From NCBI RefSeq assembly GCF_006345805.1, contig NC_043019.1:4091360-4155359 (forward strand): DNA of 64,000 nt. Reading direction: 5' to 3'. The notes under the pieces are model-generated. The model was given only the letters and a program-made list of their open reading frames with translations. It made no database searches and was not told the DNA's origin. This stretch comes from Octopus sinensis (Eukaryota). The position numbers and the translations under genes are program-made. Shown piece by piece: positions 1 to 64,000 of the stretch. Position 1 is the first letter of the stretch. Each line of letters opens with the position of its first letter.

Positions 1-25
1 ATACGTACACCGACTTCGTCAATAC

Positions 26-379
26 ATGTCTCACCTTGCCCCTGCGAGCACCCGTCAACAGAACACGAACACACATGTACCTGCAGACATTAGCGAATGG
101 ACGCACGTTTTTGTTAGAAATGACACCATCTCCACTAATCTTCAACCTCCATATTCTGGCCCTTACCGTGTCCTAGAAACACACCCAAAATATTTTGTCA
201 TCGATCAAAATGGTAAACAGAATTCTGTCAGTATGGACAGATTTAAAAAAGCCATCATGGACACGATTACGGTTTCTATGCCAGAAACACCAGCAGCTTG
301 CATTCCCAGCAAACCGCCTGTTTCATCTCCTGTCACAAGAAGTGGACGACGTGTCCATTGGCCCGCCAAGTTGGCCTAA
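26..379 (+). CDS. pol: C-terminal end of Ty3/gypsy pol (integrase tail), element 1; runs off the left edge of the window
   Basis: WTHVFVRND...PPYSGPYRV (GPY/F motif) closely parallels the integrase tail of the element at 6157-7536 (WTHVFVRND...PPYSGPYKV); followed by a purine tract and an LTR-like sequence. Confidence 0.9.
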   Translation: MSHLAPASTRQQNTNTHVPADISEWTHVFVRNDTISTNLQPPYSGPYRVLETHPKYFVIDQNGKQNSVSMDRFKKAIMDTITVSMPETPAACIPSKPPVSSPVTRSGRRVHWPAKLA

Positions 380-711
380 TACGTGAAATATCATTAAAAC
401 CGAGTTTTCACAAACATGCTTCTTGCGAAACATTCCTATATTGCTTGTTTCTAATCTTTCCTGCACCATTTAGTGACCATGTGCTCATGTTGTCGTTGTC
501 ACGAAAAACATTATTTATTACCGGTAGTTTCTCTGCCCGTGGGACTTTTTGTCACGCAATCCACAGGCAGATCAACCCAAATCCAACAGGCTCATTCATC
601 ATTTTGTAGTTCATTTTTATCTGTTTATATATATATATTTTTTCTTTTCTCTGACTCATCACTGTACGATTTGTCGCTCTTTTGTTGTACAAAAGATCTG
701 GCAGGGGGCTA

Positions 712-1350
712 TGTACAGTCACCGGAAGTAACTTGCACGGACACCGGAAATACATCTGCCATCACCAGAGAAAACAAAGCAACTACCCCCAGCGACTTGC
801 CTGACCTTTCATTGGACAAAAGCTACCTACCTGCCATTCTATTGGACACTGGCAAAACATCACTGCTGATATTTTTGTATAAATAGACATGATAAATCGC
901 TGTAAAGGTAGTTGGATTTTTAAAGGCGGCGAGCTGGCAGAAACGTTAGCGCGCCGGGCGAAATGCTTAGCGGTATTTCGTCTGCCGTTACGTTCTGAGT
1001 TCAAACTCCGCTGAGGTCGACTTTGCCTTTCATCCTTTCGGGGTCGATTAAATAAGTACCAGTTACGCACTGGGGTCGATGTAATCGACTTATTCAGTTT
1101 CTCTGTCCTTGTTTGTCCCCTCTGTGTTTAGCCCCTTGTGGGTAGTAAAGAAATAGGTAGTTGGATTTTTGGTACTCGACTGATGTAAATCGGTTCCGTC
1201 TCGCCTGCCACGCTCGCCACTCACGCCGCCTCGAACCTTTGTACTGCTATTTCACGCCTGAAATAAATCGCTGTATAAACTTACACCTCTTGTCTGCTCG
1301 TCATTTCAACTACTGCTTTCGTCTGTCCTGTTTTGCTGATTACGACCACA
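712..1350 (+). mobile_element. Probable 3' LTR of gypsy element 1, interrupted by a SINE
   Basis: Purine tract GGCAGGGGGC at 700-709, then TGTA at 712; candidate CA end at 1349-1350; AATAAA near 1262. The partner LTR is outside the window, so the end is not confirmed. Confidence 0.65.
922..1154 (+). mobile_element. tRNA-derived SINE (family A) inserted into the LTR
   Basis: A-box-like GGCGAGCTGGCAG and B-box-like GAGTTCAAACTCC; flanked by a 16-bp direct repeat AGGTAGTTGGATTTTT (906-921 and 1155-1170); many copies elsewhere in the window. Confidence 0.9.
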
Positions 1351-1525
1351 GTCCTTCTCAGGGCTAATTCAAGCCTGATCTGAATGCGATAACAGTCCTT
1401 TTTAGGACTACTCTCAGATCCGATCTAATTACGAGAACAGTCGTTTTTAGGACTATTCTTGGATCGGATCTAATTGCGATAACCGTCCTTTTAAGGGCTA
1501 CCCTCAGATCAGACCAGAAGTAGTG
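1349..1525. repeat. Degenerate ~45-bp tandem repeat, about 3.5-4 units
   Basis: Recurring GATCCGATCTAATTGCGATAACAGTCCTTTTTAGGACTACTCTCA-like unit. Confidence 0.75.
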
Positions 1526-1878
1526 GCCAAGAATCATACCCGCTACATATATATAGATTTTGAAGGCACGTGACTTAAGGACAAAGAGTATTTGTCTCAC
1601 GGTCAGCCCGGGGCTATAGTAGAAGACACTTGCCCAAGGTGCCACGCAGTGGGACTGAACACGGAACCATGTGAATCCCGTGTAAAGATTAATATTTATA
1701 TCAGGATATAGAAATTTTAACTAATCTCGGAGACTGGCAGTTTCATGCTGTTTTTCTTCGTCAGTTTCACACCTAACGTAATTATCACCCGACCATCCTT
1801 CCATACAAACACCCCGTTCTGTTTCGTTCTGACCGACAGAAGAACCAAACACGTCTACATTCACTAAACAAATTATAC

Positions 1879-2316
1879 GGATCTTTTCCTTTTGAACGGC
1901 AGTTGGTAACATAATTTCTAGGTAACTAAAAAGTTTTAAACTTCGGATGCTGGCAGAATGTGTTTATAAAACATCTTTTTCTCTTGGTTTTATTGAGAAA
2001 ATTCTATAGGTTCTAACATATTTCGTCTGAAAATCCGAGCATTTCGGCAATTTTAACCAATCGATTGAACTAAAATCATTTGCTGCGTCTAAAACTGAGA
2101 CAACATCCTGTCACTAACCCTCAACCTAACCCTAACCCTATTTTTTTTTCTTAATTGTAAAATTAAACTACGTTAAACAAACAAATTACAATTTTCTCAA
2201 GAAAGCCAAGAGAAAAAAATGTTTTATTTTGACACATTCTACCAGTATACGAAGTTTTAAAGTGTTTAGTTAACTAGAAATTGTGTTGAAAACTGCCGTT
2301 CAAAAGGAAAAGATCC
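1879..2316. mobile_element. MITE with long imperfect terminal inverted repeats (hAT-like by target-site length)
   Basis: GGATCTTTTCCTTTGAACGGCAGTT...AACTGCCGTTCAAAAGGAAAAGATCC; 8-bp flanks AATTATAC / AATTATGC; central TAACCCT repeats. Confidence 0.8.
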
Positions 2317-2820
2317 AATTATGCAGAATATGCTCTTGAGACAATAATACACCGGGGAGTGTAACAAAGAGAATAATTGGCTCTGATCTACTGGTATGTT
2401 TGTTGTAGGCGATTGTTTGTTGACACAGTGGGAATAGTAAACTACGTGTGTATGTGACTAGGTTTTATGATAGGAGTATGTAGAGGTGGGTCAGGGATAC
2501 GGAGGTGTCTAGGTTAAGGACCATCTAGAGTGATTCTGGGATCTTTTCGGTTTGAAGGGCAGTTTTTCTAGCGGTGTCATATGAATTGTCACCCATATTA
2601 TGATCCTAGTATCGATCTATTGCATTTCAATCTGTTTTAGGATTAGGGTTAGTTAGGATTAGGGTTAGGGGTGGGGGGAAGAGTATCTTTTTTTCTTCAC
2701 AAATGTAAATATACCCAATCTGTTTCTTAAACGAGGGACATATTCAAACGGCACAGAATGTTTCTTTTACCTCAATAGACGTCATTGATTGGTTGAAATT
2801 GCAGAAATTGAAGAAAAAAA

Positions 2821-3401
2821 TGTAAGAATTAGCACTTCCTTCTCAAAGCTTGGATTCGAAATCAGACCCAAGAATCATTGGTCGTAAAATACCAATGCAC
2901 AAAAAGGCGCGAAATCAGAATCTCTTTGTTCTGACAAAAAATGATGGATCGTCTCCCTTCGACCTCTGACCCGAGCAGGTCAGGCGAAGTTTAACAGGAC
3001 GACCAGCGACCTACTGTACGCAATAACACTCTTGCGGTATATCTATTTTTCTGGCTATTTGAGATGTTATAAATAGAACGGAGAAATAGGTATCTGGAGA
3101 GAAGCCGAACCAACGTTTAAGAGAACGTCACGCATTTATGAGGACGACGAAAGAATATTCAGAAAGGTGACTCTGTACTGCATGATTTACACACACACAC
3201 ACACACACATCAAACATATTCTGCTTTAATGTGTATCCTGTATTATGCATTCCTTTAAATGTATTATTTGCAACCACTATTTAATATGCATTTTGTACAA
3301 GCGATGTGTAACATTGCTTACAAATTGATGTAGTGATAATAAATCTTTAATTTATTACAAAGCACTTATGTATTTATTAATACATCCACGCATCCACTAC
3401 A
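2821..3401 (+). repeat. 5' LTR of element 2
   Basis: TGTAAGAATTAGCAC...CATCCACTACA; matches 8106-8704. Confidence 0.97.
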
Positions 3402-3403
3402 TT

Positions 3404-3414
3404 TGGTGACCCCG
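3404..3414 (+). promoter_or_regulatory. Primer-binding site complementary to tRNA-Trp 3' end
   Basis: TGGTGACCCCG two bases after the LTR; the same 11-mer starts the tRNA-Trp PBS of avian leukosis viruses. Confidence 0.8.
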
Positions 3415-3519
3415 TAAAACGAATCGCGCCTTCCCTGGAACCAGCTTCATCAACCGCGTCGAAGAATTACAGTTTGCACATCACCAGCAACGAAGCAACT
3501 GAAAATTCCGACAAAAACA

Positions 3520-4394
3520 ATGAATCTCCCGGAACAAAACCCAGCGGCCAACATCGACATGGCATTCCAAGCGGCGATCTCGTTAAAAATTCCACCATTC
3601 TGGACCCACGACCCGACATTGTGGTTTCACCATATAGAGGCACAGTTTGCCTCTCACAGAATATCGAGCGATGCGGCTCGACTTTCTCACGTTATCAGTT
3701 CTCTGTCACCAGAAATAACGAACGTGATACGCGACCTTATCATGGCACCACCCGGTTCTGTTTCATATGAAGTTTTTAAAACCACGTTAATAAACAGAAC
3801 CTCAGAATCCCAACAAAAAAGACTTCACCAGCTTCTGATATCGGAAGAATTGGGTGACAAAACGCCGTCCCAGCTTCTTCGGAGAATGAAACAGCTTCTC
3901 GGAGATGAGACGCTCCCAGAAAAAATCTTCAAGCAACTTTTTCTCCAGCGTCTGCCCTCCAATACCCAGGTTGTTCTCGCGTCCACCAGAGAAAAACATC
4001 CCTTGAAGAACTGGCGGAGCTAGCTGACAAAATAGCCGAAGTACCGCACAGATATCCAACGGTATCGACGGTGACGCCAGCCGCTCCCAGTACCAATCCT
4101 TTCCGTGCACAAACCAGTTCTTCAGAGATTTCGGATTTGCGTGCATTAATGACGCAGCAAGCTGCGCAAATACAAATTCTCACAGCCCAAATACAAGCCC
4201 TAAAGTTTAGTCCCCAGCGTCGAAGCACCAGCCGATCTCGACGAGATGGCAGACGGTCTCGAAGCCCCAGTGCTACCCGAAACTCACATGACACGTGTTG
4301 GTACCACCGAACATTCGGAACACGGGCACAAAAATGTACGGTACCGTGCTCGTTTTCCTCACCCAGTTCGGGAAACGGCACAGCCAGGAATTGA
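3520..4394 (+). CDS. gag: Gag, with one apparent 1-bp deletion near 3990
   Basis: [21 protein letters not shown]...[13 protein letters not shown]; adding one A to the run at ~3990 gives [17 protein letters not shown] and joins ORF 4071-4394 with [18 protein letters not shown] knuckle. Confidence 0.88.
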
Positions 4395-7300
4395 ACGCGA
4401 CGGAAGTTCCTGGTTCGCACCCACACAGTCGCCTGTTTTTCGTTTGCGATCGTGTAACAGGCACGCGTTTCCTGGTTGACACAGGTGCGGAAGTCAGCAT
4501 CATCCCAGTCTCCAACACTTCTGGAAAAAGAAAAGAGACATCAGTCTGTCTTCAGGCAGTCAACCATTCACCCATTCCAACCTACGGTGAACAGTCCCTA
4601 ACATTAAACATAGGACTACGCCGCACATTTCAGTGGGTATTCGTCGTCGCTAAACTGCCGACCCCTATCTTAGGAGCCGATTTCCTGCATCATTTCGGTC
4701 TCCTGGTAGACATAAAGAACAGACGACTTGTCGACACCACCACCAAGCTTACTGTGCGCGGTATAGCCGCTCGAATGGACACAGTCAGCCCAACTGTAAT
4801 GCTTACGACAACGACTCGTCACAGTTCCATCCTGAATGATTATCCAGATGTCGCCCGGCCAGTTTTTCATAACCAGCCGATAAAGCACGACGTTACCCAC
4901 CACATCAAAACCAGCGGTCCACCTGTTGCTGCAAGGCCCAGAAGGTTACCACCTGATCGTCTCCAGGCCGTCAAGCGGGAATTCCAGCACATGCTCGACC
5001 TCGGAATCATCCGCGTTTCCAGCAGCAACTGGTCCTCGCCGATACACTGCGTCCCAAAAAAATCATCGACCGATTGGCGGGTTTGCGGCGATTATCGATC
5101 ACTGAATAAAAGCACTATCAGTGATGCCTATCCGGTGCCTTTTCTTCAGGACTTTTCGAGCTCGCTGCATGGAGCTCGCATCTTTTCAAAAATCGACCTG
5201 GTGCGAGCATACAACCAAATCCCAGTCGAACCTGCAGACATCTCAAAGACAGCAGTGACTACACCTTTCGGAATGTTTGAATTCCTGCGTATGCCTTTCG
5301 GTTTACGAAACGCGGCACAGACATTCCAAAGGTTTATCGACATGGTGACTAGAGGTTTGCCTTTCGTCTATGCCTACATAGACGACATACTCGTGGCCAG
5401 TAACTCGGACGAAGAGCATAATCAACACCTTCACCTGCTATTCGAACGTTTACGTAAATTCGGAATTGTTATCAACCCTACTAAATGTTTGTTCGGAGTT
5501 GCTTCCCTTCATTTTCTCGGCCATATAGTCGATAAAAATGGAATTCGTCCCCTTCCCGAGAAAGTCAAGGCCATCGTGGATTTTCCACCACCCACATCTC
5601 TCCGCAAATTAAGGGAATATCTCGGTCTAGCGAATTTCTATCGACGGTTCGTGCCCCACCTCGCTGAAATAGCGCAACCGCTCACGGATTTGCTACGTCA
5701 GCGAACCTGCAAAAACGCAGATATAGCTCTGACCGAAGATCAACTCGTTTCTTTCGCTGCCCTGAAAAAAGCGTTATCTAGCGCTACCATGTTGGTTTAT
5801 CCAAAACCAGACGCCCCACGATGTTTACTCGTTGATGCATCCGATTCCGGAATCGGAGGTGTGCTACAACAGCTTGTTGACGGTATATGGCAACCGTTGT
5901 CTTTCTTTTCTAAGCGGTTAAAACCCGCGGAAACCAAATACAGCACATTCAGTCGGGAATTATTGGCGGCATACCTGGCCGTTAAGCATTTCCGTCATAT
6001 GCTAGAAGGTACCAATTTTGCCATATATACCGACCACAAGCCATTAGTATACGCATTTAACACCAAACCGGATCGCCATTCGCCAGAGAAATACGCCACC
6101 TCGACTTCATATCGCAGTACACGACGGATATACGCCACATCAAAGGGACGACCAACGTGGCAGCCGATGCACTTTCACGTGCGCAGATCAATGCTATCCA
6201 CACCACGTCTACAATTGATCTGGCACGTATAGCAGCTGACCAGGAGAATGACGAAGAACTTCTAAAGCTCCGGAATTCGTCATCTCTGAAATTTCAGCAT
6301 GTTCCACTACCATCATCCACAGCCCATATTTGGTGTGATATTTCCACTGGTTACCAACGCCCTTATGTACCACAGAAATATCGTCGAGAAGTTTTCTCCG
6401 CTCTACATTCTCTGTCACATCCTGGTATTCGCTCCACTCAAAAGCTAATATCGACCCGTTTTGTGTGGACCAGTATCAACAAGGATATCAGAGAATGGAC
6501 CAAGTGCTGTGTTGCGTGCCAAAAAGCGAAAATCCACCGGCACATAAAATCACCAATCGGTTCATTTTCGCAGCCCGATGCACGATTTCAGCACGTTCAC
6601 ATTGATATCGTTGGACCCCTGCCACCTTCGCAGAACTATTCATATTTGCTAACTTGCGTAGATAGGTTCTCGCGATGGCCCGAAGCCTGGCCCCTATCTG
6701 ATATATCAGCAGAAACGGTCGCTAAAACGCTGATATCACAATGGGTTTCGCGTTTTGGCACACCCGCAACAATTACCACCGACAGAGGACGTCAGTTCGA
6801 TTCCCACCTTTTCACCGAGCTGACTCGTCTCCTCGGGTGTAAACACACCCGCACTACAGCTTACCACCCTGCAGCAAATGGCATGGTGGAACGCTTTCAC
6901 CGCCAACTCAAGGCATCTATAAAAGCAGCTCCAGACAGTTCTCACTGGTTGGAACATCTCCCTCTCATCCTCCTTGGAATTCGATCCACGATTAAGGAAG
7001 AACTGGGATATACTCCGGCCGAACTCGTTTATGGCACAACACTCACCTTACCTGGGCAGATGATCGAACCTGTTTCACAAAACTTCCCTGACCCACAACA
7101 ATATGTGCACCGATTACGAACATCCATGTCGCAAGTATCACCCTCAGGCCCCAGACAACAGAACGTCGTTTCACGTGTCCCAAAAGATATCAACACATGG
7201 ACTCATGTCTTCGTGAGGAATGATGGGATACCCTCTCAACTTCGACCACCATATTCCGGGCCCTACAAGGTCATCAAAAGAGAACCCAAGTATTTCGTCC

Positions 7301-7536
7301 TCGATATTGGAGGTAAACGAAATACGGTCTCGATTGATCGTTTAAAAAAAGCTTTCATCGAGGAGGACTTACATTCAGTCCCCTCTTTTCCTCAAACAGA
7401 CTCGGCAACTCCAGCGAACACCACAGATGCTGCACAACCCCGACACACCAAATCAGGAAGAACAGTTCGATGGCCAGCAAGGTTTGTGCAAGTTTTTCGG
7501 GTAAGTTCTGAACTCCTAACGTATCCATCTTCCTAA
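4370..7536 (+). CDS. pol: Pol polyprotein (protease, reverse transcriptase, RNase H, integrase), one apparent 1-bp deletion near 6088
   Basis: [10 protein letters not shown] protease; [11 protein letters not shown]; LLVDASD/TDHKPL RNase H; HSLSH...CVAC zinc finger, HIDIVGP...TDRG...ERFH DDE core, GPY motif. Confidence 0.95.
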
Positions 7537-8092
7537 TGAACACATAACTGCATCACCCACCCAGAGAAATCAAAGAACATTTGTGTACGTAAAGAAAAAA
7601 AAATGAAAACAAAAACTGTCTGTATGAACTTTTACGGAACATTTCAAAATCGAACTTTGCCGATGAACATTTCTTTCATTTTTGCATGTACATATTTTTT
7701 GTTTTCTCTTCAAAATGTTTGCTTTCTCATAAATATATTTTTTTGCTAACTGTATATCCACACACATTTACAAATCTTGTTCTCATGCGTGCTATCACTC
7801 GATTTTTTTTTTCGCCACTGAAAGATACCTTGTCTCTATTAGACCTCTAGTAGGTCGAGTAATCAATAGACGCACATCTCTTTCAACGCGCCAACATAAT
7901 TCTGCCTGGGCACATATACATATTGCCCACCATATAGCACATACAAATTGTAAACCTTTCATCCATATTTTTATCGTTCAATGTGTAAAAAAAATTTTTT
8001 TCTACATGCACACAATCAAAAAAAAAAAAAATAATAAAAATAATAATAATAATACATTTCCAATATCGTTCGATCTCTGTGGCTTTCTCACT

Positions 8093-8105
8093 AGAAGGGG
8101 GGTAG
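8093..8105 (+). promoter_or_regulatory. Polypurine tract
   Basis: AGAAGGGGGGTAG immediately before the 3' LTR. Confidence 0.85.
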
Positions 8106-8469
8106 TGTAAGAATTAGCACTTCCTTCTCAAAGCTTGGATTCGAAATCAGACCCAAGAATCATTGGTCGTAAAATACCAATGCACAAAAAGGCGCGAAAT
8201 CAGAATCTCTTTGTTCTGACAAAAAATGATGGATCGTCTCCCTTCGACCTCTGACCCGAGCAGGTCAGGCGAAGTTTAACAGGACGACCAGCGACCTACT
8301 GTACGCAATAACACTCTTGCGGTATATCTATTTTTCTGGCTATTTGAGATGTTATAAATAGAACGGAGAAATAGGTATCTGGAGAGAAGCCGAACCAACG
8401 TTTAAGAGAACGTCACGCATTTATGAGGACGACGAAAGAATATTCAGAAAGGTGACTCTGTACTGCATG

Positions 8470-8510
<41 letters not shown>

Positions 8511-8704
8511 ATCAAACATATTCTGCTTTAATGTGTATCCTGTATTATGCATTCCTTTAAAATGTATTATTTGCAACCACTATTTAATATGCATTTTGTA
8601 CAAGCGATGTGTAACATTGCTTACAAATTGATGTAGTGATAATAAATCTTTAATTTATTACAAAGCACTTATGTATTTATTAATACATCCACGCATCCAC
8701 TACA
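8106..8704 (+). repeat. 3' LTR of element 2
   Basis: By eye differs from the 5' LTR only in (CA)n length and one A in an A-run. Confidence 0.97.
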
Positions 8705-9060
8705 AAAAACAACAACAAATATCTTACAAACTATAGAATTTTCTCAATAAAGCCAAGAGAAAAATATGTTTTATAAACACATTCTACCAGTATACGAAGT
8801 TTAAAAGTGTTTAGTTACGTGGAAAATATTTTTTAAAAACTGCCGTTCAAACCGAAAAGATCCGCTATCTAGAGTGACTCTGTTTTAACGCACCCTTCTT
8901 TACCCGAGGGTGTGAGCCGAGGAAGATTTGGCTGCTATTTCTAGCAGGTCGAGCGACCGAGTAACGAGATTCTTGCTGATTGGTTGAAATTAAATTCGAC
9001 TTGTCGCAGTTCAGGATGTAACATGTCCGTGAGTCAGCTTGCCAGATTTTGCCGTACAGG

Positions 9061-9077
9061 CCGCATACACACACACA

Positions 9078-9108
<31 letters not shown>

Positions 9109-9420
9109 GTACACACACACACACACGTGCACACACACGTACACACACACACACACACAGACACACACACACGTACACACACACGTACACACACACACAC
9201 ACGTACACACACACACACACACACAGACACACACACACATACACACACACGTACACACACACATACACACACACGTACACACACACACACACACACACAC
9301 GTACACACACACGTACACACACACACACACACACACATACATACACACACACGTACACACACACACACGCATACACACACACGTACACACACACACGTAC
9401 ACACACACACACACACTCGT
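9061..9420. repeat. Compound (CA)n / CACACGTA microsatellite
   Basis: Direct reading. Confidence 0.95.
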
Positions 9421-9599
9421 CTCTCACTCATACATTCTTAGGCGATCATTCATTTTGAGTACGCAATAAAAACGAATATCCGTTAGTTTCCGATGGACGC
9501 TTGGAAGAAGCTATTGAGTGTACGTGTGTGTGTGTGTGTGTGTGTATGTGTGTGAGTGTGAGTGCGAGCATGCTTTTTCTGTATTTATTTATCTATGTG

Positions 9600-9913
9600 T
9601 ACGGAATGTTTGTTCCTTCTCGAGCCACCCCTGGCTCATAAGGACCGGTTTCCCGGTTTCCTTGGCCTATAGGTTCCCCACCTGGACGGGACGCCGGTCC
9701 ATCGCAGGTGAGCTGCAAGATGCAGGAGGAAAGAGTGAGAGAAAGTTGTGGCGAAAGAGTCAGCAGAAGTTTCGCCATTACCTTCTGCCGGAGCCGCGTG
9801 GAGCTTAGGTGTTTTCGCTCATAAACACACACATCGCCCGGTCTGAGATTCGAACCCGCGATCCCTCGACCGCGAGTCCGCCGCTCTAACCACTAAGCCA
9901 CGAACCTCCACGT
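9600..9913 (-). mobile_element. tRNA-derived SINE (family B)
   Basis: Reverse complement begins GTGGAGGTTCGTGGCTTAGTGGTTAGAGCGGCGGACTCGCGG...GGTTCGAATCTC; shares GAGCGAAAACACCTAAG body with 10130, 31020 and 35865 copies. Confidence 0.85.
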
Positions 9914-9923
9914 ATGGAGGTCG

Positions 9924-10089
9924 CATTTTAAACTTGGAGAAAAAAAAAGCCTCGTATATTTGTTCTTACCTGCTACATGTGCGTATGTAAAATCGCGTTT
10001 TCTTCTAGGAAATTTACAGATTTTTACATACACACCTGAACCAGGTAAGAACAAATGTGCAAGGCTTTTTTTTCTCCAATTTTAAAATG
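9924..10089. mobile_element. Small inverted-repeat element (MITE-like)
   Basis: GGAGAAAAAAAAAGCCTCGTATATTTGTTCTTACCTG versus CAGGTAAGAACAAATGTGCAAGGCTTTTTTTTCTCC. Confidence 0.65.
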
Positions 10090-10129
10090 AGACATTGTTT
10101 TTGTTACATCTACATTCCACACAGAAGTG

Positions 10130-10512
10130 GTGGAAGCACAATGGCCCAGTGGTTAGGGCAACGAACTCGCGGTCAGAGGATCGCGGTTTCGATTCCCAGA
10201 CCGGGCATTGTGAGTGTTTATTGAGCGAAAACACCTAAAGCTCTACGATGCTCCGGCAGAGGGTTGTGGTGAACCCTGTTGTACTCTCTCACCACAACTT
10301 TATCTCGCCCTTTCTTCCTGTTTCTCTTGTACCTGTATTTCAAAGGGTCAGCCTTGTCACATTCTGTGTGTCACGCTGAATCTCCTCGAGAACTACGTTA
10401 AGGGCACACGTGTCTGTGGAGTGCTCAGCCACTTGCACGTTAATATCACGAGCAAGCTGTTCCGTTGATCGTATCAGCTGGGACCCTCATCGTCGCAACC
10501 GACGGAGTGCTC
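10130..10512 (+). mobile_element. tRNA-derived SINE (family B), full length
   Basis: TGGCCCAGTGG A-box, GGTTTCGATTCCC B-box, tail CGTCGCAACCGACGGAGTGC. Confidence 0.85.
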
Positions 10513-10679
10513 CTACTACTACACACAGAACAAGCACGCAGTTGTCAAGGCAACAAGTGATTACGGAAACTAACAGAGTGTTTTTTTGTTTTTTGTTTTT
10601 TTGTGTCGTCTCAAAACGAATGATCGCCCATTCTCATTTACATGCGCTAAGCATTTCGATCGGCGTGCTAACGATTCTT

Positions 10680-11279
10680 ATTTCTTTACTGCCCGCAAGG
10701 GGCTACACACAGAGGGGACAAACAAGGACAGACAAACGGATTAAGTCGATTACATCAATCCTAGTGCGTAAATGGTACTTAATTTATCGACCCCGAAAGG
10801 ATAAAAGGCAAAGTCGACCTCGGCGGAATTTGAACTCAGAACGTAGCGGCAGACGAAATACCTATTTCTTTACTACCCACAAAGGGCTAAACACAGAGGG
10901 GACAAACAAGGACAAACAAAAGGATTAAGTCGATTACATCGACCCCAGTGCAAAACTGGTACTTATCGACCTCGAAAGGATGAAAGGCAAAGTCGACCTC
11001 GGCGGAATTTGAACTCAGAACGTAGCGGCAGACGAAATACCTATTTCTTTACTACCCACAAGGCGCTAAACACAGAGGGGACAAACAAGGACAGACAAAG
11101 GGATTAAGTTGATTACATCGACCCCAGTGCGTAACTGGTACTCAATTTATCGAACCAGAAAGGATAAAAGGCAAAGTCGACCTCGGCAGAATTTGAACTC
11201 AGAATGTAGCAACAGACGAAATACCACTAAGCATTTAACCTGATGTGGGCGTGCTAATGGTTCTGCCAGCTCGCCATCT
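10680..11279 (-). mobile_element. Head-to-tail trimer of SINE family A
   Basis: Three ~180-bp units joined at GACGAAATAC|CTATTTCTTTACTACCCAC; only the last unit carries the complete head. Confidence 0.9.
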
Positions 11280-11280
11280 T

Positions 11281-11718
<438 letters not shown>

Positions 11719-12452
11719 AATGTGATAAAAAATGGAGCTGACCCAAAACGCCGATTCTGTAACGATGAGATTGAAACTATAGACCACCTAATCTCAGGGT
11801 GTAGAGTCTTAGCACCTGCAGAATATAAAGCAAGACATGACAGAGTCGGCCAGTATTTACACTGGACAATATGTCAGCATTATAAAATCAAAACCGCTGA
11901 CAAATGGTATAAACACCATCCTGAAACTGTAACTGAGGGACTTCCCTGTACATACCGACAAAACTATAAAAGCTAATAAACCGGATATTATTACAAAAGA
12001 TCAACCAAAAAGGATGTGTTTATTAATTGACATGAGTATTCCTGGCGATCACGACATAGCAGCGAAAGAATTTGACAAGATCAGTAAATATAAAGACTTG
12101 CTAATAGAAATTGAGAAAATGTGGCATCTCAAGGCGACTACAGTACCAGTGATTGTAGGATCTCCAGGAATGTTAAAAAAAAAGGTACTGAAACCTATTT
12201 GAAAATGATACTAGGCTTACCATCCCTCAGGGAGTGCAAAACATCATATTAACTGGAACGACTCATGTACTGAGAAGAGCATTATCGCTGTGAAAACAAC
12301 ATCCATTCGTAAATTTATTTATTTATTAATGTTTTAAATTACATATTTTATCTGTGAAATTACGTGTGTAATCTGGGAATGCATACAATGAGCTTCTCTG
12401 CCCTAGGTGTACGGAAAACACCCGGCGAGAAATGGAAGAAAATTTGAAGAAA
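11719..12452 (+). mobile_element. 5'-truncated Dong/R4-clade non-LTR retrotransposon (zinc knuckle plus restriction-like endonuclease, 3' UTR)
   Basis: RFCNDEIETIDHLISGC...RHDRV (CCHC, RHD), KPDII...LIDMSIP...KEFDKISKY (PD..D..K); frameshifted; AAT repeats on both sides. Confidence 0.85.
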
Positions 12453-12464
12453 GAAGGAAAAGAA

Positions 12465-12519
<55 letters not shown>

Positions 12520-12522
<3 letters not shown>

Positions 12523-13110
12523 TCTTTTATTGGCCACAAGGGCCGAACATAAAATAAATAGGGATGACACAATACAGGGGACAAGTGGGGTGTTGAACAA
12601 TACGTTCTTCACGATGGACTCAGCTGATAACCAGATCTGTCCTGCACGCGACAACAGTTGTTTGACAAAGCTCCACAAGTCTGTAATGCACAGACACTGG
12701 ACAAGTGCATGCAGGGCGGTTTCATCGCCCTGTGGACATTTCGGACAGGTCTGACTGCACTTCTGTGTCTGTAATGCTTGTCTCGAACTGGCAGAGCTCC
12801 CCAGTAGCACTGTCAGGCCTGGAATTTCTGGAAGATATCCATAGGCCCCAACCTCAAAGTCCTCTGAAAAGACCATATGTCTTCGGCTGTTATCAGCATT
12901 TTGCTGAGAGGTGTGGCATGCCATTGAAGGAGGAGGTGAAAGCCACTTCCATCCCTAACACACATCGCACCCCAAACAGTTCGACAAAGTGCTGCTGAAA
13001 CTTCATACACATCTGTGTGGATTCATGTAGGATACACCCGTCCCGGTCCATGAAGGACCGAGTTGTGGCTTTGTTGCCATGTTGAACCTCTGTACACACA
13101 TTTTAAGCTC
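12520..13110 (-). mobile_element. Degenerate L1/Tx1-like LINE ORF2 remnant
   Basis: CPKCPQGDETALHALVQC zinc finger; DRDGCILHESTQMCMKFQQHFVELFG resembles the region in 57420-58000. Confidence 0.65.
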
Positions 13111-13124
13111 TTGGCAATATCTAC

Positions 13125-13333
13125 TCTACTCTTTTACTTGTTTCAGTCAGTTGACTGCGGTCATGCTGGAGCACCGCCTTTAATCGAGCAACTCGACCCC
13201 GGGACTTATTCTTTGTAAGCCCAGTACTTATTCTGTCGGTCTCTTTTGCCGAACCGCTAAGTGATGGGGACATAAACACACCAGCATCGGTTGTCAAGTA
13301 ATGCTAGGGGGACAAACACAGACACACAAGCAC

Positions 13334-13421
<88 letters not shown>

Positions 13422-13495
13422 ATATATATATACATATATACGACGGGCTTCTTTCAGTTTCCGTCTACCAAATCCAATCACAAGGCTTTGGTCGG
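13125..13495 (-). mobile_element. SINE family C (CORE-like, internal microsatellite), partial
   Basis: Shares CAGTCATTTGACTGCGGCCATGCTGGAGCACCGCC...GAACCGCTAAG body with copies at 14038, 33905, 36480 and 59800. Confidence 0.85.
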
Positions 13496-13609
13496 ACTGT
13501 CAATCACTCACACGTTCAATCATTAAAAAAGTAAATATAAATGCCCATGAACAAGTATGCGTCCAAAAAACATGCATGCGATAGGTGTACGTAGGTAAGT
13601 TTTGTGTAA

Positions 13610-13645
<36 letters not shown>

Positions 13646-14037
13646 GCAGCCACTCATACATGCATAACCTCTCTCTCTCTCTCTCTCTCTTCCCTTTCAA
13701 TCACTCACACATTCACTCACTACAAAAAGTGTTTTAAAAAAATTTCAGTTTTCTCTCTCTCACACACACACACACATACACACACACCAGCACTACACTA
13801 ACAAAAGAACTTCACATACACACCACACTTTCTGTCTTGCACACCCCATTAAACACAAACACACACGCACACACGCACACGGCACGCCAGCTTCGTGAGA
13901 AATTCCCTGATCGAATCGCGCTCTCTCAGTCGCTTTCGCTTTCACTCCGACTTCAAAAGATCCCCTTTCCCCTCACACCAAATATGTAAAAAAAAAAAAA
14001 TTACGGAAAACGAACGATCTTCATCAGAAACATAAAC

Positions 14038-14422
14038 AGGCGCAGGAGTGGCTGTGTGGTAAGTAGCTTGCTAACCAACCACATGGTCCCGGGTTCAGTC
14101 CCACTGCGTGGCATCTTGGGCAAGTGTCTTCTACTATAGCCTCGGGCCGACCAATGCCTTGTGAGTGGATTTGTATATATATATATATTATATGCATATG
14201 TATGTGTGTGCGTGAGTTTGTGTGTCTGTGTTTGTCCTCCTAGCATTGCTTGACAACCGATGCTGGTGTGTTTACGTCCCCGTCACTTAGCGGTTCGGCA
14301 AAAGAGAGCGATAGGATAAGTACTGGGCTTACAAAGAATAAGTCCCGGGGTCGATTTGCTCGACTAAAGGCGGTGCTCCAGCATGGCCGCAGTCAAATGA
14401 CTGAAACAAGTAAAAGAGTAAA
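14038..14422 (+). mobile_element. SINE family C
   Basis: GGAGTGGCTGTGTGGTAAG head, GGTTCAGTCCC B-box, CORE-like GGCATCTTGGGCAAGTG, tail GAAACAAGTAAAAGAGTA. Confidence 0.88.
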
Positions 14423-14584
14423 TACACGTGTTTTAAGAAGTTCATTAACACGGTCCTCATACCGAAAGATCGCCCTTCTTTGAATTTTCAATCTGATGTA
14501 ATGCACACTCTCGAAAACACATTTCTGCAAAATCTTATCTAAAAATGGTGATGCCCTAAAAATATGGGTAAAGAAAGAAACAGC

Positions 14585-15165
14585 AAAAGAATATTTGAGA
14601 ATGATGGTGGGGGGGAATTCCGAGGGTTGTACCCCTACCTCACCCTGTTTTCCGGACCAAGAAAGGGGTTTTATGGCATATTAGGAGGTCACCGGAATTC
14701 ATTCAATGAAAAAAAAAAAAAAAATTCCAATTATTCCGGGATAAGGGAGGGGTCCGGTTTTCCACCCCATTTTTTTCCCGAACGAAAATAAGGGGTTTGT
14801 AGCATATGAGAAGTCAGGGTACTTGATTCCACCCAAAACACCTTACTTTTTTTTTCTTATTGAAAATCGCGCGGGTATACTTCCCAATGGCGGTGGGGGT
14901 GAAATTTCCGAGCCTTCCATCCCACCCCATTTTCCGGATTCCCAGTTGGTTGAGTTTTGTGGCATATTAGGGGGCCACTGGAATTCTTTCAAAGAAAAAA
15001 AAAGTTCCAATGATTTCGGGATTAGAGGGGTTTCCCACCCACTTTTTTTCCGAACAAAAAAAAAATGGGGGTTACAGCATATTAGGAGGTCAGGGTACTT
15101 GATTCCATCCAAAAAATATGAAGTTTTTTTTTTTTTTCTTAGTGAAAATCGTACGGGAGAAAGGA
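14585..15165. repeat. Diverged ~290-bp tandem duplication of unknown origin
   Basis: Landmarks GGCATATTAGG, GGAATTC, GTCAGGGTACTTGATTCCA and TGAAAATCG occur twice in the same order. Confidence 0.7.
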
Positions 15166-15224
15166 TCAAATAATACCGACAGGTGTCCCATTTAATGAAT
15201 AAACGGATATGAAAAGTAAATATA

Positions 15225-16245
15225 GGCGTAGGAGTGGCTGTGTGGTAAGTTGCTTGCTTACCAACCACATGGTTCCGGGTTCAGTCCCACTACGTGACAC
15301 TTTGGGCAAGTGACTTCTACTATAGCCTCGGGCCGACCAAAGCCTTGTGAGTGGATTTGGTAGACGGAAACTGAAAGAAGCCCGTCGTATATATGTATAT
15401 ATATATATGTAATACTAAGTAATTAAGTAGAAAGAATAGCCAAAACTTTTTGACTGCTATTTCTAAATTCGGTGTGTGGTGAGGCAAATCGTTGCTAAAC
15501 CCTTGATTACTTAGTATTACTTAAACCTTCCTTGAATGGGGCTTTTACATGCCGAAATCTACTTGGTGAAATTAATGATTATTCCAAATTAATTAATTTC
15601 ACCCTATATTATTACTGATATATATATATATATATACTACAAAATTAGAGAATGGAGAAACATACTTAAATCAATAAAACATCAACTATCCGATGATACC
15701 CAATCAATACTTTAATACACCATTACATATGAATATATATGTATGCGCGTGTGTGTTTGTGTGTCTGTGTTTGTCCCCCCCCCCCAACATCTATTTCTTT
15801 ACTACCCCCAAGGGGCTAAACACAGAGGGGACAAACAAGGACAGACATAGGTATTAAATCGATTACATCGACCCAGTGCGGTAACTGGTACTTAATTATC
15901 GACCCCGAAAGGATGAAAGGCAAAGTCGACCTCGGCGGAATTCGAACTCACAACCTAACGCAGAGAGACGAAATACCGCAAAGCATTTCGCCCGGTGTGT
16001 GAAACGTTTGCCAGCACCCCCCCCCCCACCACCACCAACATCGCTTGACAACCGATGATGATGTGTTACGTCCCGTAACCAAGCGGTTCGGCAAAAGAAG
16101 GCGATAGATAGAATAAGTACTAGGCTACAAAGAACAAGAATCAGTCCCGGGTCGATTGCTCGACTAAAAGGCAGTGCTCCAGCTTGGCCGCAGTCAAATG
16201 ACTGAAACAAGTAAAAGAGCAAAAGAGTAAAGAGCATAGTAGTTA
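15225..16245. mobile_element. Cluster of SINE pieces: family C head, family A nested inside the family C microsatellite, family C tail
   Basis: Family C head 15225-15400; family A (minus) ~15790-16015 between poly-C runs; family C tail ~16040-16245. Confidence 0.75.
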
Positions 16246-16264
16246 CCATGTTGTTAACCACCTC

Positions 16265-16364
16265 NNNNNNNNNNNNNNNNNNNNNNNNNNNNNNNNNNNN
16301 NNNNNNNNNNNNNNNNNNNNNNNNNNNNNNNNNNNNNNNNNNNNNNNNNNNNNNNNNNNNNNNN
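16265..16364. other. Assembly gap (100 N)
   Basis: Direct reading; a round number suggests a scaffolding join of unknown size. Confidence 0.99.
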
Positions 16365-16879
16365 TACTAGAAGAATAATAACTTTCTCAAGCTGTTGTGC
16401 GAGACTCGTTCGGGAAAAGATGTAAAATTAATTAATAACATAAAGGCCCAAAATTTCAAAACTATCAAGGATATTGACCTAATACCTGATATTTTCCCAT
16501 CATATAGGTACAGGAGCTAGTCTGAATTTTTTCAGGGAGATCTGAGGGAGTGACCTCTGACCCTCTGGGTGATTTGACAGCGTCTTTGTTTCTGGGCTGA
16601 CCAAAGCCTTGTGAGGCGATTTGGTTGATGGAAACTGAAAGAAATCTGTTGTATATGTACATATACCTATGTGTCTGTATCTTTGTGTCTCTGTTTCCCA
16701 ACAACACTTGAAAACTAGTGTTGGTGTGTTTATGTCCCTGTAACTTAGCCGTTGGATTCGGCTTGGTTGCTACGGCTGGATGCTCTTCCTAACGCCAACA
16801 CTTTACAGTGTGTGCTGGGTGCCTTTAATGTGGCACTGGCCCAGGGTCCTTCCAGGCCACTCCTTTTGAATAGGGGAGG

Positions 16880-17290
16880 CAATATCAATACTTCTGCTGT
16901 GGAGTATGGATCTTCTTGTGTATGGCAAAGCACCAGATGGTTTGATCCTTTGTCATCATTTCCACGAGGTTTAGTGTCCCGAGGCCATCCTTCAGTATTT
17001 CGTCCCATGTCTTCCTAAATCTTCCTCTTCCATGAGTTCCATCCACTTTCAATTATTGGCACTTCTTTATGGAACTGTTAACATCTATCCTCATCACATG
17101 ACCAAACCAGTGCAGTCTTCTCTCCTGCACACGGCATCTAATGTCTCTTAAGCCATTTTTTTCTCAGCACACTAGCACACTGTTGCACATGTACACTTAC
17201 ATTGCACATGCAGCAGAGCATACTAACCTCATTCCTCTCTAACCTCTGAATGCAGAGGACATATAAAGAAATACATAAATATGTATATAT
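16880..17290 (-). mobile_element. RTE-clade LINE 3' fragment
   Basis: LERNEVSMLCCMCNVSVH...QERRLHWFGHVMRMD...GRGR.RKTW; duplicated at ~50190-50600. Confidence 0.8.
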
Positions 17291-17573
17291 GTTCATACAT
17301 ATGGATGTGTGCATGCATGTATGAATATATGTATAGAATGTTAATAAAATATAGAAAACAGGGAATTTCATGCTTTATAAAGCATACACGTATTTTGGAA
17401 AATTACTGCTAGTATTACGTAATTGCCTTTAGAAACATTATATAATCTCGTAAACACTTCTTCAGCATTTAGCAAAATATACAAAGAATGGTGCTAAATG
17501 CTCAATATTCCTGTTAAGCATATTATCTACATCAGTGGGATGACAAAATCTACACACCATCGTCATATCATAC

Positions 17574-17729
17574 CTGGTAAATCTGTCAAGGATACACCAT
17601 ATGCTATATTCATAAAAGCTTGTTCTTCTTCATTGCCAATAACAGGGAGTTTTGTAGACATGCTTGGAAAAACTGTCTTGAATCTCTAGGGTGACATAGC
17701 ATCAGTATATTTGAGGCTTTTAATGTTAT
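17574..17729 (-). CDS. STAND-TPR paralog B, exon 3, with 1-bp deletion near 17638
   Basis: AG at 17730-31, GT at 17572-73; ITLKASNILMLCHPRDSRQFFQACLQNSLL then frameshift relative to the 157-bp copy A exon. Confidence 0.8.
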
Positions 17730-18395
17730 CTAAAAATCAAACACAGTAACATGTGTTAATATTTTGTCTGTAGAAATAATGTGGTGAGCTGGCAGAACCA
17801 TTAGCACACTAAACAGAATGCTTGGTGTCATTTTGTCTGTCTTCATGTTCTGAGTTCAAATCAATTTTCCTCTTCCCAGAAATTGCTGACCTTGTGCCAA
17901 AATATGAAATCAATGTTTTTTCTGAAAAATATTAATGATTTCAAATCTTTACTGCCCCAAAGAGTAATAATAATAATAATAATATTCCTTTCCACTAAAG
18001 GCTTGAAATTTCGGGGAAGGAGCTTGATCGATTACATCGACCCAGTGTTTCACTGGTACTTAATTTATTGACCCTGAAAGGATGAAAAGCAAAGTTGACC
18101 GCAGTGGAATTTGAACTCAGAATGTAAAGACGGATGAAATGTCGCAATGCATTTTGTCCAGCATGCTAACGATTCTGACAGCTTACTCCTTTATAAAATT
18201 AATTATAATAATAACTAGCAGGACCCATGAATACTTCACAGAATTAATAGTAAACCTATTGGGTTATTCCTGAAAACTTTATCCCAAAAGCCTGAAAGTG
18301 TATCCTGTGTTGTGTCTGAGGATAGTCACTCATCTACTATTCACTGAAAAGTGAAGGAAATTGGAATACAATGATTACTTAATGCACTTTATATA

Positions 18396-18427
<32 letters not shown>

Positions 18428-18432
18428 ATATG

Positions 18433-18470
<38 letters not shown>

Positions 18471-19188
18471 TTTATAGACTCACTACACAGCAGTCATAAA
18501 ATAAATATTCACTCATATTTTCCCATTTCCCCCATAAAGAAGAAAAGTTACGTTTTAAAATTTACATGGTTACCATTTCATATCTAGAAATTTTAAAGTA
18601 AAAAAAATTATATGTAAAATAGTAAAATAGTTATACCATACTACTCTCTAAGGTTGTCTTTCGGTTAGTCCCTGCTTCAATGGAATTGGTGATTCCACCA
18701 CTATACAACTATTAATATTGCTGCTGTTACTACAACAAGTATAACAACAACTACTCCTACAGCTGTTGCTACTACTACTACTACTACTACTACTACTAAT
18801 AATACTAATACTACTGCCACACACCATAGTTTGGTGCCTTACTAGCGATGATAAGTACAATGTAATACAGTGGATTGTGTATCTTGGATCATACTGAGTC
18901 TCGGATCAACTAACCAAATGATGTCTGATACGTGATATACTGAGTCAGACTCAGATCTGAACAGACAGAAAGTAGGATAGACTGAAACTGTCAAAGAGGC
19001 TGAGTTTGATGAACTAGAGTGAGTCTGACCTAATATATTCTGAGTGACACTTAGTCCAAGGTAGCTGGAGTGCAGATTAAGATGTAACAGAAAAAACCCC
19101 AAATAAGATGTAATAAAAGACAGAATAAGATGTAACCAAAAAGAATTTGTAAGAAGGGGCAGAAGAGACCCTATGCCGAGCTTACAGC

Positions 19189-19443
19189 AGGGTTTCTCAA
19201 CCGTTTTTTACCTATCGACCCCTTTGATTGCTATTCCACTCTATTGGACCATCCTAGACATTCGATGTTTAAAAGAATCACATATTTTTGTAATTAAATA
19301 TTATAAATAATTGTATTAAAAAATTATTGAAATATTTTGTGTATTGTCGAAGTATAACCAATTTCTTGCTGATATATTTTAACAACAGCAAACTCTTATA
19401 TGGACCCCCATGGGCCATATGGCCCTCAATTGAGAACCAATGG
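19189..19443. mobile_element. hAT/Charlie-like MITE remnant
   Basis: CAGGGTTTCTCAACC...TTGAGAACCA ends resemble Charlie-type TIRs. Confidence 0.5.
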
Positions 19444-19549
19444 TAAAGATGTGGGAAGATATAACACAGGTTAAACTAAAATGCGACATATGAAAGACTG
19501 ACTTACAACACAAGATACAAGACACGTTGTTAAGGACAAAATATCTTAC

Positions 19550-20575
19550 CTCATAATAAACTCCATATGTCCTACCATCTGAGGGTGCTTCAATCCCTTT
19601 CTTCATCAGAAACGAAATATTTTCCCAGTTGTTGTTCATTATTCCGAGTGCTTCATATATGAGGCCTTTATCATAAATATCTTGAGCCTTCATCAAACTT
19701 TTCCCAATAATGTTTGTATATCTGAGCTTTACCAAATCATTGCTGTGTACATTGTCAATCTGTTGTTTAGTAATTGCACGTATTAATTCTTGCACTTGGA
19801 AATTCTGTAATTCTAAATCTGAACTGATCAAACCTTGTTCGACAAGTGGCATCAAAACATGCATCTTGGAAGCTGGTTGACTAGAAGAACCAGTCATTTC
19901 AACAGCTTCCTCAATACCAAATCTTCCAGGAAAATATGAAAGCACTTTGATAGCATCTTGCTGTTCGAGAGAGAGTTGAGAAAAGTACTTGTCCATTTCT
20001 TGCTTAATATTACGTCTGTTAATTGTACATTCGTCCAGCCAGTCATTGAGCTTGGTTTCATCACAAATCATTTTGTAGATATCATCAAAAGATAAATGAT
20101 GATGAAACTGGGAGAATTTTTCTGCAAAGTAAATAAGAAGTCCTGGCAGGCCACAGGCATATCTGATGATGTTGTGTATTTGTTCTTTGTTCTCATCATC
20201 CGTCTCAATGTCTGAACAGCGACTGAAAAGAAGCTGGGCATCTTTAATGGACAATGGACTCACTTTACACTCTCCAAACCTGATTCCATCAAACTGAAAT
20301 GGTTTTCCACCACTTAATATGAAAATGATTTTTAGATTTATGTGCAGTGGAAAGTCATTGTCGCAAAGCTCCTGGAAACCTGGAAGGAAGCTTTCTTGAA
20401 TGTTCTGGAAATCATCAAAAATACAAATTTTCCATTTCGTATTGGTGATACTGGAACAATTGGTGAATGTATTGTACATGTTGGAAATATCAGACCAACT
20501 GCTATTATTAGAAATATGGATGTGTTTTATGTGGAGTCTTTCGGGGTTGATTTCATCCTTCAATTCTTGACAGAC
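19550..20575 (-). CDS. STAND-TPR paralog B, exon 2 (Walker B, GLP motif, winged helix)
   Basis: 1026 bp, phase 0-0, CAG|GTC acceptor and GAG|GTAAG donor; ICIFDDFQN, ACGLPGLL, FQVQELIR. Confidence 0.92.
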
Positions 20576-21309
20576 CTGTCATATTAGAAACATAACATTA
20601 GAACAAGTTCAAAGGTTTCCATAGATTCACTTATCAATTTATTGGTCTCTCAGTTTTTCTCTTTCTCTGTCTGACTTTATAATTCTCTCTCAATAACTGT
20701 CTCTTTGTCTATTCTTTTGTCTATGCATTAGTTCAGGGTATCCTTTATATTCCTTTATATTCACCTTACAGTTTGCCTAAGTACCTTTCTGGACACCAGT
20801 TTGTCACTTTGCCATTCAATCTCTTTAATTATTTTTCTATTAATTACACAGTTGCTTCATCTCTTTTACTATCCATCTCTTATTTCATCTACCTCTCTCT
20901 CACTCTCTGTCTATCAATTAATTATTCTTGTGCTTGAGAAGATCTTTCAAGTCAAGTGAGATCGTAGTCATGGCTGATGCTGGGGTTTCGTAACTGGCAC
21001 GTAAAAAACACCCCTTACACTCTGGCAGTGGTTGGTGTTAGGAGGGGCACCCATCTGTAGAAACCCTGTCAAATTAGATTGGAACCTGGTGCAGCTCCCC
21101 AGCTTACCAGTTTTCAGCCAAACTGGCAGATCCTCTACAGCCAGATGCCCCTTCGGAAACCAAACTTACTTGTTTCCAAGGAAATATTTCTCTATAGGAA
21201 ATCTCCAAGTAATATTGGAAGTTAACGACATTCATTTACAAGAAATCTACAATGTCAAGCCGAGGAGATGCAAACATACAGACACACACAAACACACATA
21301 TACACACCT

Positions 21310-21665
21310 GTCTGCCTACCTACCTACCTACCTACCTACCTGCCTGCCTACCTACCTGCCTATCTACCTGCCTGCCTACCTACCTACCTATCTACCTACT
21401 TACCTACATACCTACCTACCTACCTACCTACTTACCTACCTACCTACCTACCTACCTACCTGCATACCTCCCTACCTACCTACCTACCTACTTACCTACC
21501 TACCTACCTACCTACCTACCTACCTACTACCTACCTACCTACTTACCTACCTACCTACCTACCTACTTACCTACCTACCTACCTACCTACCTACCTGCAT
21601 ACCTCCCTACCTACCTACCTACCTACTTACCTACCTACCTACCTACCTACCTACCTACCTACCCA
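21310..21665. repeat. (CTAC)n microsatellite
   Basis: Direct reading; a shorter orthologous tract lies at ~55690-55790. Confidence 0.95.
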
Positions 21666-21997
21666 CTCACTTACATGCATAATATATAAAGCAGTCAAAC
21701 CTCTCCCAAACTGCCTACCTTCTTCATGACATAGAACAGGAGACATTAAATAATATAATCTTTGCCATAGACAGAATGGTTACAGGACAAATACCTTTGA
21801 TCATAGGTCAACCACCAACTCACCAAACGTTACAAAGACTTCAGTGACTGCCATTGTATGGGATTGAACCAGAAATGCTTTTCTCTTTAGTCAGTAACTT
21901 AACTGTAAAACCTCAATGATCCCTAATAACCTACAGAAAGGCAAAATGTAATAAGGTTAACGTAAAAAAAGAGAGAAAACAACAGTAAATTTCTTAC

Positions 21998-22177
21998 AGT
22001 TTTCACAAGACTCGTTTTGCCAACATAAGGCAGTCCATAAACTTGTATTATTTGTGTATCTTCATCGTTGATCAAGATCTTCAGTTTTTCCCTCTCATCA
22101 TGTCGTCCAACAAAGTGTCTGCCAGAATTGCCTTGCTGTCTCATGTAATTGGACGGTAATCGATATGGTGTTGCCAT
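21998..22177 (-). CDS. STAND-TPR paralog B, first coding exon (Walker A)
   Basis: MATPY...FVGRHDEREKL...IIQVYGLPYVGKTSLVKT|gtaag. Confidence 0.9.
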
Positions 22178-22779
22178 ACTGATAATTTAGAAATTTCTTT
22201 TGTTTTTCTGAATTTTCAAAAGCTGGAATTCTGGTGAAGATAAACAGAAGAGATAATTGTTGTGTCATGGGATAAAGTGGAACCCTCAACTATGTATGAT
22301 GCTTAGAAAAATAAAATTTTATAAATTTTCCACTTGTACAAAGTCTACATCAAACTTAGGTGATGGGAAACTTGCAAATGATGGAGGGTTCGAAGAAGTC
22401 GTAGAGGATTCTGTTGTTGAATTGCTCGTGTCCCAGATAGATTGTTAATTAATCAAGGAACTGATTTTGTTAGATCAAGAGTAAAATGAGTAATGGTCGT
22501 GCCGGATATCTTGGAAGTTTTCTTTACATCTTTGAAACTGAAACCAAAAAAGATTAGTATGACTGGAAACAAAAGTAAGAGCTTGTTTAGGTTATCTCTT
22601 TAGATTTCCAGGAGAAATTGTAACCAGCAGTGGTTTGTTATGGTGTTTCGTATCTGAAGCAAATGAGCGCTGGCTATAATTTCTTTAGGAAATCTTTAGA
22701 GATGACTTTAACATGTGATTTAATAGCTCTGCTAACACAGGAGAACTCAATATTGTCTTATAAAAGTATTTAAGTGGAA

Positions 22780-23115
22780 CTGGTCGGACAAGTACCAAAA
22801 AGCTTTTGAAGAAATTAAAAGCATCTTAATGTCAGAATTCTTATTATCATATTTTGACCCGAATTTACAAACGGTAGTGGCATCAGACACTAGTGAAAAT
22901 GGTATTGGAGCTGTGAATTTACACAATTATGAAGATGCTAGCATGAAAGCTGTAGCTCATGCATTCCTTATTTCTGGCTGAGAAAATTTACAGTCAAATA
23001 GAGAAGGAAGAATTAGCCATCATATTTGTGGTAATGAAATTCCATAAATTTATCCTTGGAAGACAATTCTGCTTGCACACAGACCACCACCCATTATTAT
23101 CAATCTATGGGTAAA
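22780..23115 (+). mobile_element. Degenerate Ty3/gypsy RT-RNase H fragment
   Basis: AFEEIKSIL...FDPNLQTVVASDTSENGIGA...[13 protein letters not shown]...[11 protein letters not shown] with stops and frameshifts. Confidence 0.8.
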
Positions 23116-23704
23116 AAATTTTGTTTGTCACACATTCACTTGTGTAGTTTGAACCATGTAAAACGTCAGGGAAAGAAATTTAGCTGTTTCTTACAAGAAA
23201 TACACTTGAAACAGAATATTTTTCATTGATCCTTAAAACACTTCTGTGATTCCCCAGTTTACTATTTTGCTTGCGTGGACTCCCCAAAAAGGCTTATAGA
23301 GCCTCTCCCAACTTCCCCGGGAGTCATATATACAGCATGGCTGAGAACCACTGTTCCAGAAAGCCTTCAAGGCATTTCACAAAATCATGTTTCCCCTCTC
23401 GTGTGTCCATAGACTTTATAACTTCTGTGCATCTTCCACAGAGAAACACTACTTTCATGGCGGGGATCTTTTATTATTTGGTTCGCCATGATCAAGTTTC
23501 TTGTCGTTCACATTCCCTTCAAAAAACAGTTTATTGAGTTGTTTAAAGAAAAGCGTTTACTCTGTTGTCAATACGACTATTATTAATTGTGCAGTTTGTC
23601 TGAGTGGCTTTGTTTGGTAAGGCGACATATTTTTTTTCGGCAAATGTAGGTTGCTGACATAATTGTTTCTTGTACGTATGTATGTATATATATATATGTA
23701 TGAA

Positions 23705-23921
23705 GGCGGTGAGCTGGCAGAAACGTTAGCACACTGGGCGAAATGTGTAGCCGTATTTTGTCTGCCGTTACGTTCTGAGTTCAAATTCCGCCGAGGTCGA
23801 CTTTGCCTTTCATCCTTTCGGGGTCGATAGATTAAGTACCAGTTATGCACTAGGGCTGATATAATCGACTTAATCCGTTTGTCTGTCCTTGTTTGTCCCC
23901 TTGTGGGTAGTAAAGAAATAG
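23705..23921 (+). mobile_element. SINE family A
   Basis: Same head and body as 922-1154. Confidence 0.88.
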
Positions 23922-24269
23922 GTATGTATGTATGTGTGAGTGTATGAACATATGTGTGCGAGTGCATACTTTGTGTGTGTGTGTGTGTGTGTGTATGCGT
24001 GTGTGTGCATGCATGCGTGTATGTGTGTATTATCATTGAAAATGGAGACAGAAGGACACGTAATTGGAATTCCCCACAGGTTAAAAAAAACGATATGAGG
24101 TATCACTATAGTTGCGCACATGTACGAATCGAGAGAAGGTGAGAGAGAGAATGAGAGACAGAAAGAGAGAGAAAGAAGGAAAGAAAGAGAGAGAGACAGA
24201 CAGAGACAGAGAGAAGGAGACAGCCTTATTTGGGAGTAAAGTATCATTGCCCAAAAGATGAACATATAG

Positions 24270-24930
24270 ATTGATGCCCTGCCTGTGGCCACATTGAGGG
24301 GGTCTACTCAGTCTAGATGAATTCCACATATCCATCGCACTCAGAGTGGGAGCTGGCGTCTGTACAGGATTGTGATGCTGCTGTGGTAGGTGCCCCAAAT
24401 CCCACAGGTCTTCACAGTCTGTCTTACCACTAAAATGCTGGTCGCTCCACTCGTCACACTGAGCTAAAACTAATCATTAAGAAGGCCCTGGTTCAGATTA
24501 ATATCTCCTCAATCCTGGAGCTGTTGGGGTTATCCAGAAGTAGTGGAAAGGACCAGATGGTCTTACCCTCTCCTCCTAGGATAGAGGTAGTTACCTCATT
24601 TGGAATGTCACAGTCTGCGACTTTTTTTCTTCCGCCCACAACCTGGATACTGCAGTTAATCAGAGGGTCATTGCTTCCATAACCAAATGGAAGAAAACCC
24701 TGAAGTATCGGGACCTGACAGAGAACCATTTCTTCCAACCTGTGGCATTTGAGATGTTCGGAGGGACTGGGTCACTAACCACAAAGTTCATGTCAACGTT
24801 GGTAGCTCACCTCACTGAGGTGTCACCCATGAGGATGCTTCGTTTTCCCAGCACCTTAGCCTCACCATCGCCCATGGTAATGCTGCGAGCATGCTGTCTT
24901 GCTTCGGTGGCTTCGGTTAAACCTTGTGTT
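24270..24930 (+). mobile_element. Degenerate CRE-like (restriction-like endonuclease) LINE 3' region
   Basis: LDEFHISIALRVG...RHTEL...PDGLTL...LIWNVTV...KYRDL...PVAFEMFGG...HGNAASML across frames. Confidence 0.7.
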
Positions 24931-25325
24931 GTGCAGCCAGTTTCTGTGATAAAAAACTTCCCAACAAATGGTTTCAATACAGCTTTAACAGAAAGATTTG
25001 GAAGAATTAGCAGAAAGTTCTCCTGTAATCTTTTTTCAACTAAAAGAATGTTTGTGTTAATTTTAAAATTTGGGAGCAAAATCCTATAAAATAGCATTGT
25101 TTTAAAATATGTAAATGAACATGAAAATATAAAAGATGTAAATAAAATATGAAAATAAAACATTTATACAGGCATGGTACTATGGTTTAGAGCTCACTTT
25201 GCAAACAAGTAGTTTGAGGTTCAATCCCACTGTGTGGCACCTTGTGCAAGTGTCCTCTACTCGAATCCCAGGTCGATGAATGATTTGTAAGTGAATTTCG
25301 TTGACAGAAGCAGGTTGGATATTAG

Positions 25326-25393
<68 letters not shown>

Positions 25394-25899
25394 GTGGTGT
25401 GTGTGTGTGTGTGTGTGTGACCACCAACACCACATGGAAATCGGTGTTGGTTTGTTAATAAAAAAACTGGGGTTGATTTGTTTGACTAAATTGTTAAAAG
25501 CGGTGCTACAGCATGGCCACAATGCAACAACTGAAGCAAGCATGAGATAAAAATGATAAAAGATATAAATTTAACGGGGAGGTTTGCCAGCTATAAAAAC
25601 TCGATCGGAAATATATCCCCATGTGGAGTATTCCTCTCTCCACTGAACTCAGAACTGAAACCAGTTCCTCGCTCCCATCCCCATATAATGAACGTAAAGT
25701 ACCACCCCCTTTCACACCACTCCAATGCCCGTCCAAATTTCGGCACTTAGTTTTAGTTAAGTTCATTATCTTCACCATCCACTTTGGTGGTTTATTATGA
25801 GACCACTGGATTTGAGACAGTATTGGGGAGTGCACTGCTTTCTCAGAACAAATGCTGCAATATGTCAAGATCAGGAACAGAGCCTAGTAATCCATCATC

Positions 25900-26420
25900 C
25901 ATTTATGACTTATATTGAATGTTTGATCTTAATTCTACTCCAATAGAAATTCTACACCAATAAAAATGTCAATAATAATAATCCTAATAACTCCCCTGAA
26001 CTTAGAATACATCTCCCAAATTCTAATAACCATAATAATTGTGTATATATAAATCTCAATAATGGAACCTAAACAATTAATACTAATACTACTAGTATAA
26101 ATTACTCATCTAATACACCCACTCATAATAACATTTATGAAAATTGGGATTGTAGAGTTAGAAATAATTGTAAGATTAAGAATTCATGTAAAAGAAAAAG
26201 TATAAGTATACCAATGCAATGTTATAGCTCAAGGGAAAAAACATTTTTATATTGGCTCAATGGAAAATATGATTAAGACTAGAGTTGCAAATCATTTACA
26301 AACTTTTAAGAATAGACAGAAAGCTAATTCCACTGGATTAATTAAATTTATATGGGAATTAAAAGATAATAAAAAATGTTTTCTTTGTATAACTGAAGCT
26401 GTTTTTATTATTCATCTAGG
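25900..26420 (+). mobile_element. Penelope-like element GIY-YIG endonuclease fragment
   Basis: YQCNVIAQGKKHFYIGSMENMIKTRVANHLQTF...NSTGLIKFIWELKD. Confidence 0.8.
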
Positions 26421-27359
26421 AATACCCTACTTAATCTTAGAAACGAGAAAAGTATTTCCTGCATTCATGCAGGAAAATATGTATTTTCCAAATTTAAATA
26501 ATTGATTTATTATCTCTCTCACTGGAATACCTGTATATTCACTTTGATTCCCTGCAAAACGGACAGTGAAGACATATAGGGTCGGGGAGGGGGCTACCGC
26601 AGTGGTGTCTCAGTCCTGTACAGACGTCAGTTCCCACTCTGAGTGCAATGGAGATGCGGATTTCATCTAAACTGAGTAATCTTCCAATGTTGGCCACAGA
26701 CATAGCATCAATCCAGTCCCCCGAGAATTTTGCACGAACAGAAATTTAGCGACACCTTGAAAATTAATCAGATTGATCAAGGAAAGAGTTGAGAGTGGCA
26801 CCTGAATGCAGATTGTCCCATACTGTCTGTTTCCGTCTATCCTCCACTGTAACCGGAAACCCAAGATCTCTCCACTGACAAACCCAGCTCTGGAGGAGAG
26901 AGGATGTTGCCTACCAAAGAGGAGCAGGCGTGGATGGAACATGTTGTTTTGTGTGTGTGTACAACATGGTCGCGGTCCAGTGACTGAAACAAATAAAAGA
27001 TATTTAAAATAATAATCACCTGCTCCTGACGTTGATGTCCTTTAAACTCCCTTCAATCCTGAACAAGCAGACCTACAGGTTCAAAAAGACGTCTTAGCTG
27101 TGACCATCACCTCTTATTTTAAAACACTGTGTATCTAGGGCTATATAATCCAATGTGCCTAGATTATTTATCTTCTTCATTTTTTAACAACAGCGGTTGA
27201 TATAAATGTGGATTAACTGAATTTTCTCCTTCATTTCCTCACGAAAACTACACACTGAATGAATATCAATGTGGGTTATTTCCCCCTCCCTGTCACAGTC
27301 TAATTACTCTATCGACTCAACAAAGGCAATGTTTTGTATAATTTGTTAGCCACTAGCTG

Positions 27360-28578
27360 TTGATTCGTTGTCCTTTCTTCTCCAAATCTCTCTCCATTCG
27401 CTCTCTTTATTTTCATGTCACTCTTTTTCATTCTCTCTTTCTTTATCTCTTTGTGTTTTTCTCTCTCTCTTTCTTGCTTTCTCTCTCTCTCTCTCTTTCT
27501 CTCTTTCTTTCTTCCTTGCCTTCTCTCTCTTTCTTTCTTTCTTTCTTTCATTCTTTCTTTCTTTCTTTCTCCCTGTCTGTCTGTCTGTCTCTCTTTTTCT
27601 GTCAGTCTGCCTCTCTGTCTGTCTGTCTTACCTTCTTTCTCACTTTCTTTCTCACTCTCTTTCTTTCTTTCTTTCTTTCTTTTTTCTCATTTACTTTATT
27701 TCTTTATCTTTATTTATCTATCTTCTCTCTCTATTCTTTATTATATTTATTCTTTCTTTATCTTTTCTGTTCGATTCTGTATGTATGCTTTCTTTCTTCT
27801 TTCTTTCTTCTTATTTCTTTATTTCTTTCATTCTTTCTTTCTTTCTTTCTTGTCTTTCTCTATTCTCACTTTCTTTATCTATTTCTGTCTCTGTTTCTCT
27901 CTCTTCTTTCTCCTCTCTCTTCTTCTTCTTTTTTCTCTCTTTCTTATTTCTTCTTTCTTTCTTTCTTTCTTCTTCTTTCACTCTATTTTTTCTCTCTCTT
28001 TCTCTCATTCTCTCCCTTTCTTTCTTTCTATTTCTCACTTTCTCTCTCGCTTTCTTTCTTTCTCTCTCTCTTTCTTTCTCTTTTTCTCTTTCTCTCAATC
28101 TTTGTTTCTCTCTTTCTTTCTCTCTTTCCACCTCTCTCTCTTTCTCTCGGTCTGTCTCTCTTTCTTTCTCTCTTTCTTTCTTTTTCTCTCTTTCTTTCTC
28201 TCTTTCTTTCTTTCTCTCTCTTTTTCTCTCTGTCTGTCTCCCTTTCTTTCTTTTTTCTTTCTTTCTTTCTTTCTTTCTATCTTTCTCTCTTTCTCTCTCT
28301 CTCTTTCTCTCTTTCTTTCTTTCTCTATTTCTTTCTTTCTTTCTTTCGTTCTTTCTTTCTCTATTTCTCTCTCTCTTACTCTCTTTCTCTCTCTCACTCT
28401 TTCTCTCTCTGTCTCTCTTTCTCTCTCTGTCTCTCTTTCTCTCTTTTCCTTTCTCTCTTTACCTTTCTCTCTCTCTCTCTCTCTCTCGCTCTCTTTCTTT
28501 CTTTCTTTCTTTCTTTCGCCCATCTCATATTTTTCCAGTTACCGTCAAGAGTACTCTGTCTGTCTGTCTATCTATCTG

Positions 28579-28636
<58 letters not shown>

Positions 28637-28640
28637 ACTT
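27360..28640. repeat. Long (CT)n/(CTTT)n polypyrimidine microsatellite ending in (CTAT)n
   Basis: Direct reading; the copy A equivalent (~63150-63330) is much shorter. Confidence 0.95.
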
Positions 28641-28689
28641 TTTTTTCGTATATCTTTCCTGTATCTGTCTAGTATTTAGTGCTATCAGA

Positions 28690-28935
28690 GAGACTATGTG
28701 ACATTTCAAATGCTGTATGCACGGATCTCAAACGCCTACCTCCTTTATCTCTTCCCAGGTAGAGAAACCTGTCGATATCACAATTTCTGTGGAGATTTCT
28801 GGTTGACATCCAGAACCTTGCGGATGTTAATGTCTATGCAGTGGATTTCTTCTACAGACCAGTCAAGCGTCCCAAATGTCCGAATTGTTCTTGGAATTTA
28901 TGTATTTGTTGCAGGTACTCGAAGTTTTTTAAGAG
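28690..28935 (-). mobile_element. Dong/R4-like RT-thumb fragment
   Basis: NLHRNCDIDRFLYLGRDKGGRRLRSV resembles the H..sD.DRLY..R..GGRGL motif; duplicated at ~63400-63640. Confidence 0.6.
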
Positions 28936-29479
28936 AGAGTTTTTCAAGAGTACATATACTGTTTACCAGAGAACATACTGCATAACCATTCCAGTTTACC
29001 AGTTCCACTCGAACCGTCTAACACATACCAGCAGAGAAATCGGGTGCTAGATGATGATGATGATGATGATGATGTGTGTGTGTGCATGTGCGTGTGTGTG
29101 TGAGTGTCCATGCGTGTGTGCATGCATATGTGTTGTCTTTGTTGCGTAGCCTGCTGCTACGTTGACTGAGATCTCTAATGGAAGACATTCCGACCACGAC
29201 CTGTTCAACTTCTTACATTCATCTACAACAAAATTCCATAAAGTGTCCTTCCTTTTTCAAGACAATAAAATGCATTCAGCTGGAGCTTCACTATTTCTAG
29301 CAGGTCAGCCAACCACTTAGAGACACAGCCTTGTCTGTCTGTGTGTTTATTTGTATAATTGTATATGTAGACGTGTGTGTGTGTGTGCGTGTATGTGTGT
29401 GTGCATCGGAGAAGATTGTATGTGTTTACTTGTTTCAGAGTATACTAGTGTAAGCTATATGTGTGAGCATGTCTGTGTA

Positions 29480-30295
29480 TATTGATACAGATTGATTGTA
29501 TGTATGTATGTATGTATGTGTATTTATGTATGTATATGTATGTATGTATGTATGTATGTATATGTTGCATGTATGTATGTATGATTGTATGTATGTATGT
29601 ATGTATGTATGTATGTGTGTATGTAGTATGTATGATGTATGTATGTATGTATGTATGTATGTATGTATGGTTGTATGGTTGTATGTATGATATATGTATG
29701 TGTATGTATGTATGTGTGTTTGTATGTATGTATGCATGTATGCATGTATGTATGTATGTATGCATGCATGCATGTATGTATGTATGTATGTATGTGTGTT
29801 TGTATGTATGTATGTATGTATGCATGTATGTATGTATGTATGCATGCATGTATGTATGTATGTATGTGTGTTTGTATGTATGTATGTATGTATGTATGTA
29901 TGCATGTATGTTGTATGTATGCATGTATGTATGTAAATATGTATGTATGCATGCATGTATGTATGTATGTATTTATGTATGTATGTAGTATGTATGTATG
30001 TATGCATGTATGATGTATGTATGTATGTGTGTATGTAGTATGTATGTATGTATGTATGTATGTATGCATGATGCATGTATGTATGTATGTATGTATGTAA
30101 GTATGTATGTATGCATGCATGTATGTATGTATGTATATATGTATGTATGTATGCATGTATGTATGTATGTCAGTATGTATGTATGTATACATGCATGTAT
30201 GTATGTATGTAGTATGTATGTATGTATGTATGCATGCATGCATGCATGTATGTATGTATGTATGTAGTGTGCATGTATGTATGTATGTATGTATG

Positions 30296-30327
<32 letters not shown>

Positions 30328-30340
30328 TGTATGTATGCAA
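29480..30340. repeat. (GTAT)n microsatellite
   Basis: Direct reading. Confidence 0.97.
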
Positions 30341-30978
30341 AGGTACATGAAGCCCAGTTACAACTACAGCCGGCTATTACCAGTAAAGGTCTTAGTTGCC
30401 AATTTTGTACAAGACATTGTAGATCTTTAGCTGGGCTAAAAAGTCACATTCGATTACAACACCAGTAACAGTTAAGCTTCGTGCAATGTCCATACTCGAT
30501 GGCCATTGCACGAAGGGGCAGCCATAAATAAATAAATGTATGTATGCGTTTATGTATGTGCATTTGTCTGAGCATGTGTCTGGCATGTGTAGTTGTGGAA
30601 GATGGAGGCCGTTCTCAAAACGCTGAACGTTATGAAGGAGGTAACAGAGGACCAAGACATGTGGTGCATTCCTGTACTTGAGAAGACTCACCTACCACAA
30701 CAGAATTGAGATCCTAAAACGAAGGTGCCATGTAAAAAGCGTTGGTGTGGGTGCTGGTGTCACGTAAAAAGCGCCAAGTACACTCTGTAATGTGGTCGGC
30801 ATTAGGAAGAGCATCCAGCCATAGAAACCAATAGAAAACAGACAGTGGCACCTGGTGTGGCCCCCGGCCTTTACCAGTTCCTATCAAGCCATCCGGCTCC
30901 TGTCAAAATGGAAAACGGACCGTAAATGTTGTGGCTGCTGCTGTTGTTGTGTATGGGTGAATTGGAGTAAGGTGTAGA

Positions 30979-31019
<41 letters not shown>

Positions 31020-31022
<3 letters not shown>

Positions 31023-31412
31023 GTGTCTGTGATATTGGTGTGGGGGCACAGTGCTTAGGGCAGCGGACTCGCGGTCGTAGGATCGCGGTTTCGATTCTCA
31101 GACCGGGCGTTGTGAGTGTTTATTGAGCGAAAACACCTATGGTTCCTCTAGGCTCCAGCAAGGAATGGTGGCGAACCCTGCTTCACTCTTTCACCACAAC
31201 TTTCTCTCACTCTTTCTTCCTGTTTCTGTTGTACTTGTACTTCAAAGGGCCAGCTTTGTCACACTCTGTGTCACGCTGAATCTCCCCTGAGAACTACGTT
31301 AATGATACACGTGTCTGTGAATTACTCAGCCACTTGCACGTTAATTTCACGAGCAGGCTGTTCCGTTGATCGGATCAACTGGAACCCTCGCCGTTGTAAC
31401 CGACGGAGTGCC
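31020..31412 (+). mobile_element. SINE family B
   Basis: GGACTCGCGGTCGTAGGATCGCGGTTTCGATTC head; tail TAACCGACGGAGTGCCAC. Confidence 0.85.
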
Positions 31413-32681
31413 ACGTAAAGACATTGGTGCAAATATCTTGTGCTTCATCTCTAGGAGGAGATAACTCCTGAAAAAGGAACGTAACTCGAGGTACACTCAA
31501 CTCCCAAGCATTTGACAAAAATGTGTACCAAATTAACAACTGAGGTTGATATCGAAACAAGTGCTACAGCATGACCACAGTGGAGTGACAAAATCCAGTC
31601 ATGTGACATAGACTAATCACGGGGCTCCTATGAATTTTTCGAGGGTAGCAAGGATGAACTGAATTATATTTCCCTCAGTACATAACTGGTACTTGCTCTA
31701 TTCAGCCTGAAGTGATGAACAACTAAGTAAACTCTAGCAGGATTTTGATACCCAACATAAAAAGGGCCATTCAAAGTACAATGGCCATCAAACTGCGACA
31801 GCAGCAGCTGCTGCCCTTGCCGCTCGCCCCAACAATGCTCCTTGCCACTAAGTCACGTGCCTTCAAAAAACACTATATACATATGGACTTACATGTGCAT
31901 ACATGCCCAAACATGGGGTTATAGGTTCAGGCATCTGCACCCCTATTCCAGCCCCACCAAAGAACTCCAACACATGTATCAGCCCTACACACGTACCAAA
32001 CCCTTAACACCCTACACATATTTCTACCCAACAGATTCGCATTCTTATAGCCAAACATAAGAATTTAGAGACCAGGGGACGTAACTCTTAGTAAATTCCA
32101 CACAATTATTTTCCGTGACTTCATTTCGTTCCCGCTCTCTCCTTTTTACAACAACCACAAACGAAATGTGGCATTTTGTCACCTCCTGCCACAAGGAACA
32201 GTCGAATATTTATTCTATGCCTTCCATCTCTGACTCGGAAACACATGTGTTTTAGATAACCATCCAGCTATCCAATATCTGGTTATCTGACAATAATTTT
32301 ACTTTAAACAGAATACTTTTTCTCGAGTATTTATTTACTATTTTTCGTTTTGGGATTTGGTTTGCAGGAGTCTTTATATGAGTTCGTGTGTTGAAGCATA
32401 TTCTATTGTGTCTGGGGAGAGTCATTTTCTTTTTGTGCCTTATTAAGTAACACACTCACCGGTAAAATTTCCACGGTTTTCTTATTTTTATTGTCCTAAA
32501 ATTGTCGTTGCGTCTTGCAACCTTTTTAATAGTTTTATTTATTATTCTTTAACAAGAACAGCTTCGAAGTCTCGGATTGCTTATCCTTCATCAGACTGTG
32601 ATATGTTTGAGTTCATCTATTAAACTGCCCACAGCTATAATGTAGTAATCATACCAAAAATGTAAAATCATAAACCATTCT

Positions 32682-32999
32682 TTATTCTACAATCTTTAAT
32701 CGTTGTTGAATATCGATTTCATATAAATTAGATCGCCGTCCGCAAAGTTTATGAATATAATTCTCTTGAGAGCAATTAAAATAAAGCATGAAACTTTTGC
32801 AATGATGACAAAGAACAGGGATTGAGTCCATGAGTCCAGCCCGTTCTTCCTTTTGGTTGAGTTTATCTACCAGGAGTATTTTCAAGGACTGGTACTTGCC
32901 AATAGCATTGGAATATCGTAGCTTCTGTTTCTCATTTACACTTCGTTTATGTAGTTGTCTTATTTCGTTCAAAAGATTCTCCAAATGAAACAGCTGGTT
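32682..32999 (-). CDS. STAND-TPR gene A, distal alternative terminal exon (10b)
   Basis: TTTCTAG|AAC acceptor, phase 0, 105 codons plus TAA; NQLFHLENLL...LCHHCKSFMLYFNCSQENYIHKLC...LKIVE*. Confidence 0.82.
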   Translation of the reverse strand, partial: NQLFHLENLLNEIRQLHKRSVNEKQKLRYSNAIGKYQSLKILLVDKLNQKEERAGLMDSIPVLCHHCKSFMLYFNCSQENYIHKLCGRRSNLYEIDIQQRLKIVE

Positions 33000-33025
33000 C
33001 TAGAAATAAAAAGAAAGTGAAATTA

Positions 33026-33072
<47 letters not shown>

Positions 33073-33236
33073 CTTCATCATCATCATTTAACGTCCGTTT
33101 CCCATGCTGGCATGGGTTGGACGGTTTGACTGAGGACTGGCAACCCTGTAGGATGCACCTGGCTCCAATCTGATCTGGTAAAGTTTCTACAGCAGGATGA
33201 CATTCCTAATGCTAACCACTCTGAGAGTGTAATTCT

Positions 33237-33557
33237 TTATTCTACAATCTTTAATCGTTGTTGAATGTCGATTTCATATAAATTAGATCGCAGTCCGCAA
33301 AGTTTATGAATATAATTCTCTTGAGAACAATTCAAATACTGCCTGAAGGTCTTGCAATGATTACAAAGAACAGGGATTGAGTCTATGAGGAGTCCAGCCC
33401 GTTCTTCATTTTGGTTGAGTTTATCTACCAGGAGTATTTTCAAGGAGTGGTACTTAGCAATAGCATCGGCATATCGTTGCTTCTGTTTCTCATTTACTTT
33501 TTGTTTCAATAGTTGTCTTAGATGGTTCAAAATATTCTTCATATGAATCAGCTGGTT
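33237..33557 (-). CDS. STAND-TPR gene A, proximal terminal exon (10a)
   Basis: TTTCTAG|AAC acceptor, phase 0, 106 codons plus TAA; NQLIHMKNIL...LCNHCKTFRQYLNCSQENYIHKLC...LKIVE*. Confidence 0.85.
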   Translation of the reverse strand, partial: NQLIHMKNILNHLRQLLKQKVNEKQKQRYADAIAKYHSLKILLVDKLNQNEERAGLLIDSIPVLCNHCKTFRQYLNCSQENYIHKLCGLRSNLYEIDIQQRLKIVE

Positions 33558-33904
33558 CTAGAAATAAAAATGAAGTGAAATTAAGCCACATATGTATATA
33601 TATATATGAGGATAATATCGATCCCATCAAGTGGCCAACATGGGAATAAATGCCATAGAAAGGTAAAAATTATTTAAAACTATAAATTAGGGTATCTGAG
33701 AGATGGCACCATGCTGAAATAGCAGTCCAAACCGTGGCTCAAAAGCCACAGCGCTAGGAGAGAAGACAGAGAGACAAAATTATCTAGAAAAAAAAGATTT
33801 TTCTGGATAATTGAAGATCCTGGATTTCTGACTTTGCATGAGAAGCTCTGCCTTCTTCAGTTGAATATACCAGATCGGCAAATAAATACATACATATATA
33901 CTCT

Positions 33905-34314
33905 TTACTCTTTCACTCTTTTACTTGTTTCAGTCATTTGACTGCGGCCATGCTGGAGCACCGCCTTTAGTCGAGCAAATCTACCCCGGGACTTATTCTT
34001 TGTAAGCCCAGTACTTATTCTATCGGTCTCTTTTGCCGAACCGCTAAGTGACGGGGACGTAAACACACCAGCATCGGTTGTCAAACAATGCTAGGGGGAC
34101 AAACACAGACACACAAACATATACATACACACTTATATATATATACATATATACGACAGGCTTCTTTCAGTTTCCGTCTACCAAATCCACTCACAAGGCA
34201 TTGGTCGGCCCGGGACTATAGCAAAAGACACTTGCCTAAGATGCCACGCAGTGGGACTGAATCTGGAACTATGTGGTTGGTTAGCAAGCTACTTACCACA
34301 CAGCCACTCCTGCG

Positions 34315-34318
<4 letters not shown>
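33905..34318 (-). mobile_element. SINE family C, full length
   Basis: Reverse complement of the 14038 type. Confidence 0.88.
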
Positions 34319-34390
<72 letters not shown>

Positions 34391-34603
34391 ATATATATAT
34401 TTATAAATTTATAAGATTAGCTCGTATACGAGTGGGTATATATTTGTTAAAAATATATGCATTCTGGCCACCTAAAAGGTTATATAAAACCCAAACAATT
34501 CACAAGGTCCGCCAGAACTGTCCGAGCGGACACCGACCAAAAGTCATCACAGTTGCTCAAGGTAAAATATAAAATGAATTCCTCGCTTTTTCAAGAACGT
34601 CAA

Positions 34604-35034
34604 TTTTTTATATTGAATGCATATCACCACTATGAACTATTTTTTATATTGAATGCATATCACCACTATGAACTATTTTTTATATTGAATGCATATCACC
34701 ACTATGAACTATTTTTTATATTGAATGCATATCACCACTATGAACTATTTTTTATATTGAATGCATATCACCACTATGAACTATTTTTTATATTGAATGC
34801 ATATCACCACTATGAACTATTTTTTATATTGAATGCATATCACCACTATGAACTATTTTTATATTGAATGCATATCACCACTATGAACTATTTTTTATAT
34901 TGAATGCATATCACCACTATGAACTATTTTTTATATTGAATGCATATCACCACTATGAACTATTTTTTATATTGAATGCATATCACCACTATGAACTATT
35001 TTTTATATTGAATGCATATCACCACTATGAACTA
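34604..35034. repeat. 36-bp tandem array, 12 copies
   Basis: TTTTTTATATTGAATGCATATCACCACTATGAACTA x12, identical except one unit with 5 T. Confidence 0.97.
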
Positions 35035-35307
35035 CTACATCATACTCTTTAAACATATAGCATGAACTCACTTCACTATATATGAACTTTTGATGTCTGA
35101 CTCTATTGTATATTATATATGAATTTTTTTATATTTGATAGCATGAACTATCTTTTTTATATATAATTTTTTTTGATAAGGTTCATCATTTCAAGAACCC
35201 AAACATGTTAAATAAATAATGTATATATAAAAATTAAAAATTTGTCTAATATAGCAGCACTTTCGAACTTCATTTTTTACAAATATATAATATATATATA
35301 TATATAT

Positions 35308-35345
<38 letters not shown>

Positions 35346-35402
35346 TATATATATATATATATATATATACTATATATGTATATATATATATGTATATAAT
35401 AT

Positions 35403-35448
<46 letters not shown>

Positions 35449-35667
35449 CAGAACATACGTTATACTTACATATACGAACGCTCATACATACCTATATGTG
35501 CACGTATGTACAAGACCAGTTTAAGTTGCCTGCCAAACAGCTCCATGCGCGATATGGTCAAAATAAACACCGCAGTAAATACAATGCTGGCCACTTGATA
35601 AGATCGATATTTAAATATCGATATTATCCTTATTTATAGATTTATAAATTTCGGTATATATCTATGC

Positions 35668-35784
<117 letters not shown>

Positions 35785-35864
35785 ATTATATATATTATTA
35801 TTATATATATTATTATTTATATTATTGTTTGTTATCAATACTGAAGAACATTTAAATATATTCG

Positions 35865-36262
35865 TGGCACTCCGTCGGTTACGACGAGGAGGGTTCCAGC
35901 TGATCCAATCAACGGAACAGCTTGCTCGTGAAATTAATGTGTAAGTGGCTGAGTACTCCACAGACACATGTACCCATAACATAGTTCTCGGGAAGATTCA
36001 GCGTGACACAGTGTGTGACAACGTTGCCCCTTTGAAATACAGGTACAACAGAAACAGGAGAAAACATTGAGAGAAAGTTGTGAGGAAAGAGTACACCAGG
36101 GTTCGCCACCACCCACTGCCGGAGCCTAGTAGTGCTTTAGGTGTTTTCGCGCAATAAACAAACACTCACAACATCTAGTCTGGGAATCGAAACCGCGATC
36201 CTATGACCACAACCCTACGACCGCGAGTCCACCACCCTAAGCACTGGGCCATTGCGCCTCTA
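35865..36262 (-). mobile_element. SINE family B
   Basis: GTGGCACTCCGTCGGTTACGACG tail and TGGGAATCGAAACCGCGATCC head in reverse orientation. Confidence 0.85.
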
Positions 36263-36342
36263 CACAAAAATTGTGACGTCGTCATTATTTGTGTAAGTAT
36301 ATGATCAATACTCATTACGTAAGCACAAGCACAACCTACATG

Positions 36343-36389
<47 letters not shown>

Positions 36390-36479
36390 ATATATATTTA
36401 TACGGTAATAAGAAAATGAAGGGGACCAAGAGATGGTGTTCAGCAACTTTTAGTCATTATATTATATCTATTTTATTCT

Positions 36480-36875
36480 TTTTTCTTTTATTCTTTTACT
36501 TGTTTCAGTCATTTGACTGCGGCCATGCTGGAGCACAGCCTTTGGTCGAGCAAATCGACCCCGGGACTTATTCTTTGTAAGCCCAGTACTTATTCTATCG
36601 GTCTCTTTTTGCCGAACCGCTAAGTGACGGGGACGTAAACACACCAGCATCGGTTGTCAAGCAATGCTAGGGGGACAAACACAGACACACAAACACACAC
36701 AAACACATATATACGACATGTTTCTTTCAGTTTCCGTCTACCAAATCCACTCACAAGGCATTGGTCGACCCGGGGCTATAGTAGAAGACACTTGCCCAAG
36801 ATGCCACGCAGTGGGACTGAATTTGGAACCATGTGGTTGGTTAGCAAGCTACTTACCACACAGCCACTCCTGCGC
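36480..36875 (-). mobile_element. SINE family C
   Basis: Same body as 33905. Confidence 0.88.
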
Positions 36876-37212
36876 CTATGTATTTAAAAAAATTATAACA
36901 AAATACATACATGTATAACAAATTATTCTGTATATATATAAAAATACCAGTAATTATTAAAATATATAACATAGAACATAATAAGTAGAATAGTTTCTTA
37001 CAGCTGTTTCAGTCATGAGGTCACAGTACCCCGCTTTCCTTCCATCCCTCTAGTGAATTGAAGTATTTGGTAGATAAAATTAAGGTACTTCGTCAGAGAA
37101 TTTAGAAAGTTCATAAGGTTAAGTCTAAATATAAATACATTCATATATACAAACTTTTACATGTACATATATATACATATACATATGGTGTGTTGTATAT
37201 ATAAATATATAT

Positions 37213-37245
<33 letters not shown>

Positions 37246-37334
37246 TGTGTGTGTGTGTATGTATACGTATATGTATATTTATGTCTATGTATACGTATAT
37301 GTATATATGTATATGTAAAAGTGTGTATAAGGTA

Positions 37335-38900
37335 CACCCAAGTACCTTAATTTTATCTACCAAATACTTAAAAGAAGAAATAATTGTACCAACATTATTA
37401 GTAGAAGAATAACCAAATCCAAAATTATCACTAGAAAAAAATGTTATTATATTTTTTATTATCTCTAACGAATACTTCAATTATAATAAAATCTCTTTAA
37501 TAATGTTTGTTTTAACTTGAGCTCCATAGGGAATAATTAACCAAAATTTGGTTTATTAAATATTATTATATTTTTTTTTATATTATTAAATTATTATTAT
37601 CATTAAATGATTTAAATTTTATTTTATTTTTTAGTCTATTATTATATTATTTTTTATATTATTAAATTTATTATTATCATTAAATGATTTAAATTTTATT
37701 TTATTTTTTAGTCTATTATTATATTTATTTTTTATCTTATTAAATTTATTATTATCATTAAATGATTTAAATTTTATTTTATTTTTTAGTCTATTATTAT
37801 ATTTATTTTTTATATTATTAAATTTATATTTATCATTAAATGATTTAAATTTTATTTTATTTTTTAGTCTATTATTATTTATTTTTGATTTATTAAATTT
37901 ATTATTATCATTAAATGATTAAATTTTATTTTATTTTTTAGTCTATTATTATATTTATTGTTTATTATTAAATTTATTATTATCATTAAATGATTAAATT
38001 TTATTTTTTTTTAGTCTATTATTATTTATTTTTTATATTATTAAATTTATTATTATCATTAAATGATTTAAATTTTATTTTATTTTTTAGTCTATTATTA
38101 TATTTATTTTTTATATAACAAATTTATTATTATCATTAAATGATTAAATTTTATTTTATTTTTTAGTCTTCTATTATTATATTTATTTTTTATATTATTA
38201 AATTTATTATTATCATTAAATGATTTAAATTTTATTTTATTTTTTAGTCTATTATTATATTATGTTTTGTATTATCAATACATATTATTAATACCATAAT
38301 TACCTAAATAAAACGTATCGTAATTCCTAATGTTAGGCTTATTATAAAAAATTAGAATCATTTATATTATAATCATATTTAGAATTATTAAAGAATTTAA
38401 TATTATTATTTATCCCGCCTCTGGCAGGGCTTCATTATAATAAGTGCGTGTTTTTGGAAAATCTCAAAATTAGAAGAAAGCAACGATATTCTTTTACCTA
38501 TATCAGCTGTCAATGATTTCTTAATAGAGGGTGGATGATTAATTAGCATTAATATATCTAAGGTTTTCCTTAATTTTATGGAATGGTTGGTTTTTACCTG
38601 TTATTAAATTAAAATTAGCATCTAAATAATTAACATTATAGTTCTCATTATATATAGTAATACTCAATCTATGTCTTTTAAAAAAAACTATATAGTTTCT
38701 TCTTATATAATTCTAGTGTTGTATTGGTGCAATTCTTAGTTATTAATAAAATGTCATCCCTATATAGACTACCCTCCAACTTTAATTTTTCTAATTGAAA
38801 TTCCGATAATAAATAAATACCTACTAAATCAGTTGGCTGTGCAGAATCGGGTGCGCCCATAGCTATATCAAAAAAGTCTCTAGTATCCTTCGTAGCCCAG
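37335..38900 (-). mobile_element. Decayed AT-rich Penelope-like element (RT, thumb, linker)
   Basis: MGAPDSAQ...LYRDDILL; VNYLDANFNLITG; NHPPSI; PYGAQVKTNI; GYSSTNNVGTIISS match PLE RT/thumb motifs. Confidence 0.82.
37555..38265. repeat. ~78-bp AT-rich tandem repeat, about 9 copies, inside the Penelope ORF
   Basis: AGTCT landmarks spaced 73-81 bp; the 78-bp unit reads RLKNKIKFKSFNDNNKFNKIKNKYNN on the minus strand. Confidence 0.9.
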
Positions 38901-40072
38901 TTTATTATTGTATCTAATCAACATAGCCGTTATAACAACATTAACTTCATCATAAGTCATTTCTACCTTATTCATTACATAATTTAAACGTAAAACCTCG
39001 AACTTAGCGTTTATATAAAATGTAGCGTGAAAATATGGTGTAAATAGAATTTATAGTCATAATTAAATTACTTACATAATAAGTTTAGCTAATTTTGTAT
39101 ATATATATAAACCCTATTTTATGTTACTAATTGCTGTAGTTATAATTTGTAGTAGTAAAATGTGTATAAATTAGCACGAGATTATATTGTCTATATTACA
39201 TAATTAGAATAAATTGAAAATTAGATGTTTATAAAATAAATTGATTAATGAAAATAGATTAAATTATAGAATTTTAGCTTAATTTACGTTTATTATATTA
39301 TGTATTTTACGTATTTAGTTTTTAAAATATTTAGACTTTACAAATTTTCCAGTTAATGATATATTAAAATTAATTTTTTTCCTTGTTCTTACAGCTAAAA
39401 TACATTTGTAATTTTAATAGCTTAAATACATATTTCTATCTATTTCTTCTATAAATTCTATTACGCCATATTTTCACGCGATATATTTTATATCGACGCT
39501 AAGTTCGACGGTTTACGTTTAAATTTTTAGTTCACGAAAATCCTTCGACAAGATAAGTTACATTTTTATTTTAAGAAATATTATTACATGCTTTTCGATT
39601 ATTTATAGTTAATACACGTATTATTTTATATATTTATTTGATAATTAATATAAGTTAAGATAAGTACATTTATTCTATTATTATTTTTTATTATTTATTA
39701 TCTTAGACCTGATGAGTGATTATATTTTTAAATAGAATTAATTTTAGTTCCATTTAATTTTAAATCGAATTGATTTTATTATTATTATTATCAATTTGTA
39801 AATATAGCTATGATGGATTCTCTCATCGTGAATGACAACTGAGGGTGCAGTGAACTAAAGCAGTAATCATGTTCTATGGACGGGAATGCGTCTCTTGAGG
39901 CCTGCTGGTGCCTTGCAAACCTTTCAGCAAAAGGAACAAAAACCACTGCAGAAATCTCTCCCTCCATCTTTCACTCAACCCATATATCCATTAATCAATC
40001 CATCAATCTATCAATCATCAATGAATCCCGCAATTAATCAACAATTACAACATATGTGATAATTAACCATAC

Positions 40073-40337
40073 CTGAGGATTTTCCAAATTGAGGTAAACC
40101 AGGTGTTCTAAAGCCATTGAGAAACCTTCAACCGCTGATACGCTGCTCAACAAATGGTCGGTGTTACCATTCAATATGTCCTGGAAACAACTCGTGGCAT
40201 TATCGAATTCCTCTTTCAGCAGATAGCAGTGCGCAATTGCGTGAATGACATCCATCTTTCCGGTGTAGTTTGGGTTTATCTGGTTGTAGATCTCCAAAGC
40301 CTCATGAAAAAATGTCAGGCTGTAGGAGATTTCATGC
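40073..40337 (-). CDS. STAND-TPR gene A, exon 9 (TPR)
   Basis: CAG|G acceptor, CAG|GTATGG donor, phases 2-0; HEISYSLTFFHEALEIY...IHAIAHCYLLKEEFDNATSCFQDIL. Confidence 0.88.
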
Positions 40338-41461
40338 CTGGAATATGATGGCCATAGTGGTTTAATGGTAATATCAAGTCAAAAGTAGTAGTGGTGATGA
40401 TGATGGTGGTTGTTGTAATAGTAATGGTAGCAGTGGTAGTAGTGTTAGTGGCAGAGGTGGTGGTGGTGGTAGTGATTGGTAGATACACACACTATCAGAG
40501 GGAAAATGAAATAAAAATTTTAAAAAATATATTTATTTTGAAACTTTTATTTGCTTCATTCATTAGATTGAATGCTGGGGCATTGCCAGGAAGAATTTTT
40601 TACTCAAATGAATCGACCCCCACTACTTATTCTATCAGTCTCTTTTGCTGAACAGCTAAGTTATAGGGACGTAAGCACACTAACACCAGTCGTCAAGCGG
40701 TGAAGTGGGGGACAAACACAGACACAAAGACACACACACGTAGATACATATCTTGAAGACATGGGAAGAAGTACTGAGGAATGAACTCAGGATTCTAAAA
40801 CTTTCAGTTGAGATGACATAGGACCAACATGCTGGGAACCTTGTTGTTCTCAAGGAGACCCACACATACATACACACACACAGATATGCTTTTGCGCATG
40901 TGTTAATAGTAAGAAACTCTCTCTTCAGTGTGTGCAGAGAAGAGTTCCAATACACAAACTCCTTACATGGTCATACTAATGGCTGCATGCTCCAGACATG
41001 TGTTATATGACAGCAAACATGGAGCAATGTATGTATATGTTCATCATCATCATGTAATGTCCATTGTCCAGTGTTTGACTGGTACCTGGATGGTTTGACC
41101 AGAACTGGCAAGGTGGCGAGCTGCACCAGACCCCAGTCTGATTTGGCAAGGTTTCTATAGCTGGATGCCCTTCTTAACACCAACCCCTTCACAGATGTGC
41201 TGGTTGCTTTTACATTGCACCACATGGGCGCCTTTCCATGGAACCATGTGGGTGCTATTACATGACACTGCACAGGCGCATTTATATGGTACCACCCCAT
41301 GTGCTTTGCACCACCAGAAGGATCAATCTTAACACTCCTGCAACAGAGTATAGGTCTTCTTCAGTACGGCAAGGTGCTGGGCATCTTCTTGTTCAATCCA
41401 ACCCTTGTTTTAAGCCTTTGTATCAAGCTACCATGCATTTTGTTGACTCGATGTGGAGAAT

Positions 41462-42033
41462 TATTGGGTTGTCTAGAAAGTTCTTGCCGATTTTTAAAGG
41501 AAAGAAAAAGGTCAATAAATACTTGCCATTACATTTTTAATCAACCAAATATGAACCATTTTGTTGCACAATGCATCTCCATCTTTCCTTTAACTTGAAA
41601 ATACCTTCTTCCCAGAATTGAGGTGGTTTCATGGTATCTTCCCAGAATTGAGGTGGTTTCAAGGTATCTTTTTACGTCATCCAAGAAATTGAAATTTTTA
41701 CTATTCGGCAGAGACCTGAATAACTGGAAATCCGAAGGAGCAATATCCGGTGAATATGGAGGGTGGAGTAACACATCCCAGCCAAACTGCAGCAATTTTT
41801 GTCTGGTTCCCAAAGCATCAAGTGCCGAAAATGAACTTTCTTATCTTCCATTTTAAAGAGTTACAGAATTAACACAGTTATAGGAACATAACCTTCTTCC
41901 AGGAAAAGATAGCTTAAACTGTGCTCTAAATGGCGGTGTAGTAAAATCCTGTTTTATGGAATCAACCATGTTCTAAAATAAGTCGAAATGTAAGCTACTA
42001 TAAATCGGCACGAACTTTCCAGACAACCCAATA
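41462..42033 (-). mobile_element. Internally deleted mariner element
   Basis: ~32-bp TIRs TATTGGGTTGTCT(A/G)GAAAGTTC(T/G)TGCCGATTT; GWDVLLHPPYSPDIAPSDF transposase motif. Confidence 0.9.
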
Positions 42034-42087
42034 CTTCCAATCTCAAATGCACTTGACCAATGAGGCTGATCAAACCAAAGTACTTAC

Positions 42088-42199
42088 ATTCTCAGATACA
42101 CAAGACCAATGTAATGCAATACCAAGGAGGTGTTTATGTGTAGCCAGCTATGCTTCTTTTGGATATTCTTGGCACTGAACAGGAGTTGAAGTGCTTTAT
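42088..42199 (-). CDS. STAND-TPR gene A, exon 8 (TPR)
   Basis: TTCTTCTTCCAG acceptor, AT|GTAAGT donor, phases 1-2; NKALQLLFSAKNIQKKHSWLHINTSLVLHYIGLVYLRM. Confidence 0.88.
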
Positions 42200-42663
42200 C
42201 TGGAAGAAGAAAGAGAAATATTAACTTCAAATTTTGGCACAAAGCCAGCAATTTTGGGGAGGGGGTAAGTTGATTACATCAACCCCAGTGTTTGACTGGT
42301 ACCTGCTTTATTGACCCCGAAAGGATGAAAGGTAAAGTCATGTTGATTGTATGAAATATTGGTTTCAAATTATGGCACAGAGTTAGCAAGTTCAGGGGAG
42401 GCGGGTAAATCAGTTACATTGATCCCAGTATACAACTGGTACTTATTTTATTGACCTCAAAAGGATGAAAAGCAAAGTCAACCTTGACAGAATTTGAACT
42501 CAGAACATATAAACGGACAAAATACCACTAAGAACTTTGCTCAACATGTTGGTAATTTTGATAGTTCACCATCTTAAGAAGGAGAAATAGTAATAAAGAA
42601 AACAACCAAATATTTATATTTGTAGTTTTAGATTTTACTTACAACTTAAGACTATTTACTTAC

Positions 42664-42807
42664 TGTGTTTGCCAAAGTTTCGGGATAATAACTTTGCTAC
42701 ATTACAGTATGCTATCACAGATATCTTGGGATTTACAGTAACAATTTTCAATCTTTCACTAAGTGCAGCATTATAAAATTCAAAAGCTTTCTCATATTGA
42801 AAACCAT
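42664..42807 (-). CDS. STAND-TPR gene A, exon 7 (TPR)
   Basis: TTTCAACAG acceptor, A|GTAAGT donor, phases 1-1; GFQYEKAFEFYNAALSERLK...IAYCNVAKLLSRNFGKH. Confidence 0.88.
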
Positions 42808-43889
42808 CTGTTGAAAGAGAAAATGAAATAATATAATAATGTATAGACAAAGCCTTGAATATAGTTGTGAGATTTTTAGTTAAATTAGTTTAGGATAAGC
42901 TAAACTTGAATATGATGCAGTCAGGATTTGAAAATGGATGTAAAATCGTGTCATATTTTAGGGAAACAACTGGTTGGTAAGTTCTAAGAACAAACAATTC
43001 TACGTAGAACTAGAGAAAAAAATATTGATAAGATTCTTCATTTTGTAATCCAGAGGATGTTAAGAAAAGTTTACATGAATCGACAACAAATTCAGTGGAA
43101 AATTTCATCAACAGTTAGGTGTTCTCTATCTCCCTGACATCATCCCTTTCAACCCTTTCATACTGACCTACCCAAAAGCACCCCTAGTTCTATGACGCAA
43201 ACTTCCTGTTTTAAAGTGATCAGAATTAAAACATTTCATCAAGATTTCCAGACAGTTCATGGTTCAAACACCAGCTTAGGAATGACAAAGTTATCTTACT
43301 AAATTCTTCATTATTCTCAAAATTAATTTAAAAGAATTCACTAAATAAACTTTCTGAATTAGTGGAAATGTATTTCATTAGAAATATGATAATGAAATGG
43401 TTAATTGTTATTTATAATTCTTGAACTTCATCATCATCAACAATCTAACATCCGCTTTCCATGCTGGCATGCGTTGGATAGCTTGACAGGAACTGATAAG
43501 GCCAAGGCCACTTGGTTTGGTTTCTACAGCTGGATGCCCTTCCTAACACCAACTACTGTATAGAGTGTACTGAGTACTTTTTACATGGCACCAGCATGGG
43601 CAGGGTCAGTTTTGGCATGGTTTTCAAAGCTGTTTTTCAATCAGAAACAGACACGCACCAGCCCCTGGCCCACAAGTCTGCTGTCACTTCTTTCTATTGT
43701 CTCTATTGCCACTACAACAGCTTCTGATCCTCTGAGCTCACACAACAACAGCATTTGGGATTTGTCTGTTTGAAAGATTAGGTCACAACATATTTTCTAG
43801 CAAGCAAACCAATTTAATATAATATGTAAACATGTAAACATGTAGTATAAACATTCAAACATTGTCACTGTCTTTCTAAATTCTGCTGC

Positions 43890-44540
43890 ATTTCACATGA
43901 AAATTTTGGTCCTTCTAACCTAAAGAAAATTGTTTCGGTGTCATTTCTTCGGTTAGTTTTCTGGTCCTGGTCAAAGATTTTCTCATCTGGGAAAAACCAA
44001 ATCACATCATCATCTGATGAATTTTTAAATTTGTTCAAAAGTGCTTCGGATCTTGTTAAACGGTTTCCTTCTTTTTTTTTTTCCTGACATGAATTGACCT
44101 TTCCTCATCACATAAGATTTGTATCTGATGTCTTCATGCACAACATTTCTGATTGCTTTTTCTCTGACACTCGAAATTAATTGCAATTAACCTCATTGAT
44201 TTTCCTGGATTGTCTTCAATGTTTTGCTTAACATCCTGAATAAATTCAGAAATTCCGATAGAATCACAGAATTTCGAATGTTTTGTACATTTTGATACAT
44301 CTTCTTTCTCTAACTCACACCGAATAATGTGGACAGAAGATCTTGCAACTTTCAGAAAATGAGAAATTTCTAAATCCCCATACTTGGCCTTCAAAGCCCC
44401 AATCACTGCATACCTTTTCATTTCATTAGTAAGCATAGGACTTGTCGTTTGTTATTTTCTGAAACAGAAATTTTATAAAAGTTAGTCGAATAAAATAATG
44501 ACTAAAAATGCACGTGTCTTCAATTACCATCAACCCCCTG
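43890..44540 (-). mobile_element. Degenerate Tc1/mariner-superfamily (DD37D/maT-like) transposase remnant
   Basis: MKRYAVIGAL...LEISHFLKVARS...NPGKSMRLIA and WFFPDEKN; CAGGGGG-type end next to TA at 44541. Confidence 0.65.
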
Positions 44541-44564
44541 TATGGGGCTTCTTTCAGTTTCTTA

Positions 44565-44972
44565 TTTCTTTATTGCCCACAAGGGGCTAAACATAGAGGG
44601 GACAAACAAGGACAGACAAAGGGATTAAGTCGATTACAACGACACCAGTGCATAACTAGTACTTAATTTATCGACCCCGAAAGGATGAAAGGCAAAGTCG
44701 ACCTTGGGGCAATTTGAACTCAGAACGTAACGGCAGACGAAATACCTATTTCTTTATTACCCACAACGGGCTAAACACAGAGGGGACAAACAAGGACAGA
44801 CATAGGTATTAAGTCGATTACATCGACCCCAGTGCGTAACTGGTACTTAATTTATCGACCCCGAAAGGATGAAAGGCAAAGTCGACCTCGGCGGAATTTG
44901 AACTCACAACGTAACGCAGATGAAATACCGCTAAGCATTTCGCCCGGCGTGCTAACGTTTCTGCCAGCTCCC
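44565..44972 (-). mobile_element. Dimer of SINE family A
   Basis: Same GACGAAATAC|CTATTTC junction (~44745) as in the trimer at 10680. Confidence 0.9.
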
Positions 44973-45194
44973 CACCTTCTTTCAGTTTCTGTCAACCACA
45001 TCCACTCACAAATTGACTTTGGTTGGCTCAGGGCCATAGTGGAAACCATCTACCCAAGGTGCCATGCAGTGGGACTGAACTCAAAACCATGTTATTAGGA
45101 AACAAAACTCTTCACCATACAGCCACACCTGTGCTTAAACAGAAAGTAACAAAATATTTAGGGGAAAAAAGGGGGCTGGTGGTACCATACTTAC

Positions 45195-45308
45195 TCCTTT
45201 CGTAATTAACACCCATTGTATTCAGCATTGTAGATAAAAGAGGAATAGTCATGTCTGACATTTTCTCTAGGTTTTCTGTCAATAATTTCTCACATTTATC
45301 ATAATAAC
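45195..45308 (-). CDS. STAND-TPR gene A, exon 6 (TPR)
   Basis: (CTT)n TTTTTTACAG acceptor, A|GTAAGT donor, phases 1-1; GYYDKCEKLLTENLEK...LSTMLNTMGVNYER. Confidence 0.88.
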
Positions 45309-45462
45309 CTGTAAAAAAGAAGAAGAAGAAGAAGAAGAAGAACAAGAACAAGAAGAAGAACAAGAAGAAGAAGAATCATTGTATGAATATATAAACACAT
45401 TTATCATTGGTTCACCTGGACAGGTAAAAGTTAAACATGTTCACACATCTGCATAATACAAT

Positions 45463-45900
45463 GGAGTGCTGAAAAGTTCCTGACTGTAAGGATATCACAA
45501 AAGGCCTGTTTGAAGGTCCAATCTTCCAAGTTCTCTTACAGGATTTAGAAAAACTGAAGGACCACTGCGGTAAGTGTGTGAATCTGAGATGGGGAAAAGT
45601 TGAGTAAAATCATAATTAGCTGATACTCCTGCACTTCCCTTGACTCAAAGCCAGGAACTTTTCAGCGTCCTCTTGTATGTATATAATCACATGTTTTATG
45701 AGGAGGTGCTGAAAAGTTCCTGGTTTTAAGGATATCGTGGGGCCCAACATTTTGAGTTCTTTTACAGGACTTAAAAAAACTGAAGGACCAATACAGCAAA
45801 TGTGAGAATCTGCAAGGGGAATATGTTGAATAAAATCATAATTAACTGATCCTCCTGCACTTTCCTTAACTCAAAACCAGGAACTTTCCCAGCATCCCCT
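45463..45900. mobile_element. Two adjacent ~210-bp MITEs
   Basis: Each bounded by GTGCTGAAAAGTTCCTG...CAGGAACTTT(T/C)CAGC inverted repeats. Confidence 0.7.
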
Positions 45901-46831
45901 CATGTCCACATACACTTAACAACCACATGACAGAATCTATAATGTAGTCTTCAGCCTTGCATACATGGTACATGTGGGGCTATGGGTCAGAGTATTGTAA
46001 CTAGTCTTGCAGTCGGTTTACCTACATGTCAGAGATGCACATAGTCAGGAGACAGGCCCCTGGCTAAACAACAACAACAACAACAACACACCATCAGCAT
46101 GTAGCCGGATGATGTCAGAATAAAAGACGAGATATGATTCACATTTGGTCATAGGTCTACTGGATAAGGGCCTAACCTGGGGTTAAATAACAAACATCTA
46201 CCATGTGTAACAACAACCACAACCACAATGATGACCACCACCACCACCACTACTACCACTCTAACATATCTTCTCATGCATGGCAATTACTTTTATTTTC
46301 CCCCTCTTTTTGAGCCATGCCAACTCTTAAGGGCGTTTCCCAGTTTTCATGGCGTAAATATTTCCCACCTGGATAGGACACCAGTCCATCACAGGATTAC
46401 TCACTTTTTGCCTGCTGACTCGACTGGAGCAATGAGAAAATGAAGTATTTTATTCAAGAACACAACACATCGCCCACTCCAGGAATTGAAACCACAATCT
46501 TATGATCACGAGTCTAACAACCTAATCACTAAGACCCGTGCCTCCACTCATCACAACTATTACCAGACTCAAACCACAATCTTTCAAATATTACATATGA
46601 CCACAAATCAATAAAGAAGCCTTTATGTGGTTATTTAACTTGCTAGAAATAAATAACAATCAAAATTCCCCTGCAAATCACTGCCTTATTAATAAAAGGG
46701 CACATTAGACAATGTATCCCTTGTAAATTATTCAAAGCTGGTAGACGTTTGATCATAGATCTGCTCAACAAGTGCTGACCTGGGGCCAAATAAAACCACC
46801 ACCACCATGAGAGACATAATACAGTTATTAC

Positions 46832-46941
46832 CAACAAATGAGAGGTTGTAGGCCAGGGTAGAGGCACATCTGATCTTCGCATCCTGCACCATCTGTGGGC
46901 TCGCATCATTAACGGTCATGTTGTAACCTGTTTCTGCAAAA
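46832..46941 (-). CDS. STAND-TPR gene A, exon 5 (TPR)
   Basis: TTCCTCAG|T acceptor, G|GTAATA donor, phases 2-1; NFAETGYNM...DAKIRCASTLAYNLSFVG. Confidence 0.8.
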
Positions 46942-46963
46942 CTGAGGAACAAATCAAGCAGTT

Positions 46964-47019
<56 letters not shown>

Positions 47020-47036
47020 TATCAGCATTGATACCG

Positions 47037-47072
<36 letters not shown>

Positions 47073-47387
47073 TCAGTAGAAAACTCAAACCACTAATTAG
47101 GGATAAATTCTCGAAAGGAATGAAAATTAAAAACGTTTATCATCTCATTTAGTTCCTAGATCATGGTTTCTAACTAATTCCAGTAAAAAAATATTTACTG
47201 AGGCTAGTTTTCGTCAGTAGGAAGCCTTTAGATTTCAAATATACACACGACTAGATCCACATGTAAATTAGCTGTATGTATATCCTAACTTTTCAAACCA
47301 CTGCGCAGATGCAGATTATTTCCGGCGACAGAGGGAAAGTCGGTAAAATTTCGAACAATTTATCAAAAAATATTTAAACATAATCAA

Positions 47388-47974
47388 TAACATTAGGGTA
47401 ATAAGAATTATATAAAAGATTATTACCAGTGGCCTAGCACAAAAAAAAAAAAAAGAATTAGTCAATAGCACAAGAATTAGTCAATAGCACAAGGCTTTTC
47501 TATTTGGAAGCCTCTTGATGTGTTCTAATGTACACGATATTTTTATGTGAATAATATATACCGTATTTGACGGCATATTAGACGCACTGGCATATTAGAC
47601 GCACCCTCATTTCAGCAGGTCAAATTCAGGAAAAAAAGTTTTAAGTGTATTTAAGCATATATTGTTGAAAGCAGTCTAGCAGCACATTACAAAAGCAGAA
47701 AACATTGCTGTGAGGGTGCTTGTACTGTTGTAGTGTGTTTTGTTATGATCATAACTTTGTTGTACCAAGATATCCAACCTACCTCCCTATATACACGAAC
47801 TCGCAACGATCATGTGCATTCCGTAGTTTTACTCCTCACCGTCAGATGGCATCGAGTTAGGGTTCCGATCAGCTGATATTAGTAAACGTGTCATGGATCG
47901 CAGCCTAACAATTTACGGTAGATTGCTTTGATTTTTACGATAATTCGTATTTTAAAGTAATAATACTGGTAATA

Positions 47975-48012
<38 letters not shown>

Positions 48013-48314
48013 TAATAATAATAATAATAATAATAGCAATAAAATAACGATGCATGAGTACGAAAAATATCATTAAGGCGTTAACGTAGGTAGAAATACT
48101 TATCGTAAGCTAGGTTAGTGAGCGTCTGGGAGAAGATTAGCCTACGGGAGCGTCTTGACTTCGCATATTAGACGCAGGGCGATTTTTTGAGCCAAATTTT
48201 TTGGAAAAAAGTGCGTCCTATATGCCGTCAAATACGGTAGTCTATTGACTAATTCTTTTCTGTGCTAGGCCCCTGGTAATAATAATTTATATAATTCTTA
48301 TCACCCTAGTGTTA
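47388..48314. mobile_element. Element with ~75-bp TIRs containing a nested TA-flanked MITE (47561-48237)
   Basis: Outer arms TAACATTAGGGT...GAATTAGTCAATAG / CTATTGACTAATTC...CCCTAGTGTTA; inner TA|CCGTATTTGACGGCATAT...ATATGCCGTCAAATACGG|TA. Confidence 0.8.
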
Positions 48315-48339
48315 TTTATATATATATATATGTTATATA

Positions 48340-48502
48340 CGACGGGCTTCTTCAGTTTCTGTCTACCAAATCCAATCACAAGGCTTTGGTCGGCCTGAGG
48401 CTATAGAAAAGACACTTGCCCAAGGTGCCACACAGTGGGACTGAACCCGGAACAATGTGGTTGGTAAGCAAGCTACTTACCACACAGCCACTCCTGCGCC
48501 TA
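48340..48502 (-). mobile_element. SINE family C, head half
   Basis: GACACTTGCCCAAGGTGCCAC...CACACAGCCACTCCTGCGCC. Confidence 0.85.
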
Positions 48503-48790
48503 AATATATAAGTATAATATGATGATGATGATGATGATAATAATAAGCTGAGTATTACATGTTAATTAGTGCACACGATACTAAAGGACAAAAGTGGGAG
48601 TGAGGAAAAGTTAGAGATGAACGAGGAAGAAAGGAAAATAGAGAATAAGAGAAAAGAAGGTTGGGAGATAGTATAATAGATATAAGAGATAGATAGATAG
48701 ATAGATAGATAGAGAGGGAGAGGGAGAGAGACAGAGACAGACAGAGAGCGGCAAGGAGGGAGAGATTTTCATCTGACTTGTACAACATAC

Positions 48791-48938
48791 TTCAAGGCTT
48801 CCACATAATTGCCCCGCATATAGGCATTGTAAGCCATGCTATTGTACAGCAGCATCTGTCGGTACTGGATGTTTCTCGATTTCATTACATCCAAAGCCTT
48901 CTTGTAGTGCTCCATGGCTTCTTTGTATCCTCCATAAC
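48791..48938 (-). CDS. STAND-TPR gene A, exon 4 (TPR)
   Basis: TTTTCCACAG acceptor, AA|GTATGT donor, phases 1-2; GYGGYKEAMEHYKKALDV...LLYNSMAYNAYMRGNYVEAL. Confidence 0.88.
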
Positions 48939-50870
48939 CTGTGGAAAACCCAAGGAAATATTCTGTGTTACAATGATGCCCAAAGTAATAGCTACACCTA
49001 CAACAACAACAACAGCAACATCTACAAATAATAAAAAAACAGCAGACAACATCACTGGCAATGGTAGCCTCAAACAGTAACTCAACATTGTCAGAAATAA
49101 CAGCTAAATTTCACTCAAATCACCGAGTTTTCTTACAAAAAGGAAGATCACACTACGTGATGTAGTCCTAGGTATACATAGCAAATGGTATGATCAGATA
49201 GAACACCTTTGATCAGAGGTCATTCTATCAAAACTGACCTGGAGGTCAGCAACAAAACACCAACAACAGCAGCAGTCCCCGACTTCCATCCGTTGATGCT
49301 CTCGGTGTCGGGGGTTGACCTGATTTCTCTTCTGCGGGCCTTACGAATAGCAAAGGACAACGTTCTCCCATCTCGCGAGCTCTGGGACGAAGACCGTTCG
49401 CTCAACAGCAAAAGCAGCATACCAAAGGAATGGGGGCTCCTACATAGTAGCCTGATCTGTTAGAAACACCAGCCAAATCTCTCTCAAATCTTGTGTACCT
49501 ATTGAAATAAAAATACCTAAAAGCTGCCAAGAATTAAATGTGCAACTTTCAAAGGCTGTAGATGGAAGAATTTTCAAAATACTCTTGATTTGGTAAGATA
49601 TTTGAACTCTACAGAAAAAGGTAACCCCAAAACAGATGGCTTCAAAGTTGTGCTTGCCATACTAGAAGAATAATAAATGTCTCAAGCTGATGTGAGAGAC
49701 TCGTTCGGGAAAAGATGTAAAATTAATTAATATCATAAAGGCCTAAAATTTCAAAACTATCAAGGATATTGACTTAATACTTGATATTTTCCCATCATAT
49801 AGGTACGGGAGCTAGTATGAATTTTTTCAGGGGGACCTGAGGGACTGACCTGTGAACCTCTGGGTGATTTGACAGTGTCTGTGTTTCTGGGCTGACCAAA
49901 GCCTTGTGAGGCAATTTGGTTGATGGAAACTGAAAGAAACCCGTTGTATATGTACATATACCTATGTGTCTGTATCTTTGTGTCTCTGTTCCCCACCACC
50001 ACTTGAAAACTAGTGTTGGTGTGTTTATGTCCCTGTAACTTAGCCGTTGGATTCGGCTTGGTTGCTACGGCTGGATGCTCTTCCTAACGCCAACAATTTA
50101 CAGTGTGTGCTGGGTGCATTTAATATGGCACTGGCCCAGGGTTCCTTCAGGCCACTCCTTTTCAATAGGGGAAGCAATATCAATACTTCTGCTGTGGAGT
50201 ATGGATCTTCTTGTGTATGGCAAAGCACCAGATGTTTTGGTCCTTTGTCATCTCTTCCACGAGGTTTAGTGTCCCGAGGCCATCCTTCAGTATTTCGTCC
50301 CATGTCTTCCTGAATCTTCCTCTTCCATGAGTTCCATCCACTTTCAATTATTGGCACTTCTTTATGGAACTGTTAGCATCCATCCTCATCACATGACTAA
50401 ACCAGTGCAGTCTTCTCTCCTGCACGCTGCATCTAACGTCTCTTAAGCCAATTTTTTTTCTCAGCACACTAGCACACTGTTGCACATGTACACTTAAATT
50501 GCACATGCAGCAGAGCATACTAACCTCATTCCTCTCTAACCTCTGAATGCAGAGGACATATAAAGAAATACATAAATATGTATATATGTTCATACATATG
50601 GATGTGTGCATGCATGTATGAATATATGTATAGAATGTTAATAAAATATAGAAAACATGGCATTTCATGCTTTATAAAACATACACGTATTTTGGAAAAT
50701 TACTGCTAGTATTACGTAATTGCCTTTAGAAACATTACATAATCTTGTAAGCACTTCTTCAGTATTTAGCAAAATATACAAAGAATGGTGCTAAATGCTC
50801 AATATTCCTGTTAAGCATATTATCTACATCAGTGGAATGACAAAATCTACACACCATCGTCATATCATAC

Positions 50871-51027
50871 CTGGTAAATCTGTCAATGATACACCATATG
50901 CTATATTCATAAACGCTTGTTCTTCTTCATTACCAAATAACAGGGAGTTTTGTAGACAGGCTTGGAAAAACTGTCTTGAATCTCTAGGGTGACATAGCAT
51001 CAGTATATTTGAGGCTTTTAATGTTAT
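50871..51027 (-). CDS. STAND-TPR gene A, exon 3
   Basis: TTTTAG|ATA acceptor, G|GTATGA donor, phases 0-1; ITLKASNIL...FGNEEEQAFMNIAYGVSLTDLP. Confidence 0.88.
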
Positions 51028-51479
51028 CTAAAAGACAAAGACAGTAACATGTGTTAATATTTTGTCTGTAGGGATAATGTGGTTAGCTGGCAGAACCATT
51101 AGCACACTAAACAGAATGCTTGGTGGCATTTTGTCTGTCTTCGTGTTCTGAGTTCAAATCAGTTTTCCTCTTCCCAGAAATTGCTAGCCTTGTGCCAAAA
51201 TATGAAATCAATGTTTTTCTGAAAAATATTAATGATTTCAAATCTTTACTGCCCCAGGGGAATAATAATAATATTAATCCTTTCTACTAAAGGCCTGAAA
51301 TTTTGGGGAAGGTGCCTAATCGATTACATCGACCCCAGTGTTTCACTGGTACTAAATTTATTGATTCTGAAAGAATGAAAGGCAAAGTAGACCTCAGCAG
51401 CATTTGAACTCAGAATGTAAAGATGGATGAAAAGTCGCTAAGCATTTTGTTCAGCATGCTAACGATTCTGCCAGCTTAC

Positions 51480-53350
51480 AAGCCATTAATATTGTAATCA
51501 AAATAAGAAATAGTTCAAATATAGACAAACTCATTAAATAAGCTAACTTTATAATTAATATATAAGTGTAGTTTCTATAAATTTAATATATCACTCAATA
51601 ATATAGTTGACTAAATATAAATTAATATAATACCTAATTTATTTCAATTTAATGCTACTTAATAAACGTACCACCTAATTATTAAATAATATATTGTCTA
51701 ACAAAATTAATTCTCAAATTAAGTTAAATGTAATACGTTAGATCCCTTAATAAAAAATAATAATAAATCATTACAAATAAATAGATATAATGATTAATAA
51801 CTATTATTACTTATAACTATCAATATATATATAAATGATATAATGGCGAAAATTATTTACTAATTATTTACTAAGAAACATCTAAGCCCCTTAAATTAAA
51901 GAAAGGTGCAAAAATATTAGAACAAATGAACAATACACTATGAAGATATTCAACCACAACCGACGATCCTCTACAAATCCAGTCAATAACAATTATAGTA
52001 ATAACAACGATCAAACTCAAAATAATACAAGATCCAAATAATATTGACAAACAAACTATGTTACAAAGTTCAACGATTAAATTAATCTATCTGGATTTTA
52101 AATGTATAAAAATATATGTTTTAGCGTCTTATTAATATACCCAAGTCATGAATAATACAATCAAAAATAGGAAATGGTTCAAATATACACAAATCCATTA
52201 TATAAACTAACTATTTTATTAATATATATGTGTAATATCTATAGATTTAATATTTCACACGATAATAAAGTTGAACATAATATTAATTAGAATAGAAACT
52301 AATTTACTTAAATGTAATACTACTTAATAAAAATATTACTTAATTATTATATAATCTATAGTCTAACGAAACTAATTCTCAAATTAGATTATATGTAAAA
52401 CGTTAAATTCCTTCATAAAAATAATAGATATCATAACTAATAACGATCATGAATAATACTTATCAAGAAAATATAAATAAATAATAATATTTCAATAACA
52501 ATAATAATAACAATAATAATAATAATTTCAAACCCAAAACGATTCAAAATCCAAATGAAATAGATAAACAATAAACTGTAACTTAGCTTGCCGAAGGAAA
52601 AATGTAACTGAATTTTAAACGTGAAAAAATAATTAATAGTGTTTATAAAATTTTACGCGTGAAGACAAAGTGCAAACAAATAGGATAAATTCTCAATGAA
52701 AATGGCAAATCTTTTCATCAATGAAAAATACGAAAAAAACCAAAACACAATTAAGCCTCATGAACTAAAGAAAGGTGAGAAAAAAATACAGCTTATGGAG
52801 AAACTACCATGAAGACACCCAACTACAACTAACAGACCCCTATTAATAAATCAATAACAAAATAATAACAGCTAAATATTAATCCCAAAACAATGCAAAA
52901 TCCACACGAAATGGAGGAATGAACGTTGCTTAGTTAGTTGAGAAAATATCACTAGATTATAAACGTAAAGAATAGTTCTTAGCGTTTATAAGAAATAAAA
53001 CTCGTGGAGACGTTGCGTAGAAAAACAGAATAAATTATTAATGAAAATGACTAAAAGGAATTTATTAATGAAAAATACGGAAAATATTTAAGCTTCATGA
53101 ATCAAAGAAAATTAACAAAAATAGGATAACAAGTATTACTTGTTCATCAAAACTACCCGGACCCTACATCAAACTGTACGCGATTATTATTATTATTATT
53201 ACCATCACTGCCACTAACCCAATCTACAACAAACCGCCAGCTAACGCCAAATTTAGTTACAGCTGACTATAAAATAAAATAATAACAATAGTAATAATAA
53301 TAAAAAATTAAAATTAAAATAAGATAAAATTTAATTCAATTAATGAAGAT
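51480..53350. repeat. Very AT-rich block with a diverged ~660-bp internal duplication; origin uncertain, possibly Penelope-related
   Basis: AAATAG(A/G)AA(T/A)..TTCAAATATA.ACAAA.TCATTA at ~51505 and ~52165; recurring CAAAATCCA motif; absent from copy B. Confidence 0.55.
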
Positions 53351-53366
53351 AATAAATTTAATAATA

Positions 53367-53700
53367 TTACATCTCATCCAAACTGACCCTCTCCCTAATT
53401 AGTTGGGCTATGATCTTCTCCGTGACCTTCATTACCTGATCCAACAGCTTGATACCTCTGTAATTATTTGTATCTAAGGCGTCACCTATACCTTTGTAGC
53501 AGTTGACTATTATGCTGCTACACCAGTCATTCGATATGACTCCTTCGTGTATCACCTGGTTATCTATACGGGTGACCAGGCTAGATCCGACACTGCCAGA
53601 TATTTTGAGCATCTCTGCAGTGATTCCCGATGAGCCGGGGGCTTTCCCTGTCTTCATACTTTTAATAGCTTTATCTACTGTCAACTCGGATAGCTGCTTT
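53367..53700 (-). mobile_element. RTE-clade LINE RT N-terminal fragment
   Basis: AIKSMKTGKAPG..GITAEMLK...W..SII..YKG.GD...NNYRGIKLL. Confidence 0.9.
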
Positions 53701-53913
53701 ATCTATTATTAAGATTTGTATTTAAAAATTATTGAAATAATTTGTGTATTTTCGAAGTATAAACAATTTCTTACTGATATATTTTAACAACAGCAAACTC
53801 GTGTATGGACCTCTATGGGCCATATGGTCCTCAACTGAAAACCAATGGACGATATAACACAGGTTCAACAAAAATGTGACACATGAAAGACTGACTTGGA
53901 AAAAATATCTTAC

Positions 53914-54939
53914 CTCATAATAAACTCCATATGTCCTACCATCTGAGGGTGCTTCAATCCCTTTCTTCAAGATAAATGAAATATTTTCCCAGTTATTCTT
54001 CATTATTCCAAGTGCTTCATATATGAGGCCTTTATCATAAATATCTTGAGCCTTCATCAAACTTTTCCCGATAATGTTTGTATATTTGAGCTTTACCAAA
54101 TCATTGCTGTGTACATTGTCAATCTGTTGCATAGAAAGTACACGTACTAATTCTTGTACTTGGAAATTCTGTAATTCTAAATCTGAACTGATCAAACCTT
54201 GTTCAACAAGCGGCATCAGAACACGTATCATTGAAGCTGGTTGACTAGAAGAACCAGTCATTTCAACAGCTTCCTCAATACCAAATCTTCCAGGAAAATA
54301 TGAAAGCACTTTGATAGCATCTTGCTGTTCGTGAGAGAGTTGAGAAAAGTACTTGTCCATTTCTTGCTTAATATTACGTCTGTTAATTGTACATTCGTCC
54401 AGCCAGTCATTGAGCTTGGTTTCATCACAAATCATTTTGTAGATATCATTAAAAGAGAAATTATGATGAAACTGGGAGATTTTTTCTGCAAAGTAAATAA
54501 GAAGTCCTGGCAAGCCACAGGCATATCTGATGATGTTGTGTATTTGTTCTTTGTTCTCATCATCCGTCTCAATGTCTGAACAGCGACCGAAAAGAAGCTG
54601 GGCATCTCCAATGGACAATGGACTCACTTTACACTTTCCAAACCTGATTCCATCAAACTGAAATGGTTCTCCACCACTTAATATGAGAATGATTTTTAGA
54701 TTTGGGTGCAGTGGAAAGTCATTGTCGCAAAGCTCCTGGAAACCTGGAAGGAAGCTTTCTTGAATGTTCTGGAAATCATCAAAAATACAAATTTTCCATT
54801 TCGTGTTGGTGATAGTGGAACAATTGGTGAATGTATTGTACATGTTGGAAATATCAGACCAACTGCTATTATTAGAAATATGGATGTGTTTTATGTGGAG
54901 TCTTTCGGGGTTGATTTCATCCTTCAATTCTTGACAGAC
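53914..54939 (-). CDS. STAND-TPR gene A, exon 2 (Walker B, GLP motif, winged helix)
   Basis: 1026 bp, phase 0-0; VCQELKDE...ICIFDDFQN...ACGLPGLL...FQVQELVR...GVYYE|gtaag. Confidence 0.93.
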
Positions 54940-56120
54940 CTGTCATATTAGAAACATAACATTAGAACAAGTTCAAAGGTTTCCATAGATTCACTTATCA
55001 ATTTATTGGTCTCTCAGTTTTTCTCTTTCTCTGTCTGACTTTATAATTCTCTCTCAATAACTGTCTCTTTGTCTATTCTTTTGTCTATGCATTAGTTCAG
55101 GGTATCCTTTATATTCCTTCATATTCATCTTACAGTTTGCCTAAGTATCTTTCTGGATAACAGTTTGTCACTTTGCCATTCTATCTCTTAATTATCTTTC
55201 TGTTAATTACACAGATGCTTTATCTCTTTTACTATCCATCTCTTATTTCGTCTACCTCTCTGACTCTCTGTCAGTCAATTAATTATTCTTGTGCTTGAGA
55301 GATCTTTCAAGTCAAGTGAGGTCGTAGTCATGGCTGATGCTGGGGTTTCGTAACTGGCACGTAAAAAACACCCCTTACACTCTTGCAGTGGTTGGTGTTA
55401 GGAGGGGCATCCATCTGTAGAAACCATGTCAAATTAGATTGGAACCTGGTGCAGCTCCCCAGCTTACCAGTTTTCAGCCAAACTGGCAGACCCTCTACAG
55501 CCTTCGGAAACCAAACTTACTTGTTTCCAAGGAAATATTTCTCTATAGGAAATTTCCATGTAATATTGGAAGTTAATGACATTCATTTACAAGAAATCTA
55601 CAATGTCAAGCCGAGGAGATGCAAACATACACACGCTCACAGTTGCATACGTACAGACACACACACACAAACACACATATACACACCTGCCTTCCTACCT
55701 ACCTACCTACCTACCTACCTACCTACCTACCTACATACCTACCTACCTACTTACCTACCTACCTACCTACCTACCTACCTACCCACCCACTCACTTACAT
55801 ACATAATATATAAAGCAGTCAAACCTCTCCCAAACTGTCCACCTTCTTCATGACATAGAACAGGAGACATTAATAATATAATCTTTGCCATAGACAGAAT
55901 GGTTACAGGAGAAATACCTTTGATCATAGGTCAACCACCAACTCACCAAACGGTACAAAGACTTCAGTGACTGCCATTGTATGGGATTGAACCAGAAATG
56001 CTTTTGTCTTTAGTCAGTAACTTAACTGTAAAACCTCAATGATCCCTAATAACCTACAGAAACGCAAAATGCAATAAGGTTAACGTAAAAAAAGAGAGAA
56101 AACAATAGTAAATTTCTTAC

Positions 56121-56300
56121 AGTTTTCACAAGACTTGTTTTGCCAACATAAGGCAGTCCATAAACTTGTATTATTTGAGTATCTTCATCCTTGATCAAGA
56201 TCTTCAGTTTTTCCCTCTCATCATGTCGTCCAACAAAGTGTCTGCCATTATTGCCTTGCTGTCTCATGTAATTGGGGGGTAATCGATATGGTGTTGCCAT
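56121..56300 (-). CDS. STAND-TPR gene A, first coding exon (Walker A)
   Basis: FVGRHDERE...GLPYVGKTSLVKT|gtaag; in-frame TAA four codons upstream of the ATG. Confidence 0.9.
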
Positions 56301-57419
56301 ACTGATAATTTAGAAATTTCTTTCGTCTTTCTGAATTTTCAAAAGCTGGAATTCTGGTGAAGATAAACAGAAGAGATAATTGTTGTGTCATGGGATAAAG
56401 TGGAACCCTCAACTATGTATGATGCTTAGAAAAAATAAAATTTTATAAATTTTCTACAAGAACAAAGTCTACATCAAACTTAGGTGATGGGACACTTGCA
56501 GATGATGGAGGGTTCGAAGAAGTCGTAGAGGATTCTGCTGTTGAATTGCTTGTGTCCCAGATAGATTGTTAATTAATCAAGGAACTGATTTTGTTAGATC
56601 AAGAGTAAAATGAGTAATGGTCGTGCTGGATATCTTGGAAGTTTTCTTTACATCTTTGAAACTGAAACCAAAAAACATTAGTATGACTGGAAACAAAAGT
56701 AAGAGCTCGTTACGGTTATCTCTTTAGATTTTCAGGAGAAAATTGTAACCAGCAGTGGTTTATTATGACATTTTTGTATCTGAAGCAAATGAGTGCTGGC
56801 TATAATTTCTTAAGGAAATCTTTAGAGATGACTTTAACGTGTGATTTAATAGTACTGCTAACACAGGAGAAAACAGTATTGACTTATAAAAGCATTTAAT
56901 ATATTTTGTTGTATATTGCGGTTGCTTAAAGATATATAGTGTCCCTACAGGTCATTAAGAGCAGAAGCAAGAAGATTCTAAAAACGAATCCTTAATCCTT
57001 TGAAAATTAAAGTAGGTGTTGGACTGGATTCTTAGAAGTGAGTAAATTACCTACGAAATAACTCGATGGTCAAGACGTTAGTTTCTCAATTATATAGAGT
57101 GAGGGTTCTGTCCTATAGCATGACACCTTGGGCAAGTATCTTCTACTATTGCCTCAGCCTGAACCAAAGTATTGTGAGTAGATTTGGTCGACCGGAACCG
57201 AAAGAAACCCATTGTATGTGTGTGTTGTGTGACACAGGTATGTTACTCACACCATCCATTAGGCTGAACTTCCAGAAGTCTAACTGTAGGCTTATACTTC
57301 CTGTCAATTGCTTTCATAAGTTGTCTAAAAGCTCTTCTCAGATAATATACCTCGATAATATACCCAATAATATAATATAATACACATAATATATGTAACC
57401 CTAACTTTGAAGTTAGCTA

Positions 57420-58000
57420 TCCCAGATCCATGGGGATATATGCTATTCTCACATTATCAGAAAACTCATTTAAGTTATATAAAATGTGTAATGTTTTGTT
57501 GGATATATAATGTCTGGCATGGGGTCTTTCTACAACAGGACAAAAGTGTTTGCAAACAGTCCTTGAAGAGACCGGCACTGTGTTAAATAACTGGTGGTGA
57601 GGAGCCCTCAAAAGAGCCATTTGTACTGAGTCAGTTAGATTTAGTAAACAGTTAAGTTTAGAGAAGAAGAGAGTAGAAAGAAGCTTAGTTAAGGCATTAG
57701 AAGAGGCGCTGAGGGTGGGCTCTGCATCCCAAATTTTAGCGGCGAGATCGGCCTTAGACCGACACCTCAATGTAATGTGAAACACGAAGGATGCAGAGTT
57801 CGGGCTAAGGTACGTGCATTGGGTGGCGAGGGTATCAACGTTACCGGGTGGGTTCGCTCGGTAGAAATTCAACGTGGCGTGGATGCTACAATTAGGTCTG
57901 TGACAAATGAACATGGACAGGAAATCGAAGGGCAATGTGCAAGGTCTTTCACAAGCACTTTGCTGCATTGTTCGGAGGGGGCAGGACGTTGGACCATGGG
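57420..58000 (+). mobile_element. Degenerate L1/Tx1-like LINE ORF2 fragment
   Basis: NWW.GALKRAI...SKQL...ARSALD...HEGCRVRAK...RG.DATIRS...FAALFG. Confidence 0.65.
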
Positions 58001-58672
58001 GATGCCCTACAAAATTTTCTGTCTATCTATCTCCCTCTCTTGTTCTTTCTTTCTGTTTTTCTCTCCCACCCATGCCCTATTCTTCTCCTTTCCTCTTCAC
58101 CGTTCTCCCTCTCTCTCACTCTTCCTCCTTGACATTCTCGTTGCTCACACGTGACCAACGGCCATTCTCTCTTTCTTCCACTTCCTTCCTAAAGACAAGA
58201 AGTGCTTTTATCTGTCTCTTCTCAAAGCCCATTTTCCAGCGATCACCACTTTACATCGTCTTGGCTTAACAACCCTCACCAGTTGTTGTTACTGTTTTGT
58301 TCTCACTGTCCTGCTTTTGTTACCACTTTCACCCTCCACAAAAAAATCCCAAATTATAATTTAATTTGCCTTGCGGGAAGGACTGTTTTAATGAAGTCGC
58401 ATCTTGTCCTTACCTTCGAATCGTGGTGTAGATAAAACAGGGGACAACTGATGAAGGGAATGTTCTTTATGTCGCATGTCTCGTTTCTCTGTTTGTTTTT
58501 TTCGTTGTTCGAAAAAAGTTCTTTTTCTATGTTTTTTTTGTTTTTTATGCTCTCGTTTCTCATTGTGTCTAGGTTTGTTTGATGTCCTGTGCCCATAGAT
58601 GCATGTATATACACATATATATGTAGATATGTACATATATGTATTTATATATGCATATATTTATATAGTATT

Positions 58673-58787
<115 letters not shown>

Positions 58788-59799
58788 AAATAATTTACAA
58801 GATAAGAGCAAAAGAAAAATTCTAATGCCAAATATGCCGAAAAAAAGACATAATTGTCAATAAACCATTATAATTTATGTGTCTCGAAACAAACCGATAG
58901 AAATCTCTAAAAAATTCGTTATTACCGTATCGGTCCAATTTCGGGGTTAATTCGTAAGAAATTTTCCCCTCTTCAGCGGCAAATACGCGAGATATAAGTG
59001 AAATACTAACTCATACCCATGGAAAAAGCAAGCACTAAGTCCCGAGCAGAACTAAGTACCCCAAATATATCCAAAATAGAAAAATCTTCGACACATCTCG
59101 AGACACGTGTGATTCGAACTAGAAACTTTCACAGAGGGATAGAATCCGGAAGTGAACACTATTCAATTTATAACTAATGTAGGATAAAATTTTTTTCGGG
59201 AAAAATTTTTTATCATTGGCCAGCATATCAAAAAATACCTTTAAAGGTTAAATTTATAAAAAATTTACAAGATAAGGGCAGAAGAAAAATTCTAATGGTA
59301 TGTATGTATGTATGTATGTATGTATGTACGTATGTAGTATGTATGTATGTATGTATGTATGTATGTATGTATAGGTGTGTGTGTGTATGTATATATGCAT
59401 GTGTGAATGTACGACTATATGTACGTGTGCTCATGTGTGCGTGTGCATACTTGTATGTTCGTGTGTGTGCGTGCGTGTATGCGTGTATCAGCATTGATAA
59501 TGGGGATGGAAGTACACGCAACTGGAATTTCACACAGGTTAAAATATGAGATATGAGATATCAGTATATTTGCACAATTCTACAAATGGAGAGAGGCAGA
59601 GTGAGAGAGAGAAAGAGAAAGAGAGTGAGACAGAAAGACAGACAGTCAGAGACAGAGAGAGAGAGACAGACAAAGAGAAGGAGACGGTGATATTTATCTA
59701 GTGTAAATACACTCGAGTGTAAAGTATTATTGCCCAAAAATGAACACGAGATAATGTTTCATTCTGAGTGTACGTGTATCTATATATAGTATCTATATC

Positions 59800-60222
59800 T
59801 ATGTGGCTGTGTGGTAAGTAGCTTGCTAACAAACCACACGGTTCCGGGTTCAGTCCCACTGCGTGGCATCTTGGGCAAGTGTCTTCTGCTATAGCCTCGG
59901 GCCGACCAAAGCCTTGTGAGTGGATTTGGTAGATGGAAACTGAAAGAAGCCTGTTGTATATATGTATATATATGTGTGTGTGTGTGTATATGTTTGTGTG
60001 TCTGTGTTCCCCCCCCCACACACACACACACACAACATCGCTTGACAACCGATGCTGGTGTGTTTACGTCCCCGTCACTTAGTGCTTCGGCAAAAGAGAC
60101 CGATAGAATAAGTACTGGGCTTACAAAGAATAAGTCCCGTGGTCGATTTGCTCGACTAAAGGCGGTGCTCCAGCATGGCCGCAGTCAAATGACTGAAACA
60201 AGTAAAAGAGTAAAAGAGTATA
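59800..60222 (+). mobile_element. SINE family C, full length
   Basis: Same as 14038. Confidence 0.88.
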
Positions 60223-60237
60223 TCTGTATCTATATAT

Positions 60238-60468
60238 AGGCGGCGAGCTGGCAGAAACGTTAGCACTCCGGGCGAAATGCATAGCGGTATTTCGTCTGTC
60301 TTTACGTTCTGAGTTCAAATTCCGCCGAGGTCGACTTTGCCTTCTATCCTTTCGAGGTCGATAAATTAAGTACCAGTTATGCACTGGAGTCGATGTAATC
60401 GACTTAATCCCTTCGTCTGTCCTTGTTTGTCCCCTCTATGTTTAGCCCCTTGTGGGCAATAAATAAAT
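60238..60468 (+). mobile_element. SINE family A, full length
   Basis: GGCGGCGAGCTGGCAGAAACG head through GCCCCTTGTGGGCAATAAA tail. Confidence 0.9.
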
Positions 60469-60479
60469 ATATATATATA

Positions 60480-61260
60480 TAGTCTGATGGGAAGAGACCT
60501 GACGGCCTCACCCTGTGCTCCTGGTCGCAAGGCAGATGACTTGTCTAGGATGTCACAGTTAGCGACTCATTTGCTTCTTCTCGCATTCTGGATGCTGCGG
60601 TCATGATGAGATCCACAGCTTCTGCGACCGAGTGGAACAAAATCCTGAAACATCGCGATCTGTCGGCCAAATACATTTTCGATCCTGTGACGTTCGAGAT
60701 GTTTGGTGGGGTCGGACCACTGACTGCGAGATTTGAATGCTTCGGGAAATTTGAATGCTTGGTCAATGTCAAACTCCTTCCAGACTCCTGCAATTAAGCT
60801 GCTTTGCACAAAAGGTTTGGTGGTCTGGGTCTCCGCAAGTGCTTGGCTTTATCTCTCTCCTTCTTTCTTTCCTCCATCCATGTTTGCTCCCCTTCGCTGG
60901 GAAACAGCCTCTCCTCTCCAACGTGGATTATTTCCAACAGGGAGATGGATGAAGCTCTATCACAGTGGGGAGAGAGCTGGGTTTGTCAGTTCCGGTTAGA
61001 GTGGAGGATAGACAGAAACAGAGAATATGGGACAATCAGCATTTAGGTGCCTCTCTCAACTTTCTCCTTGATCAATCTGATTAATTTTCAAGGTGTCGCC
61101 TACTTTCAGCTTGTGCAAAATTCTCAGGGGACTGGATTGATGCCTTGCCTGTGGCCAACATTGGGGGTCTACTCAGTCTAGATGAACTCCACATATCCAT
61201 CGCACTAAGAGTAGGAACTGAAGTCTGAACAGGACTGAGACGCCACTGCGGTAGCCCCCA
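60480..61260 (+). mobile_element. CRE-like LINE fragments in rearranged order
   Basis: PDGL...HRDL...PVTFEMFGG (60480-60790) lies upstream of GGLGL...LDELHISIALRVG (60800-61260). Confidence 0.65.
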
Positions 61261-61327
61261 CCCCGAACCTATATGTCTTCACTGTCTGTTTTGCAGCTGT
61301 CTTCCTCTTTGTTTTTCTATAAATTTG

Positions 61328-61463
<136 letters not shown>

Positions 61464-61959
61464 TTAGATGGTCGTGGTCTCGCGTGGTGAAACTGTCTAA
61501 TAACGACTCTATTCAGAAAGCTGAAATCTTGATATATAAAATTGGGAATGTGTGTCTGTCTGTCTGAGTTCAAATTCCGCCGAGGTCGACTTTGCCTTTC
61601 ATGCTTTCGGGGTCGGTAAGATGAATTAAATACCAGTTGCGCACTGTGATCGATCTAATCGACTGGCCCCCTTCCCCAAAAATTTCGGGCCTTGTTCCAA
61701 GAGTAGAAAAGATCATTTATTATTCTATTAATGTGTACGTAATTAATTATCTATTGAATGAAAATTAAAAAAAAAATAGCTGTACAGTTTTTGAACGCGG
61801 GATAGCTGTGAGACGAGAGAGAAAGTTGGGTGATTACTATTAGAAGATAAGGAGAAAGAAGTTACCGACATGTACTTGAAACTTGCATCGTATTCTCAGT
61901 TTCCAAACACTTTGTACCACTAAGCCAACATTGACACACTCGCGACACACGTGCGACTT

Positions 61960-62340
61960 CAACAGTGACACACTCGCGCACACACATTGATATACATACA
62001 AACAAATGAAAGGCAATGAATGAATGTGTGGGAGTTGATCTCCAATGTTGGACGCAGGCAGAGCATCAATCGAGTCCCCCGAGAATTTTGCACCAGCAGA
62101 GAGTAGGCGATCCCTTGAAAATTGATCAGATTGATTAAGGAGTGAGAGTTGAAAGTGGCACCTGAATGCAGATTGTCCCACACTCTCTGTTTCTGTCTAT
62201 CCTCCCCTCTAACCGGAACTGACAAACCCAGCTCTCTCCCCACTGTGGTAGAGCTTCATCCATCTCCCTGTTGGAGTTAGTCCATGTTGGAGGAGAGAGG
62301 ATGTTGCCTACCAGAGGGGGGTAGGCGTGGTTGGAATATG
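61960..62340 (-). mobile_element. Inverted copy of the CRE-like fragment
   Basis: Reverse complement of ~60890-61140; also at 26640-26940. Confidence 0.7.
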
Positions 62341-62612
62341 GTGTTTTGTGTGTACAACATGGTCGCGGTCCAATGACTGAAACAAATAAAAGATATTTAA
62401 AATAATAATCACCTGCTCCTGATGTTGATGTCCTTTAAACTCCCTTCAATCCCGAACAAGCAGACCCATAGGTTCAAATAGACGTCTTAGCTGTGATATC
62501 ATGGGGCAACAAAATCGGGGGCGTATACATCTGTAGTAAGGCCCTTTTATTTATACGACTTTTCCGTTTCATGTTTATTTCATTCATTGTTTGCAAATTT
62601 CTCCCTCCCCCA

Positions 62613-62651
<39 letters not shown>

Positions 62652-63203
62652 GCTCTCTCTCTCTCTCCCTCTCTCTCTCTCTCACACACACGCTCACTGC
62701 AAGGCTTACAAAATGGCTATTGAACTGACATTTCTATGCTATTTTGAGGGGAAGTGTACAGCATGGCCACAGCGACTGAAACAAATAAAAGATATTTAAA
62801 ATAATAATCACCTGCTCCTGACGTTGATGTCCTTTAAACTCCCTTCAATCCTGAACAAGCAGACCCATATGTTCAAATAGACGTCTTAGCTGTGACCACC
62901 ACCTCTTATTTTAAAACACTGTGTATCTATGGCTATATAATCCAATGTGCCTAGATAAGTTATCTTCTCCAATTTTTAACGACAACAGCGGTTGATAAAA
63001 ATGTGGAAAAACCGAATTTTTCTCCCTCATTTCTTCACTAAAACTATAAACTGAATGAATATCGAGGTAGATAATTTCCCCCTCTCATTTACAGTCTAAT
63101 TACTTTATCGACTCAAGTGTTCTATATAATTTGTTAGTCACATGCTGTTGAGTCGTTGCCCTTTATTCTCTCTATCTCGCTCCATTCCCTCTGTTTATTT
63201 TCA

Positions 63204-63262
<59 letters not shown>

Positions 63263-64000
63263 TTCATCTGACATGATTCCCCTCACCACAGTCAAGGGCA
63301 CTCTATCCACATCTATCTATCTGTCTATCACTTTCTGCGCATATCTTTCCTTTATCTCTCTAGTGTTTATAGTGTTGCTTAGCAAGTGCTATCAGACAGA
63401 CTATGTGACATTTCAAATGCTGTATGCACGGATCTCAAACGCCTACCTCCTTCATCTCTTCCAGGTAGAGAAACCTGTCGACATCACAATTTCTGTGGAG
63501 ATTTCTGGTTGACATCCAGAACCTTGCGGGTGTTAATGTCTATGCAGTGGATTTCTTCTACAGACCAGTCAAGCGTCCCAAATGTCGGAATTGTTCCACG
63601 AATTTATGTATTCAATGGAGGTACTCGAAGTTTTTTAAGAGATAGTTTTTCATGAGAACATACAGAACACTTTTGACGCCCACCTATTTTTTGTGCTAAA
63701 CCCAAAACATCTACTGATGATGACTAACTTCTCTCTTGCCATTCCACTTATTGTTCTCTCCATAAGGGAACCATGATTAATGTATTTCTCTCGTGACCTG
63801 TTTTTGACAAGTATTCATTCGTTTGTGAATGACTGTATATCCTTTTCTGAATTTTCCCTGAAACACATATGCAGTCATAACTTCACAAGCACCTGTATCA
63901 TTCGATTTTTAACTCTCTCACTAGAAGGTGAGAGTTGTAGGAACTGATTTTCTCTTCCTGGTTGAGAATCGAAGTTCCAATCTAAAACTTCTCTCTTGCC

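What the first reader, a model, noticed from the sequence alone, without database searches (positions are those of the whole stretch)
32682..33557. Tandemly duplicated last exon: two intact alternative C-termini with mostly amino-acid-changing differences
Seen: exons 10a (33557-33237) and 10b (32999-32682) share the same TTTCTAG|AACCAGCTG acceptor, the same phase and the same final 17 residues. They differ at about 22 residues plus one clean 3-bp indel, and neither has a stop or frameshift. A hand codon count gave only 3 purely synonymous differences. Changes cluster in the first ~37 residues and between the CxxC and the next Cys. Inference: mutually exclusive terminal exons under diversifying selection, giving one receptor two interchangeable C-terminal modules, such as specificity or decoy/partner-binding variants.
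Basis: partly seen in the sequence, partly recalled or inferred. Interest (0 to 1): 0.85.

Follow-up and report, generated by a model that had tools for sequence, protein, structure and literature searches.

The report
Two alternative last exons, octopus gene
An octopus NLR-like (ATPase plus TPR repeat) gene really does end in two intact, tandem copies of its last exon, but public annotation already models both as isoforms, and their differences look like ordinary neutral-level family variation, not diversifying selection.

Summary
Exons 10a (33557-33237, minus strand) and 10b (32999-32682) are intact. They share acceptor, phase and the last 17 residues, and differ at 22 residues, one codon indel and 3 synonymous codons.

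The window is Octopus sinensis chromosome CM016881.1. The gene is LOC115223560, a cephalopod-specific P-loop STAND ATPase with TPR repeats. RefSeq already lists both endings: isoform X1 (XP_029650057.1) uses 10a and X2 (XP_036368273.1) uses 10b. An independent O. vulgaris assembly has the same tandem pair, both intact, so it is not an assembly artefact.

Diversifying selection is not supported. About 80% of sites in this AT-rich exon are nonsynonymous, so pN/pS is 1.05 (Fisher p = 1). The family-wide ratio for this exon is about 0.76.

10a and 10b are not sister copies (AU test p = 0.024). 10b and its flanks match the last exon of paralogues. 10a is a roughly 380-bp cassette. Of 35 differing columns, 19 show both states among paralogues.

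The most likely origin is a microhomology (GAAT) rearrangement between array members that placed two family-type last exons in tandem. I could not test transcript use of either exon. It is an ordinary feature of modest interest.

The parts
56121..56300 (-). Coding exon 1 of LOC115223560 (ATG at 56300; holds the P-loop GLPYVGKTS)
   Evidence: Exact GT-AG model that reproduces P0020; tblastn
53914..54939 (-). Coding exon 2 (NTPase/STAND core, 342 codons)
   Evidence: Paralogue omega about 0.34
50871..51027 (-). Coding exon 3
48791..48938 (-). Coding exon 4 (TPR)
46832..46941 (-). Coding exon 5 (TPR)
45195..45308 (-). Coding exon 6 (TPR)
42664..42807 (-). Coding exon 7 (TPR)
42088..42199 (-). Coding exon 8 (TPR)
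40073..40337 (-). Coding exon 9 (TPR). It ends in phase 0 at ...ENPQ|GTATGG and is the single donor that must choose between 10a and 10b
   Evidence: Paralogue omega about 0.51
33558..40072 (-). Intron 9 (6.5 kb, rich in repeats). Only its first ~76 nt and last ~50 nt are alignable with paralogue introns
33596..33607 (-). (TA)6 run at the 5' edge of the 10a cassette
33237..33557 (-). Exon 10a: 106 codons + TAA. It gives the C-terminus of RefSeq isoform X1 (XP_029650057.1)
33236..33241 (-). AATAAA overlapping the 10a stop codon. It is the only canonical AATAAA between the 10a stop and the 10b acceptor
33070..33231 (-). 3' part of a dispersed SINE-like repeat forming the spacer. It begins right after TAAAGAAT at an internal point of the element (paralogues read ...CATGAAT|TACACTC), giving a GAAT microhomology at the junction
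33030..33069 (-). (AT)20 microsatellite between the repeat and the 10b acceptor region. The same arrangement occurs in paralogues and in O. bimaculoides
32682..32999 (-). Exon 10b: 105 codons + TAA. It gives the C-terminus of RefSeq isoform X2 (XP_036368273.1)
32681..32686 (-). AATAAA overlapping the 10b stop codon. It is followed by the U/GU-rich family 3' flank; further hexamers lie at 32543-32538 and 32492-32487
31837..32681 (-). 3' flank of 10b, collinear at about 91% with the 3' flanks of the paralogue last exons (LOC115227430, LOC118767588) and of O. bimaculoides LOC106871103

Best explanation
These are two alternative last exons of Octopus sinensis LOC115223560. The gene is one member of a cephalopod-specific tandem array of STAND P-loop ATPase + TPR (NLR-like) genes.

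Exon 9 ends in phase 0. Its donor can pair with either of two nearly identical acceptors 558 bp apart. Each target exon carries its own stop codon and a stop-overlapping AATAAA, so a transcript encodes either the 858-aa protein (10a) or the 857-aa protein (10b).

The swapped part is the last TPR-like helical hairpin plus a small CxxC-containing helical cap. The ATPase and the rest of the TPR array stay the same.

The pair did not arise as a young local duplicate that then diverged under positive selection. 10b, with its upstream SINE-(AT)n and about 850 bp of 3' flank, is the standard last-exon block shared with paralogues. 10a is a roughly 380-bp cassette with no flanking homology, and it is cut off 5 nt after its stop at a GAAT microhomology.

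The most economical origin is one microhomology-mediated deletion, or an unequal exchange, between two neighbouring array members. Such an event would leave the downstream gene's last exon directly behind the upstream gene's own last exon.

The 22 residue differences are mostly pre-existing family variation, evolving at omega about 0.8-1.

Shown: anatomy, conservation in a second species, the non-sister relationship, omega about 1, and the RefSeq isoform models. Inferred: that both are spliced in vivo, the order of events, and any functional difference between the two endings.
For: - Both ORFs are intact and share acceptor and phase.
- P0020 (XP_029650057.1, X1) contains 10a exactly and P0001 (XP_036368273.1, X2) contains 10b exactly. 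They are otherwise identical, and the RefSeq CDS span runs from 56300 to 32682.
- The O. vulgaris locus is collinear at 99.1% with both copies intact.
- In the ML tree 10b groups with LOC115227430 and the LOC118767588 second copy (UFboot 93), and then with an O. bimaculoides exon (85). 10a sits alone on a long branch.
- The AU test rejects a 10a+10b clade (p = 0.024, delta lnL 15.8).
- Of 35 differing columns, 19 show both states among paralogues, 10 are unique to 10a and 6 are unique to 10b.
- Flank analysis: SINE-(AT)n-acceptor upstream of 10b is shared with LOC115227430, the LOC118767588 second copy and O. bimaculoides LOC106871103. The 3' flank is collinear with paralogues. Homology around 10a is limited to 33610-33232. 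The junction reads TAAAGAAT|TACACTC against CATGAAT|TACACTC in paralogues. There is no degraded SINE upstream of 10a.
- pN/pS is 1.05 with Fisher p = 1. Family-wide omega is 0.34 for exon 2, 0.51 for exon 9 and 0.76 for exon 10.
- The AlphaFold model places exon 10 as helices 751-769 and 775-800, which continue the TPR solenoid, plus helices 818-827 and 831-839 after the CxxC.
Against: - No transcript evidence was reachable. A search with exon 9 + 10a found no transcript-derived fragments. Gnomon isoforms can rest on protein alignments or on cross-mapped reads from paralogues. The first 38 nt of 10b are identical to the LOC118767588 second copy.
- Neither exon shows measurable purifying selection between O. 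sinensis and O. vulgaris: 2 differences in each exon against 14 in 1363 flanking nt.
- An intact ORF is weak evidence of function. The chance of no stop after 10-32 random substitutions is 0.54-0.17.
- Gene conversion among paralogues could mimic the non-sister topology, so a true local tandem duplication followed by conversion and an upstream deletion is not excluded.
- No tandem pair was seen in the O. bimaculoides loci examined, so its age beyond the sinensis/vulgaris ancestor is unknown.
Confidence: 0.65

Rival explanations
1. One reading: a local tandem duplication whose two copies are kept as interchangeable C-terminal modules and driven apart by diversifying selection, for example as specificity or decoy variants.
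For: - Both ORFs are intact in two species.
- Differences concentrate in two patches that map to helices of the terminal hairpin and the helix after the CxxC.
- Omega in these patches is nominally above 1 (1.19 for the pair, 1.08 family-wide).
- Comparisons involving 10a have higher omega (0.62-1.44) than those of 10b with paralogue exons (0.49-0.84).
Against: - Whole-exon pN/pS is 1.05 with p = 1.0. The patch value of 1.19 has p = 0.78.
- On the 10a-specific branch, about 8 nonsynonymous and 2 synonymous changes match the neutral 80:20 expectation.
- Synonymous differences cluster in the same patches.
- 10a and 10b are not sisters, and most differing states pre-exist in paralogues.
Confidence: 0.1
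2. Only one copy is functional. The other is a still-open relic, either 10b left behind by a deleted downstream paralogue or 10a as a drifting inserted cassette. In this case the second RefSeq isoform is an annotation product with little or no biological use.
For: - Omega is about 1, and there is no excess conservation of either exon over the flanks between the two species.
- ORF survival by chance is quite likely (0.17-0.54).
- 10a has lost the family 3' UTR and its U/GU-rich downstream element.
- Frameshifted or stop-containing last-exon copies exist elsewhere in the family (L002 242-557 and L007).
- No transcript fragments were found.
Against: - Both acceptors, with their branch-point-like TTAAT and polypyrimidine tracts, are intact and nearly identical.
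- The one indel is in frame.
- RefSeq models both.
- With two equivalent acceptors 558 nt apart, some use of each is the default expectation from what is known of 3' splice-site competition. This is my inference.
Confidence: 0.23
3. Assembly artefact: two alleles or two paralogue ends wrongly stitched in tandem.
For: The gene lies in a repeat-rich region with microsatellites on both sides of the copies.
Against: The identical arrangement, including the spacer, appears in an independent assembly of a second species (OX597836.1), with 18 differences in 2002 bp.
Confidence: 0.02

Closest known systems
Alternative (mutually exclusive) exons that arise from tandem exon duplication, including duplicated terminal exons such as Drosophila pipe (PMC9013439; also PMC9741552, PMC8373072)
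   Same: Adjacent homologous exons of the same phase and near-identical length, each with its own acceptor. Only one can end up in the coding sequence, and the result is isoforms that differ in one homologous segment. The pipe gene shows that this also happens with terminal exons.
   Different: Here the two exons are probably not products of one local duplication. They look like last exons of two different array members brought together. Expression of both is unverified. Well-studied cases are ancient and strongly constrained, whereas this pair has omega about 1.
Drosophila PGRP-LC, an immune receptor with alternative 3' variable regions (as cited in PMC9013439)
   Same: A receptor-type gene in which alternative 3' exon sets give different C-terminal modules on a common N-terminal part.
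   Different: PGRP-LC swaps whole ligand-binding PGRP domains, and competing RNA structures regulate the choice. Here only a terminal helical hairpin and cap are swapped. I found no docking/selector complementarity between the start of intron 9 and the regions upstream of 10a or 10b (z = -0.8 and +1.3).
STAND NTPases with TPR sensor domains (MalT-like or NLR-like; solved example PDB 6mfv)
   Same: An N-terminal P-loop NTPase followed by a long TPR solenoid. The genes lie in a tandem array with a conserved NTPase exon and a more variable C-terminal half.
   Different: There is no recognisable N-terminal effector domain. The NTPase matches Pfam NB-ARC, ATPase_2 and AAA_16 only below their thresholds. 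The last-exon module has no relatives outside cephalopods. Function is unknown.

Membership tests
Tandem homologous alternative exons (alternative last exons) | Adjacent exons that are clearly homologous | tested here: met
   89% identity over 376 bp, E = 8e-143; 78% amino-acid identity
Tandem homologous alternative exons (alternative last exons) | Same phase and length compatible with substitution | tested here: met
   Both start in phase 0 after exon 9 and are 106 and 105 codons long
Tandem homologous alternative exons (alternative last exons) | Each copy has its own acceptor, stop codon and poly(A) signal | tested here: met
   Identical TTTCTAG acceptors with pyrimidine tracts, and AATAAA overlapping each TAA. 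Whether the signals work was not tested
Tandem homologous alternative exons (alternative last exons) | Transcripts contain one or the other copy | not testable with these tools
   Only the RefSeq Gnomon models X1 and X2 are available. No transcript-derived fragments are in the protein collection
Tandem homologous alternative exons (alternative last exons) | Arrangement conserved in other species | tested here: met
   Present and intact in O. vulgaris. Not seen in the three O. bimaculoides loci examined, none of which is a certain orthologue
Tandem homologous alternative exons (alternative last exons) | The copies derive from each other by local duplication | tested here: not met
   10b groups with paralogue exons, and a 10a+10b clade is rejected (AU p = 0.024). 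The flanks differ. Caveat: gene conversion could blur this
Sequence under diversifying (positive) selection | dN/dS significantly above 1 | tested here: not met
   NG86 1.04-1.11, ML 1.01, Fisher p = 1.0; variable patches 1.19 with p = 0.78
STAND P-loop NTPase + TPR (NLR-like) | Walker A (GxxxxGK[ST]) and Walker B (hhhhDD) motifs | tested here: met
   GLPYVGKTS and KICIFDDF are visible in P0020. The model has a strand-helix alternation at residues 43-146
STAND P-loop NTPase + TPR (NLR-like) | NTPase domain passes a curated family threshold | tested here: not met
   ATPase_2 23.8 bits (cutoff 33.2), AAA_16 21.5 (32.6), NB-ARC 18.4 (23.5), nSTAND6 14.7 (27.7)
STAND P-loop NTPase + TPR (NLR-like) | C-terminal TPR solenoid | tested here: met
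   TPR_12 54.8 bits (cutoff 30.1). All-helical hairpins from residue 340 to 800. Foldseek hits to LGN, OGT and the STAND-TPR structure 6mfv, E about 1e-6

The most novel reading that the evidence does not exclude
One octopus NLR-like gene switches in a regulated way between the two old variant types of the family's C-terminal cap. 10a carries the 'IH..NILNHL / CNxCKTFRQY' type and 10b the 'FHLENLLNEI / CHxCKSF..YF' type. Elements of both types also occur in O. bimaculoides. This would be a PGRP-LC-like way to widen partner or ligand range. In addition, last-exon cassettes would be shuffled among array members by rearrangement and gene conversion as a means of diversification.
Probability: 0.12. 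Interest if true: 0.55.

Novelty: new member of a known kind. Interest (0 to 1): 0.22.

Why it matters
If both endings are used, this is a small natural example of how rearrangement inside a tandem array of receptor-like genes can create an alternative C-terminus at once, without slow divergence after duplication. It would add a cephalopod case to the short list of duplicated terminal exons.

In practice the result is mainly a caution. In AT-rich coding sequence about 80% of random changes alter the amino acid, so "mostly amino-acid-changing differences" is not a sign of positive selection. The pair is also already in RefSeq as isoforms X1 and X2.

Tried and rejected
1. Pfam scan of the two 105/106-aa modules gave only sub-threshold noise: DUF1722, SAM_KSR1, DUF6382.
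2. A full HMMER scan of 1.84 billion representatives with 10a found only cephalopod family members. Two bacterial PAS-repeat proteins also hit, and I regard them as spurious compositional matches.
3. A search for transcript-derived fragments spanning exon 9 to exon 10 found only two O. bimaculoides genome models.
4. Literature searches for the LOC identifiers, and for an octopus STAND/TPR expansion, found nothing specific.
5. Test for docking/selector RNA pairing between the start of intron 9 and the regions upstream of 10a and 10b: no better than shuffles.
6. Test for a degraded SINE upstream of 10a, which a simple tandem duplication predicts: no similarity beyond chance.
7. The idea that paralogues share the close tandem pair was rejected. 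LOC115223561 and LOC115227430 have one last exon each. LOC118767588 has a second exon 9 + exon 10 set about 20 kb downstream, which is a segmental duplicate and not a tandem exon.
8. Assembly artefact was rejected using O. vulgaris.
9. A four-cysteine zinc site is an unlikely reading of the module. Only the CxxC is kept in Argonauta and in a more distant cephalopod homologue from a Logan assembly; the later cysteines are not.

Full report
**What is there**

On the minus strand, 33557-33237 (10a) and 32999-32682 (10b) each read as one open frame, of 106 and 105 codons, ending in TAA. A blastn of the two regions shows one duplicated unit of about 376 bp at 89% identity (E = 8e-143). It begins in a (TA)n run, includes about 50 nt of intron with the identical acceptor TTTCTAG|AACCAGCTG, and ends 5 nt after the stop (TAAAGAAT).

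The codon comparison gives 22 amino-acid-changing codons, 3 purely synonymous codons, one in-frame 3-bp indel and 32 substituted nucleotides. The last 17 residues are identical.

**Which gene**

Stop-free segments and a protein search identify the host gene as Octopus sinensis LOC115223560.

- A 10-exon model with canonical GT-AG sites reproduces XP_029650057.1 exactly.
- The window is CM016881.1:4,091,360-4,155,359 of GCA_006345805.1.
- The protein starts almost directly with a P-loop (GLPYVGKTS) and a Walker B-like ICIFDDF. An all-helical TPR solenoid follows.
- Pfam gives TPR_12 above threshold. ATPase_2, AAA_16, NB-ARC and nSTAND6 score only below threshold.
- An AlphaFold model (mean pLDDT 72.9) matches TPR proteins and the solved STAND-TPR protein 6mfv.
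- Relatives were found only in cephalopods: Octopus, Argonauta, a cuttlefish and one transcript assembly.
- The gene sits in an array with paralogues. LOC115223659 begins 10.5 kb downstream in the same orientation.

**Already annotated**

The 90%-identity cluster of the best hit contains both RefSeq isoforms. X1 (XP_029650057.1, 858 aa) ends with 10a exactly, and X2 (XP_036368273.1, 857 aa) ends with 10b exactly. They are otherwise identical. The RefSeq CDS span runs from the ATG at 56300 to the 10b stop at 32682. The two alternative C-termini are therefore already in public annotation as computed models. I found no paper that mentions them.

**Real, and shared with a second species**

The orthologous O. 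vulgaris locus (OX597836.1) aligns collinearly over 2 kb with 18 differences, and both exons are intact. There are 2 differences in 10a (both amino-acid changing), 2 in 10b (one of each kind), none in the spacer and 14 in 1363 flanking bases. This excludes an assembly artefact. It is too little divergence to show constraint on either exon.

**Selection**

The exon is AT-rich, with 251.3 nonsynonymous and 63.7 synonymous sites. The observed 25.8 nonsynonymous and 6.2 synonymous differences give pN 0.102 and pS 0.098, a ratio of 1.05 (Fisher p = 1.0). Maximum-likelihood omega is 1.01.

- In the two variable patches (codons 1-37 and 66-75) the ratio is 1.19 (p = 0.78). Elsewhere it is 0.42.
- Synonymous differences are also denser in the patches (0.166 against 0.053). 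That suggests tracts with different histories rather than selection on the protein, although the synonymous counts are small.
- Among paralogues, mean omega is 0.34 for the NTPase exon, 0.51 for exon 9 and 0.76 for exon 10, with individual exon 10 pairs up to 1.44. A value near 1 is therefore normal for this exon in this family.
- Changes unique to 10a are about 8 nonsynonymous to 2 synonymous, which is the neutral 80:20 expectation.
- An open frame is weak evidence of function. Random substitution leaves no stop in 54% (10 changes) to 17% (32 changes) of trials.

**Origin**

Last exons from paralogues and from O. bimaculoides were collected.

- 10b is 95.3% identical to the last exon of LOC115227430 and 94.0% identical to the second LOC118767588 copy, but only 89.9% identical to 10a. 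10a is about 90-91% identical to all of them.
- In the ML tree 10b groups with those paralogue exons (UFboot 93) and then with an O. bimaculoides exon (85). 10a is alone on a long branch.
- Forcing 10a and 10b together costs 15.8 lnL units and is rejected (AU p = 0.024).
- Of 35 differing alignment columns, 19 have both states among paralogues, 10 are unique to 10a and 6 are unique to 10b, including the indel.
- By region, the second patch of 10a is closest to LOC115223561 and that of 10b to LOC115227430. Both tails are alike. The exon family is mosaic.

The flanks point the same way.

- The block "SINE-like repeat, (AT)n, acceptor, exon, 3' flank" around 10b is shared with LOC115227430, the second LOC118767588 copy and O. 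bimaculoides LOC106871103. Collinearity continues about 850 bp past 10b.
- Around 10a, homology stops about 50 nt upstream and 5 nt after the stop.
- The sequence after 10a enters the repeat at an internal point. It reads TAAAGAAT|TACACTC, where paralogues read CATGAAT|TACACTC, so the junction has a 4-nt GAAT microhomology.
- A plain tandem duplication would leave the repeat upstream of 10a as well. No trace of it is there.
- One microhomology-mediated deletion, or an unequal exchange, between two head-to-tail array members explains the junction, the different upstream contexts and the non-sister relationship in a single step.
- A local duplication followed by an upstream deletion and gene conversion remains possible.

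**How it would work**

Exon 9 offers one donor. The two acceptor regions are nearly identical and lie 558 nt apart, so both are available within the usual time window of splicing. Some use of each is the default expectation (my inference).

- 10a keeps the stop-overlapping AATAAA but has lost the family's U/GU-rich downstream sequence.
- There is no other canonical AATAAA before 10b. Several follow 10b.
- Transcripts spliced to 10a may therefore often run on and end after 10b. They would still encode the 10a protein.
- In the model, exon 10 forms two long helices (751-769 and 775-800) that continue the TPR solenoid. These are followed by a loop, the CxxC at 817-820 and short helices at 818-827 and 831-839.
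- The variable patches fall on the first hairpin and on the helix after the CxxC.
- Only the CxxC is conserved in distant homologues, so a four-cysteine metal site is unlikely.
- I found no RNA pairing that could act as a selector.

**What could not be settled**

I could not reach RNA evidence. A search designed to catch transcript fragments across the exon 9 to exon 10 junction returned none. Gnomon isoforms may rest on protein alignments, and short reads from paralogues could cross-map. The first 38 nt of 10b equal those of one paralogue copy, although exon 9 of this gene differs from the paralogues 7 nt before the junction. I therefore give about 0.55 to real use of both exons in vivo.

**Comparison with what is known**

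Homologous tandem exons used alternatively are a well-described class. Duplicated terminal exons are known (Drosophila pipe), and an immune receptor with alternative 3' modules is known (PGRP-LC) (PMC9013439; PMC9741552 and PMC8373072). This case fits that class in anatomy. It differs in its probable origin from two array members and in the lack of measurable constraint.

**Verdict**

It is a new member of a known kind and of low to modest interest.

Noticed in passing
window 22177-17572 (-): This is the start of a second family member, LOC115223659. Exon 1 matches at 100% and exon 2 at 98.8%. Exon 3 matches as two pieces in different frames, so it looks disrupted. No exons 4-10 were found in the remaining 17 kb. 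The RefSeq models are short (565 and 601 aa), and one model spans more than 62 kb across LOC118767588 on the opposite strand.
   Followed up: partly
window 40072-39997 (-), start of intron 9: The first ~76 nt of intron 9 are conserved at about 85% among paralogues and in O. bimaculoides. Reading through the exon 9 donor gives ...ENPQVWLIITYVVIVD*. An O. bimaculoides RefSeq model (LOC106871096 X1, P0016) ends with this same read-through peptide, and no exon 10 lies within 10 kb downstream there. This could be a truncated isoform lacking the exon 10 module, or a conserved splicing element.
   Followed up: partly
exon 2 (54939-53914), exon 9 (40337-40073), exon 10 (33557-32682) compared with loci L002-L007: Synonymous divergence among paralogues is very uneven along the gene: about 0.05-0.10 in exon 2, 0.03-0.19 in exon 10, but 0.2-0.6 in exon 9. 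This suggests gene conversion that homogenises the NTPase exon and the last exon but not the TPR exon between them.
   Followed up: partly
L002 26512-32313 and 48031-52155 (LOC118767588, O. sinensis): This paralogue's annotated span holds two exon 9 + exon 10 sets about 21 kb apart. RefSeq isoform X2 differs from X1 at only two residues, which match the second copy's tail. X2 looks like a chimera of the two last exons and is possibly an annotation artefact. A frameshifted last-exon copy also lies at L002 242-557.
   Followed up: partly
window 53370-53702 (-), 41544-41840 (-), 34370-33915 and 36884-36483: The introns are full of mobile-element debris: a reverse-transcriptase-like ORF just after exon 2, a mariner/Tc1-like transposase fragment (…HPPYSPDIAPSDFQLF…) in intron 8, and two copies of a ~450-bp SINE-like element in intron 9.
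   Followed up: no
window 29435-30430: About 1 kb of imperfect short tandem repeat produces long artificial ORFs on both strands (HTYIHTYI… and MYVCMYVC…). It is not a gene.
   Followed up: no
L007 15705-16022 (O. bimaculoides LOC106870044): This last exon has an in-frame stop 6 codons before the family's usual end (…EVDFQ*QLKIVE). Small changes in C-terminal length are therefore tolerated, or this copy is decaying.
   Followed up: no
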